A stretch of 64,000 nucleotides of DNA from Podarcis filfolensis. Taxonomy: Eukaryota. The position numbers were made by a program, and so were the translations under genes. The stretch lies in assembly GCA_964270895.1 (NCBI GenBank), contig OZ185441.1; one strand, given 5' to 3'. Below, in pieces: positions 1 through 64,000 of the stretch (positions are counted from its first letter, which is position 1; each line of letters begins with the position of its first letter). The notes beneath the pieces were generated by a model. That model was not told where the DNA came from and ran no database searches. It worked only from the letters and a program-made list of their open reading frames with translations.

Positions 1-301
1 AGAAAAGGTCGCTTAAATCCATCTCCTGCTTAGCTGCATTGTGGCTCACTCTAACCCACAACAACAGTGAGCAAACCTTCCTGACGCTGCAGGCTTCGAT
101 ACGTTCATTTATAGATTTGCACTATTTAATAATACCATTTTCCCCAAAGCTCAACACAGCATATGACAAAACTGTAACACATAATAAGAGTGTGCATAAA
201 AGAATTAGGAAAGAATAACAATCAAAAGAGAAAAAAGAAAGCAGGCGGTGACACAATATCATTAAAAACTAACAGCAGCTCAAGGCTGTCAAGATCTACT
301 G

Positions 302-437
302 CAGGCATAGGCAAACTCGGTCCTCCAGATGTTTTGGGACTACAATTCCCATCATCCCTGACCACTGGTCCTGTTCGCTAGGGGTGATGGGAGTTGTAGT
401 CCCAAAACATCTGGAGAGCCGAGTTTGCCTATGCCTG
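302..437. mobile_element. Palindromic hAT MITE (URR1/Charlie-like), 136 bp
   Basis: TIR CAGGCATAGGCAAACTCGG, near-palindromic body, perfect 8-bp TSD ATCTACTG (294-301 and 438-445). Confidence 0.9.
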
Positions 438-2249
438 ATCTACTGCAATCCAAACGTCTGCCTAGGCTGAACAGTTTTTGCCCATTTGAAGAGGAGCGTC
501 AGTGTTGGCTTCAGACCTCTGGGTCTCAGATTTCAGTAGTGCCCTGTGGAACACCAAAATTTGGCACCCCTTGCCTCTTGCACCCCATTCTAAATCAGTG
601 TCATGGCTCCCCCAGTAGCACCCCTGAGGCTTGATGCCCAGTGCGACCAAAGCAGTCACACTCCCCGACATCCATCTCTGGTTCCTCAGCTGAGGAAGGG
701 ATGCAGAATCCATGGCCTTCTATATTTTCTTCAGCTGCAACTCCCATCAGCACCAACCAGCACTCTAAAGCCAGCCCAATGAATGTTGTAGCTGACTGGG
801 GATTTGAAACCTTATCTCTCCAGTCCTAGTTTAGCACTTTATCCACTGCAGAACATGTCACGTCCAAGCAGGAGTTGGCGAATGCAGTTCAAACACCATT
901 CTGAGGGCTCATTTTAGGTGTTTGCAACCAGGCACAAGATTTAACTTGTGCCTGTAGCTTCAGTAAGTAGCTTCTTGTTTTGGAGCTGCTGTGTGTCTTT
1001 CCAGCTCAACACATTTTTCGGGAATGAATTTGATCTGTTAAAAACAAAGTTTTGTCTTCCCCCATTTGTTGTCATGGGGAATCTAAAAATGACCGTAACT
1101 TCACAGAATTTGATTCAATTTGCAGGCATAGGAGGGACTCCATAGTGAATTAAGGCTGCCAACCAAAGGCAGATACATCCATATCTTTTATTGTTAATCA
1201 GTTAGGGTGCTTCATGGGAGTGATTCATGAGGCAACAAAGGTTCAGCAGAAAATGGACCTTCACTGGGAGAAAGGTGATAATAAACATCCACTCAGCTGT
1301 GCAATCTCTTTCTGACTCCCCACCCCATGCCAACTGCTTAAATCTTCACACTACTTGACTTCTGCAGGATTCACCATCTTTGCACTGCATGGTAAGCGCA
1401 CAATGGATTTTGATTTGAAAAAAAAGAGGGGGAATTGTTTTGTTTCTCTACAAGTCCACAGTTGTTCCTTTTTTGATAGTTGCACTCCATTTATTATAGA
1501 CAGCAGAGTTGCTCATTTAGTTAAGCCATCCAGGAACCAGATGGTTCCTATCAGTTGAGATGAAGAAAAATGAAGAGCTATTCTTGAGAAAACCTGACAT
1601 CAACAAGTCTCAGAAACGATGCCAAGCAACAAACTTAGACCGAGATTTGGATGGCTCAAAGTGCCAACACTACAAGGCTTGGTGATGGCAGAAAGTGGGA
1701 AAACATAACTCAAACAGGGCAATCCAGACTCAATAACTCTTTTTAAATAATTTTTGGAGACTGGAAACCCTACTTTTAGTCTATCAAGACTTTCAATGAA
1801 ATTTTACACGGCAATTTTACATGAAAAGCTATCTTGGGTGGGGAAGGTCAGCATGTTATCCAATTAACACATCCCATCAATGCAAGGATTTACACTTGCA
1901 CAATCAAATTTCACCCCTCTCCTCCCCCTGCACACACCCTAAATCTGTTCTGTCAGTTTCCCCAGTGCAGATTTGGGGAGGGGTAAAGTTATGTTGTGCA
2001 AGCATAAATCTTTGCACTGATGGGACACATTCATTTCCTGCTGCAAAGAGACAAATAACATAGGAAATTGCCTTAACATGAGTCAAATTGTTGGTCCATC
2101 TAGCTCACTACAGCCTATGGTGACAGGTGGCAGATCTCCAGGCTTTCAAGCAAGTTTAGCAAAGGGTACCACACTCCTCAAGATGGCCATCCTACAGGAG
2201 TGCTCCTATTTGATGTAAGTCATAGGGTTCTCCCGCTGGATTGACCCAG

Positions 2250-2420
2250 TGTATACTTCTGGGAGGCGGGAGGCCAGAAGTCAATGGTTGTACCCAGTGC
2301 CTATGTCAAACACCTCTAACATCTGGAATCAATAAAGCTGTGGCCTTATGTGACCCCCCCAAAGCATTGTGTTCTGTCTGGTGTATTACTCTGGATGATG
2401 CAATGCTTCTTGGCTTGAAA
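2250..2420 (+). mobile_element. Possible LTR/DIRS-type terminal fragment
   Basis: AATAAAGCTGTGGCC followed by a GT-rich U5-like tract; no termini or TSD resolved. Confidence 0.25.
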
Positions 2421-4939
2421 CCAAATGTGTGGACTAACTCCATAGGAAAAATTGGGGTTGGATCACATGTTTGTCCCATTGACATAAATGGAACTTTAAG
2501 TGAGTCATGAAAAACTTGTCCTGCTGATTTGAATGGAGCTAAACAGTGACAAACTTCCTTTGGATCCAGCAAGTTGTATTCGGAGGTGTGAAGTAAATGC
2601 AAGTTCTCTTACTGTATCTCTCACTCCTGTAAGTCATCACTTGATACTGCAGTCATCAAGTGATGAACTTCAATGTAGTGAACCAATCTTGAACCTTTTA
2701 CTTTGTCTAGTGCTTCTTGAGACCCTCATCCAACAGCTAGGAGAGGAGGCCACCACAAATATCTGCTTTTGCTTGACTAGAATACAAACAATCCAGTCTT
2801 CTCTGATTCATACATTTATTAAATTTGTATTACACCCTTCTTCCCAAAGAAGCCCAGGATGGCAAACATAAAAATGTTAAAACAATACCATTTAAATAAG
2901 ATAAAACACACTAAAAACTTTAAAAAAGCAATTAGAAACCATCTAAAAACATTTCATGTGTCTGAATATATTTTAAAATGTTTGGAGTCCTTACTCCCAA
3001 ATTATGGGGATGTTACTGTGCTTGGTACAGACCATCCGCACTAAGGAACTTGGATGGACGTGGAGGTGCAAACATTCACAGCTGGATGCTATCCAGATGT
3101 CTTATTTATATCACACACTAGATTTTATCAGATCTGTTATGCTTCGTTTTGGAATAATTTACATGTAGATAGGCCTTGCAGTAAAAATCAGGAGTTGGCA
3201 GGACAAGTTGTACCCAGTTCCCAACTGTGTTGTTAGCTGTGTTAAAAAAGGGGGGAGTTCAATCATTTTGTTTCGCTATCCAAATCCACAATTGTTCAGT
3301 TTTGACTGTTGCACTAACGTTTATTAACTCACACAACTGAGTTGCTCTGATAGTTCAGCTGCTCAGAACCAGATGGTTTCTATCAGGAGAGTGACCTTAA
3401 AAATTGGGAGTGGGGATTATGATTCAGGAGGTGATTACATGCTCCACCCCCATCCCTACACACAACCACAACCTAACCTTCATAGCCACAGACACTGCTT
3501 ACAGAACAGTTAGGTCGTGCTCCCCAATGCAAGAGTCAGCCTAAGACACCCAGCTGTAGAATGCATACTCCAGTTTTAATGATTCTGGTGCCTTTGTGCA
3601 TGCTTTATCAATGGACTGCCACATTCTCTTGAGTGCCAGGAAATTCTCTGCTTATACCCTTCCAAATTTTTGTCTCATGACATATATATTTGCCAGCAGC
3701 CTTTTGGCAAGAAACAACTCAGCGGATACTGCGTTAGTTGTCTCTGTGGTACACAACCACATGACAGCTGTCTAGTTACTACACTGACACTTGTCAATGC
3801 TTTGAAATGAGATGAATGAATGTGTTTCTTGCCCTACCCCACAAAAGATTCCTCCCATCCCTGCAGCCATCTTCCGATTCCCATGCCCCAATGGCAGAGT
3901 GGCTGGTTCCCATTGGCAATGTTTACTGGGCTATTTTTTCAGCAGAAGGGTGGTGACTGGTAAGCCCAGCACACCAGAACATTTGTGGGTAACAAGGACA
4001 GTCATCTGGGAGCTAGGAGTGGGGTGGGAATTCCTGCAATCCACTTTTTGCCATAAACCACTCTGTCACTCCCAAACTTGCTTGCTGGTAGGATTAGATA
4101 TTTCCCCAGACTTTGCAACAAAAAGTGTACACAAAAATATGAAATTTCCTTAAACGATGCATAGTTAATCTATCTATCCCACTTTTCTGGGATGTCCAAT
4201 GAAACAAAGTACAAAAAAAATGCCTAAAACATAATGAAAATTAGCAATATATCCAAACCCACAATTGAAAGAACAAAATCAATCCAGAAGTCAGGAGCTA
4301 AGATAAAATGTTAATTTTTATTTTATTTTATTTTTAAAAATATTCCAGCCTGGATGGAATCATTCTTGTTTTGCATGCTTGTTGGCGAAGGTTTTATTAT
4401 CACTCTGCTAAGATGTACACTTTGAAACAAATGCTTGGATTTATATAAACGGAAAAAGCAAATATCCAAAATATGTAAACAATGCGGCATTATTTGAGTG
4501 GTTTGGGTTTCAAGACAATTATAGTAAGTATGCAGATCTGGTTTTGATGGGCCATGCAGAAGACGTTGGTAAAGTGCTAAATGTGCAAGTAATTATGAAC
4601 TTGGCACAGTAGCACTATTTATACTTTAAACTGTACATTTGCTGCTTTGGGGGAGGATGTTTACTTAACCAGAATCTATTAAACATGCTGAAGAGTATCA
4701 CCGGGGAAGACGGGAAAAAAAGCTGTAGCCCGAAACATCTTTCATTGATGAAACACAGAGTCAGTCAGTCATCACAAATGGTAAAGAAAGGCAGACACAA
4801 GTTGGCAGAATACAGGAGACCCTTAGGTGTCTTTTATCTCCTTTTTAAAAAAATCTGCGCTGAAGTGTTTGGTGACAGTGAAAAGGGCTCGTGGGGCCGG
4901 CAGCTTGAGTCTTTCACTGAGTTACATACTTTGCAGTCA

Positions 4940-5035
4940 TGGAAACATAGGAAGCTGCCGTTGGTCCACTGAGCTTAGTGTTGACTACACTGACGGACAG
5001 CAGCAAGTTTCCAAGCAGGGAACGTTCCCAAACTT
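4940..5035 (-). mobile_element. Degraded 3' part of tRNA-derived SINE (Squam2-like)
   Basis: GAAACATAGGAAGCTGCC...TTGGTCCA..GAGCT matches the tail of the fuller copy at 17338-17532. Confidence 0.55.
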
Positions 5036-5587
5036 TCTTCTGCATGGGAAGCAAATGCTCTCCCACTGAGGTACGCCCTTTCTCTTGTTTTGCACCACTG
5101 CCTCAAGAAACAACGTTGTAAGGAGGGGAGGGGGGAAGAAATGGGCATTGGTGGGCTACCTCCCCCAACTATATATGCTTTCATCACAGTCATCTCCCAT
5201 TTTCTCTTTGAAAAAGTGCCAGCGTTATCCCTCTGCTGCAATTTATTTGTCACTAGTTGGTGTTTAGGCCACCCATCCCAAAGATTAGTTGAGTGGATGG
5301 CTGCAAATAGATTTTATTTTTAAGGTGTGTAAACCTAGGAGACCATACTATTTGGAGTGATTAAACCACACAGATACCATATTTTCTGTTTGTTGGGTTT
5401 CAGTGCCACGCAACACCAAAATGTTACACTTTCAGGCCCCTAACATCAGTACAATATTTGACTGACTGACTGACTGACTGACTGATTGATTGATCAACAT
5501 GTATTGATCAACACTTCACTTGCCAGAAAGCCTCTAAGCAGTTTACAAAGAACAGGCTAAAATAATCATTAAAAACAACAACCAATA

Positions 5588-5802
5588 CAGTGGCACCTCG
5601 GGTTACAGATGCTTCAGGTTACAGACTCCGCTAACCCAAAAATAGTACCTCGGGTTAAGAACTTTGCTTCAGGATGAGAACAGAAATTGTGCAGCGGCAG
5701 CGGGAGGCCCCATTAGCTAAAGTGGTACCTCAGGTTAAGAACAGTTTCAGGTTAAGAACGGACCTCCAGAACAAATTAAGTTCTTAACCAGAGGTACCAC
5801 TG
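5588..5802 (+). mobile_element. Tc1/mariner (Tigger/pogo-like) MITE, family A
   Basis: TIRs CAGTGG(C/T)ACCTC...GAGGTACCACTG with TA TSDs; paralogs at 15662, 47124 and 53107. Confidence 0.9.
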
Positions 5803-8094
5803 TAAAAGCAAACATTGCAAACGAATTGGCATGTTTTTCCTCAAAATATTAATACAATCAACAATTTAAAAACAATTATATAAATCTACATGTCAAAAAA
5901 TTATCTGTGGGGGGTTATTTGGGGGGTGGGGATAGGAAATGCAGATTAATGCTGAAATGGGATAGAATGGACTATGGAAATGGCACAGAGCAGAAGTAGA
6001 CTGATCCATCCAACCTTCCTCAAATTCTGTAAACTCTTAGTTGATGTTTCCCCACTCAGTTCCCATTCTCAGACACGAGAGTGGGGAATGATTTAAAACA
6101 GTTTCTCTCACCGCTTTAAAAAGTTGATACTTTTAACATGGCTCACTAATGATTATTCATCAATGCATATTTGCATAAATGCAAGTCAGATGTGTCTGAG
6201 CTCTCATATAATGTATCTTCCCTCTGTCTGCTTCACTAAAAAAAAGTGAAGTTGAACTATGTTTGATTTGTAGATATGAACAAAAATATGATCTCTTTTA
6301 AGGGGTAGAATTTTCTCACACAATGCAGAAGAATCTTCTATATATTCAGAAGATTATAATGAGTTAGGGTTGAAAGAGTATTATTTTGAATAAAGAATGT
6401 GAAGCATTAAATGCATAACATCCCTCTGGAAGAAATATATATTTAGCTTAACTTTTAATTGGAGGGGCTAGATTCTATTAACAATTCTTTACATGTGCAT
6501 CTTATGTATTTTATTACTACTTACGCCAATTCTCATCTTCCACAGAGAGTCTCACAGACCCACAGTATGCTTTAAAGTGTTGAAGAAGATTTCGAAGCTT
6601 TTGCAAAAGCTACTTTACACTCACAAGTGATCAGAAGAAGAAATCAGGAACGGAGTTATCAATTGCATGAAATGATGTCCTACGGCAATGCAGCAGCCAT
6701 AAGATTTATCGTGTGTGTATCTGTTGCACTGGGAAGCAACCTGAACTGTTTCAGATCCACCTACATCTTTCCAATCTGACCTGTTGTTCAGGACCTAATA
6801 AAATCGAACCCTCACCAAATATAAAGGGAAATCTACAAATAGCTAAATTTCCCCCTTTTTTCATAGAAGTGTGTGGAATTTGCAGGCAAAGGAGTCCCTC
6901 CAGAGTGGCTTAAGCTTGCCAAACTGTGGAGAGATCCATCTGGGGTATTGGGGGGGGGGGGAGAAGCTTTAATGTTTAAAACCAACCTTCTATGTTAGTC
7001 CTGTTTGACAATCCCCTGGTTTTTAGAGGCAGAACATCTCCCTCCCAAGATTTACTGAGGTACTATATGTAACTGGTGAGTAGCTACTGTCTGTATACTC
7101 TACAGCTGGTCATTCTGTTGCACTCTTTGGTCAGCACTGAGAGAAGATAAATAAAACGAAAGTCATTTGTAATGGAAAATATTACAAACCGTTTAATTTT
7201 AGCAAGTGATGATTTGCTGCCCTATATAATTAGTTTTCCCTTCATTCTCTGACCTAAATATTATGCTCTTTTGTTGTATCCATGAAACCACACATCCTGC
7301 ATTTAAATCCTACAAGACCCATTAAAAATGGTGTAGCATAACTATTGTATGAAAATGAGCCAAGTAAGAGAAAGGTTGAGTGCAGTGGAGTGGGTTATTA
7401 AATCCTTGCTCTGGTCAGTCTTCTTCCATTGCAAATTTGTGCAGACAGAAATCTCCCAGAAAGGAAAGCAGCTATCTTGCTCCCATGTTATGGTTCTGTT
7501 TCTGGAAACATTTACCCAAACAAGCGGTTGTTGTTGTTTTGGACACATGCAAAATTCTAACTGGACACAACCTTTTTTGTTTTCACAGATGCCCCCTTTT
7601 ACATCACCATCACCATTGCCATCACATATAATGGTTGTCTCTATGTAAAACTATGTTACACCAAGGGAGGAATTCAATGTAGCACCAGGCAGATCGTTCC
7701 ATCAGTACAAGAATTTCTGCTTGCACTGATAGAATGATTGGCCCTCTCCTCCACCCTGTTCTGGGGGTTCTCCCAACCCCACAGACAAAAACTGGGGAGG
7801 CACAGAGGGAGTGGGGAGCCCTGTTGGGGTAGTGGAAGTCATTGTCTGGACTTCTGCTGGTGGGGTTCATTCTCTGAATCCCACTCAATACGTTTATTCA
7901 TATGGTTGTTTTCTGATGTACAAAATCACTGGTGGCACATTCTGTAGAGAATAAATGAGTTACTTCTTTCCTATTCTGCCTGCCACTAATGGATTGTACT
8001 GTATCCCTTTATTTTGGGTCAGACTCTCTTCAGGGGATGATACCATGGATTCTTGGGTGCCCTGCTTGGCATAGTTCATAGCTTCCCTGAGTTA

Positions 8095-9133
8095 TGGCAA
8101 GTTCTTAAAGAAATGGGAGTGCCTGATCACCTCATCTGTCTCCTGAGAAATCTCTATGTGGGACAAAAAGCTACAGTTAGAACTGGATATGGAACAACTG
8201 ATTGGTTCAAAAATGGGAAGGGAGTATGGCAAGGCTGGATATTGTCTCCCTGCTTATTTAACTTATATGCAGAATTCATCATGCGAAAGGCTGGGCTGGA
8301 TGAATCCCTAGCCGAAATTAAGATTGCCGGAAGAAATATCAACAACCTCATATATGAAGATGACACAACCTTGATGGCAGAAAGTGAGGAGGAATTAAAG
8401 AACCTTTTATTGAAGGTGAAAGAGGAGAGCGCAAAATATGGTCTGAAGCTCAACATCAAAAAAACCCCAAAGATCATGGCCACTGGTCCCATCACCTCCT
8501 GGCAAATAGAAGGGGAAGAAATGGAGGCAGTGAGAGATTTTACTTTCTTGGGCTCCATGATCACTGCAGATGGTGACAGCAGCCACGAAATTAAAAGACG
8601 CCTGCTTCTTGGGAGAAAAGCAATGACAAACCTAGATAGCATCTTAAAAAGTAGAGACATCACCTTGCCAACAAAGGTCCGTATAGTAAAAGCTATGGTT
8701 TTCCCAGTAGTGATGTATGGAAATGAGAGCTGGACCATAAAGAAGGCTGATCGCCAAAGAATTGATGCTTTTGAATTATGGTGCTGGAGGAGACTCTTGA
8801 GAGTCCCATGGACTGCAAGAAGATCAAACCTCTCCATTCTTAATGAAATCAGCCCTGAGTGCTCACTGGAAGGACAGATCGTGAAGCTGAGGCTCCAATA
8901 CTTTGGCCACCTCATGAGAAGAGAAGACTCCCTGGAAAAGACCCTGATGTTGGGAAAGATGGAGGGCACAAGAAGGGGACGACAGAGGACGAGATGGCTG
9001 GATAGTGTTCTCGAAGCTACCAGCATGAGGTTGACCAAACTGCGGGAGGCAGTGGAAGACAGGAGTGCCTGGCGTGCTCTAGTCCATGGGGTCACGAAGA
9101 GTCGGACACGACTAAACAACTAAACAACAACAA
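8095..9133 (+). mobile_element. Bov-B (RTE clade) LINE, 5'-truncated, with C-terminal half of the reverse transcriptase frame
   Basis: Stop-free frame with RT motifs (KGVWQGWILSPCLFNLY, NLIYEDDTTL, FTFLGS, LQYFGHLMRR) and the Bov-B 3' end GAGTCGGACACGACTAAAC with a (CAA)n tail. Confidence 0.95.
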
Positions 9134-10904
9134 CCATGAATTCAGAGTGGAAATTGCCTTCAGATCCAGCCGCAGGTGTACATACAACACCGGAAACACT
9201 TGAACGAAAGGACCTCTCTGATCCTCTCATTACCCTCCGAGGGTTCCAGCCGTACAATGACTGTCACTGAAACAACACCTGAGCTCTACTTGTATGGAGT
9301 CTTCAACCTGAGCCCTGTAGGGAGCTGTCCAGGGTACCACCGAAGGGTTGCCTTGCCTCCAGGCTGCTGAAGCCCTGACTCACAACAAAATGGAGTGGCC
9401 TATTGATACACAGGAATGCATGCTGTTGACACCACACTTGGGAGAATGCCCGGCAAAGTTGTAGGCCAGTGACACAATCAGTCTGCACTGAGCAGTACAA
9501 AGCATAATCTGCCTGATTGGTACAGAGGTAGACTGCCCTAACTTCCAACTTTAACAAGTGACAGCCTCTTAAAATAACAGTGACCCACTTTTTCTCTTCC
9601 TCCTTTATTCACTCCTCAGCCTCAACAGCTGAGCTGTGCAACATCTGCCCCATATAAACTGCTGCTGTATATACGCTCAAAATAATATTTAAAGTAAAAA
9701 CCTTTCATTTTCTTATAGCTGCTCCCTTGCTACAGCGTTAAAGCATTTTTAATGTAATCTGGTTTGGGGTTTTTTTATCAGCCTCATGAGTGGAAAACCT
9801 TTAGATGTTGTTGGACTCCATCAGTGGTCAAGGACAATGAGAGTTGGAGTCTAGTAACATCTGAAGGGCCACATATCTCCCATCTTTGGCCTATCTGATT
9901 AACTGGCAAAGTTCATGTTCGCTTGTAGAATATTTCCATTGTAACTCACTGCTTCTCGTCTCTGAATTGGTTTATGTATCCTAGCTCCAAGATGTGCTCT
10001 GCTCCTTCATAACTAATGGCAAATCATCAACTTCTGAACATAAGATCTACTGCCTGTTGGTTGACAATCTTACTATTATCCCTCACTGTTTTGCTGGGTT
10101 TTGACCTCTTGTGTTTTATTAGCTTAGATCTTAAAGTAGCAGGCTATGATGGCATTCACTCCAAAACATACCTGTAGTGACTGCCAGAACAGTCCCCCAC
10201 CATCCCCTTTCCCCAGAAAATCCTGGCAAAATCAAAGAGCAAATGCATATAGCATGCCAAGAGTTCAGGTTTTACAGTTCTTCTTTGCTACTGTTTGTCA
10301 TTTCTCTTCAGATATATTCAAAGTGCTATTTAACCACTGAAAACAACAAGAGGGAATAGGAGTACAAACTTGCTGAATTAACAGTTGTAAATATGATGCA
10401 ACGCAATACTTAAGAGACTGAATTCAGTAATTTGACCTGCATACAGATCCCAGGAAAGAGAGGGGAGCTATATTTGTAACTGAGAACTGAGCTGGCTACA
10501 GGGCAAAATTACCCATTTTGCTAGAAACTCTTCAGATGTAAGATCCAAGCAAAGCGGGAATCACAACCAGGAAGAAAGTATCTGGAGTGCTATACAAAGT
10601 TAGGAAACTGTGTCTGATTTCAATGCTGCTTGCTAAATTACGAGTTCGGTATTATTTATTGTGCATAGGTCTAACCATGCTTCAGCGTGGAACAGTACTA
10701 TTCCAATATTCCTCTTTCCCCTCTAGTTATTCCTCTCTTAACCAGTGCAGCCAGACAGCCCAACTGTCTCTCACCGCTCTCTGTCCTCAGTGTTCAGTTC
10801 ATTCAATATGACTAATCATGCCCTGACCCCGTGAAACAGGAAGCCATAGCAATATAAGAAGGTGCCTTATACCAGGCCAGAGTATTTGCCCATCTAGCTT
10901 GTAG

Positions 10905-11395
10905 GCATTCCATGGGCATCTGGTTAGTCACTGTGAGAACAGAGTGTTATGCACCAGGAGTCAGCTTCAGCTGCTGAACAGCAGCCTGAAGGGGGAGTGA
11001 CTCCATCTGCAGCTGATCAGCCTTCAAGGACAAAGAGTAGAAGGCACTGATTATAGCCAAGTGGCTTCAGCCTTCTTAAGCAGAGCTTCCAGCAGCAGTC
11101 AGATGCTACAAGCAACACTTGTAGTTCCTGGTCCTTCCTTTCTGCTGCCTGCTCATCTTGACCCTTGACCCCATGATCATCGGCTTCCCTGGACCATCTG
11201 ACCACATGCTCACCCAACCCTAGGACTGGACCTGACTTTGGATGCTGACTCTGCCTCCAGGCAAGTACACCTCAGAGACTCTTCTGGTTGGCTGGCCTCC
11301 CACTCCATTGCAGCTCAGCAATGAGACTACAATACAGAGGGCTGGACTAGATGGACCTTTGACCTGATCCAGTAGAGCTCTTCTTATGTTCTAAG
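10905..11395 (+). mobile_element. CR1-type 3' terminal fragment, split by an LTR-like insertion
   Basis: GGCATCTGGTTAGTCACTGTGAGAACAGAG is continued after the insert by GCTGGACTAGATGGACC...CCTGATCCAG...CTCTTCTTATGTTCT. Confidence 0.55.
10945..11334. mobile_element. Probable solo LTR, about 390 bp
   Basis: Starts TGTTAT, is flanked by the direct repeat CAGAG (10940-10944 and 11335-11339) and interrupts a recognisable repeat. The 3' end is TA rather than CA. Confidence 0.5.
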
Positions 11396-13413
11396 AACTG
11401 TCAGCTTTGGCTGGGAGGGTTTTAGGCAGACATCTTCTTCACTGCTGTTACTTGACCCTTTTAACTGGAGATACCTGGGACAGCGCAGGCTGGTTTATAA
11501 ACACAACAGGGGAGTTGTCATCTCTGTATAGGTTGGGATCTAGCATGCATAGTGATCACCATGCTACAATACAAGTTTGGGAAGCAGGGAATGTAATCTG
11601 ATTTGCAAAGTCTGCCCTCTTTTTTTTTTTTTTTGAAAGGGAACGTATGTGCAAATTGGCAAAATCTGCACAGAAAATTATGCATATGCTGTCCACATTG
11701 AAGACTGCCTCTGCTGTGGGTGGGAGGGCCAAGGTGCCTGTTTCACTCACCCTGTTTACAGAATCCCATCTGTGTGTGTGAATCTACCCTATAAACAAGA
11801 AACGGATACCTGGCTGTTGTTAAAATGCACCTTGTATTTTATGAGGCAGATGAACTAAGGGCTTGTTTTGAACCAGACTTGTTTTGCTAATTTGCAGCCA
11901 CACAACATAGCTTTGACAATATGAAATGTGATGCTCTGAGAGAAAGTGTTTTGTTTACCCTGTCTTCCTTGTCCCCCGTCCCCCCCCCAAGCTGCTATTA
12001 GTGGCAAAGGTGGTGATGAGACCTGAAGAACATATGTACCAGTTTTCCTCTCCAGCTGAGCTGAAAGCAGGTTGGTGGGAGGAATTACATCAGGAAAGGC
12101 CATGATAGGAAGGGTTAAGTAAGTTTTGTTAGGTCACCTTTGAGACTTTTAAAATACAAAATGACTGACAAATGTAATAATATAATGATAATGATTTTAA
12201 AAACCTCTTCTCCCACACCAGCACATCCACAATTTTCAGAATCATCCCTGAGGAGCTGCTAATGAATAACAACAACAAAAACGCCGCATGAGATCCTCAT
12301 CACAGCCTTTCTTTATTTTGTCTAGTTTAGCCCTAGGGCTTACTCTAAAAATGTTGGCATTTCATCTATGACTAACAGGAAATATGGCGCTGAACTCTCA
12401 ATTTAGTAATGTGGGAAACATTCAAAACTGGAACCCACTTTAAAGCAAGACCCCAAAGCCCTGCTTTTATAGCACGGTGACACATTCTTCACACACCAGC
12501 CACAAATTCTGGTCCTCCAGGTGCTTGACAATTCCATCTCTGCAGTTTATGGTAATCAGGAAGAAAAACTAGGAGGCTTAAAACTCCACTAATGGGTCAC
12601 CATTAGAGATGGACACATCAGGCTATCTCTGGTGGATGTCAATTTCATTCATTCGAAAGTCATATGAATATACATTCATAAGGATTCTTTGGATTAATAC
12701 AGATGCAGTCATGAAAATCTGTTATGATACAAGTCCATTCCATCCTGTTTCTGCATTAATCTGTGCATATATATAGATATATAGGTAATCATATTTAAAT
12801 ATATATGTATATTATCACAATGTACACAGTTATAAACATATTGTATCCTAAAACATGACTTTTGCAATGCATTTTGGTTTATGCATCGTTTTTGAGTCAG
12901 GAACATTATTTTTGAAAGGAAAGGAGACATGTAAAATCAGAATGTTAAGTAGGACCAGTCTGGCCCACACAGTAGTCCACATCTAGATAAGATGTCAGCT
13001 TGCACAGAAATTCACAAAAACTGAATTCTTCAAGTATCCTTTGGTACCATGCTAGTGTGTGTAGGTGGGCGGGTGCTCCACTGAGGTTGGAGTATCACAG
13101 CTTACACAGGCCTGCAAAACTTGTGGTAGATGCCTGATTTCTATCATGATTTGGGATCCCTTCACATTGACAGGCCACAAAGATTTTCACAAACTGATTT
13201 CATACTGAGAGGGTAGAGTGAGATGGTGTTAGTGTGAGCCAGCTGCATGCATGAGGATAACCACAGGGACCTTCCTGATCACAGCTGCCATTTTGCAAAG
13301 TGACAGGGTCAAGAAATGCCTATGACTGCCCACCTACTGCTTTGACATACACATGAGTACAGAAGAATGGACAAAGCAAATGTGTATTGACAGATTCCCA
13401 AAGCAAAACTAAG

Positions 13414-13463
<50 letters not shown>
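13414..13463. repeat. (CA)n(GA)n microsatellite
   Basis: Seen directly. Confidence 0.95.
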
Positions 13464-13465
<2 letters not shown>

Positions 13466-15661
13466 AATGACTTCTTTAGATTCAACAGCTCCCTCCACAT
13501 ACCTAAATAACATCTGTTTTAAGCAACCAGCAAGATCAATTGATGTTTTCATCTTGGGCAACCCCACATCAAGTTGCAAGTGGAGGGTTTCATGTCTGAA
13601 GGCCCCCTTTTGCATAAAACTCCCTGAGAACCGGCATAAATGGCATGTCAGAGAAAAGGTTTTGGACTAGCCTTCTTCCTATGAACAGAGTTTCATCATG
13701 TAAGGAAGTGGCCAGCTACCCAGGACCTGAAGCTGTGCATTCAATGAAAGGCTTCAGCCATCATTCTGCTAACTGCATAGACTGCCCAAAATGCTACGAT
13801 GAGAATGTCAATCCCCATCTCTATTTTACTTATTCCAACTGTAATGCAGGCACAATACAGAACATCTGTATGGCAGAACTACTGGCTTTTAACTTTGAAG
13901 AAAAGAGTTCAGCCCTAAAACCTTACACAGCTCATTAATGTAGTGAAAAGAGGACCTTTAATTGTATGTCTCTTCTGTGTTAGCCAAATTTACTGTCAGT
14001 CTGTACAGGACCAGCCAAGTAGACTCCTTTTAATGTCTGCAAATTGGACTGCTCAGCACTGGAGACTGCTAGGCATGAACCAGGACTGTGGTAAGGCATT
14101 TCAGAGACCAGACCTTGAATACATGTTCTCTAATGTGGGGCCCCTGCTTTTAGGAGCAGGGACCTGTTTTAGAACAGACAGGAGGTTCTATTAGGGCTGT
14201 GCACCAGATTCAGTTGAGGCCAAGGTGAATCAGGTCATGTAGGGCTTCTACTAGGTTGGCTGGAAGCAGCCCTAGACCATTTCTGGTGGGCCCTGCAGAG
14301 TGATCCAGGGCTGTTAGGGGGTGGTGAGTTGGACAGGGGGGAAAAGAAAGTGGTTTGAGCATGCCTGTTTCCAACAGGGAAACACACAAACAATCAAACT
14401 GAGCAGAACTGATTCAGTTCCGCAGGCTGCAGGAATCTGCTTCTCCAGCATATTCCCCACAGGGAATTCGCTGGGGAAGCAGACCCCAGCAGAATATCAC
14501 ATTATGATTGGGCATGATCATAAAGCCAAATCAGAGTAAGGTCAATGCTTCCTGTCCTCACTCAGGAACCTTGTGAGTTATATATTTAAAAATGTCAGCC
14601 AGCAGCCTAGACTTCCTGCAGAATTATCACAAACATCGTGCCCACAAAGAAATTATTTCAGTGAACTTTCTTCACACACAGAAACCCAAGCTGAAAAAGG
14701 TTCAGAGGAAGAATTTTTTTGTCTAGTTTAAGATGATAAAAGTTCTCTCAGCAGTCTTTGATAGGTGATACCTCTTTCAGATCTGCTATTTATCACATGT
14801 TCCTGCAGAAGGGGGAATGATTATGTGTGAAACAACCCAAAGTGTTTTGTTTTGTTCTTCAGTTGCAGGCATTTGAAACACGTACATAACAAAAAAATGA
14901 TGCCCAAAACTTTTCAGCTTAATGGGATAACCTTTAAAAAGTCCAAATGAAAAATGTGTAGTGCTCCCCCCCCCCCATTTTTCCTTTTTGTAATGAGCTT
15001 TTAACTTTTCCCAGAGGTGATTAAGCAAAGAGTAATGGGACCCTTTCTTCCAACTAATTTACATCAAGTTTTTTTTTAGTATTTATGAATCACTTGGACA
15101 AGGCTTTGAGTCTGATCTATGCAAAAGGTGCAAAAACTCTATTTTATCTGTCACTACTTTTAATCATAGCAGAGAGGAATTTCATTCCTAATAAATTACA
15201 CGGTTTATTGTACAACATTGTCAACAGGTTTCATTTTTCACTCCTCGGTTTTAGAGTCCGACAAGATGAATGTCCCTGGGTATTACTCTATAAGCATACA
15301 GCAGAAAAGCAAATGCAAACCACCCAGTGGGAAAGAGCAAATGGTTTTCATGCTGGGCCAATTTGATACTTAATAAGAAAGAGAGGAAGGTTTTTTCACA
15401 GGGTACATGGTTTTAATTCAAGCAATCTGCATATTATCATGACCCCATCAGCTAATTTCTCCGTACCTGTTTAAAAGAAGAGTCCAGAGGCTTTGGATTC
15501 TGTTGTCCATGTGGAAGGCACTCACAGACACACTGCCTCATGGGTATTGTGGCAGATGGCCCATGTTTGAGCAGGAGGCTTGGCTATTTTCATCCACGTG
15601 CGATCAACTTCCCAACGTAAGGACGTAGAAAATAAGAGCTGCCTTATGAGTCTTCATATTA

Positions 15662-15904
15662 CAGTGGTACCTCAGGTTAAGTACTTAATTCATTCTGGAG
15701 GTCCGTTCTTAACCTGAAACTGCTTCTTAAGCTGAAGCACCACTTTAGCTAATGGGGCCTCCCGCTGCTGCCACGCCGCCGGAGCACGATTTCTGTTCTT
15801 ATCCTGAAGCAAAGTTCTTAACCTGAGGTACTGTTTCTGGGTTAGTAGAGTCTGTAACCTGAAGCGTATGTAACCTGAAGCATATGTAACCTGAGGTACC
15901 ACTG
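15662..15904 (-). mobile_element. Tigger/pogo-like MITE, family A
   Basis: TIR CAGTGGTACCTCAGGTTA at both ends, TA TSDs. Confidence 0.92.
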
Positions 15905-16024
15905 TACTTGGACTTGAAAAAGACCAGCTAGAGGAAACAGACTTCCAAACAGGGCTCCATTTTCCATTATGTGTTATAATTATTTTGCTATTTTTTATTG
16001 TTTGCTGTTTCATATTTGAGCATA

Positions 16025-16133
16025 TTTGACCAAACTGCGGGAGGCAATGGAAGACAGGAGTGCCTGGCGTGCTCTGGTCCATGGGGTCACGAAGAGTTGG
16101 ACACGACTAAACGACTAAACATCAACAACAACA
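16025..16133 (+). mobile_element. Bov-B 3' terminal fragment (109 bp)
   Basis: Matches the 3' end of the 8095-9133 copy; 11-bp TSD ATTTGAGCATA (16014-16024 and 16134-16144). Confidence 0.92.
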
Positions 16134-16321
16134 ATTTGAGCATAATATAGTTTATTCTCATATTCTGGGTTCTGCTGTTGTCTGTACACTGTCATAGTGG
16201 GTCAGACTACTAATTAATGATTAAGTATACTGACTCAGTATAAAACAGCTTCCTGGATTAAATGCTAATCCATCTATCTCAGCATTGTCTGGTAACAGTG
16301 ACCAGCAAAAGCTCACCAGAC

Positions 16322-16420
16322 TTTCAGACAGGGGCCTTTCCCAATCTAATCTGGAGATGCCAGGGATTAAACCCGAGACCTTTCATGCAAAGCAGATGTG
16401 CTATCGCTGAGCTATGACCC
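16322..16420 (-). mobile_element. tRNA-derived SINE head (Squam2-like), degraded
   Basis: On minus: A-box-like TAGCTCAGCGATAG and B-box-like GGTTTAATCCC, similar to the copy at 17338. Confidence 0.6.
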
Positions 16421-16774
16421 TTCATCAAAGTGGGAGGAGGAGGAGGCCTATTCTGTTCCTTGGCAGCAAATGAATCACACTTCTTCCAGGCTTCCTGTAG
16501 ATCTGGCTGGCCCATTGTGAAAACAAGATGCCGAGGTGTATGGACCTTTGGCCTGATCCAGTGACACCCTTCTTACATTCACGTTACATTTAGGAAAAAG
16601 AGACGTACCTGAACTCAACAGACACAACACGTATTGTGATGGTGCATATTCATCTGCCCTAAGAGAGCCCCCATATTCATTCTGAATTTGTATTCAGACT
16701 TTACTAACAATTCTAGTCAAGGCCAAGGTTGGACACATGCAGATTTATTTATTTAGCCCTATCTGTATTGCTTT

Positions 16775-17139
16775 CTAGGTTGGCAGGAGCAGGGACCGAG
16801 CAGTGGGAGCTCACCCCGTTGCAGGGATTCGAACCGCTGACCTTCTGATCAGCAAGCCCTAGGCTCTGTGGTTTAACCCACAGCGCCACCCGCGTCCCAA
16901 CCTAGCAGTTCGAAAGCACATCAAAGTGCAAGTAGATAAATAGGTACTGCTCCAGCGGGAAGGTAAACGGTATTTCCATGCGCTGTTCTTGTTCACCAGA
17001 AGTGGCTTAGTCATGCTAGCCACATGACCCAGAAGCTGTACGCCAGCTCCCTCGGCCAGTAAAGCAAGATGAGTGCCGCAACCCCAGAGTTGGTCATGAC
17101 TGGACCTAATGGTCAGGGGTCCCTTTACCTTTACCTTTA
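16775..17139. mobile_element. Sauria SINE with inverted 5' segment (16775-16898 minus; 16897-17139 plus)
   Basis: Both parts match the intact Sauria SINE copies in this window. (TTTACC)n tail; TSD TATTG(C/G)TTTCT at 16766-16776 and 17140-17150. Confidence 0.9.
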
Positions 17140-17337
17140 TATTGGTTTCTGGTTCTTTCAATGATATTTTAGTTCTGTATTGTTTTGCACATAGAAGGTT
17201 GGGGGGCTTAGTTAAAAGACTTCCAGGCAGCAGTGCTGAGAAAGACCCAACCCAAGATCTTGGAGAGTTGCTGTGTATAAGAAGAGAAAGCACTCAGCTA
17301 CATGAACTAATGCAGAAAAAGGCAACTCCATACATTG

Positions 17338-17532
17338 GGGAGAGGCTGTGGCTCAGTGGAAGAGCATCTGATTTTCCTGCAGAAGGTCCCAGGTTCAATC
17401 CCTGATATCTCTTGGTAGAACTGAGAGAGAGCCTTGTATGAATTCCTAGAGAGACACTGTCAGTCACCATAGACAATATTGAACTGGATGGATGGCATTT
17501 CTGAGCCAGAATAAGGCAGCTTCCTATGTTCC
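17338..17532 (+). mobile_element. tRNA-derived SINE (Squam2-like)
   Basis: A box TGGCTCAGTGG, B box GGTTCAATCCC, tail AAGGCAGCTTCCTATGTTCC. Family name is tentative. Confidence 0.7.
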
Positions 17533-18208
17533 ATCAGGTTGTATTGATATTGGAAAAAAATAGGGCCCTTAAAATATTGTTATGGTGCGGAACCTGCTGC
17601 AACATGTATTGTTCATTTACTACTCCACAACACTACTTGTTCCATTTGCCCAAGTTTCAGAGGTGAGGCAATAATTTCATGGGAAAGAGCCTCATTGCCA
17701 GGCTCACTGCCATATCTGTCAAGTCTTCTGACTTCACTGGGACTACACAAGAACAGGATGTGCTGCAACAGCTCCCATAATGCAAATGTAACATCATCAT
17801 AAGGTTGTTTCTCAATCTGTGTGACCAAAAGTCCATTGCCAAAGTGAATATAAAGCAGCTGCCATTCATCCAGGACTTCTGCTTATATCCTATCCGTCTT
17901 CATTCCAGTTTGCATCTGTACTGGAAATACTTTTACCTGCTTCTATATGTGGAATTGTTGTTAAATATTTTGTATTATTTTTCCACATGCAATTATTTTT
18001 CGTTGTTTTATATTCAGAACTGCTTTGTTTTATGGTTATATAACTGTTTTACTTGTTTTATTTTTAATTTTACATCAAATGTTAATCTGGCATGTGCATA
18101 GTTTTTTATACTTAGATTCTATTGGCAAATTAGCTTGACATAAACTCTCATTTTGCATAACTTACCACTGAAGCACAATAAAAAGGGGGGGGGGCAGAAA
18201 ACATAAAA

Positions 18209-18348
18209 NNNNNNNNNNNNNNNNNNNNNNNNNNNNNNNNNNNNNNNNNNNNNNNNNNNNNNNNNNNNNNNNNNNNNNNNNNNNNNNNNNNNNNNNNNNN
18301 NNNNNNNNNNNNNNNNNNNNNNNNNNNNNNNNNNNNNNNNNNNNNNNN
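18209..18348. other. Assembly gap (140 N)
   Basis: Run of N. Confidence 1.
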
Positions 18349-18464
18349 TTTGGAATTGTTTTTACCATTGCTTTATGGTTGTAACTGTCTGATATGTTTA
18401 ATAATTGTATATATAACCAGCCCAGGGACCTTGTGGTAAAGCAAGGGCAGAAGAAATCAAAATA

Positions 18465-18705
18465 AAGTCAAACTTTGCTTGTCCAATGTAATCCGTTCCG
18501 GAAGACCACTCGGCTTCTGAAACGTTTGACAACCGAAAACTGAAAGAGGACGCCTCAATACAATAGGGAAACTCAAAATGGAAGCCGTGTCAGATGTTCG
18601 CCTTCCGAAAGGCATGCAAAAGCCAGAGCAGTTACTTCCGGGTTTTTGGCATTCAGAAGTCAAAACGTACGATAATGGAGGCGTTCGGGAACCGAGGTTA
18701 GACTG
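18465..18705. mobile_element. Tc1/mariner (Tigger-like) MITE, family B, older
   Basis: Right end AACCGAGGTTAGACTG|TA, degenerate left end TA|AAGTCAAACTTTG, CpG-rich interior with repeated GTTCCG/TTCCG motifs. Confidence 0.6.
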
Positions 18706-19811
18706 TAAATAAATAAATTGCTAGTAAAAATTAAATTGTTTAAAAAAGGAATCAAATACACTAAAATTATCTGGAAACTGAAGATTATTTAAGGCAGGGA
18801 TAGGGGACCTATGGCCCCTGGCGTTAACTCTTTAGTCAAACAGCTCAGGAGGCCAGGCCTAGTAAGCACAGCAACTCTTCCTGGTAGATCATGCCCCCAA
18901 TGAGGTCCCTGCCTTCCCACAGTTGCTTAAACCTCCTTCTTCCCCAGGTCCTTCCCAAGCAATTTGAGACTCTGTCAACATATTTGTCTCTGCTCCTCCC
19001 CCTTCATACTTATTCTGGTCCTGGGAGACCAGAGGGGAGAGGAGCTTTGCTTGCTGGGGTTGGTGGGAATGGAGTCCAGCAATATCTGAAAGGCCATGGA
19101 TTACCCATTCCAGGTTTAAGGACTTGTTTACTCTCAATGCCTTCACACAACCAAATCTTTGCTAATGAAACAGTAATATAATGCTTGGTCCATGGATAAA
19201 ATCCACCAAATGGTTATTGTGAATTCAGTTGCAGTATTAATAACAGATGTTTCTATATGCTAACACATACGATGATGGACACACGTTCTTCACTCATCAG
19301 AAACTGTGGTGGGTAAGTGGTTTACCTATGACTTTGCTATTCTAACACAACATGAACCTGAAAGCCACCAGAAATCATTGTTACGTGCCTCAGGAGGATC
19401 ACATCTCTTCATAAAGTTGCAGGGGCAGCCCATTTTGAACACATAGACTCCAGAAGTAGATACTTACAAGAAAGTCGTGCTTGTGGTTTTCTCTGCTTGG
19501 GAACATAGCAGTCGTTTTACAAGGCCATTGTGTTAATTGTAAAAATAAAACAGAAATGATTTGATGGTGTTGTATTTCCTTGCTTACGTGTAAGTCTCAA
19601 GCAATAATAAACTGAGATCATGAGCAATGTGGGACAATAATTGGTTTGATTAATCACTCATAAGTAACTCCGCAAGCAGGCAGACATATCACTGTACTAT
19701 GTGTGGTGTGAAATTTTCAATACCACTAAGGGATGCTGGTAGAACGCATCTGCTTTGAGACAACTGAAATGATATTGCAGAGTGGCAGTGTCTCAGTAAT
19801 AGTTCACATAT

Positions 19812-19950
19812 NNNNNNNNNNNNNNNNNNNNNNNNNNNNNNNNNNNNNNNNNNNNNNNNNNNNNNNNNNNNNNNNNNNNNNNNNNNNNNNNNNNNNNNNN
19901 NNNNNNNNNNNNNNNNNNNNNNNNNNNNNNNNNNNNNNNNNNNNNNNNNC
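19812..19950. other. Assembly gap (139 N)
   Basis: Run of N; probably hides the tail of the adjacent SINE. Confidence 1.
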
Positions 19951-20168
19951 GCTTTTTCACTACCCGAAGGAGTCTCAAAGCGGCTAACATTCTCCTCTCC
20001 CTTCCTCCCCCACAACAAACACTCTGTGAGGTGAGTGGGGCTGAGAGACTTCAAAGAAGTGTGACTAGCCCAAGGTCACCCAGCAGCTGCATGTGGAGGA
20101 GCAGAGATGCGAACCCAGTTCCCCAGATTACGAGTCTACCGCTCTTAAACACTACACCACACTGGCTC
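19951..20168 (-). mobile_element. Squam3-like (MIR/CORE-type) tRNA-derived SINE
   Basis: On minus: head GCCAGTGTGGTGTAGTG, B box GGTTCGCATC and CORE-like GGGTGACCTTGGGCTAGTCAC; closely similar to 22993-23243. Confidence 0.85.
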
Positions 20169-20694
20169 ACAAGACCTTGATCATTTTTATGGGAATGCAA
20201 GATATAAACAAAATAGTCAGAGAGGTGTGCATTCTATGGACTGTGCAAAGACTGAATTCTTCAAGCATTCCTACAGTACAGAGACATCAGCGGGAATCTA
20301 TTACCTCAGATGGAAATGTTGCCTTACCATTGGCTTTGTATTAACCTATCCATATGATTATGGATAAAGGTACTATAAACTTTGCACAGCATACTAACCA
20401 CAAAGCCAAACACACATCAGCAGTCTTATATTGTGGCCTGTCTGGGGCTTCTGCAGTCTCAGACAAGGACCCAAACCCCGGAGGGCTATGGCAGGCCAGT
20501 TAACAGTATTTGGCTTGCTGAGTCAGACGTTGTGAAGGCTCCTTCAAGCAGCTAGATTAGCTTTTCACAGGTAAACTAACAGGGGACAACCCAACAAGCC
20601 ACTGAAGGAACTGCAAGATAGCAAAAGTAAATCAACATTACAGGTTACGTCAAAAAAGCAATGCTGTTGAAACTCTTTCAAAATGAGTATCTAG

Positions 20695-20835
20695 ATGTGC
20701 AGTGGGAAAATATCATCCCTTCTGATGTTGCTGAACTACAACTCCCTTCAGCCCCAGCATGCATGGCCATTGGCCAGGGATGATGGGAGTCGTAATTCAC
20801 CAACATCTGGAGGACCAAAGGTTCTCCAACTTGCT
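20695..20835. mobile_element. Degraded palindromic hAT MITE related to 302-437
   Basis: GATGTTGCTGAACTACAACTCCC...GGGATGATGGGAGTCGTAATTCACCAACATC. Confidence 0.6.
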
Positions 20836-21388
20836 CAAATATGTTTGAATTGGCATTCAGAGGAAGAGGGTAGAGAAGAGGCTGCAGGGAATGATTATAG
20901 AGAACAATAGCCATTGTCACAAGTAACAATGAGTCATACCTTTTAATGATCTATTTTGCATCACAACCAAAATATTAATTCAAAAAGACGCGTTTCCTCC
21001 TTCAGTGATTCTAAGATTGCATTTTAAGTGGAGCACTGAGAAGAACCAACAACAGTGATATATTATTTTGTAAAGACCCTCATCCTTCATCTCACTTGTT
21101 TATTTCCCAGTTCAGCTGTTAAAGGAGGTTTTGATATATATACACATACATATTCTTGAGCATTCTGGAGGAAGGTTTTTCCCCTCCAGGATGACTTAAA
21201 AGAATTGTCAACAAGGAGTATTAGTTCTGAACTGAAACAAAAACTAGTGCACATGGGGGGAAGTTACTGATTTATTATTCTGAATGTGCTTTTTGTTTTT
21301 TGCTTTTTAAAAAGGAATTCTTAGATATAGAGATGAGTGAATTCTCCAGAGCTCTTCTAGCATAAATACATTCAAAAATGTTCCAACA

Positions 21389-21466
21389 CGTGTGTGTGTG
21401 TGTGCGCGCGTGTGTGCGTGCACACACATTAATCAAATAATGAGTTTGAATGCTGATCATCACAGA

Positions 21467-21509
<43 letters not shown>

Positions 21510-21512
21510 TGT
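21389..21512. repeat. Two (TG)n microsatellites
   Basis: Seen directly at about 21389-21420 and 21467-21512. Confidence 0.9.
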
Positions 21513-22992
21513 ATCTCCCCTAGTGGGGCTAGATTTTACATAATTGACGTTTATAGGTTGCAGCTCAGAATCCATTTAGCGCCCTGTCAGTGAAAGACTG
21601 AGTAAGTAAAGAAATGATTTGACTCTCTTCCTTTCCATTGTTTCATTAACTGTGGTCAGAACATCTTGAAAATATCTCCCATGTTTGTTTATTCAAGGCA
21701 GCAGTAAAGACCACCTGTTTTCCATAATATCTTGACTTTCCTCTGAAGAAAAACAACAACCAAAGGGGAAATCACTTTTCTAGTTTTAAATGGTTTGGTA
21801 ATTTTTATTTGTTTGCTGTTTTAAGTGATGTGCACCTCAGGTCTTCAGGATATCTCCTGGCATAACAGGGGGAAAAAATCCAAAAACAAAACAAGAGAAC
21901 AGCAACCAGAGATGGTGATAAACCACAGACAAATCTGTTCAGACTGTATTTTGGATATAGTCAATGAAAAAGAATATCCTGGAAAAAAAATCTCTCAAGA
22001 AATGAAGTTCTCATGAGAAATAGAGTTTGTTATCCAGGCCAAGCTGCTTTTCACAAAAGCGTGCCCAACCTGAAATCTGGTTAGCTGAAGCTAAGTTACA
22101 TATGTTTTGGGGTTTCATGCATCACAAAATTCTAACTCTGTGGGCAATCCTTCCATGTCTAAAAAGATACATTGTGATATGGTTGCTCCTTGGATGTGTA
22201 TTCATTCATTCTTCATTCCATCCAGAAGTGTTCTCTTGGCATTGCTCCACAAGCTCCAGCTTAGATATCTGCTAATGGTGATTTCAGTTATAAATATAAT
22301 TGTAGTTCCTTGTATTTGAGCACGGTGCTTGTTTTTCAAGGAGAGAAGACATCCTTTCTTTACTGGACAACTTAACACCACTGACTAGTGTACACCTGCT
22401 TATGACATAAATTAAGCAGGAATGGAGATTTGAACTCTCAATGACCATTGGTCCAGTTCAGACAATCAACTCACCATAAGACACCATATTTTATAAGAAA
22501 CCTTGAGAAGGACATGCAAGAAACAAACAAAACTTTTCATTGCAACAATGGGATATCTTCAGACATCAACAACTCATCCAGAAAAGCTCCCTGATCTGGG
22601 AATCCCACCTTCGCCATTATCAGTGGGAAGCAGGAGATGTGAAACCCACATGGAATCATATGCCTCAGAAAGAAAGCATGGCCTCTTTAACTGGGGAGGA
22701 AGAATCTCAGACACAGTCTTCCCCAGAGAACTACTTTCAGCCTTCAGTATGCCAGCCCAGTGCTGGAGCAACATTCCAGGCTATTGATTCCTTGATCCAA
22801 ATACACCTGCTGCAGCTACACCAAGTCTGACTCCCACAGTGCACTGACCAAGGTGCTGACTTCTGACTTGGAATCTATTACATGCCCATCTGTCTGTCAA
22901 CACTTGAAGTCCATCCTCAGTCAAGGTTGCAAGAAGTTTGGAGTAAACTACCATTAGATGTCGGGGAGATGTTCCTTGTCTGCTTTTTTGAA

Positions 22993-23243
22993 AGAAGAAG
23001 AAGAAGAAGAGTTTGGATTTGATATCCCACCTTTCACTCCCTTTAAGGAGTCTCAAAGCAGCTAACATTCTCCTTTCCCTTCCTCCCCCACAACAAACAC
23101 TCTGTGAGGTGAGTGGGGCTGAGAGACTTCAAAGAAGTGTGACTGGCCCAAGGTCACCCAGCAGCTGCATGTGGAGGAGCGGGGACGCGAACCTGGTTCA
23201 CCAGATTACAAGACTACCGCTCTTAACCACTACACCACACTGG
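22993..23243 (-). mobile_element. Squam3-like SINE, full length, (CTT)n tail
   Basis: Same family as 19951-20168; (GAA)n on plus at 22993-23010. Confidence 0.88.
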
Positions 23244-23249
23244 GATGTA

Positions 23250-23405
23250 TGATGCTGCCTTATATTGAGTCAGACCATTGGGCCATCTAGCTCGGTACTG
23301 TATACACTGACAGGGTTCTCTTCCAGCCCTTCCTGGAAACAACACCAGTGACTGAACCTGGGACCTTCTACAGGCAAAGCAAATGCCCTACCACTGAGCC
23401 AAACC
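23250..23405 (-). mobile_element. Squam2-like SINE, directly abutting the Squam3-like copy
   Basis: On minus: TGGCTCAGTGGTAGGGC and GGTTCAGTC boxes; tail GACTCAATATAAGGCAGC. Confidence 0.65.
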
Positions 23406-23583
23406 TCCTCCCAGAGTTGGGGTTGTATTCTTAGTGGTTGAGCTGATGGCTACAACTCAGCTGTTATATTGGTCCTGTTCTGCAATTTTTCTGATTTTTT
23501 TTATTTAAAAAATGTTGCTTGTTGCATTTCTGAGCTACATTTGGAAAAGAGGCACTGGCATTATTTAAATTAACAAATCCTCC

Positions 23584-23622
<39 letters not shown>
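23584..23622. repeat. (TTTC)n microsatellite
   Basis: Seen directly. Confidence 0.95.
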
Positions 23623-25994
23623 AACACTGTTGCAGTTGGTTTGCTAAGACTCTTTGCTTCAAATGCCACTGGAAGACAGATTCTAGACAAGCACAGCATG
23701 TAGCAGGCAGAAAACCTTCTTTAGCTACCTGCAATTGGCCAGGGGAAAAACATATAATGATCTGAGAATATCCACTCATGTGCAAGCAGCCCACCAGAGG
23801 ATGGATTACATCCTATTTTTATTGCATTTCGAGGAGTGTAAAAACAAAAAGGAGAGTTGTGTGGCACCTGGTAGGACAAAATACATGACTGCTGAGCTGT
23901 ATTTAGCCTTGTTGAACAAACCTGGTGAAATTGATGGAGTTGAGAGTGCAAAGAAACAGAGAGAGATAACTATAATAGGAGAGAGAGATGATTTCAGCAT
24001 TCTGAACAGACCAAAGAGCCTGAAGCTAGGATGGGAGACCTATAGATCTCCAGGTGCTGTTGGACTGCAGCTCGCAGACTGGCAGGTGTTTATGGGAGTT
24101 AAAGAGTCTGACAACATATGGAGAGTGACAGGTCACCCATCCCTGGTGTAAAGGAAGTCCTGTGGGTGCATTGATCATCTGGCTTCTCCAACTCCCTTTG
24201 AACCACAGGCAATTGGGGGTTTGACTAAATATCTTTACATCTGCAGTGGTCTTTGGTCATAGTGCAGAGGCCTTCAAATACCAGAGCCTCGTCTAAGCCA
24301 AGAGCAAATAACCCTACATAATAAATCTGGTTCACCCCTGAACAGATGTGAGTCAAGCTGAAAACAGATAAGATCTTAATAGGAGCTCTGCAGGAGTGCA
24401 ATCCTCACAGTTGAACAACTCTAGCCAGCCAGATGTTTACAAGCATCTGGGAAGCTTATATGCAGGGCATGGAGGCTTCCCTTCTTATTTGTCCACAGCA
24501 TTTGGTATTCAACATCTGGTATTCAGAGGTACACTAGCTCTGAAAACAAACACTCAATTTAGCTATCATCTTAATAATTGTTGATAGACCTGCTGGTGAG
24601 TAGTGGGTTGCTATTTTGGGGTAATTTCACGTTACTAAATAATATGGAAGAACATGAAAACACAAGTGAATTATTTGAGGGATGATGGGGTTAATGAATG
24701 CTAAACTGGGCAAAACTGTCTGAGTAGATTTGATACTGATTTACATCCCACTGCTATTTGATTTCAAAGACTTTATAAATTAAATGCCTCTATTAGGCCT
24801 CTGTTGTGCAGAATGATCAAATTAACAATGGAACTGCGGACTTCTTGGCATGCAAATGGATGGATTAATTCTGATTTATAAAGACAGCATGTGTGTGCCA
24901 GGAAGTCTGTACTATAATGGGGGGGAGGGGTTTGACCACACGCACAACCCAAAATATACACACACTACACAACCCAACACACTTTCCCAAAATAGGTACA
25001 GCCCTAGACTTTCTGATACCCTTCCAAAGTAGGAATGAGTTATACGACAGGATTCAAAACCACATGGACATTTGGAGAGCTGACGGAATCCAGCTTGAAA
25101 TTCGCTAAGGATAAAAAAGTGGGATTTCAGTCTACAGCTAGTTTCCAATATTCCATCACGTTAAATTATCGTTCAGTGGAAAAAGAACAAAGGAAACTCA
25201 AGTGACTTCAAAGCCAAGACTTTTGTTCGTAGAAGTGCACATGCACTCTTCCTCTGTACATAAGTCACAGGTCCCATCATTCTAAAAGCATTTATGTCAC
25301 ACGGTTGTGTTCTGTGTAACAGTTGGGGAAGGGAGTGTGAGACACTTCCAGCTTTTCACAGTTCCTCCAGAGTTTCTATGGGACAAACCACTAAATCTTT
25401 CCAGGATATGTGGGAGTGTAAAAATGTTGATTCATAAAGTCAAATCTGGTAACACACTTCTCGGTTTCTTTACACCACATTCAAGGTTTCAACAATGTTT
25501 TTCTTTTTCATTTTAATTACTGCAGAAGGGCAAAAGGAATGTAACACTTTCTAGTAAGTTTACATAAGGCTGCTCTTTTTCACAGTTTCAACTAGTTGCT
25601 GTCACTCGTGAATGCGATGAAGTCTGATAAATGTAAGGATCAGTGGTCTACAGCATTTTTTTTTTTAAAAAAAAATCTTTTATGGTAGTTTGAAAGCTAG
25701 CATGTGCATCACCACCATTTTGAGCTGAGTATGCATGAATGAACCCTCCTTTCCTTTCTTGACCCTAAAGCAGAAGCTTACAGGGTGCAATGGGATCATC
25801 AGCAACAGAGGCTAGAGTTGCAGAATCTCAAAGTGAGCCAACTGCTCTGACAAAAGCTGTAGTACTGAGGCCTTCCAACTTCTCCAGTGCAGAGTACCCT
25901 TCAGAGGACCCACCCCATGAATGCACACTCCAGTAGTTGTCCCCCAAACCCCCCATAAACCCCAGATTCCCAACTTTCATTTAAAAAGCAAGGT

Positions 25995-26193
25995 ATATTT
26001 AAAGCAATATACCACTTTAAACAGTGGGTTCACCCAAAGAATGCTGGAGCCTTTAGTCTGGCTTAGAGTTGTTAGGAGTCAGTCGCCTTTTCCTCTCAGA
26101 GAGCTACAATTCCCAGAATGGCTTGACAATCAATTGCTCTTCCCATGGAACTCTTCAAATTGTAGCTCTATGAGGGAAACAGGGGTTTCCTAG
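25995..26193. mobile_element. Palindromic MITE relic (possibly PIF/Harbinger-like)
   Basis: Internal inverted repeat CTCAGAGAGCTACAAT / TTGTAGCTCTATGAG; related to the copies at 34385, 41083 and 42096. Confidence 0.5.
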
Positions 26194-26936
26194 CTGCCCT
26201 AGGGAATCCCACAGAGGCCTAATTCTGAGGGAAGAAGAATGGACCCCTATCCGGCCATTACTGGAAGACACACAAATTAAATCCTACAGAATAAATAGAA
26301 TTTGTGTCTATTTATTGTGATCCCAGATGAGGTAAGTGATCTCATTACAGGAGAGGTGACCTAATTTCATTGGGCTATTCCAAAAAGCTCCTCAGAAACA
26401 TGTTGGCAATAGCTGAAAGACAATATTGCCTGAACATTTGCAAATCTGTGTTTCTGTGTTAATCGGCATCATGCAAGATATACCTGGAATGCCTCTCATT
26501 GACAACTGGTTTTGCATCGTGTCCAAGACACGGCATTTTTATATTAGATAAAGTTCTTTTTAAAAAACGCAGTAAAAAATATCCTCTGGTGGATACAAAA
26601 ATAACCTATTAGAAGAGACTACAGCCATGACACTATCCTGCAAGTTCTGGCAGAGGACTTCACACAACAATACCACAGTAAATGTGTAAAACTTTCCATA
26701 AGCAAGGGAGTGGGGAGGTGCTTGTAAGATAATAGTGATGGTGCAAGGCAAAGAAGGTGTGGTGAATCTTCAGAATGTTCCTCTAGTGTGACATAGACAA
26801 GGTAGGGGAAGAATTTTTCACAACTGCAAATAATTACACTTACAAAGCATGAGCAAACACATCCACTACAGACAATTCCACAGTTTCCCCATCTGTAGCA
26901 TATGTACATGTAATATGGCCATGGTATATAGGCTGT

Positions 26937-27421
26937 ATAGACATCACCTTGCCAACAAAGGTCCGTATAGTTAAAGGTATGGTTTTACCAGTAGTGATGT
27001 ATGGAAATAAGAGCTGGTCCATAAAGAAGGCTGATCGCTGAAGAATTGATGCTTTGAATTATGGTGCTGGAGGAGACTCTTGAGAGTCCCATGGACTGCA
27101 AGAAGATCAAACCTATCCATTCTTAAGGAAATCAGCCCTGAGTGCTCACTGGAAGGACAGATCGTGAAGCTGAGGTTCCAATACTTTGGCCACCTCATGA
27201 GAAGAGAAGACTCCCTGGGAAAGTCCCTGATTTTGGGAAAGATTGAGGGCACAAGGAGAAGGGGACGACAGAGGACGAGATGGTTGGACAGTGTTCTCAA
27301 AGCTACCAGCATGAGTTTGACCAAACTGCGGGAGGCAGTGGAGGACAGGAGGGCCTGGCGTGCTCTGGTCCATGGGGTCACAAAGAGTCGGACACAACTA
27401 AACGACTGAACAACAACAACA
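26937..27421 (+). mobile_element. Bov-B 3' fragment
   Basis: Highly similar to 8615-9133; (CAA)n tail; 11-bp TSD ATATAGGCTGT (26926-26936 and 27422-27432). Confidence 0.95.
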
Positions 27422-28437
27422 ATATAGGCTGTTCACTTGAGAAAGACCACTACAGCAATAACTGGGTTGTGGCAGCTATAGGGAACAGAACATAAACAAA
27501 CAAACAAAACTGGCATATGTTGGGTGTGGCTGACTGAAACCAGGCCAAAGTTCTCTGTGCCAAAATATCTGCTCTAGGAAGTTATCAGTTTCTGCAAAGG
27601 ATGCAATCTGCATTTTAACAACAACAGTGTTGCCCTCCCATTCCACACAGAATCAGGAGGCATCTGAATAATAATATAAAAACCAGGACATATTAGAGAG
27701 ACATTATTCATGTTTACATGCTTCCTCTGGTTTTAAGGTAAAGTTCACATCTCCAAACAGTGTTGGCATCCCATAAATGTCTCCCCGCCTTGGAAGACTG
27801 ACTCCAATTCTTCCCTAGCGAAGTGAGAGCCAATGTCCCAAACAGCTGCTCCTTAGATCTGACCTGGGCAAGGCAGTCTATTTAATCCAGAGATGGTATC
27901 TTTAGGAAGGAAGCTCCTTTACACATTGGCAGACAACTTTAGAGCACGCATAAATAAGACAGCCCAAAGGGCAAGTCAACTCTCTGTGCCTCTGAAGGGC
28001 AAAATGTGAAAAAGAGAATAAAAAGAAAGAAAAAGAAAAGCTGTTTAGGATATAGCTTTGAAGAGTTATCCCTGGAACTTTCAGAGCTGCATAAAATATT
28101 TTCCAAGATCACTGAATGCTCCAAAGGTCAGCAACTGATATACTTCTCAAATTATCAGATAAAATGCGCCCAAGTTAAGAGCAGTGTTAGTTTCAAGGGC
28201 TGTCAGGAATAACTTCATAATGCATAGTGATTGCCACAAAACCCTACATGCATTTAAAGCTCTACTGCATGGTGACCTTAAAATACTGAGAAACCTCAAG
28301 TATAAATGTTTGATATAAGTCTCCACCACCTGCTCTTTCAGCCTATAAGAATGTTGTTATTTAAGCAGCTCTGAAACCCATTTTCTATATAGAAACCTTG
28401 AAAAGTTGTACTGGGGGAGTAGATTTGAAGATAAATA

Positions 28438-28793
28438 AAGGTAAAGGTAAAGGGACCCCTGACCATTAGGTCCAGTCGTGGACGACTCTGGGGTTGCGGC
28501 GCTCATCTCACTTTACTGGCCAAGGGAGCCGGCGTATAATTTCCGGGTCATGTGGCCAGCATGACTAAGCCGCTTCTGGCGAACCACAGCAGCACACAGA
28601 AATGCTGTTTACCTTCCCGCCAGAGCGGTACCTATTTATCTACTTGCACTTTGATGTGCTTTTGAACTGCTGGGTGGGTAGGAGCAGGGACCCGGCAATG
28701 GGAGCTCACCCCGTCATGGGGATTTGAACCGCCAACCTTCTTATCAGCAAGCCCTAGGCTCTGTGGTTTCACCCACAGCACCACCCACATCCC
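28438..28793 (-). mobile_element. Sauria SINE, full length
   Basis: tRNA-like head with A and B boxes, Bov-B-like 3' end, (TTTACC)n tail; 13-bp TSD TTGAAGATAAATA (28425-28437 and 28796-28808). Confidence 0.95.
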
Positions 28794-29888
28794 TATTGAA
28801 GATAAATAGTGGTGAGCAATAGAAGGAAGGAAGGAAGGAAGGAAGGAAAAAATAAATATAGATCAGGTAAATATTGAAACAGACAGGAGAGAGTACTGTA
28901 AAACTTTGGAACAGTGCAATTTTAAAGTGTTCTACTAACTAATATCTCCCCAGGTTTGTTATCAAATTTGTTGCCCAACTTGTGTCTGTTTTGGCGAGGA
29001 TCTAGTTAGAAACTGAAACAAGCATCACTATTAATCTGGAGCAATTATGAGCGTTTTACAGAATCGACCTTCCCCAGGGCCCAGTATTTTTGCAAAGCTG
29101 CTGCTGCTGGCTGCAATCCAGAATTTCAGGTAGGCTATCCTATTTGTTGCAGCAAGGAAGAAGCACTGTGCAAGAACAAGCAAGCTTTCCCCAACACTGC
29201 AGAAAAACAGATACATCTTTCAAAACAAAAAAATTTTTTTCTGCCAGTAGCACCTTAAAGACCAACTAAGTTAGTTCTTGGTATGAGCTTTCGTGTGCAT
29301 GCACACTTCTTCAGATACACTGAAACAGAAGTACAGTAAATAAGAGTGGGACGAGATCAATGCATAGGTTTAAATGTTTCCCAATTAAAAGCTTTAATCT
29401 TGTCCAGCAAAACCCAGGCAAAATAGACTTTTTTTGGCAAGAGGATTCATAAGGATGGCTTTGTCTCAAGCTTTGTTGAAAACCTATGTATGCTTTCTTA
29501 GAAAACATCATATGGCACAGCTCTCTTAAAATACGCCACGAGAATCCAGGTGGCGAATAGCATGTTTGAATGTTCTCTCAAAAATCATAACATTAAGCAT
29601 GTATGTATGTATGTATGAACCTTGCAACTCAAGAGTTCTCATAGTCTTCAGCCTTGTCAACAATGTCTCATGATCCCTTGGTTGTTAGGTATGGCATCTG
29701 GGAGCTACGAGAGAGCAAAGTGCCCACTAGCAGTTTAAAAATAGAACGAAGAAGACACCATCTGCTAAAGGTGAGTGACCCCACAACAGTGGCAAATTTC
29801 AATGTGTAAACCTCCCTCCCCTGCCACAATGGGATAAACCTTCCCCTGCTTCACTGCTTATGAACAGGGCCACAAAATGCAGAGGGCC

Positions 29889-30407
29889 CTCTCTAGGTGT
29901 ACCCATTGTTTTGTCTCATCTTCTAGTATATATGGGATAATATGGCGTATTTGGTTGGCAATGTAATATGCTTCTATGTTGGGGATTCCCCATCCTCCTT
30001 CTGAGGTGGGGATGTGCAGGTATTTGGGGCTTATTCTTGGCCACCAACAGCATACAAATCAATATGGCCAACCTGATCCAAAACACCCACCCACCCCACT
30101 CACACACAAAAGCAAAGATCACCACAGCCAATCACAAACAAACAACCGCACCCTAGGCCAACCCCAACCTCTCTCACCACCAAAGAAACACAAATGAACA
30201 GCACGAGCAGCGCTGACACCAAACCCTACATACATTAAGCAAAATAGAAACATCGGCACCCGACCCCACCCCCACCCATCTTCCCCCCCCCCCACCCCTA
30301 ATGTCTCAACAAATGAAACTGATTTGTAAAAATGTTACATGGAAAAAATACGAGAGACATTACACATACTTCTTTAAGACAAGAAAATCTTTAATTAAAA
30401 AAAAATA
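29889..30407. mobile_element. L1 insertion: inverted ORF2 fragment (29889-30042, minus) plus forward ORF2 end, 3'UTR and poly(A)
   Basis: 15-bp TSD AAAATGCAGAGGGCC (29874-29888 and 30408-30422). A-rich tail preceded by ATTAAA. Minus frame 30040-29891 reads PRISPKYLHIPTSEGGWGIPNIEAYYIANQIRHIIPYILEDETKQWVHLE, matching the L1 post-RT motif PRI...P...GG(L/W)G(L/I)PN...YY.A.Q. Confidence 0.85.
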
Positions 30408-31879
30408 AAAATGCAGAGGGCCATTTTGGTCCAGCCAGTAGACCCACATTCAAATGCACGTCCACACCAGCAACAGATGTGCAAGAAGATGCTGACTGCC
30501 ATCTGCAGATATCCCTTGTTGGACCCTAGCAGCTCATACATACACCATTTATTCATCACATTAGCAGTTGCCTCTATTTGTCCTCTGCATTTGATTAGTA
30601 AAATATACACTGGTGCTTTAGGGATAGTGAGTTCTCCCAGGGAGAATGTCAGGGACAAGCCTAGAGACAAGTCTGATGACTGATAGTTTTCTATGATTTA
30701 GTGTGACCGCAAAGCGCCGACCTACCACTGTTATTAATGAAAATAAATAATTCGGGGCTGGATGGCCCATTGTGACAAGGCTCTCCATCAAAGCCTGGGA
30801 AACATTTTGAGAAACTAAAGAAATGTGATGATGCCCCCCCCCCAAAGCAAGATAGGCTGATTCTCTTTTCTAATGGCCCTTTGATGCTTCCACTTGCGTG
30901 TATTTATTTTATCATTGCCAAATAAGTAATCTCTCAATTCTGACCAATCCTTAGCATTTCTACGCTGGGGATCCCTTGACTTTTGTTGTGGGCACTTGGA
31001 ATATCTCTGTGGGTTACCAGAATGTGGATGAATAAAGCTCTTAACGAAATTCAGCCACATGAATAGGAGAAAGATGTTTTTAATGCCCAAAGCAGCCAAC
31101 TATTTTTATTTTTGGACACAAAGTGCATTGCTTTTGAGACAATTTTCATTGCTAAATAAAATCCCGCTTCCAGCCTGACTCTGTTCTTGGCCGCAGGTGT
31201 AAGAATCCCAAAACAGAGTGTAGGGAAGTTGAATTTCTCACCCACTCACAGCGACTGCTTTGTAACCACCATTGGTTCTGCTGTGGGTAAATTCCTTCCC
31301 AGACTCTGGGCAATACTGCTCTGTCATACAAAGAGCATTTTAGCCCAGGGGCAGACACACGCTTTGCATTCAAAAAAAAGTGCCTGGTTCTGTCTCTAAC
31401 ATTTCCAGCTTAAAGGACTAAGTGATGAAAAATAGGGCTGTGTAGCCAGTTTGGTCAAAGCTCAAGTACTGACCCAAATCTGCCTGATTTGGGTGTATCA
31501 GGGCTTCAGCCAGATCAGATTGAGACTACACAGGCTTGACCAACCAAGAGCAACCCACAGCATTTTAAAATCTGTCTCATGGCTTTCCCTCGTCACCAGC
31601 CACAAGTTTCCCAAAACACTACTTCCCCTGGTCATTCTGGCTTAGAGACAAAGTGGGTGGCTAACCAACCATAAGGATGGAAGGATCTGTCAATGTCACT
31701 TCTCTCCATTTCTCATCAACCCAATCTTAAATACAGCTCTCCACATTTTCCAGCAATTTATACCTATATCTATATAAATCCGCATGAAATTTCACCAGCA
31801 TTGTAATGTGAATGCCTCCAAATTTTAAATGCTGTTTTGAGTAATGCACACATTTCACAAGCAATTTCCTCTAATAGAA

Positions 31880-31918
<39 letters not shown>

Positions 31919-32103
31919 TTATACCCCGCCCATTTGGCTGGGTTTCCCCAGCCACTCTGGGCGGCTTCCAACAAAATATTAAAATACAATAGTCTGTTAA
32001 ACATTAAAAGCTTCCCTAAACAGGGCTGCCTTCAGATTTCTTCTAAAAGTCTGGTAGTTGTTTTTCTATTTGACATCTGGTGGGAGGGCGTTCCACAGGG
32101 CGG
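31880..32103 (-). mobile_element. L2 LINE 3' end with (ATT)n tail
   Basis: Reverse complement of the L2 tail seen at 55418-56255. Confidence 0.88.
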
Positions 32104-32249
32104 AAAAATAGACTTTTATATGTTCTTTTCAATAATATCTTCATTTTTATGCATGCTTGCTAAATGATGTTTGTTGGGGGGACTGTGAATTTCAAAGGAA
32201 AGATGTGTTTCAATTTTCATATTGTTTTGGAAAGTGTGAATCTGATATA

Positions 32250-32605
32250 AAGGTAAAGGTAAAGGGACCCCTGACCATTAGGTCCAGTCGTGGCCGACTC
32301 TGGGGTTGCGGCGCTCATCTTGCTTTATTGGCCGAGGGAGCCGGCGTACAGCTTCCGGGTCATGTGGCCAGCATGACCAAGCCGCTTCTGGCGAACCAGA
32401 GCAGTGTACGGAAATGCCGTTTACCTTTATGCAGGAGCGGTACCTATTTATCTACTTGCACTTTGACGTGCTTTCGAACTGCTAGGTTGGCAGGAGCAGG
32501 GACCGAGCAACAGGAGCTCACCCCATCGCAGGGATTCGAACCGCCGACCTTCTGATCGGCAAGTCCTAGGCTCTGTGGTTTAACCCACAGCACCACCCGC
32601 GTCCC
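32250..32605 (-). mobile_element. Sauria SINE, full length
   Basis: A and B boxes, tail, and 15-bp TSD TGTGAATCTGATATA (32235-32249 and 32607-32621). Confidence 0.95.
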
Positions 32606-33002
32606 TTGTGAATCTGATATATTCATCTTTAAATGCATAACGAATCTAATTTCTCCTCCATTCCTAGTTGGGTGACACTGAAAAGAGGTGCATTGAATAG
32701 CACCAACTAGCATCATCCAACATCTCTCTCGTTTTTGAGATGGAGAGGAGGCTATCATAACTGAATGAACTAAAGTCTGTGCATTAGGTTTTTTCTCTGT
32801 ACAAAATGATCAGAAAAGTGTTTCATGGACACTGCCAAGAAGAGATTTGGTTTATTGCCACATCTTAAATCTCAGTAATGCTTAGAAAAACTATAAATCT
32901 CAGCTGATATTGTAACTAAGGATTCTATCCCAGCAAGCACTGGTCGAACGTGGAGTTGGAGAATTTCTTACTGGATTCAGTTGCTTCCCATACAATTGTT
33001 CT

Positions 33003-33253
33003 GAACCAGGCAGAGGGCCTTCTCGGTAGTTGCTCCCACCCTGTGGAACGCCCTCCCATCGGATAAGGAAATAAACAACTATCTGACTTTTGTAAGACAT
33101 CTGAAGGCAGCCCTGTATCAATAAATTTTTAATGCCTAGTGTTTTACAAAAAAAAAAAAGTGCTATAAGCTGCCCAGAGTGGCTGGGGAAACCCAGTCAG
33201 ATGGGTGGAATATAAATAAAATATAACAATAATAATTTAATAATAATAATAAT
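33003..33253 (+). mobile_element. L2 LINE 3' end
   Basis: GCAGAGGGCCTTCTCGGTAG...CTGTGGAACGCCCTCCC...GCCCAGAGTGGCTGGGGAAACCCAG, AAT-rich tail. Confidence 0.88.
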
Positions 33254-34384
33254 TCAGAGGGTATTCAGGTTGGTTCATTTTGGGGTGGGGAGAAAAAGTG
33301 GGAAAAAGAGAAGGAGGGGGAGTCAGGTATCAGAAAAAAGTGAAAAGGGAATAGCAAAAGGAGAGAAAATGGATCACATCCACCCTGGGCATGTGATCTA
33401 CAACACCTTGCAACCGCAGAAATCCATACACAGATTTCTTACTCCTTTAGAAACCAACTACTCAGGGAAGAACATTGATGTTCAGAGTACCTTTTAATTG
33501 AAGGATAACTGCAAGGATAATTTCATGTGCAACTTCATGGTTAGTTCTGTTAGCCAACTAGCCAAGACTGGACAAGTGGAGGTATTGCTTAGCAACCAGC
33601 CAGAGCGGCATGATGTTTGTTAAGGTAGCACATGGTCTCACTGGCTATGTAGTACTGAGTGAGTTTTCCTCTGTATGTTTGATTGAATGCCTCCCTGCTG
33701 TCTACAAGGCCTGAAGTCAGAAAGATAAAGCCTCTACTTCTCCTCATATTATACAATGTTCTGTACAGTTTCTCTAGTAAAGCATTTTGGGATTTCTCTT
33801 CTCTCTGAACTCCATCTGCGTTACTTAAGTGGCTTTTCAGTTTGTTTGTTTATTGAAGAATTTATAAAGGAGCTGCCAACCAATGTTTCTGAAGTGGTGC
33901 TCAGTAAAGAGATCAGAAAACAGAACGTTTAAGAGAAATAAATACATACACAACAATTTGAGCGCAAATCTAAAATAAATAAATAAATAAATAAAACTCC
34001 ACAAATTCAGCATACATTATGAAATGGCCAAGTCACACTGCTCAGAAGGGCTTTTTTAAAAGATAAGTTGGACCATGGTTCTCTATGATATGGCACTTAT
34101 CATTCTTAGTTGCTAACTGATGGTTAGGACTGAGCTACACATGGAGCAAAACCAGGTGGGAATGAGATGGTAGAATGGATTGTACCACCTCAGACTGCGA
34201 GTGGGGATAACATTTTCAACAGCTGCTGTATGCAAAACAATGACAACCTGCTCATCTCCCTGCTTGCAGAAAGCAAGCACTGAAGGATAATGGCTCAGTT
34301 AGCACTTTTCACTGCATTGCCAGCTTGTACTTGGAGCTTGAGATGAAACCTGCCTTCCTCCATCTTTTTTCAGAGTAGCTTAAG

Positions 34385-34540
34385 ACAATCCCTCTTCCCA
34401 GGGAACTCCGGGAATCGTAGCACTGTGAAATTAACTCTCAGTACCCTTAACAAACTACAGTTCCCAGGATTCTTTGTGGGGAGTCATGAGTGTTTAAAGT
34501 GGCATGATACTGCTTTAAATGTATAGTTGCAGATGTGGCC
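34385..34540. mobile_element. Right half of a palindromic MITE (same family as 41083)
   Basis: AACAAACTACAGTTCCCAGGATTCTTTG...TTTAAATGTATAGTTGCAGATGTGGCC. Confidence 0.6.
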
Positions 34541-37500
34541 TGAGAAAGGCAATATATGAACAGGACAGAAACAAACAGGCAAGATAGGATCTTGAGAATG
34601 ACAACAGAAAAGACATTCTGTCTGCCTAAATTCAGGAAACGTCAACATTGTAAGGCTATCATATATGCTGAGCCATCATCTTCCATACACAACACCCTTA
34701 ACAGACTAAAGTCGTCTACAGTCAGAAAATAGGTACAACATGCGATCAGGCATCCCAAGCGTATATGGAGAGGTTTATGAAAACATATTCAAATTACTCA
34801 GTCATGAAAACTCTGCCACATGGTAAGAGGAACAGAGAACATTCCCCTGAATTATCTTCCAATCTGATTCATGGGAGATCGGCTTAACAGACCCATTTTT
34901 AATTTAGATTTGGGCTGATTACAGAAACAACCGCCAGTGGTTTCTCTTTAACAAGGTTATGCTTTTAACTGTTGGGTATTGAATGCCAAACACTTTTGCT
35001 AGAAACGGTTTTGAGAGAGTTTTTTTTTTAAAAAAAAATGCTGGCCGCATTATGCCGATGTGCAACTTCATCCACCTACAGCAATCTCAAGCATTGTGTT
35101 GAGAGAGGGCTAAATGGATACCATACATACATCTGCACAGTTGTGAAACTATTTGTACTTCTATTGGTACCATACATTCGCTCAGCATGGGAAAAAAATC
35201 CTGAATAGTTGCCAAGCTAAAAATGTCAGTTATTCTTTGACAATGTTTAAACACTGAAATTACAACCTAAGCATTTCAATGCTGCATGACAGCCAGTTAT
35301 TGCAAGGAATAAAAACCAGTAAGCAGTCTGTTTGACGCTGTTAGAACAAACATGGCAGATGCGCAGCCCAGGGTTAAATAACGAAGGAAGCTACCCTTGT
35401 TAAAACAAATCCTTCGAGGGAAAAGTGCTAAATAGGCTTCCCAAACCATCACCTTCTGGTAGTTTCGGCAAAAGAGCCCCTCATTGCTAAGCTGAGTCTT
35501 CCTCCAGCCAATCACTTCCGCACCAACCGTAAATATGCAAATGTCATTGGACAATGCAGAAACTCAGACAAGGCAATCCTCAGGAAGATTTAAACTGACA
35601 GTTCATTTTAAGAGGGGTTTAAAAATATTTATTTTGTTTCCCAAAATCTGCTGCCTTTCGCTTTTCGTTAAAGACAGACCAGGCTACATTTCTTCCAGAT
35701 TAGCTAAACTAAGACCCTCGCAATGTCAACTTCCTCGTTAAACAATGCATACTACAATCCTTTCTTACATTGCCAGTCTGCCTTCCAAAGTGTACAAGAC
35801 TGTGTTTGGGATATGTTCTAATAGAAGTAATATGTTCTGACGTGCTCTAATGCCGAACAGTTTTAATGAATGTGATACATTACAGGAAAGGCTCAGGAAC
35901 CCACATAGACACAAGCACTGTGAATATAAATATATATCTTCCCAGATTCTTAAAGCAGTTCTAATGCTGCACTTGGGTCATAGCCATGGGACTAGTAATA
36001 TTTCTCATTTACTCTGTCTGTGGCAATATATTGCTCAAACAGAAACTTATTTGAACAGACGGGATTTGGGGAGAGGGAATTAGGGGGCATAAACCTCAGC
36101 TTTGGAACTGTAATATAGTCTTTGCTATAAAAAAGGAGGAATTACAATATAAATGGCCCACATTGACACCAACAATGCAGCAAATGGATATTATAATGGA
36201 GCCCAATAGAAGTGAGTCGTTTGCACCACCACCTATAATGCTGGGAAGCAGGCTATTTTGTTTTGTGAAATAGTGACACAGAAAGAGATGTGACCTTTGT
36301 TTGTTTGCTGCTTTGAAAGGACCCATCAGGAAACCTTTTGCCTAATTTCAAAATTCCAATAACCACTGAAGGGTGCTCTCCCTAGACATACCACTTAGGT
36401 GATGAGTCAGCCAGTGGCTATCTTCTCTTAGAGCCTGGGGGCCAACTGCAATTCAGAAGTAGGCTTTTTTCCTCCCTTACTTCCCCCTCTCTCGCCCCCC
36501 CCCCTTGTGCAGATTGCAAATAAAACAGTGGGCTTAGTTCAGTCCCTAGTGGTCAAATGCAGAACACGGAACAACATCCTAGATGCCTTCTAGCAGAGCA
36601 GCTCTTTCCACAAGAGAAGCAATGACACGTGAACACAGAGGATTTGTGAATGCACACACTTCTCTCCTGCATAAGGTTTGCTCAAAGCCATGCTGAATAG
36701 AACAAGTGTTTATTATAAAAGTGTTCCTCTACTTTAAGTCTCCTCTCAATGAAGTTGGAGGCACAGGCTGAAATTCTACAAACCTTTAACTAGGAGGAAT
36801 TCCCAATGCATTGGATTAGTCTTATCTAATGCACTTGGAATTGTGATGCATGGAAGCCACTTGGGTTCCTCCCAAGCGTTCTTCAGGTTAAAATGCATCA
36901 TTAAACCAGTAAAACTGCAGTAGCAACACATTCATAAGTCTAAATGAGGCAGATCTTCTCCGGAAAGCTTTAAAGCTGCAATTCTATGCACCATTATGTA
37001 GGAGTAACTGAAAACAGTGGGTCTTACTACTGGGTCAAGGTGCATAGGATTGTAGTGCAGGATTGTGCTCATGAAATCCACCTGTCCAGGTGATTATCAC
37101 TGTTGCGATATAATGAACCACATTTAGTGACCATTTAGTATAATTAAGGAATGGATTGTGCATAGAATGTAGAAAGGCAGCCTCAGAATATTCAGGCACA
37201 GAGAATGGCCAAAAAGTTTTCAAATCACTAGTTAGGTGATTTATTGGGATGTGTGATTCAAAGCTGCTTTTCAGATGACAATCCAGTGTAAACAAAAACA
37301 GCAAACCCTTTACCTAGCCACAGTTCTACTAAGGTGCATGCATGTCTCATCTAAAACTTCCAGCATAATTCTTCTGACTAAGCACATTTATAACATTACT
37401 AACTTGTATCAACTTTTTCTTAGCTGAACCAAAATAAGGAAGGAGTCCAGTGGTTTATTGATGCGGCACAATGGAGTGAACGATTACTGTAATTACCCTT

Positions 37501-38059
37501 AAACCATTCATCAGTTATCCCCTGGAATAAATTTCAACTTGATATTGATATAAGATGCGAGCTGTTTTATTTTTATGAGGGTTAAAAAAGAAAAAACCTT
37601 TACAGTTCTCTTTATAGATCCATAATGCTTAATCTTTTACCTAACCAACTGGCAATACTTATTTCCACGAGCACCAAGATTATGCTTAAAATGTTGCATG
37701 CAGTTTATTTTTTAAGAGCCTGTTTTAGCTTGTCAACAGGTTAGCTGATCATAAGCTACCAGCACATGTTATAAAATGTATTCCTTCAGAAGTTCCTAAC
37801 GGATTATTATAAGCCTCAGCTTTTATGTTCGGAAACTAAAGAGATCAAATTTTTGTTTTGTTTTAGGATTGGGGGAAATCTTCAAGAAACATGCAGCAAG
37901 CTTTATTTGCTTTATTCCACAACAGAGAGGATGCTGTCACCGTTTTATCAGCAAGTACGCAATGTTCGCCCGGCCAATATAACATCTCAGTCAGAATAGC
38001 ATGTACAACTTGAGCAAGGTGTGCGAGGAATCGAAAAAAAAAATGGAGTGAGTGCTTAC

Positions 38060-38356
38060 CTTTTGCAGCCACTGAGTGTAGTTTTCCATCACATGCTCCA
38101 AGCGCTGCAGTTTCTGGGACGAGAAATCCTGCTCCATGTGGGGGGCATCCCTTTGGAGAGCGTTAGCGTTGTATTGGTCGGTGGTGCTTTCACGACAGTT
38201 CCCATCCTGTTCTGGAAGGATGAACGTGTAGGTGCACTGTCCATGCTGAATCCGGTTATATCTTCTGGCACTGGACTCTGGACCCCGACGTGGATTGTTG
38301 CAGCCTAGGTGAGTCAGAAGTGTAGCAAGGAAAGCAAGCTGAAGGAATATGGTCAT
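38060..38356 (-). CDS. ANGPT1: Angiopoietin-1, coding part of exon 1 (99 aa: signal peptide plus N-terminal clustering region and start of coiled coil)
   Basis: Translation MTIFLQLAFLATLLTHLGCNNPRRGPESSARRYNRIQHGQCTYTFILPEQDGNCRESTTDQYNANALQRDAPHMEQDFSSQKLQRLEHVMENYTQWLQK matches the known vertebrate ANGPT1 N-terminus. The ATG has good Kozak context (AAC ATG A). The exon ends at AAG|GTAAGC, a canonical phase-0 donor at the known exon 1 boundary. Confidence 0.98.
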
Positions 38357-38750
38357 GTTACTGTCCCTTTCCTTTCCTGCTCTTAGAGACAATTTTGACC
38401 CAACCCCTTTCCTTCCTTCCTTCCTTTTCTTTTCTATTTTTCTTAAAAAAAAAAAAAAAAGCTTTACCTTGCCTTTTGAAATCCCTTTGGGGGATCAGAG
38501 AAGGTAAAGAAAAGTGAAGAAGATTCAGATAATAAATGGTGACTTAAAAAAAACAAAAAACCAACAACAACAACAGTGACTAAGTGCACCAGAGCTGATT
38601 GCTTCCTTAGCCGGAGTTGGAGCAATTTATTGCATAGTAGCTGGGATTTATCGTTTCCTCTCTGTTACACTTCAGCATGCAGCCTTTGAGTCAGCTGCCC
38701 AGGCATAGCCCCAGCCTCTTTCTCCTACCCTCGCTGCGGCTGAACTGCTA
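38357..38750 (-). other. ANGPT1: ANGPT1 5'UTR (approximate extent)
   Basis: Minus-strand block CAGCTGACTCA...CATGCTGAA...ACAGAGAGGAAAC.ATAAAT..CAGCTACTATGCAATAAAT (38697-38625) resembles the mammalian ANGPT1 5'UTR as I recall it. The 5' limit is inferred from the TATA/Inr-like spacing. Confidence 0.65.
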
Positions 38751-38845
38751 TTTTCTCGGAGACCTCGGCGTGTTTTATTAAGGTTGTACATTCAAGCCAA
38801 GTTGGAAGCCGGCAGCCTTTCACAAGATGACTTGAGTGGAATGTG
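38740..38845 (-). promoter_or_regulatory. Putative ANGPT1 core and proximal promoter
   Basis: TATA-like TAATAAAA on minus at 38780-38773, Inr-like GCAGTT with A at about 38746, NKX-type CACTCAA (38838-38832) next to TEAD-type GGAATGT (38838-38844). CpGs are modestly enriched locally. Confidence 0.4.
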
Positions 38846-40689
38846 TGTGAGTGAGTGTGTCCCTGTGCGAAGGGATGCCTGATGGGTTCGGCAAAGGAGG
38901 ATCATCTTACACTCTGGCTCAAAGCATGACCTCAAACATGCACGCCTGCTCAGCTCCCTCTGCACAGAAAACGGCTAAGAGCCTTTTGACAAAGTTTAAC
39001 GAGTCGAACAGTCCACCTTAATAGACTTCCCATGTTCAAACTGAACTATTTAAATGGACTTGCAGGGTCCAGGCTTGCTGTAATCCCCCCCCTCCAGTAA
39101 ACATTAACACACAGACCGCCGCACATGGAAAATATCTGCTCTCGTATAATGGGTATGTGACCGAGCGACTCTCTCAGGGAATGCTAAATCGGAGAGTGGG
39201 TTGCAATTCTTGTCAAACGATTGGGGTAGAAAGCAGGCATGATAACAGAACAGAGACCAATTTCATTTCTTTCATCAAAACACAGAATCATTTCTGCATC
39301 GGAGATATGATTAAAGCAAAAGCAAACAGTTTGGGAAATGTAACTCACCAGATTATTTCTTTGCATGTCGATACAAGATTGAAAAGCATGTTTGCATATA
39401 TAATGTGGAAGAGGGAAGCAATGATGCTGGTTTCTCTCCCCCGCACCCCACCCCGACTAAGATTTCAAACAACTTGGCACTGATCCATTGAGCCGCACTG
39501 CACATTTGCAACTAATACTGTGTACACATTAAACTTCTGCGATGGCAATTTTCCTCCTGCAGTCCCCTTTGCAGCTCAGCGCATGACTTTTAAAACTGGG
39601 GAAGCTGCTTGAGGACAAATGACTCAAGGAAAACCCTACTTGGAACCTGGATCTGTTGCGCTGCATTGAATTATGACCACAGATGCATTTTATAATAGTG
39701 TTTTATATCCTTAGGATATCCCACAGGTATTCACTTTGTATATAATTCCATGCCTATAATTCACTTGCATGGGGCTACTAGGTGGTCTCCCTTCAAGGTG
39801 CTGACCCACCACCAAAAGACCTCCTTAGCTTTAACAAATGAGGGCCAGTTGAGGAACAAGGTCCTGCAAAGAAGGCTTCATGGTCCTATACTTCACACTG
39901 AGCTTCCACATCACATCCAAGATTTTCACTTTCAGTGTCATTCTTAGTAAAATTCCAAGATTCTTGTGGCTTTATAACTGGAAGTGCATCATTATGTTCA
40001 ATGTTGCCGATGGCAATTTCAGATATTGTACAATATGTTCAGATTTCAGCCCAGTGCCTCTTTGTCAAGCAGAAAAAACCATCTCTGACATTGTCTTTTG
40101 GCCTTCTCCAGACCATCATCATCCTGGGGAAAAGCAACAAATGGGGTGTCAAAGGTTTTCGTCCTGGGCCCACTGTTGTTCATTGTCTACAAATCCACCT
40201 AACAGTTACTGTACCCCACTCAGCTCACATTTTACCAGCTTCCTTGCAAGAATATCATGGGGCAGTTTGTCAAATCTAATTGACCAACATAGCTGCAATT
40301 TATAATTAGAACCAATTAACTTCATAGAGATTTTTCTGATTGTTTTCACACCCCAATGTGTTTTGAAAACATCAGATCAGAATTACAGCTTTTCTTCATT
40401 GATAAAATCTTTTCTTCTTGTTGTTTTTGTTCATCTGCTACTTTAGTTAGCAGACTGTTTGAGCCAGACTGAAAAAAGTCCTCCTCTGTTTTGAAGGATT
40501 AATTGGTGTCTTTTAACCCCTTATCATTTGGTTTCTTCAACCTCCTTACATCCCTGGCTCCCTGATTTGTATTTATAGCCAGACATAACAGTATGGTATA
40601 TGTATGAGAGTGGGTGGGTGGGTGCGAACTAGACATTTGCTCAGATAGTAAAGGTTTTATGGAGCCCTAAACAACTCAGTGATCCAAGT

Positions 40690-40880
40690 ATCTGTAGGAG
40701 AAGCCCCTTCATTACCACCCAACTCAATCCTGACAAGGCACACTCTTCTCTTGATCAACACTGCTATTGGAGGATGAAGGAGGGAACACATAGAATGGCC
40801 TTCTCCGTAGTGGGACCTGAATTCTGGAATGATCTCCCACCGCCACCCAGAGGTTTTTGCGCCCAGGCCTTGGTAAATTG
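40690..40880 (+). mobile_element. Old L2-like fragment
   Basis: GAATGGCCTTCTCCGTAGTGGGACCTGAATTCTGGAATGATCTCCC resembles the L2 segment encoding RAFSVVAP.LWN.LP. Confidence 0.45.
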
Positions 40881-41082
40881 AACTCTTCCATCCTTGAAAT
40901 GAAATGTTCAAGTTCATTTTTGTCTCACTTTATCACTGTCTGGAGGGTCTGCAGTGCAACCAATTGTGGTAGCATTGCAGAAGAAATCAAAGCCGAACAG
41001 ATTCACTGCCAATGTCCAGTTACTGTGTCAAGGACATTGCAGAACTCACCCACAATAAAACTTGAGAAGCAATGGCCCCTAA

Positions 41083-41326
41083 AGCTGCGTACACAGCATA
41101 CAGTACATTTAAAACACATTTAAAGGACATGGCTTCCCTCAAAGAATTCTGGGAATTGTAGTTTGTTAAAGCTGCTGGGAATTGTAGATTAGATCTGTGG
41201 TAGGTAAAGTCCAGTTACAGAAACTGCAATTTACAGACCTACAATTCCCAGCAGCCTTAATAAACTACATTCCCAGAATTCTTTGAGGGAAGCCAAGTGC
41301 TTTAAATATATGGTACATCTGCAGCC
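41083..41326. mobile_element. Palindromic MITE (possibly PIF/Harbinger-like)
   Basis: Termini AGCTGCGTACAC...CATCTGCAGCC; internal inverted repeat of about 57 bp at 41131-41187 and 41239-41294. Confidence 0.7.
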
Positions 41327-42095
41327 CCAGCATTTAAGATGCTTTTATATCCACTTGTTTATCTCATAATCTATATCTTGTCTATCTGTGCACACCGGCA
41401 TCAGTACAAGTGTGCATGAATTGATATCTTTGGCATTGAAAAGGGTGACAAACAGTTTACAGAGTTTGTTTGTTTGGGATTGGCGTAGGTTTTTGTTTGT
41501 TTGCTTGCTTGTTTGCTTGCTTGCCTCCCTCCCTGCCTGCCTGCCTGCCTGCTTTTGAGGCTGCTAGATAAAGTTAAGTTACTTTCACATCACACAAAAT
41601 ACCTGAATCCCTTCCAACCCAATTTCCTGTTCATGGCAAAAATAGAAATCATAAACGCTTTTCTACCAGACGCATGATTTACAACCTAATGTGCTTCCGA
41701 CACAACCTTCACACAGTTCAATTAATAGCTGGCATTAACAACTGTCAGAGTGGGAAGTCCTTGACTAAAGAAGCACAGAATCGTGGTAATGGAAGGAACT
41801 GCATGGACATAAGAAGATGACCATAAAACTCAGATCAAAGGTCTTCTGAGTTCCTCAGTAAGTTTCAAACACAGTTATATGCCTTCAGAAAGTTCGAACA
41901 GGATATAAAGGTGACAGACATTCCCTGTTGTCTAGGCCTTAGCAGTGAAAATTCAGAAGGAAACCCCCCTTTTTCTAAACCCTTAGCCATCATGGCTACT
42001 GACAGGTAGAACCTGCAATAAAATGTTGCACCGTGAAGGACTGCTGTTCAGAATTCTAGCCCCTTCACTCAGTTTCTCCTCCAGCCACTCACACA

Positions 42096-42250
42096 GGCTG
42101 TGTACACGCAAGACTTCTCCAAGGAATCATGGAAACTCTAGTTTTCACCCCTCACAGAGCTACAACTCCCAGAGACCTTAGCTAACTGCAGTTCCTAGGG
42201 GTTTTGGAGGGGGACATCTTGTGCTTTCAATATATGGCATGTATGCAGCC
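42096..42250. mobile_element. Internally deleted MITE of the same family
   Basis: Termini GGCTGTGTACAC and ATGTATGCAGCC. Confidence 0.55.
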
Positions 42251-43428
42251 ACATTCGTCCACCATTCTACAGCGGAGACTGCTAAGTCTTCAGTGGTGAG
42301 ACTTTCCCATGGGCTTCTCCCCACCCCATAAAGTTTTTTGTACTTCTGCAAAGCCTACTAATATTTCCCTCTGGTGCATTAGTTGTGCAATTTGGGCTAC
42401 GAAACAAATGATACTCACAGCCTGACAATCAGAAATAGAGGGAAGAATCAACATATCCCCCTTGGATTTGTCTAATTTGTAGCCATCCATTTTAAAAAAA
42501 TATATATGTGAAAGAAGTACTTCCTTTGTCTCTCAAGACCCTAGCACGTATGTGATGAATTGCCTCATGATCTACTAAACCATCTTGGGTGGCGGGGGCC
42601 CTGAAATGTCGGTTGAACGCACAACACTTTCCTGGAAGGCACACCTACCCGCAACGGGAAAAGGAACTTCTAATCAGAGATTAAGAAAGGAGCAGCTTTG
42701 ACTTCCTTGCGCCAAGAGCTGCAGGAGATTTTGGGGCTAAACTGAGGTTACGGTGGGGCCTGTACTTGTCGTGCATTGCTGAAATACCTTCCCATCCGCT
42801 TCGTGAGTAAATAAATTATAAGGAAGACACTCAGATCCGTATGAAGCCTATATATACAGCAAACACTGTAGGTCTCAGGACAACTTGCCTCAGAGACCAT
42901 ATAAATCATAATTGCAGGAGCCCAAGCCAATGAAGAACAACTTGCAGCAAGGGAGACATTCAAGTATCTCCACCGCACACTAGGAACACTCTTAAAGGTG
43001 CAGGGACCAATCTATGTCACCCAAACTATTCCATTAAGGCCTGGGTGCTAATGTGATGCCCTCCCAATGTTGCAGGACAAAAACTTCCATCATCTCTAAC
43101 AGTTGGCCATGCTGACTGGGGCTGGTGAGAATTGAAGTCTATTATCAGCTAGAGGGCTTCGCCGGTTTGGCTGCCCCTACATTGCGGCAATGGTACGTGG
43201 CATGGCCAACTCTCAGGGTTGATGGAAGCTGTTGTCCTGCAACACCAGTCAATATCTGGGAATGGGTAGGTACAGATGCACATTCAAACAAAAAAGCGCA
43301 AGAGTAGCCAGGAGGTTGTCCAGGTATTAACTGTTGATGGGCAGCTTTCCCTTTTTTATTGTTTCCCATTATTATTGTTCTTGTTGTCTTTAAGCTGGTC
43401 TTGGGCTGACAGTCCTTCAAATGGAGGG

Positions 43429-43941
43429 TGTCAAGGACTGTGCTAAGGAGGGCTTCACAGATGAGGAATGGTGGGAGCCTCCCCCTCCCCCTACTCCAGA
43501 TCCAGTTCCTGAATCTTCCTAGGAGAAGGGAGACAGTATAGATTTGGAACAGTGGTTTGCAGAGAGACCTAGTTCAGAAGGCAGAAGCTGGGAAATACTG
43601 GGTGGGGAACAGCTAGGAGAGAAAACACTGGAAGAGAGAGGGTTAACAAATTCAGTCTCTGGACAGCATTCACACACACCCTTCTCCAAAGTCACAGAGA
43701 GCTCAGAAAACCGCAGAACAGAAAGCACAGAGGGTACAAACTCAGATTACAAGACGTAGTAGATTAATTGGGATGTAAGAGGGTGTGAACCTTATCTGGA
43801 AGCACCGCCATTTCTAGAAGATGTGTTCTTTGTTCTCTCACTGTGATTATTAAAGTTTCGAACTGCTAAGAAGACTCCTTTTCCTTTGCTCTGCTTACCT
43901 ACTGCCATGTGGGGAGGAAGTCAATTCCCTGAAGCCTGACA
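43429..43941 (+). mobile_element. Solo LTR (probably Gypsy-type), 513 bp
   Basis: Ends TGTCA...TGACA, perfect 5-bp TSD GAGGG (43424-43428 and 43942-43946), ATTAAA near 43849. Superfamily assignment is inferred. Confidence 0.85.
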
Positions 43942-45624
43942 GAGGGCATCTTCAAATAGAGAGCCCTGACCTCTGAGGGCCCTCCCATTAGAGGACTGTC
44001 CGCTGTAAAGTAGGTCATATAGACATATAGACTTGCATGCCAGGCACGCAACCTGCATACACACCATTTAAAACACACACACAGACGATTTTGGGGGCCA
44101 GGGGGTTAAATGTATGGTGTGTGCCAGATGCGCAATTGCGAGGGCAATTAGAGGGACTGACAGAATGTCGCAAGGCCTCACATGTGCTCAACATCCCAAT
44201 GTTGGGCGGAACTGCTGGTGGAGCCGAACACATTGGTAGCGTGGCTTCAATGGCAGATGGCCCCTTCTCCAGCCGCAGCCACCGGTGGGGGACTGCTTCG
44301 ACCCTCCTTCCCCCTGCAGCCAGGAACCAGCCACTTAAACCATGCCACATTCAGTTCTGCACTCGGCCTCCTCCGTCCCCTGATTTTTGGGACATGTGGG
44401 AGGGGCTGGTTCCCTTCCAAAAATACTGGGGTTGGGGAGAGAAAAGGGCTTGGCCCACATGAGCTGGCACAACCTGGTGTGTGACGATGCCTACTTTGGA
44501 GTAACGAAGGTGCTGATGTTGGAGGAGGGGCAGTTTCAAAATGTAGAGTCTCCCCTCTCAAAATCCCAGCCTTGTTTTGAGTAGGGATCAAGCCCCATCG
44601 AAAGCTGGGCCCACCATGTAATGGGGGCTGCACCCTGTCCCTGCAATCTCCAAGCCCTCCATGCCAGAATCCCACCCGTCAGACCTGCCTCAGAAGGGGT
44701 GGAATAAAACTTACTTTGAAGAAGGACACCACCAGAGCTGAAGCGACTACATTTCCCTCAGAAGAATCTTATCAGATGGCAGAAATTAATTTTCCCACTC
44801 AAGATGGGAAAGTTAGAGATATTTCCTCAAGGTAAGGTAGGGCTCTTTTTCGTGCTTGGGAAAGCAGGTGAAAGAAAGATGAAAGCTATTTTTCAGTCAA
44901 ATTGGGCTCATTGAACATTCCTATCACATGTGATTATATTGTGAGGAATATCAGTTGCATGTTATTTGGGCAGGTTCCCTAATTACACAACTGACTAAGG
45001 CAGCTGCTTTAATTCAGTTTCATTCCCCATCCTGTTTGTTAGTGGGGTTTTCACTATCGTTGTTAAAGTAATTTTCAGACAGGGAACAGAAGAGGCCTTG
45101 TCTATACTCCAGTAAAATTCTGTTGGGTGTCGGAGGAATTACCACATACAGGCTTAGAAAGAAACCAACACATACACACCTTGAGGTGGCCTGTGAGGGG
45201 CTTGGTATACCTCCATGTTTTGGCACCTGCCTGGGATTGAAAACAGATTGCAAAGCACCCAAGCAGACCACAATGCATAGCTCGGATGTTGCCAACATGG
45301 CCCTGGTGTGAGCAATGGTGCCCTTGAGGTCTTTCTGTGGCAGTTTACACAAGAACATAACAAGACGCACCAATCAAAATGTTACAAGCAAAACAGAATA
45401 GGCAACTATCTGTAGCTGTTTCTCCTCAGGGCAAGATGGGTTTTTCAGTAGCGGTTGCAGGACGGAGAGGACAATGGCTGATAGCTGAATGGCAAACACA
45501 CTGCATCAGGTCAATGGCTCATACAGTAGACTGTTCTCACAGCGGCCACCCAGATGTGTATGGGAAATTGGCAAGCAGGACTTGAGACCAAGAGCCCTCT
45601 GCCCTCCTGTGGTTTCTGAAAACT

Positions 45625-46220
45625 GGTATTCAGAACCATTATTGCCTCCAACTGTGTATGCAGGGCACAGCCGTCATGGCTAGCAGCCATCAATAGCCCC
45701 CTGTCCTCCCATCAATTTGTCCAATCCTCTTTTAAAGCCATGGAAGCTGCTGGCCATTGTTGCTTCCTGCAGCAGTGAGTTCCATAGTTTAATTATACAC
45801 TATGTGTAGAAGGGGACGCAGGTAGCGCTGTGGTCTAAACCACCGAGCCTAGGGCTTGCCGATCAGAAGGTCAGCGGTTCGAATCCCCGCGATGGGGTGA
45901 GCTCCCGTTGCTCAGTCCCAGCTCCTGCCTACCTAGCAGTTCGAAGGCACGTCAAAGTGCAAGTAGATAAATAGGTACCGCTCCGGCGGGAAGGTAAACG
46001 GTGTTCCCATGCGCTGCTCTGGTTCACCAGAAGCGGCTTAGTCATGCTGGCCACATGACACGGAAGCTGTCTGCGGACAAACGCCGGCTCCCTTGGCCTA
46101 TAGAGTGAGACGAGCGCGCAATCCCAGAGTCATCCGCAACTGGACCTAATGGTCAGGGGTATCTTTACCTTTAAATATGTGTAGAAGTACTTTCCTTTAT
46201 CAGTTCTTGAACCTTCCAAC
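45625..46220 (-). mobile_element. Old CR1 3' fragment interrupted by a Sauria SINE
   Basis: TCCAATCCTCTTTTAAAGCCAT...AGTGAGTTCCATAGTTTAATTA...TATGTG continues after the SINE as TAGAAGTACTTTCCTTTATC. Confidence 0.55.
45813..46175 (+). mobile_element. Sauria SINE, full length, distinct subfamily
   Basis: 12-bp TSD TATGTGTAGAAG (45801-45812 and 46176-46187); diagnostic differences TGGTCTAAACCACCGAG and an extra CTGCGGACAAA segment. Confidence 0.95.
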
Positions 46221-46780
46221 ATTCGGAATATACATGAATTCTGTGTTTGGAGGAGGGGTGAGGACTTTACTCTATCCACTTTCTCCACATGATGGCATCT
46301 CCCCAGGCTGTTTCTCTGGAACGCCTTGGTTCTTCAGAAGAGAAGGCGTCAAATCCTGCCATAGGGCACTGCCATGGCCCCCAAGCATACCTTTTTCTTC
46401 TATTCTTGGCTCAACACTAATTATTTTGGACCCTGAAGACAGCACCCATCAAAGCAGGAGACGTCTACGAAGGATTAGAAGGTAAGTAAACAAGCGTGCA
46501 GACACAGTGAGAAAGAGACAAAGAGGGAGACAAAGTTCAGATTCAAGAATTGCAGCTATTTCTTATTTAAGCAAGGCAGCTTAATAATGAAAGATCACTT
46601 ACATTTTTATACAGTGCTTGGCTTGCCAGAACTTTATATTTATTTTTATACCCAGCCTTCAGTTTCACGCTGTGATGCTCTGAGTATATGCATGGTTATA
46701 AACGAAGAAGCAGGACCCTGAACACCGTGCTCAGAAGGAGCCATTTATATATAGGAAGTAGAGTCATGCATATCTGTCTA

Positions 46781-47530
46781 TAATCCAGAATGTGGCAGCT
46801 AGACGGATGACTGGGAGTGGCTGCCAGGACCATATAACACCGGTCCTAAAGGATCTTCACTGGCTCCCAGTACGTTTCCAAGCACAGTTCAAAGTGTTGG
46901 TGCTGACCTTTAAATCCCTAAACAGCCTCGGCCCAGTATACCTGAAAGAGCGCCTCCACTCCCATTGTTCTGCCCGGACACTGAGGACCACCTCTGAGGG
47001 CCTTCTGGTGGTTCCCTCACTGCGAGAAGTGAGGTCACAGGGAACCAAGCAAAGGGCCTTCTCAGTAGTGGCACCTGCCCCGTAGAACGCCCTCCCATCA
47101 GATGTCAAGCAGATAAAGAACTACAGTGGTACCTCGGGTTACATACTCTTCAGGTTACATACGCTTCAGGTTACAGACTCTGCTAACCCAGAAATAGTAC
47201 CTCAGGTTAAGAACTTTGCTTCAGGATGAGAACAGAAATTGTGCTCCGGCGGCGCAGTGGCAGGGGGAGGCCCCATTAGCTAAAGTGGTGCTTGAGGTTA
47301 AGAACAGTTTCAGGTTAAGTACGGACCTCCGGAACGAATTAAGTACTTAACCTGAGGTACCACTGTATACAGTAGTTCATCTGAAGGCAGACCTCTAAAG
47401 GCAGCCCTGTATTAGGAAGTTTTTAATGCTTGATATTTTACTATGTTTTTATATGTGCTGTAAGCCACCCAGAGTGGCTGGGGAAAACCAGCCAGATGGG
47501 CAGGGTATAAATAATAAAAATATTATTATT
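46781..47530 (+). mobile_element. L2 LINE 3' fragment interrupted by a MITE
   Basis: Frame encodes DHITPVLKDLHWLPVRFQAQFKVLVLTFKSL; L2 3'UTR and ATT tail resume after 47367. Confidence 0.92.
47124..47365 (+). mobile_element. Tigger/pogo-like MITE, family A, nested in L2
   Basis: TIRs CAGTGGTACCTC and TA TSDs. Confidence 0.93.
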
Positions 47531-48687
47531 TGTTTGTTTGTTTCTCTACAGAAGGACTCTAGACTCTTACTTACTGGTGGGGTACGAGATTAGTTGATAG
47601 TTCCACATCAGATAAAGACCTGGAATCTAGTGTGCATGTGGTTCAAGACACCTACCACAAGAACAAACTGAAAATAGATTTGTTCATCCTTTGTTTGAAA
47701 GGGAAAATATGGTGTACTCACAAAGGACTGAGGTATTGCCAGACCAGAATAGGAAATTGGTGCACACTTGGGACTCAGCTATGCAGCTGAAAATATAAGT
47801 GCATTATACAAATGTGACACTAGATAACGCTGGTAAATTAATGGCAAATACCACATATATTTTAAAAAAAAATTAAAAAACCATTTTCGCAGTGTTTTTT
47901 TCACATATGTGTAGATTCAGCCTTATTCCAAGGGAACACTTTCCCTAGAGGTCTTTTGGGAGAGGAACTTCCTTTAACTTTGAACGAGAGACATGAAATC
48001 ATTAACGTATTTCATCAACAAACTGACCACATGCATAATCCAAGATTACTTGAGTAGCGATATTTTGTTGGTAGGCATATAGATAGAACTCACTAGCATC
48101 CCTGCATCACACAGCTCATTCCCACTCTTCTCTTTTTACCTGCAAAATATGTAAAAAGGATCTCCTACATCTATTTAAAATGTTATAACAGCTGTGGGAA
48201 GCCTATTTGATTCCAAACTGTGGTTTTGCAGGAAAGAGTTAATTCTTTCCCTTTTGCATTCCAGTTTTGCCCAATAGGGCAAAACATGCAAATACCTGTA
48301 CCTACATGGTGCTGTATGTTTCTCTCCATGGAACAAACGGCAACTAGAAAGGAAAGCTAATTTTAATTGAGAAAATGTATGGGGAGGAGGAGGGAGGATA
48401 GCTATCCACATGCTTGCAATCAGAAGGGAAAATATGAACAGAGATTATCACTTATTTGCTATACTAAAAATAAGGTGCTGCTAATAGGAATGGATAGTGG
48501 AACAAAGTAACACTGCTGCACTTAAATAAATTCATCATGGGGCTTTTGGCCACAAATTAGATTTGCCACAAACGAGACAGAGATTTTGCCTGTATGTCAA
48601 AAACATTTTGGAAGAAATTGAATTTAAATATTATTATTTTTTTAAAAAAGGGGGGAAATGCAATTCTATACCTGTATACTTCTATAC

Positions 48688-48740
<53 letters not shown>
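48688..48740. repeat. (TG)n(GA)n microsatellite
   Basis: Seen directly. Confidence 0.95.
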
Positions 48741-48743
<3 letters not shown>

Positions 48744-48754
48744 AGATACTTTAT

Positions 48755-49253
48755 TTGTTGTTGTTTAGTCGTTTAGTCGTGTCCGACTCTTCGTGACCCC
48801 ATGGACCAGAGCACGCCAGGCACTCCTGTCTTCCACTGCCTCCCGCAGTTTGGTCAGGCTCATGTTTGTAGCTTCAAGAACACTATCCAACCATCTCGTC
48901 CTCCGTTGTCCCCTTCTCCTTGTGCCCTCCATCTTTCCCAACATCAGGGTCTTTTCCAGGAAGTCTTCTCTTCTCCTGAGGTGGCCAAAGTATTGGAGCC
49001 TCAGCTTCACGATCTGTCCTTCCAGGGAGCACTCAGGGCTGATTTCCTTAAGAATGGATAGGTTTGATCTTCTTGCAGTCCATGAGACTCTCAAGAGTCT
49101 CTTCCAGCACCATAATTCAAAAGCATCAATTCTTTGGCGATCAGCCTTCTTTATGGTCCAGCTCTCACTTCCATACATCACTACTGGGAAAACCTATGGT
49201 TTTCCCAGTAGTGATGTATGGAAGTGAGAGCTGGACCATAAAGAAGGCTGATC
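48755..49253 (-). mobile_element. Bov-B 3' fragment with a fold-back inverted duplication at its 5' end
   Basis: Minus frame matches the RT C-terminus (MYGSESWTIKKADRQRIDAFELWCW...). 49139-49194 is the exact reverse complement of 49198-49253. Confidence 0.93.
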
Positions 49254-50126
49254 CTCCCTCTCATAAGATATCAGGGTGGTATACAGCACAACAAAGACAT
49301 AAAACACAATTGAAGAGAGTGATTAATGGAGGAGATGAAAATTAGGGAAATGTTATACACATGCATGAATAAATTCGCTTCTGGGGCCCCTCTGGGAATA
49401 GGGGACCTGAAGCTTAAGCTTCATTAGTTTCATCGTAGCTCTGCCCCGAATATGAGCCTCCATTCTTTAAACTTATGTCACCAAGAGCACATGTGATTTA
49501 TGCCTGGGTCAGTAGCTTTCCAGTAGCCAATGAGTTTCATTTCCTAGTGTAAACAGAGCACAGATTCATTTTGTGGTGCAAAATGGCCTATCATCTGCAT
49601 AGTACCCGCCCAGCCAGCCAGCAAACCAGCTTTCTTTTTCTTAATGGTATTTCGCTTTTAACAATATAGCACCCAAGTGACCTATTGCCACGGTTACTGC
49701 ATGTTTTAAACTGGTGTCTGCAACTCTTCATTGGGATTACTATAAACTCATCAGGAAGCTGTTGTGTTTTCATACTACTGAAGAGCGGCAGAACAGTAAA
49801 AATGCTTGTCAGAGCTGTTAGCTGCTACTTTTCAGCAGCAACTATTAATCGCTGGGCCCAATGTTTCCAGAATTGTCACTTTACAGAAGATTTTTTTAAA
49901 GGTCCTTGAGTATGGGAGAGAGCACATAAATAAGAGTGAAGGGGAGGAGCTAAAGTCTTTGCTGTCAAGAATTTTTGAAGGACCACTACAGACCACCTGG
50001 CTGCACCCTATGTTTGTTACCTCCTTCTTGTTCTTTTATTTGCATCTCCCTTACAGGGTTACATTTGAGTTGCTGGGTCTGGTACAATGTTAAGCAGTAC
50101 ATCGAGTTGTTAAATAGATATACTCT

Positions 50127-50918
50127 TTTTTTTTATATATAAAATATTTATTAAGGTTTTAAGAATTTATATAAAATAGAAAAAACAAACCAAAAAACAA
50201 AAACAGTAAAAATACATACAAACCATACAAAACACATACAACAACAAGTATAATTTCAATCCCTTATATTGAAATTTATATAAAATAGAAAAAACAAACC
50301 AAAAAACAAAAACAGTAAAAATACATACAAACCATACAAAACACATACAACAAGTATAATTTCAATCCCTTATATTGAACTTACTTTCCCGACCTCCTCA
50401 TACCTCCCCTTTCTGTATTCCAATCTCTAATTAATTCAATTCAGCAAATCCTTCCCCTAATTTCTGTATAATTTTTAACCTTTCTTTTCTTGATCACATA
50501 ATCATTACAGCTTATAACCACTTAATTTCTGAATCAACATCGTTCTAACCTTCAATAATTTTACAATGTTTCCTAAGATAGTCCTTAAATTTCTTCCAAT
50601 CTTCTTCCGCCGTCTCTTTTCCCTGATCTCGGATTCTGCCGGTCATTTCTGCCAGTCCCATATAGTCTATAACCTTCATCTGCCATTCTTCCACGGTGGG
50701 TAGATCTTCTGTCTTCCAATACTTTGCAATGAGTATTCTTGCTGCTGTTGTAGCATACATAAAAAATGTTCTGTCCTTCTTTGACACCAATTGGCCGACC
50801 ATGCCCAGAAGAAAGGCCTCTGGTTTCTTCAAGAAGGTATATTTATATACCTTTTTCATTTCATTATAGATCATTTCCCAGAAAGCCTTGATCTTTGGGC
50901 ATGTCCACCAAAGGTGAA
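50127..50918 (-). mobile_element. L1 LINE, 5'-truncated: ORF2 C-terminus, 3'UTR and poly(A)
   Basis: Minus frame HLWWTCPKIKAFWEMIY...AARILIAKYWK...WKKFKDYL is typical of the L1 ORF2 C-terminal cysteine-rich region. AATAAA and an A tail are present; 18-bp TSD GTTAAATAGATATACTCT (50109-50126 and 50919-50936). Confidence 0.93.
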
Positions 50919-51295
50919 GTTAAATAGATATACTCTATCCAGAAGAAGCCTCATTGAATTCAAAGAGTTTTGCTTGCAGTTAAGTGGTTACAGCAGAGAT
51001 GGGGGAATCTGCGGCCTTCTGGGTATTGCTGAGGACAACTCCCATCAGTGCCAGACAGCCAGCCTGGCCCAGGTATGATAGGAGAGGTAGATCTGCAACA
51101 TTTGGAGAGCCACAGGTTCCTCATTCTTGGGGTACAGGATTGCAGCCTTGATGTTACTACCGTAAAATTTATTTTCAAGGAATGTGATCCTGCCAAAGGC
51201 TTTAAAATCTTTGCACTCTTACCAAGGAGGAAGTTCAAAGTTAATGTTACAGTGTAAAAGATGTGTGGATCCAGAATTGGCCTCCACAGTCACTC

Positions 51296-51657
51296 GGCCT
51301 CAGCCCAGTATACCTGAAGGAGCGTCTCTACCCCCATTGTTCTGTCCGGACACTGAGGTCCCGCGCTGAATGCCTTCTGGCGGTTCCCTCACTGCGAGAA
51401 GCAAAGCTACAGGGAACCAGGCAGAGAGTCTTCTCGGTAGTGGTGCCCGCCCTGTGGAACGCCCTCCCATCAGATATCAAAGAGATAAACAACTATCTGA
51501 CATTTAGAAGATATCTGAAGGCAGCCCTGTTCAGGGAAGTTTTTAATGTGTGACATTTTAATGTATTTTTAATCTTTGTTGGAAGTCGCCCAGAGTGGCT
51601 GGGGAAACCCAACCAGATGGGTGGGGTACAAATAATAAATTATTATTATTATTATTA
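51296..51657 (+). mobile_element. L2 LINE 3' fragment
   Basis: Frame PVYLKERLYPH...RVFSVVVPALWNALP; (TTA)n tail. Confidence 0.92.
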
Positions 51658-53106
51658 ATTCTTATTGGAAGACAATCTTACATGGCTACGAGCGATCACC
51701 AAAGAGGAAGAAGCTTCTTTCCAAATACACAAGCAAGGGATGGTGCTCTCTCTCAAACCCCATTTTCATCTTAGGATATGCATCCACCATAATTTATCCT
51801 TGATGCTTTTTATGCAACCATAGCTGGACCTCCTTCTTGCTCTTCATCCTTTCTGCTTCCCTTGGAATTGTGCCTCCCTTTAGTTGCCCCTTCTTAATGT
51901 GCGTCCTCCCTTGTTTATTATTAGGCTGCCCTGTGCACGACGCAAGCAATATATTTACGTTCCTGGCTTCTGCTTATAATCGGCAGGCAATTTGAATGCA
52001 ATTTATACACTGGAAAGGGAAACACCACACTGAGTTTTGTTTCCTTGAGCTGTTTTCCAATGTCCCCTTTCTTTTTCCTTTTTGCATGATAACTTGGTAA
52101 TAAAGGCAGCTGCTTTGAACATTTTCAGACAGAGGAAATGGTAACCCTGACAACAGGAACCATGGCGCACGTGTGATCTTTCAGCACAGCACCTGCATAG
52201 TTTATTCACACCCTCATTGGTTCTCTCTGTAATATTAGTAGTTGGAATTCATTAGCTTTGTTGAATTGCTTTCCGTTTTGAAACCCCTATTCTTTTCCTC
52301 TTTCTCCTGCGTTGCAGTTCCTCGCTGAATCTCAAGCAGTGGGTTCTCTTGTTCCGAGTCGGAGGCTGCAGACTGATATATACCTATCTAGAACTTCCGA
52401 ACTCCTGGGGACTTTCTTCTGAATGGATATGCACAGAGTTACACTGTGTAGGTGCAGGTTTTCAGTTGTCATAATGCCCTAGTCCGTATGCGTTCTTAAA
52501 AATCAGTTGAGAACATTAATCTGGGACACACATTTCCACACTAACCCACAAAGACCACAGCCCAGCATGTTTTAAAAAAAAATTATTCATGGCATATTGT
52601 TATGATTTTCTTTACTGTAACAGTAGTAATAGCCGTGACTTTTTCCGAGAGATCTGAATGTACAGAGAGGAGATTTCTCCAGGGTTGATAAGCCATTCAA
52701 TGAACAGCAATTGAGTAACTCAGTTTTCCAATTAATTCTTTCTTTCTTTCTCTCTCTCCTTGTATTTTTTAAAAATGCAGTCTATAAGTATTTAAATATT
52801 TTATATATAAACTCAACTCAAAGCCTAATCAATAAACCAATTGAGCTAAGGTACATTAGCTTTAATCTAGTTTAGTCTTTTGGCTTCACTTGGACTAAAT
52901 AATATTAAATTCCAGTAACGTGATTCCCAAACCATTTAGCCATATGTTTTGACTTTACAATACTTCAAAGATCAAATGTACAGTAAATACCCAATAACAA
53001 TGGGGCAGTTATAAAGAAATAATGTGTTTCTCTAACTGGTGGTTGGTTGGTTTTTTTTTAAGTAATTTATTGCAATTGCTTCTGCTTAATAATATACATT
53101 TCATTA

Positions 53107-53270
53107 CAGTGGTACCTCAGGTTACATACGCTTCAGGTTACAGACTCCACTAACCCAGAAATATTACCTCGGGTTAAGAACTTTGCTTCAGGATGAGAAC
53201 AAAAATCGTGCTCTGGCAGCGCGGCAGCAGCAGGAGGCCCCATTAGCTAAAGTGGTGCTTCAGGTTAAGA
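53107..53270 (+). mobile_element. Tigger/pogo-like MITE, family A, right end missing
   Basis: Left TIR after TA; similarity stops after CAGGTTAAGA. Confidence 0.85.
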
Positions 53271-53358
53271 CCAGTGATAGAGTTACCATCATGTCTGTCA
53301 CAATGCTTTTTTCATAGAACCACTTCATGCATTCATGATATAATCACAATAGGATTTA

Positions 53359-53520
53359 AAGGGACGACAGAGGAAGAGATGGTTGGACAGTGTTCTCGAA
53401 GGTACTAACATGAGTTTGACCAAACTGCGGGAGACACTAGAAGACATGAGTGCATGGCGTGCTCTGGTCCATGGGGTCATGAAGAGTTGGACACAACTAA
53501 ATGACTAAATAACAAAACAA
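53359..53520 (+). mobile_element. Bov-B 3' fragment, more diverged
   Basis: GGGACGACAGAGG...GTGCTCTGGTCCATGGGGTCA...ACTAAAT with an A/C-rich tail. Confidence 0.88.
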
Positions 53521-53662
53521 AGGATATACTCAATATTATATTTTAAAAGGCAGTATGTTTTGAGGACATTTGCTGTACTTTCAAATAGTTGCTTTTAAAA
53601 AAGAACAGCAAGAAAAGGATTTTTGCCTTTGGCTTCATGGATACCTAGTATATAAACTCATT

Positions 53663-54217
53663 TAGAATCATAGAATCATAGAGTTGGAAGAGACCACAAG
53701 GGCCATCGAGTCCAACCCCCTGCCAAGCAGGAAACACCATCAGAGCACTCCTGACATATGGTTGTCAAGCCTCTGCTTAAAGACCTCCAAAGAAGGAGAC
53801 TCCACCACACTCCTTAGCAGCAAATTCCACTGTCGAACAGTTCTTACTGTCAGAAAGTTCTTCCTAATGTTTAGGTGGAATCTTCTTTCTTGTAGTTTGG
53901 ATCCATTGCTCCGTGTCCGCTTCTCTGGAGCAGCAGAAAACAACCTTTCTCCCTCCTCTATGTGACATCCTTTTATATATTTGAACATGGCTATCATATC
54001 ACCCTTTCACCTCCTCTTCTCCAGGCTAAACATGCCCAGCTCCCTTAGCCGTTCCTCATAAGGCATCGTTTCCAGGCCTTTGACCATTTTGGTTGCCCTC
54101 CTCTGGACACGTTCCAGTTTGTCAGTGTCCTTCTTGAACTGTGGTGCCCAGAACTGGACACAGTACTCCAGGTGAGGTCTGACCAGAGCAGAATACAGTG
54201 GCACTATTACTTCCCTT
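53663..54217 (-). mobile_element. CR1 LINE 3' fragment
   Basis: Minus frames [39 protein letters not shown] and LQERRFHLNIRKNFLTVR; (TGATTCTA)n tail. Confidence 0.95.
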
Positions 54218-55417
54218 GTAATATCATGTCTGAATCAGTTGAATCCAGTGCTGCAAACATGCAGTTCCCCTCACACAGGAAGAACTTATAATGACCTCCT
54301 GATGGTGAGAGGATCTGAAAGAGAGGATAGGCAGATGACATCTGGGCAGGTTCAAATGATGAAAGACATACCTGAAAACCTAACTGATGTAATGATGGCA
54401 GCTTCGCTTAGGCTTGGAAATGATTTGGCAGCCAGTTAATTTCTTTTAATATTGGTGCACCTAAATGGAGATATGCACACCTAAAAAAAAAAAAAAGGTG
54501 GCATAACATAACACATGGCTTGACCTGTCAGTACTGTATGAAATATTATGGAACTGATTACAGTATCATTCTTAATTATGTGAACGGGACTATCTGCAGC
54601 TCACTGAGAAAATACTCAAGCTTTGGCTAATCTCTTCAGAGGCATTTGCTTGTTTAACCTTGACCAGTATCAAGCCTGCTGAGATTCATTAATCAAAAGC
54701 ACTATCTACGGTTTTGCAAGAAGATCGACTCTAGTTGCTAATTGCTGATCTTTAAGCAACTTTTCAATCATGCATGAGGCTAGGCTGAGACATCCTGCTC
54801 CCCCAAGTGGATGTCTTGTGCAATTCAAAGTCCTTGCCACATTGCTGAGGAGGCTGTAACTCTGAAATTGGGCACGTATGCCTGCAGTCCTAATGACACT
54901 ACCCAGCATACTTTGTATCCGTGCAAGAAATAATCACTTAAACTGTGCTGTGCTTCATTGGTTCCCTAAATATATTGATGCCCCTACTGAATGCTTTGGT
55001 AGTCGATCCAGTCCTGGCCCTCAGTTAAGTATGACATACACAAGAGTTTGCCAGTAACATTTGAAAATAGATCTTGCCCATTGTTTACCATGTCCAAGAC
55101 TGAAAGGAGAGAAATTGCATCTAGGAGAGAACTGTGTAAGAGAGCTGAAGCTTGACATCCTATTTTTGCCACAATAATCCCTGCACTTTTAAAACAGAGG
55201 CTTATCTCTTTAGCAACAAACTGTGAAAATATGCTCCAGCAGCATGCATGGTTCTCTTCCGCATACACATGTTCCTTCCATGGATGCTGGCCAATAATTC
55301 CCATTATGAAACTAACAGCCTTGGACCAGGGGTTGTATTGGAATTCTACGAAGAAGAAAAACAACAGTGGGTGCCGTTTTGAAATCAGTGCTTAAAATTA
55401 GTGCAGCTTTGACATTT

Positions 55418-56255
55418 TCAGTCTGAGGTTGAATCCTGACAAGACAGAAGTACTGTTTTTGGGGGACAGGGGGTGGGCAGGTGTGGGGGACTTCCTGGTC
55501 CTGAATGGGGTAACTGTGCCCCTGAAGGACCAGGTGCGCAGCCTGGGAGTCATTTTGGACTCACAGCTGTCCATGGAGGCGCAGGTCAATTCTGTGTCCA
55601 GGGCGACTGTCTACCAGCTCCACCTGGTACGCAGGCTGAGACCCTACCTGCCCACAGACTGTCTCGCCAGAGTGGTGCGTGTTCTAGTTATCTTCTGCTT
55701 GGACTACTGCAATGTGTTCTACGTGGGGCTACCTTTGAAGGTGACCCAGGATCTACAACTAATCCAGAATGTGGCAGCTAGACTGGTGACTGGGAGTGGC
55801 CACCGGGACCACATAACACCGGTCCTGAGAGATCTGCATTGGCTCCCAGTATGTTTCCGAGCACAATTCAAAGTGTTGGTGCTGACCTTTAAAGCCCTAA
55901 ACGGCCTCGATCCTGTAAACCTGAAGGAGCGTCTCCACCCCCATCATTCAGCCCGGACACTAATATCCAGCGCCGAGGGCCTTCTAGCGGTTCGCCCCTT
56001 TGCGAGAAGTGAGGTTACAGGGAACCAGACAGAGGGCCTTCTTGGTAGTGGTGCCCGCCCCGTGGAACGCCCTCCCTTCAGATATGAAGGAAAGAAGTAG
56101 CTATCTTATCTTTAAAAGACATCTGAAGGCAGCCCTGTTTAGGGAAGTTTTTAATATTTAATGCTGTATTGTTTTTAACACTTGATTGGAAGCTGCCCAG
56201 AGTGGCTGGGAAAACTCAGCCAGATGGGTGGGGTATAAATAATAAATTATTATTA
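55418..56255 (+). mobile_element. L2 LINE 3' fragment (longest copy)
   Basis: Frame NPDKTEVL...VRSLGVILDSQLSM...LDYCNVFYVGLP...LQLIQNVAARLV...LHWLP, followed by the L2 3'UTR. Confidence 0.95.
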
Positions 56256-57973
56256 TATTCTTATTATACCAATATTCAGAATGAGGTCCATTTGTATCCA
56301 AACACAGACAAAAACCTGCTCTTGAATCTCAAGAACCATCATGCAAAATTTGGTTACGAGAGGTTCTATTCGACTCAGAGTGGACTTCGAGTGGTGCTTA
56401 AGAAATGTTCAAATACATAGTGAACAAACTTTCTTCCTCCTTTGCTTTTTTTTGTAATCAATTCTTCAGACCATAGTTTACTGTGGTGTCTGAATAAGTA
56501 AACGGCAAGTAAATTGCAAACTATTAATGATTGTTCAAACCACAGTTTGCCAGTTCAGCAATCACAAAAAGTACACAAAAATAACAAACATTAAACTTTT
56601 TTTAAAAAAAATAATACATATAAAATTATAAATATAATATATTTTAAATTTAGCATACATACTGCACTAGAGAATTTAGTTTAAACATGCAGCCATACGC
56701 AAATAATAGCCTGGGAGAATAGCCATATATTCTCCTGGCATGTCACTAGGACTTGTCACCAACCACCTCACCTGAGAGACTTTCTAATCCCCTGATCTTG
56801 AAAAATGGAAAATTTCGTATTGAATGCAGATATCTCAACGATAGTAAAGCCATTATAAAACATTTATAAATAAACATTTATATTGGTTGTGGGACAATAT
56901 AGCTGAATGTGCACTTAAGTCCTTCCAATTGGAATTTATCAGACTTAATTTCTTAGTTTGGGTTGGATAATGCCTAGTAATTGTACAAATGACTTGTTTT
57001 ACTAAGTGATTTAGCTGTATGTGTTCCGTCTTGGAAGCCTAGCAAGGAATCAAAAAATTAAAATGGCAGTGCTGCTGTCAGCATATTATTATAGACATCA
57101 TGTTTAGGAATGTGAAGGTTACGCTTTCTGGGACCTGCCAATTAGAGCGAACTCACCTGATAGTTGTATCAACATTCGAATAACTCAATTAGATATTGCC
57201 CTGTTTGTGAGCCAGATTTATCAGAAGAAATGTTTACATGCCCTTGGGAGTTGACATCACACTTTAAAATCATTACACAGAGTCTGTCTGTGGCACCCTC
57301 CTACAATGGCAGGTGATTGGATCACACACAAACACCACAATTCACTTTAATTTTTGCTTCTAATTCATACATTTTGAAATGAAACTCCAGGGGTGAAACT
57401 TCCTACATATGCAATCTCAAATAACCATTTAAAAATATTTTTGGATTCAGTTCGCAGCATGCTACAGGATAGCCAATTATAGGCATTTTTGTTACAGCTT
57501 CCTGGAAAATAAAACCAAAACACTAAGCAGTTAGGATTTGGCAGGAGGGGTGGCAGACAAGCTGACAATCTTTTTCTTACTCCAATATTCATCAGACAAA
57601 ATAAAAATCTTCTGCAGGAAGTAAATGAGTGTTAGCCTATAGGCCCCACATGCAGCAGCAAAAGTTAATGTTCGTTAAACGAATCCTTGCTTGGAGCAGA
57701 CCTTCAGCTGAAAGGTAGTCACAGTGAGACTTGGTATAAAATGGGAAAGCTGATGTTTATCCATGTTTATGGTATTGTTGATTGGGAAGAGTTCTATAGT
57801 TCTAATCAACTATCTAGTTGGAAAAGCAAAGAAGCCATGTTTGCCCCTTTGCAAGAGCAGACTTTGGTCTTTCAAATTTCGGCAGTGTCCTATGCGAGGC
57901 CAAAATCCGCCTCTCACCTTCTGTTCTGCTCAGTATGCCACATTATATTTGTCATGTCCTAGAGTGCTCTCTA

Positions 57974-58337
57974 GGGACGCGGGTGGCGCTGTGGGTTAAA
58001 CCACAGAGCCTAGGACTTGCTGATCAGAAGGTTGGTGGTTCGAATCCCTGCGACGGGGTGAGCTCCTGTTGCTTGGTCCCTGCTCCTGCCAACCTAGCAG
58101 TTCGAAAAGCAGATAAATAGTGCAAGTCAAAGTGCAAGTAGATAAATAGGTACCGCTCCAGCGGGAAGGTAAATGGCGTTTCCATGCGCTGCTCTGGTTC
58201 GCCAGAAGCGGCTTAGTCATGCTGGCTACATGACCTGGAAGCTGTACGCAGGCTCCCTCGGCCAATAAAGCAAGATGAGCGCCACAACCCCAGAGTCGGC
58301 CACGACTGGACCTAATGGTCAGGGGTCCCTTTCCCTT
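57974..58337 (+). mobile_element. Sauria SINE, full length, with a small internal templated insertion
   Basis: 14-bp TSD TAGAGTGCTCTCTA (57960-57973 and 58338-58351); A and B boxes intact. Confidence 0.95.
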
Positions 58338-59359
58338 TAGAGTGCTCTCTAGGCTCAATGTCCAGTACAGCGGAACTGGTCATGTTGCCCTAAACTAATC
58401 TCTGCCCTTTGTTCTCAGAGGATAGATCCAAGATGACCTCTTGCCTTGAGGTCCAGAGAAAGAATGTGAGGAGGAGCAGGAGTTCAGCCTACACTCGAGT
58501 AGGACCCTGGCAGAGACACATGCCCGACTGGCATGTTCCCTCCCTCTCTCTCTAGCATCAGACAGGCAAAGAGAAAAAGAACAAAGGACAATAGTCCCAC
58601 TTCACAGAACACAGTAACACAAACATCCTGTTTCTGTCACTTCCCACTCTGTGGAGTCAAAACAATCCTATGATAGACAACAATCCTATGACTGCAATCA
58701 CGGAGCAGGAATTCTAACATCAAGTTGCTCATTTGATCAGTGGAATAGCAGGGGGAAGCAGAGGGGCCAATGCCCCGGGTGCAGAATCTTGGGGGGCATA
58801 AACCCGGTGACCCCGGCCCCTGCAGAGATCCCCACACCCTGCCTGGCTCCAGCGGTGGGGAGGGGGTTGATGAGAACGGAGAGCACCCTCTGGCCCCACT
58901 AAGCACCAGACAGGGAGTGGGTGCTCGTCACCCTCTGCTCTCACCAGTAGCACCCCATGTGACCTGTCCCCCATGCCCACCCAACAGAGAAGGCTTGGCA
59001 AGCACGCTCTGACCCCACCTGGCATGTGTCCCACACACCCTCCTCAGGCACTGATGAGCAGCCCCTGCACTGGACACAACCTAAGATTTATCATCAAAGA
59101 GATAGAGAGAAGTCAGCAGACAGATAAAGTTAAAGGGATAGTATGGGAATCGCCCCCTACTCTATTTGAATTGCACCCAAACTGCCAACAATCTCAAATG
59201 CAAAGAACATCATTGTAATACTCTCATCAAGCAATTCATCCAACAGTTCATGATTAAGGGACCTAAGAATAAGTGTGTGGGTGGTTTTCAGAGGATGGTG
59301 CGTTTCCTATGACTCTGTTAGCTGCCCAGGGAATGTAAAGGTGAGGTATACATTATTTA

Positions 59360-59437
59360 AGTAATAGTGCCACTCTATTCTGCCTTGATCAGACCCCACT
59401 TGGAGCACTGTGCCCAATTCTGGGCCCCACAGTTTAA
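59360..59437 (+). mobile_element. Short CR1 ORF2 fragment
   Basis: GTAATAGTGCCACTCTATTCTGCCTTGATCAGACCCCACTTGGAGCACTGTGCCCAATTCTGG encodes [21 protein letters not shown]. Confidence 0.75.
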
Positions 59438-60342
59438 CCCTATTCAGAAACTCTGATCAGAGTGTTGGGATTGCTCTGCAATTTTGTAACTAAATTTAAT
59501 CAAAGTGTCATTTAAGAGAAGACCCTCTTCTGTATTCTTTAGAATGGCTCTTTTGGCTGCATTTTCAAAATAAATCAATGCACACCACTTCCTCCTGTGC
59601 TATTAGCCTAAGGCTGACTACCAGCAGCTGCAGGGAAACTTATCTGATACTATTACATATTTATTGGAAATATTGATATATATTGCCTGCCTTTCAACAG
59701 CAGCAAAGCTGTTGCCCCCACCCCAAAAGTCAATGCTTTCAAGTGTCACTTTTGAAAAGAACTCCCACCCTGTAGCAGTAAGTGGGGGATATGAACAAAT
59801 GCTGTTGGGAGGTATCATCACATGGTTTACATAACAAAGAAGAAACAGCACAGTTTTGTTTTTAAAAGTTAAAATAATACAGGGTCAGAAAAGGCTGCAG
59901 TATCCCTGCTGAAATATGTGGTGGGGCATTTTGCTCCCCGAGCTCAGCAGGACAGGGTCACAACTGAATCTTAAGGCATATCTATCCCACAGACTTGTGG
60001 TTTAATAATTTCATTTTCTCCCCAGGAGACTCTGAGAACTGTAGTTTTGAAGTGGGGGAGTCGAGATTCCTAACCAATTCTCAGCACTCACATGACCAGC
60101 GACAATTGCGAGATGCTTGGAGTATCCCTACGAGAAGAGTACAGGGCAGGCAGGCATTTTGTAGTGTCTACATGCCCCTCTTAGGAATCAGGGTGGAGGA
60201 ATTCTTTCAGATTCATTTTTGAAGGTAACCTATCGAGGTCATATTTTCCAAACGAATGTGGTCTGAAACTCTGCCGTCCTTTGAAATTCACACTTTTCTG
60301 AATGTTGTGATGCATGTCTCTAATCAAAAAATGTGGCGCTTA

Positions 60343-60343
60343 T

Positions 60344-60421
<78 letters not shown>

Positions 60422-60571
60422 CATACAAAAAAAATGTTAATGTAAGGGAAAATAATGTGCAACAATGCATTTTATAAGGGGTAAAATGTGTATATTAGAG
60501 TCTGTACAAAAATTGCAGTATAGTACATAACGGGAAATGTATGTGAAAATGCATACACATTTTATTGCGGA

Positions 60572-60615
<44 letters not shown>
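60343..60615. repeat. (CA)n(GA)n and (CA)n microsatellites
   Basis: Seen at about 60343-60411 and 60573-60615. Confidence 0.9.
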
Positions 60616-60618
<3 letters not shown>

Positions 60619-62003
60619 GAAACTGGAAAAATGAGAAAGTGTTGGGAACCAAAACCAAAGACTCATTCATGTGGACAAAATTTGAAGTGGAAGGTCATCT
60701 ATAGAATCCTGATCTAAAAAGATGAAGGGGCAAAAGATTGCATGTTCATTCAGTTAAAATGACCATCCTGTTCCTGCTGCCTACATAAAATCTCCACGAA
60801 AAGGACCTTGGAAGTTACCTAGTCCAACCCATTGCCACCAATCCATTTGGTGCAGCCACAGCACCCGTGTCCAGGCACTTCAACACCCCTTGGGGATGGC
60901 AAGGGAGGCCAGGGTATATCAGGTCACCATTTTGAGCCTTCCAGTTGCTGGAAACAATGCAGGTCTCTGACTGGAACCCCAGCTCCTGAGGACACTGCTG
61001 CAGCACGTGGTGGTTTCTGCTTGCCTTTGGCAGGAACAGCAGAGATCTCTGTGGTGGCAGTGACTCCCCACAGTTGCAACAGAGTGGAGGAGCATATCCA
61101 TATATCCACAGTTGCTCCAGCATGGCAGATCAAGTGTATGAATGGACATTCATACCTGCAACAGGGCCCAGGACTACCTTCTCACTGACCCTTTCCCCTT
61201 GGTTACTGAGATAGAGGCAAAGTGGGGACGACTCCTAAGAATGCTTAGGGTGGAACCTCTGGTTCTGGAGGTTAATTGTAGTGCCTGCATAAGTTGAACA
61301 AAAAGGTGCAACTTCCATTTATTTTATTTTTGCAGATTGGTACAGTGCTTGGCCCTTTAATATCACATTGGTAGCTATCTAATTCACTGTATCATAACAT
61401 CAAGGAAAGAAAATCTCTTGGTTCCTGGCTTGTTGCAAAGATGGACATTTGGCTTCCCAGCTGTTTCAGAGTCCCAAGTGTTTTGTGTTACTGTCAATCA
61501 CCACCAGGCTTCCAGCTGTTTCCAGCTCTGTGTTTATGGGCTGGCAGCCCACGATCCACATCTCAGGGAACTTGTTTTTGGAACCAGCCCACAGAACAAG
61601 CCCCTTGGAACAACTTTTTACCACCTCAAAGGAGTCATCTGCTCAGGATCGTTAGGGGAGTCTTATAGAGCTCTGCCCTTATGTAAACAGATCACCAGAA
61701 GCTTTCCATTTTGTCTCCTGGGGCCCAAATCAAATGTGATGCAGGCTAACTGAAGAATGCAGGGAATTTTTTTTTAGCCATGTGTGGTTCTACAAGCTCA
61801 GCATCATATAAACATTTTGTCGTTGGTACCTGCAGCATTAGCATGTCAACACTGTGTGCTCTTGGCTCATAGATCTGTAGTATGGTGACACTGAACCCAC
61901 AGATGCAAGCAATTCAGTGTTTACCCATGGAAGCTCACAAAACATTTTTTTAAGTATTAGTATCTGGATTATGCTAGACCTCAACAGCAATGAGGAGGAG
62001 GGG

Positions 62004-62250
62004 GAGAAGTGAAGACTACAGGAAAGCAGGCAGAGGGCCTACTTGGTAGTCGCACCGGCCCTATGGAATGCCTTCCCATCATATGTCAAGAAAGTAAACA
62101 ACATCTACCTGACCTTTAGAAGACATCTGAAGGCAGCCTCGTACAGGGAAGCCCTTAATGTCTGAGGGTTTTTGTGTTTTAATATTTGGTTGGAAGCTGC
62201 CCAGAGTGACTGCGGCAACCCAATCAGATGGGCGACATATAAATAATGAA
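62004..62250 (+). mobile_element. L2 LINE 3' end, diverged
   Basis: GCAGAGGGCCT...GACATCTGAAGGCAGCC...GCTGCCCAGAGTG. Confidence 0.85.
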
Positions 62251-62371
62251 ATTTTTGTTGTTTTTCACCTTAAAATGTGAACTGAATCCAATCCCCCACC
62301 ATCCCTAGTAGCAGGTGATGAGGAAGACCTATGCTTGACACCTTGAAGTGTGATTGCCATTCCGAGGAGAA

Positions 62372-62509
62372 TGGGGGCAGCCAATGTGGTGCCATCCAGA
62401 TGTTGTTGCACTCCACCTCCCACCAGTCCTAATCAGAATCACCAATGGTCAGGGATGATGAGAGTTGAAGCCCAGTAACATCTGGAGGGCATCTAATTGG
62501 TTATACCTG
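62372..62509. mobile_element. Degraded palindromic hAT MITE related to 302-437
   Basis: CCAGATGTTGTTG...CAGGGATGATG...AACATCTGGAGGGC. Confidence 0.55.
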
Positions 62510-63761
62510 GAGTAGACCATACTGGCTTTGATGCATAAACAGCATGACCTTGCGTAAAGCAGCTTTGTGAGAGCTCATGTTCAAGGTTTGTACTGGGTGG
62601 TAGGAAGGGAGGGGGCGAGAGATGAAATCTGAAAGATGCATAAAAACAAAGGTTTCTGTTTCCAGGATGGAAATTATTTTGTAGAGACCGTGAGCATTAT
62701 ATATAATGTTTGGCCAATAAGATCTACCCCTCTTGCCCCATCATCGGCGCCTTTCTTCCTACAGTTTGTTCCAGGCCCAGATAAACTATGCCCAGACACT
62801 GCCACTACCTTAATCTGTGGGTAGCCTCGTTTTGCAGCCAGACTGATAGTCACAGAACCATCAGATTTGGTATTAGAAGGGAACTGGAATAGTCTGTATA
62901 TAAGATATTGTGACATTGCAGTAGTATGCTGCCAGTTCTCGCTTGCGGCCACAGAAATCTGGCACCTGAAAAATGGATTGGCTTTGCCAAATGTCTGGCA
63001 CACTGCTAAGGGTTCCAGTATTACCTAAGTAGAAAGCAGTATCTCAATCTAAGATTTATGGTATCTAGGATCTCTCATCACGCAAATGAAAATTAGAAAA
63101 CTTGGACCCAGTGAAGTGAAATTCTTTTATAATCATTCTTTAGAAGGTGAGTCAAGAACAAGGATTTAATTGTTACAAATCTGGAGAAACCAGAGGTATC
63201 CTTTGTTTTTGTTTTTCCCCCTGCCGTCTCCACGATGGATGAGATCCAATGCTTGGCAAGGCGGCACAGCCACAGAACTATAGATATTTGGAATTAAGCA
63301 GTGATGTGAGTGCAGGTGGGGATGTTTTTACCCACTTTCTCCAAACCAGGCATAATTTTATAGACCATGTGCAGAGGAGGGACTAGGTTACTTCAGGGCT
63401 TTTAAGATGGTTTTAAATATGGGGACTGGACTAATTTATGGAGGTCAGGGGATTTCAGCCATGATGAGTAAAAGAAACCTCCACAGTCAGTTGCAAGAGT
63501 GAATATAAGCTGCTGGGGAAGAGGGCAAACAGCAGTGTCTTCAGCATTCATGCCCTGGTTGTAGGGATGGAAGGCTTCTCATTGTTCCAAGCTTAAGTTC
63601 AATGCACAACATTTGCACAGCAGGTTGCAAATTTTTTTTTAAAAAAAGCTATGAAAATCCACCAGCATATCAGTACATACACGAGCTTAGGGGTTCTAGG
63701 TGTCTCTTGTTCCCAATGTTTGGGACTGTCAGCGAGCTGTATGTTGCACAGTTCTGCAGAG

Positions 63762-63968
63762 CAAGGGTGGAGAGCTTCAGGCCTGGAGGCCAAATGTGGG
63801 TCTGGAGGATAGAGAAGGGTGGTTTGTGAGGTGTGTTGTACAAGGATGAAATTTACATTAATTGTGCCACCCACCTTTGCCTCTGGCCCAATGCATCACT
63901 GTCATGGGGTCCCAGAAGGTTGCCTAGAGTGGAATGCCACCCTCAAGCTGAAAAAAGTCCCAACCTAT
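63762..63968 (+). mobile_element. Degraded hAT MITE
   Basis: Ends resemble CAGGGxTGGGGAACC and GCTGAAAAAxGTTCCCCACCCCTG; TSD not resolved. Confidence 0.35.
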
Positions 63969-64000
63969 GTTCTAGAACCTTACATACCAGCTTTTTGCAC

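What the first reader, a model, noticed from the sequence alone, without database searches (positions are those of the whole stretch)
16766..17154. Sauria SINE with a complete twin-priming signature
The layout is TSD, then the SINE's first ~124 nt in reverse (16775-16898, reaching the true 5' end GGGACGCG), then the body forward from CCAACCTAG to the tail (16897-17139), then TSD. The TSD is TATTG(C/G)TTTCT (10/11). The target continues CT-GGTT on the right, nearly identical to the start of the inverted piece (CTAGGTT), as expected for an internal primer. There is a CC microhomology at the inversion junction, and CCAACCTAG (9 nt) is present in both parts. Twin priming is established for mammalian L1. 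Sauria SINEs share their 3' end with Bov-B and are thought to use its RTE machinery, where to my recollection 5' inversions are not a recognised outcome.
Basis: partly seen in the sequence, partly recalled or inferred. Interest (0 to 1): 0.7.

Follow-up and report, generated by a model that had tools for sequence, protein, structure and literature searches.

The report
Sauria SINE inserted with inverted head
One copy of a lizard jumping element (a Sauria SINE) was inserted in a single event with its first 124 bases flipped. This is the "twin priming" accident well known for mammalian L1, seen here in an element copied by a different enzyme family (Bov-B/RTE).

Summary
- **Layout:** window 16775-16898 is the reverse complement of Sauria SINE positions 1-124. 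Window 16897-17139 is positions 116-end in the forward direction. The two pieces share 7-9 nt (CCAACCTAG) and a CC at the joint. There are no extra bases.
- **Target-site duplication:** one 11-nt repeat, TATTG(C/G)TTTCT, brackets the whole. Random position pairs reach this match at 9e-4.
- **Empty site:** contigs of two related organisms (about 4-5% diverged in the flanks) join 16763 directly to 17138. That removes exactly the insert plus one repeat copy, so the composite is one insertion. Only the length could be read, not the letters.
- **Left junction:** a contig from the window's own species confirms it.
- **Same age:** head and body have equal non-CpG divergence (2.9% each).
- **Machinery:** there is no poly(A). 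The (ACCTTT)n tail abuts the right repeat, and the target resembles the published Bov-B/Sauria site. This points to RTE-type integration, not L1.

Best reading, about 0.8: twin priming at integration.

Held papers report 5' inversions almost only for L1 (germline Alu 0.02%), and none links them to RTE, Bov-B or Sauria SINEs. Two key papers were not available.

The scan holds five other unchecked first-reader notes of the same geometry in this genome.

This is a clean new member of a known kind, of moderate interest.

The parts
16766..16776 (+). Left copy of the target-site duplication, TATTGCTTTCT. Its last two bases, CT, could equally belong to the inverted SINE piece (5'-junction microhomology).
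   Evidence: The contig of X15 (organism A) runs 16350-16801 across this junction (record 8).
16775..16898 (-). Sauria SINE positions 1-124 (tRNA-related head with the start of the body) in inverted orientation. It reaches the true 5' end GGGACGCGG. The B-box-like GGTTCGAATCC lies at 16825-16835 on the minus strand.
   Evidence: Alignment A1. blastn 92.7% over 123 nt on the minus strand.
16897..16898 (.). CC shared by the end of the inverted piece and the start of the forward piece (2-nt microhomology at the inversion joint).
16897..17139 (+). Sauria SINE positions 116-end in forward orientation, including the Bov-B-like 3' motif and the terminal CCCTTT(ACCTTT)2A at 17121-17139. Positions 116/118-124 (CCAACCTAG, 16897-16905) duplicate, in inverted form, 16775-16783.
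   Evidence: Alignment A1. blastn 90.7% over 246 nt. Inverted repeat I8. Bov-B motif.
17140..17150 (+). Right copy of the target-site duplication, TATTGGTTTCT.
   Evidence: The empty-site contigs of X9 and X11 rejoin the window at 17138.
16752..16765 (+). Target-site context upstream of the bottom-strand nick: TTT at -14..-12, and G immediately before the T that starts the repeat. This is compatible with the published 'Tn-TA' type site of Bov-B and Sauria SINEs.
   Evidence: printed context; PMC13295347, section 3.2-3.3.

Best explanation
This is a single Sauria SINE retroposition event, carried out by the Bov-B (RTE-clade) LINE machinery, that went through twin priming.

**Shown**
- A SINE in two pieces: positions 1-124 inverted and positions 116-end direct.
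- One 11-nt target-site duplication around both pieces.
- No filler bases and no poly(A).
- A precise empty site in two related organisms.

**Inferred**
1. The endonuclease nicked the bottom strand at ...ATCTG|TATTG.... The SINE RNA's (ACCUUU)n tail was used for ordinary target-primed reverse transcription, giving cDNA 1.
2. The top strand was cut 11 nt downstream before cDNA 1 was finished.
3. The freed top-strand 3' end (...TTTCT-3') paired with AG at positions 123-124 of the same, or a second, SINE RNA. It primed cDNA 2, which ran to the RNA's 5' end.
4. cDNA 1 ran on to about position 116-118, which is 7-9 nt past the second priming site.
5. After RNA removal, the two cDNA 3' ends paired through GG/CC. 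Host repair then filled in and ligated.

The Pol III promoter now points away from the body, so this copy was dead on arrival and is a neutral fossil.
For: **Geometry**
- The layout is exact, with no filler bases.
- The repeat is 10/11; random position pairs reach this at 9e-4.
- Its 11-nt length fits the 11-15 nt of the four normal copies. It also fits the RTE peak of 10-12 bp cited in PMC4245944.

**Empty site**
- X11 record 1 and X9 record 24 are single contigs that go from 16763 straight to 17138.
- That is 374 nt absent, equal to 363 nt of insert plus 11 nt of repeat.
- The flanks are unique and 4-5% diverged.

**Left junction**
- It is confirmed in X15, whose flank is 0.2% diverged. Record 8 covers 16350-16801.

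**Same age**
- Head and body differ from the local majority at 4/117 and 16/236 sites (Fisher p = 0.23).
- Non-CpG divergence is 2.9% in both.

**Fit to known twin priming**
- The 7-9 nt overlap lies inside the range reported for L1 twin priming: median 12 bp, quartiles 4-17 (PMC12016303).
- The microhomologies at the 5' junction (CT) and the inversion joint (CC) match the L1 pattern described in PMC2912911.

**RTE rather than L1 machinery**
- There is no poly(A), and the (ACCTTT)n tail abuts the right repeat.
- The repeat starts with T and has TTT upstream (PMC13295347).
- Normal copies share a 16-nt motif (15/16) with the 3' end of the Bov-B copy in this window; 0 of 1000 shuffles reach that score.

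**Mechanistic plausibility**
- PMC4245944 argues that a 10-20 nt overhang is what allows the second priming. RTE's 10-12 nt would qualify.
Against: - It is one locus, and both microhomologies are only 2 nt (1/16 each by chance).
- The inversion joint was not seen in independent reads.
- The letters of the empty site were not readable.
- That Bov-B reverse transcriptase made both cDNAs is inferred, not shown.
- A stringent-type LINE enzyme is thought to need its 3' tail to initiate. Internal initiation is therefore not expected a priori.
- In cell assays, 5' inversions were seen only with human L1 in human cells, plus one Nimb-2_DR insert (PMC4245944).
- Organism D's contig ends 2 nt after the left repeat, so its state is unknown.
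Confidence: 0.8

Rival explanations
1. Post-insertion inversion. A normal full-length SINE was inserted, and a later 124-bp inversion, with a 9-nt inverted duplication from staggered breaks or replication template switching, flipped its head.
For: The 9-nt inverted duplication (I8) is the kind of footprint that staggered-break inversions leave. The insertion is old enough for secondary events: about 5% diverged, with roughly a third of consensus CpG bases changed.
Against: - The left breakpoint would have to fall by chance within 0-2 nt of the repeat/SINE boundary.
- A normal SINE has no inverted repeat between positions 1-9 and 116-124 that could mediate this.
- Only one of the two breakpoints carries a duplication.
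- Inversions this small are rare.
- Five other first-reader notes of the same geometry in this genome (unchecked) would not be expected from random inversions.
Confidence: 0.07
2. Twin priming by L1 rather than Bov-B. The SINE RNA was mobilised in trans by a lizard L1, a clade for which 5' inversion is routine.
For: The scan notes several twin-primed L1 copies in this genome, one with a follow-up report (s1-333215). So L1 appears to twin-prime in this host.
Against: - There is no poly(A) or A-rich tail. The element ends in its own (ACCTTT)n directly at the repeat.
- The target ...CTG|TATTG... is not a TT|AAAA-type site. It does fit the Sauria/Bov-B signature.
- The 11-nt repeat fits the RTE peak.
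Confidence: 0.05
3. Two separate pieces were joined at a broken target. A 5'-truncated SINE insertion occurred, and an unrelated SINE cDNA fragment (positions 1-124) was captured by end joining, or a second independent insertion followed.
For: End-joining capture of stray cDNA at LINE-induced breaks is conceivable. The head shows fewer changes than the body (3.4% against 6.8%).
Against: - A head-only fragment lacks the 3' tail and cannot insert by target-primed reverse transcription.
- There is only one repeat and no filler.
- The two pieces meet within 9 nt of the same SINE coordinate.
- The divergence difference is not significant (p = 0.23), and non-CpG divergence is identical.
- Both pieces are absent together in E and F.
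Confidence: 0.05
4. Assembly artefact. The real locus holds a normal SINE, and the flip arose during assembly.
For: The inversion joint (16898/16899) was not bridged by any listed independent contig.
Against: - An independently built contig (X15 record 8) shows flank plus repeat followed by 25 nt of antisense SINE starting at position 124. A normal SINE cannot give that.
- The empty site differs from the filled site by exactly the assembled insert length.
Confidence: 0.02

Closest known systems
5'-inverted L1 insertions made by twin priming (Ostertag & Kazazian 2001; statistics in PMC2912911 and PMC12016303)
   Same: - One target-site duplication around the composite.
- An inverted 5' part next to the left repeat and a direct 3' part with the tail.
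- A short overlap of the two cDNAs: 7-9 nt here, median 12 bp in L1.
- Microhomology at the 5' junction and at the inversion joint.
- A dead-on-arrival copy.
   Different: - The element is a 360-nt Pol III SINE, not a 6-kb LINE.
- Initiation used an RTE-type (ACCTTT)n tail, not poly(A).
- The enzyme is inferred to be Bov-B (RTE clade, stringent 3'-tail recognition), not L1 ORF2p.
- The inverted cDNA reached the very 5' end of the RNA.
5'-inverted Alu insertions (1 of about 5,500 in PMC2912911; 1 of 5,936, or 0.02%, in PMC12016303)
   Same: A short tRNA/7SL-type SINE, mobilised in trans, with a twin-priming-type 5' inversion inside one target-site duplication. It is a very rare outcome.
   Different: Alu is driven by L1 and ends in poly(A). 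This SINE is driven by Bov-B. If the five other unchecked scan notes hold, the rate here would be nearer 0.1-0.2% of copies.
Normal Sauria SINE insertions with the Bov-B 'Tn-TA' insertion signature (PMC13295347; PMC6007223)
   Same: The same element, the same (ACCTTT)n end, a repeat of the usual length that starts with T, and TTT upstream of the nick.
   Different: The first 124 nt are inverted. Neither paper mentions inversions or twin priming.
Single 5'-inverted Nimb-2_DR (zebrafish LINE) insert in chicken DT40 cells (PMC4245944)
   Same: A 5' inversion outside L1, from a LINE whose target-site duplication is about 12 bp. This fits the authors' idea that a long 3' overhang permits second priming.
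   Different: That was an experimental insert of an autonomous LINE from a different family. This is a natural, fixed insertion of a non-autonomous RTE partner.

Membership tests
Sauria SINE | tRNA-related 5' head with Pol III boxes, followed by a tRNA-unrelated body | tested here: met
   The two pieces together align end to end with four normal copies in the window (blastn 91-93%). GGTTCGAATCC is present at 16825-16835 on the minus strand. ARAGORN does not call the head as a tRNA, as expected for a derived SINE head.
Sauria SINE | 3' region shared with the Bov-B LINE, and terminal (ACCTTT)n | tested here: met
   The motif AGAGTCGG.CACGACT matches the 3' end of the Bov-B copy at about 48771-48786 (minus strand) at 15/16 in normal copies and 13/16 in this copy. 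None of 1000 shuffles reaches the score. (ACCTTT)n is listed for the Sauria SINE in PMC6007223 and PMC13295347.
RTE/Bov-B-type target-primed insertion | Target-site duplication of about 10-12 bp; for Sauria SINEs its first base is T, with TTT about one helical turn upstream; no poly(A) | tested here: met
   The repeat is 11 nt and starts with T. TTT lies at -14..-12, slightly further than the published ~10. There is no poly(A) (PMC13295347; PMC4245944).
Twin-priming product (5'-inverted retroposon insertion) | One target-site duplication brackets both the inverted and the direct part; a precise empty site exists | tested here: met
   The repeat is 10/11, reached by chance at 9e-4. Contigs of organisms E and F skip exactly 374 nt.
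Twin-priming product (5'-inverted retroposon insertion) | The inverted part is the 5' portion, starts at an internal position next to the 5' repeat, and is contiguous with the direct part apart from a small gap or overlap | tested here: met
   Positions 124 down to 1 are inverted and positions 116 to the end are direct, an overlap of 7-9 nt. The L1 overlap has a median of 12 bp (PMC12016303).
Twin-priming product (5'-inverted retroposon insertion) | Microhomology between the top-strand primer and the RNA, and between the two cDNA ends | tested here: inconclusive
   CT and CC are 2 nt each, so each has a 1/16 chance probability. The longer CT(A)GGTT match requires a 15-nt repeat and a later 1-nt indel.
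Twin-priming product (5'-inverted retroposon insertion) | Two reverse-transcription starts on the RNA during one integration | not testable with these tools
   This needs a retrotransposition assay or in vitro target-primed reverse transcription with the Bov-B protein.
L1-mediated trans-mobilisation | Poly(A) tail at the 3' end and a TT|AAAA-type nick site | tested here: not met
   The element ends ...ACCTTTA|TATTG, and the nick context is ...ATCTG|TATTG.

The most novel reading that the evidence does not exclude
Twin priming may be a regular, if rare, outcome of RTE-clade (Bov-B) retrotransposition in lacertid lizards. It may affect the SINE partner at a rate about ten times that of human Alu.

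If so, three things would follow.
- Bov-B's second-strand cut can precede completion of the first cDNA.
- A 'stringent' LINE reverse transcriptase can start on an internal RNA site without its 3'-tail signal.
- A 10-12 nt overhang is enough for the second priming, as the model in PMC4245944 predicts.
Probability: 0.35. Interest if true: 0.6.

Novelty: new member of a known kind. Interest (0 to 1): 0.45.

Why it matters
5' inversion is treated in the held literature as close to an L1-specific outcome.
- It makes up about 18-31% of L1 insertions (PMC2912911, PMC12016303).
- It makes up 0.02% of germline Alu insertions (PMC12016303).
- It was absent for a zebrafish L2 element in cell assays (PMC4245944).

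A clean, empty-site-verified case in a Bov-B-driven SINE shows that the accident is not tied to L1 ORF2p or to poly(A) priming.

It also gives a natural test of one idea: that overhang length, seen as the length of the target-site duplication, decides whether the second DNA end can prime.

If the other scan notes hold up, lacertid genomes offer a countable set of such events. That set could be used to measure the timing of second-strand cleavage in RTE elements, the LINE clade best known for horizontal transfer.

For the lizard itself the copy is a neutral, dead-on-arrival fossil.

Tried and rejected
- **Read laying.** It could not show the inversion joint, because short-read contigs collapse inside the SINE and about 350,000 pieces were not listed. 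It could not show the letters of the empty site. Organism D stayed undecided because its contig ends at 16778.
- **The many 'opposite strands' joints** (16775->16906 and 16784->16897, both with 9 shared letters). These are normal SINE copies from elsewhere in the genome laid on this inverted copy. They are not evidence about this locus.
- **A second direct repeat,** TCTGTATTGCTTT (16762-16774) and TCTGTATTGTTTT (17174-17186), 12/13. I considered it as an alternative target-site duplication and rejected it. It lies 34 nt beyond the SINE end, and the empty-site contigs rejoin at 17138, not at 17174.
- **Subfamily diagnostics for head against body.** Four local copies are too few to define subfamilies; only the divergence comparison was possible.
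- **RNA fold of a normal copy.** The priming site (positions 116-124) is partly paired and partly open in the predicted structure. This says nothing about accessibility.
- **ARAGORN on the locus.** It finds no tRNA in the inverted head.
- **Literature.** Ostertag & Kazazian 2001, Ichiyanagi et al. 2007 and Ichiyanagi & Okada 2008 (the paper most likely to have looked at RTE 5' junctions) are not held. 'Not described for RTE' therefore rests only on the held library.

Full report
**1. What is in the sequence**

Reading 16500-17450 and aligning the locus with the four ordinary Sauria SINE copies in the window shows the following. Those copies lie at about 28435-28792 (minus strand), 32243-32604 (minus strand), 45814-46173 and 57975-58339.
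- 16775-16898 is the reverse complement of SINE positions 1-124. It ends at the element's true 5' end, GGGACGCGG.
- 16897-17139 is positions 116 to the end in forward orientation. It finishes with the family's CCCTTT(ACCTTT)2A.
- CCAACCTAG occurs in both pieces (inverted repeat I8).
- CC is shared at the joint, and CT is shared between the left flank repeat and the inverted piece.
- TATTGCTTTCT (16766-16776) and TATTGGTTTCT (17140-17150) bracket the whole.
- No base is unaccounted for.

The window holds only these five Sauria SINE copies.

**2. Is it more than chance?**

A 10/11 match at the two ends, with +-3 nt of slack, is reached by 177 of 200,000 random position pairs in this window. The four normal copies have repeats of 11-15 nt. 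The RTE clade is reported to peak at 10-12 bp (Ichiyanagi & Okada 2008, as cited in PMC4245944).

**3. Independent data**

Ten organisms' runs hold part of the stretch. The flanks are single-copy by depth.
- **Organism F:** in X11, one 575-nt contig (record 1) aligns 16354-16763 to its letters 1-393 and 17138-17310 to its letters 394-566.
- **Organism E:** in X9, one 838-nt contig (record 24) does the same.
- **What this means:** both contigs therefore lack exactly 374 nt. That equals 363 nt of insert plus one 11-nt repeat copy. This is a precise empty site. Their flanks differ from the window by about 4-5%.
- **Organism A:** in X15 (flank 0.2% different, so the window's species or a very close relative), a 698-nt contig (record 8) runs 16350-16801. 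It covers the flank, the repeat and 25 nt of antisense SINE starting at position 124. A normally oriented SINE could not give that junction.
- **Organism D:** the contig in X5 stops 2 nt after the left repeat, so its state is open.

Two things could not be checked. No listed contig bridges the inversion joint, and the empty site could be read only in length, not in letters.

**4. One event or two?**

Against the majority of the four local copies, the head differs at 4/117 sites and the body at 16/236 (Fisher p = 0.23). Non-CpG divergence is 2.9% in both.
- A head-only fragment has no 3' tail and cannot insert on its own by target-primed reverse transcription.
- There is a single repeat.
- Both pieces are missing together in E and F.

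So the composite is best read as one insertion. Its non-CpG divergence (about 3%) is similar to the per-lineage flank divergence from E and F. This suggests it was inserted not long after that split.

**5. Which machinery?**
- The element ends in its own (ACCTTT)n directly at the right repeat, without poly(A).
- The repeat begins with T and has TTT at -14..-12. [quoted passage not shown]
- Normal copies share AGAGTCGG.CACGACT (15/16) with the 3' end of a Bov-B copy in this window. None of 1000 shuffles reaches that score.
- An L1-type poly(A) tail and TT|AAAA site are absent.

The insertion is therefore RTE-type.

**6. Mechanism**

The layout is the one defined for twin priming (described in PMC2912911, and PMC4245944).
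1. The bottom-strand nick primes cDNA 1 from the tail.
2. The top strand, cut 11 nt downstream before cDNA 1 is complete, pairs through its 3' end (...CT) with AG at positions 123-124 of the RNA. It primes cDNA 2, which runs to the RNA's 5' end.
3. The two cDNA 3' ends pair through GG/CC and are filled in.

cDNA 1 passed the second priming site by 7-9 nt. Such overlaps are normal in L1 twin priming, with a median of 12 bp and quartiles of 4-17 (PMC12016303). A second SINE RNA serving as template for cDNA 2 would give the same product.

All of these steps are inferred. Only the product and the empty site are shown.

**7.

If the repeat is 11 nt, the GGTT to its right lies beyond the top-strand nick and was not part of the primer. 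Only CT is certain primer microhomology. The alternative is a 15-nt repeat, TATTGGTTTCTGGTT, priming on AACC(U)AG. That requires a substitution and a 1-nt insertion in the left copy afterwards. By my rough estimate (not computed), the two readings are about equally improbable. The letters of the empty site would help settle the repeat's true sequence.

**8. Rivals**
- **Later small inversion (0.07).** This needs a breakpoint exactly at the SINE's 5' end, and no inverted repeat is available to mediate it.
- **L1-driven event (0.05).** This is contradicted by the tail and the target site.
- **Two pieces joined at a broken target (0.05).** This is contradicted by the single repeat, the near-contiguity of the pieces and their equal age.
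- **Misassembly (0.02).** This is contradicted by the X15 junction contig and by the exact length of the empty site.

**9. What is known**
- PMC2912911 gives 5' inversion in 31% of L1 insertions and a single inverted Alu.
- PMC12016303 gives 18-22% for L1 and 0.02% (1 of 5,936) for germline Alu.
- In PMC4245944, 5' inversions arose only with human L1 in human cells plus one Nimb-2_DR insert, and never with ZfL2-1. The authors tie the ability to a 10-20 nt overhang.
- The two papers on RTE and Sauria insertion signatures do not mention inversions.
- No held paper contains both 'twin priming' and RTE, Bov-B or BovB other than in a reference list.
- Ostertag & Kazazian 2001 and Ichiyanagi & Okada 2008 were not available, so prior description cannot be excluded.

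**10. Earlier notes of this scan**

Five other first-reader notes describe twin-priming-type Sauria SINEs in the same genome: s1-268826, s1-314000, s1-314001, s1-320563 and s1-329773. One note describes a BovB case (s1-287853), and several describe L1 cases, one of which has a follow-up report. None of the Sauria notes has been checked, and I could not read those windows, so they are leads only.

If all six cases are real, a rough rate can be estimated. At about five copies per window over 624 windows, the rate would be around 0.2% of copies. That is about ten times the Alu figure.

**11. Verdict**

It is a well-documented new member of a known kind: a twin-priming product in an RTE-driven SINE, with a verified empty site. 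On its own it is of moderate interest. It would become more interesting if a genome-wide count shows that the outcome recurs.

Noticed in passing
window 49139-49253, with the Bov-B body 48752-49195 on the minus strand: A 5'-truncated Bov-B copy, whose 3' end ...AGAGTCGGACACGACTAAACGACTAAAC(AAC)n lies near 48770, carries at its 5' end a perfect 56-nt inverted copy of its own first 56 nt with a 3-nt loop. Unlike the SINE case, this is an inverted duplication, not an inversion. It looks like fold-back self-priming of the cDNA end or twin priming with complete overlap. Its target-site duplication was not resolved: a possible ATAA(A)GATA is offset by 9 nt of CTCCCTCTC. The scan already noted it as s1-328123.
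   Followed up: partly
window 17340-17414 (+): ARAGORN calls a tRNA-Glu(TTC)-like sequence 190 nt downstream of the SINE. Contig depth there is thousands of times that of the flanks in all four runs. It is therefore the head of another high-copy tRNA-derived SINE family, not a tRNA gene.
   Followed up: partly
window 16762-16774 and 17174-17186: A third copy of the target-like motif, TCTGTATTG(C/T)TTT (12/13), lies 34 nt beyond the right repeat. It was probably a short direct repeat already present in the target region. It is not the insertion's target-site duplication, because the empty-site contigs rejoin at 17138.
   Followed up: yes
window 58095-58125 and 46066-46080: Two of the normal Sauria SINE copies carry internal insertions relative to the others. 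One is a 14-nt partial duplication of the GCAAGTAGATAAATAG region in the 58k copy. The other is a 10-nt CTGCGGACAA insertion in the 45.8k copy.
   Followed up: no
window 16354-16763: The contigs of organisms E and F carry 21 gap positions relative to the window within the left flank, and they share several substitutions not seen in organism D. E and F therefore group together against D. Organism D's contig ends 2 nt after the left repeat, which could mean low coverage or a heterozygous filled/empty site.
   Followed up: no
window 48690-48750: A (CT)n(CA)n microsatellite lies directly downstream of the Bov-B (CAA)n tail on the minus strand.
   Followed up: no
window 29874-30422: The scan's index lists a first-reader note of an L1 insertion with an inverted ORF2 piece in this same window (s1-328106). 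I did not examine it. If real, both L1 and Bov-B partners show 5' inversions within 15 kb.
   Followed up: no
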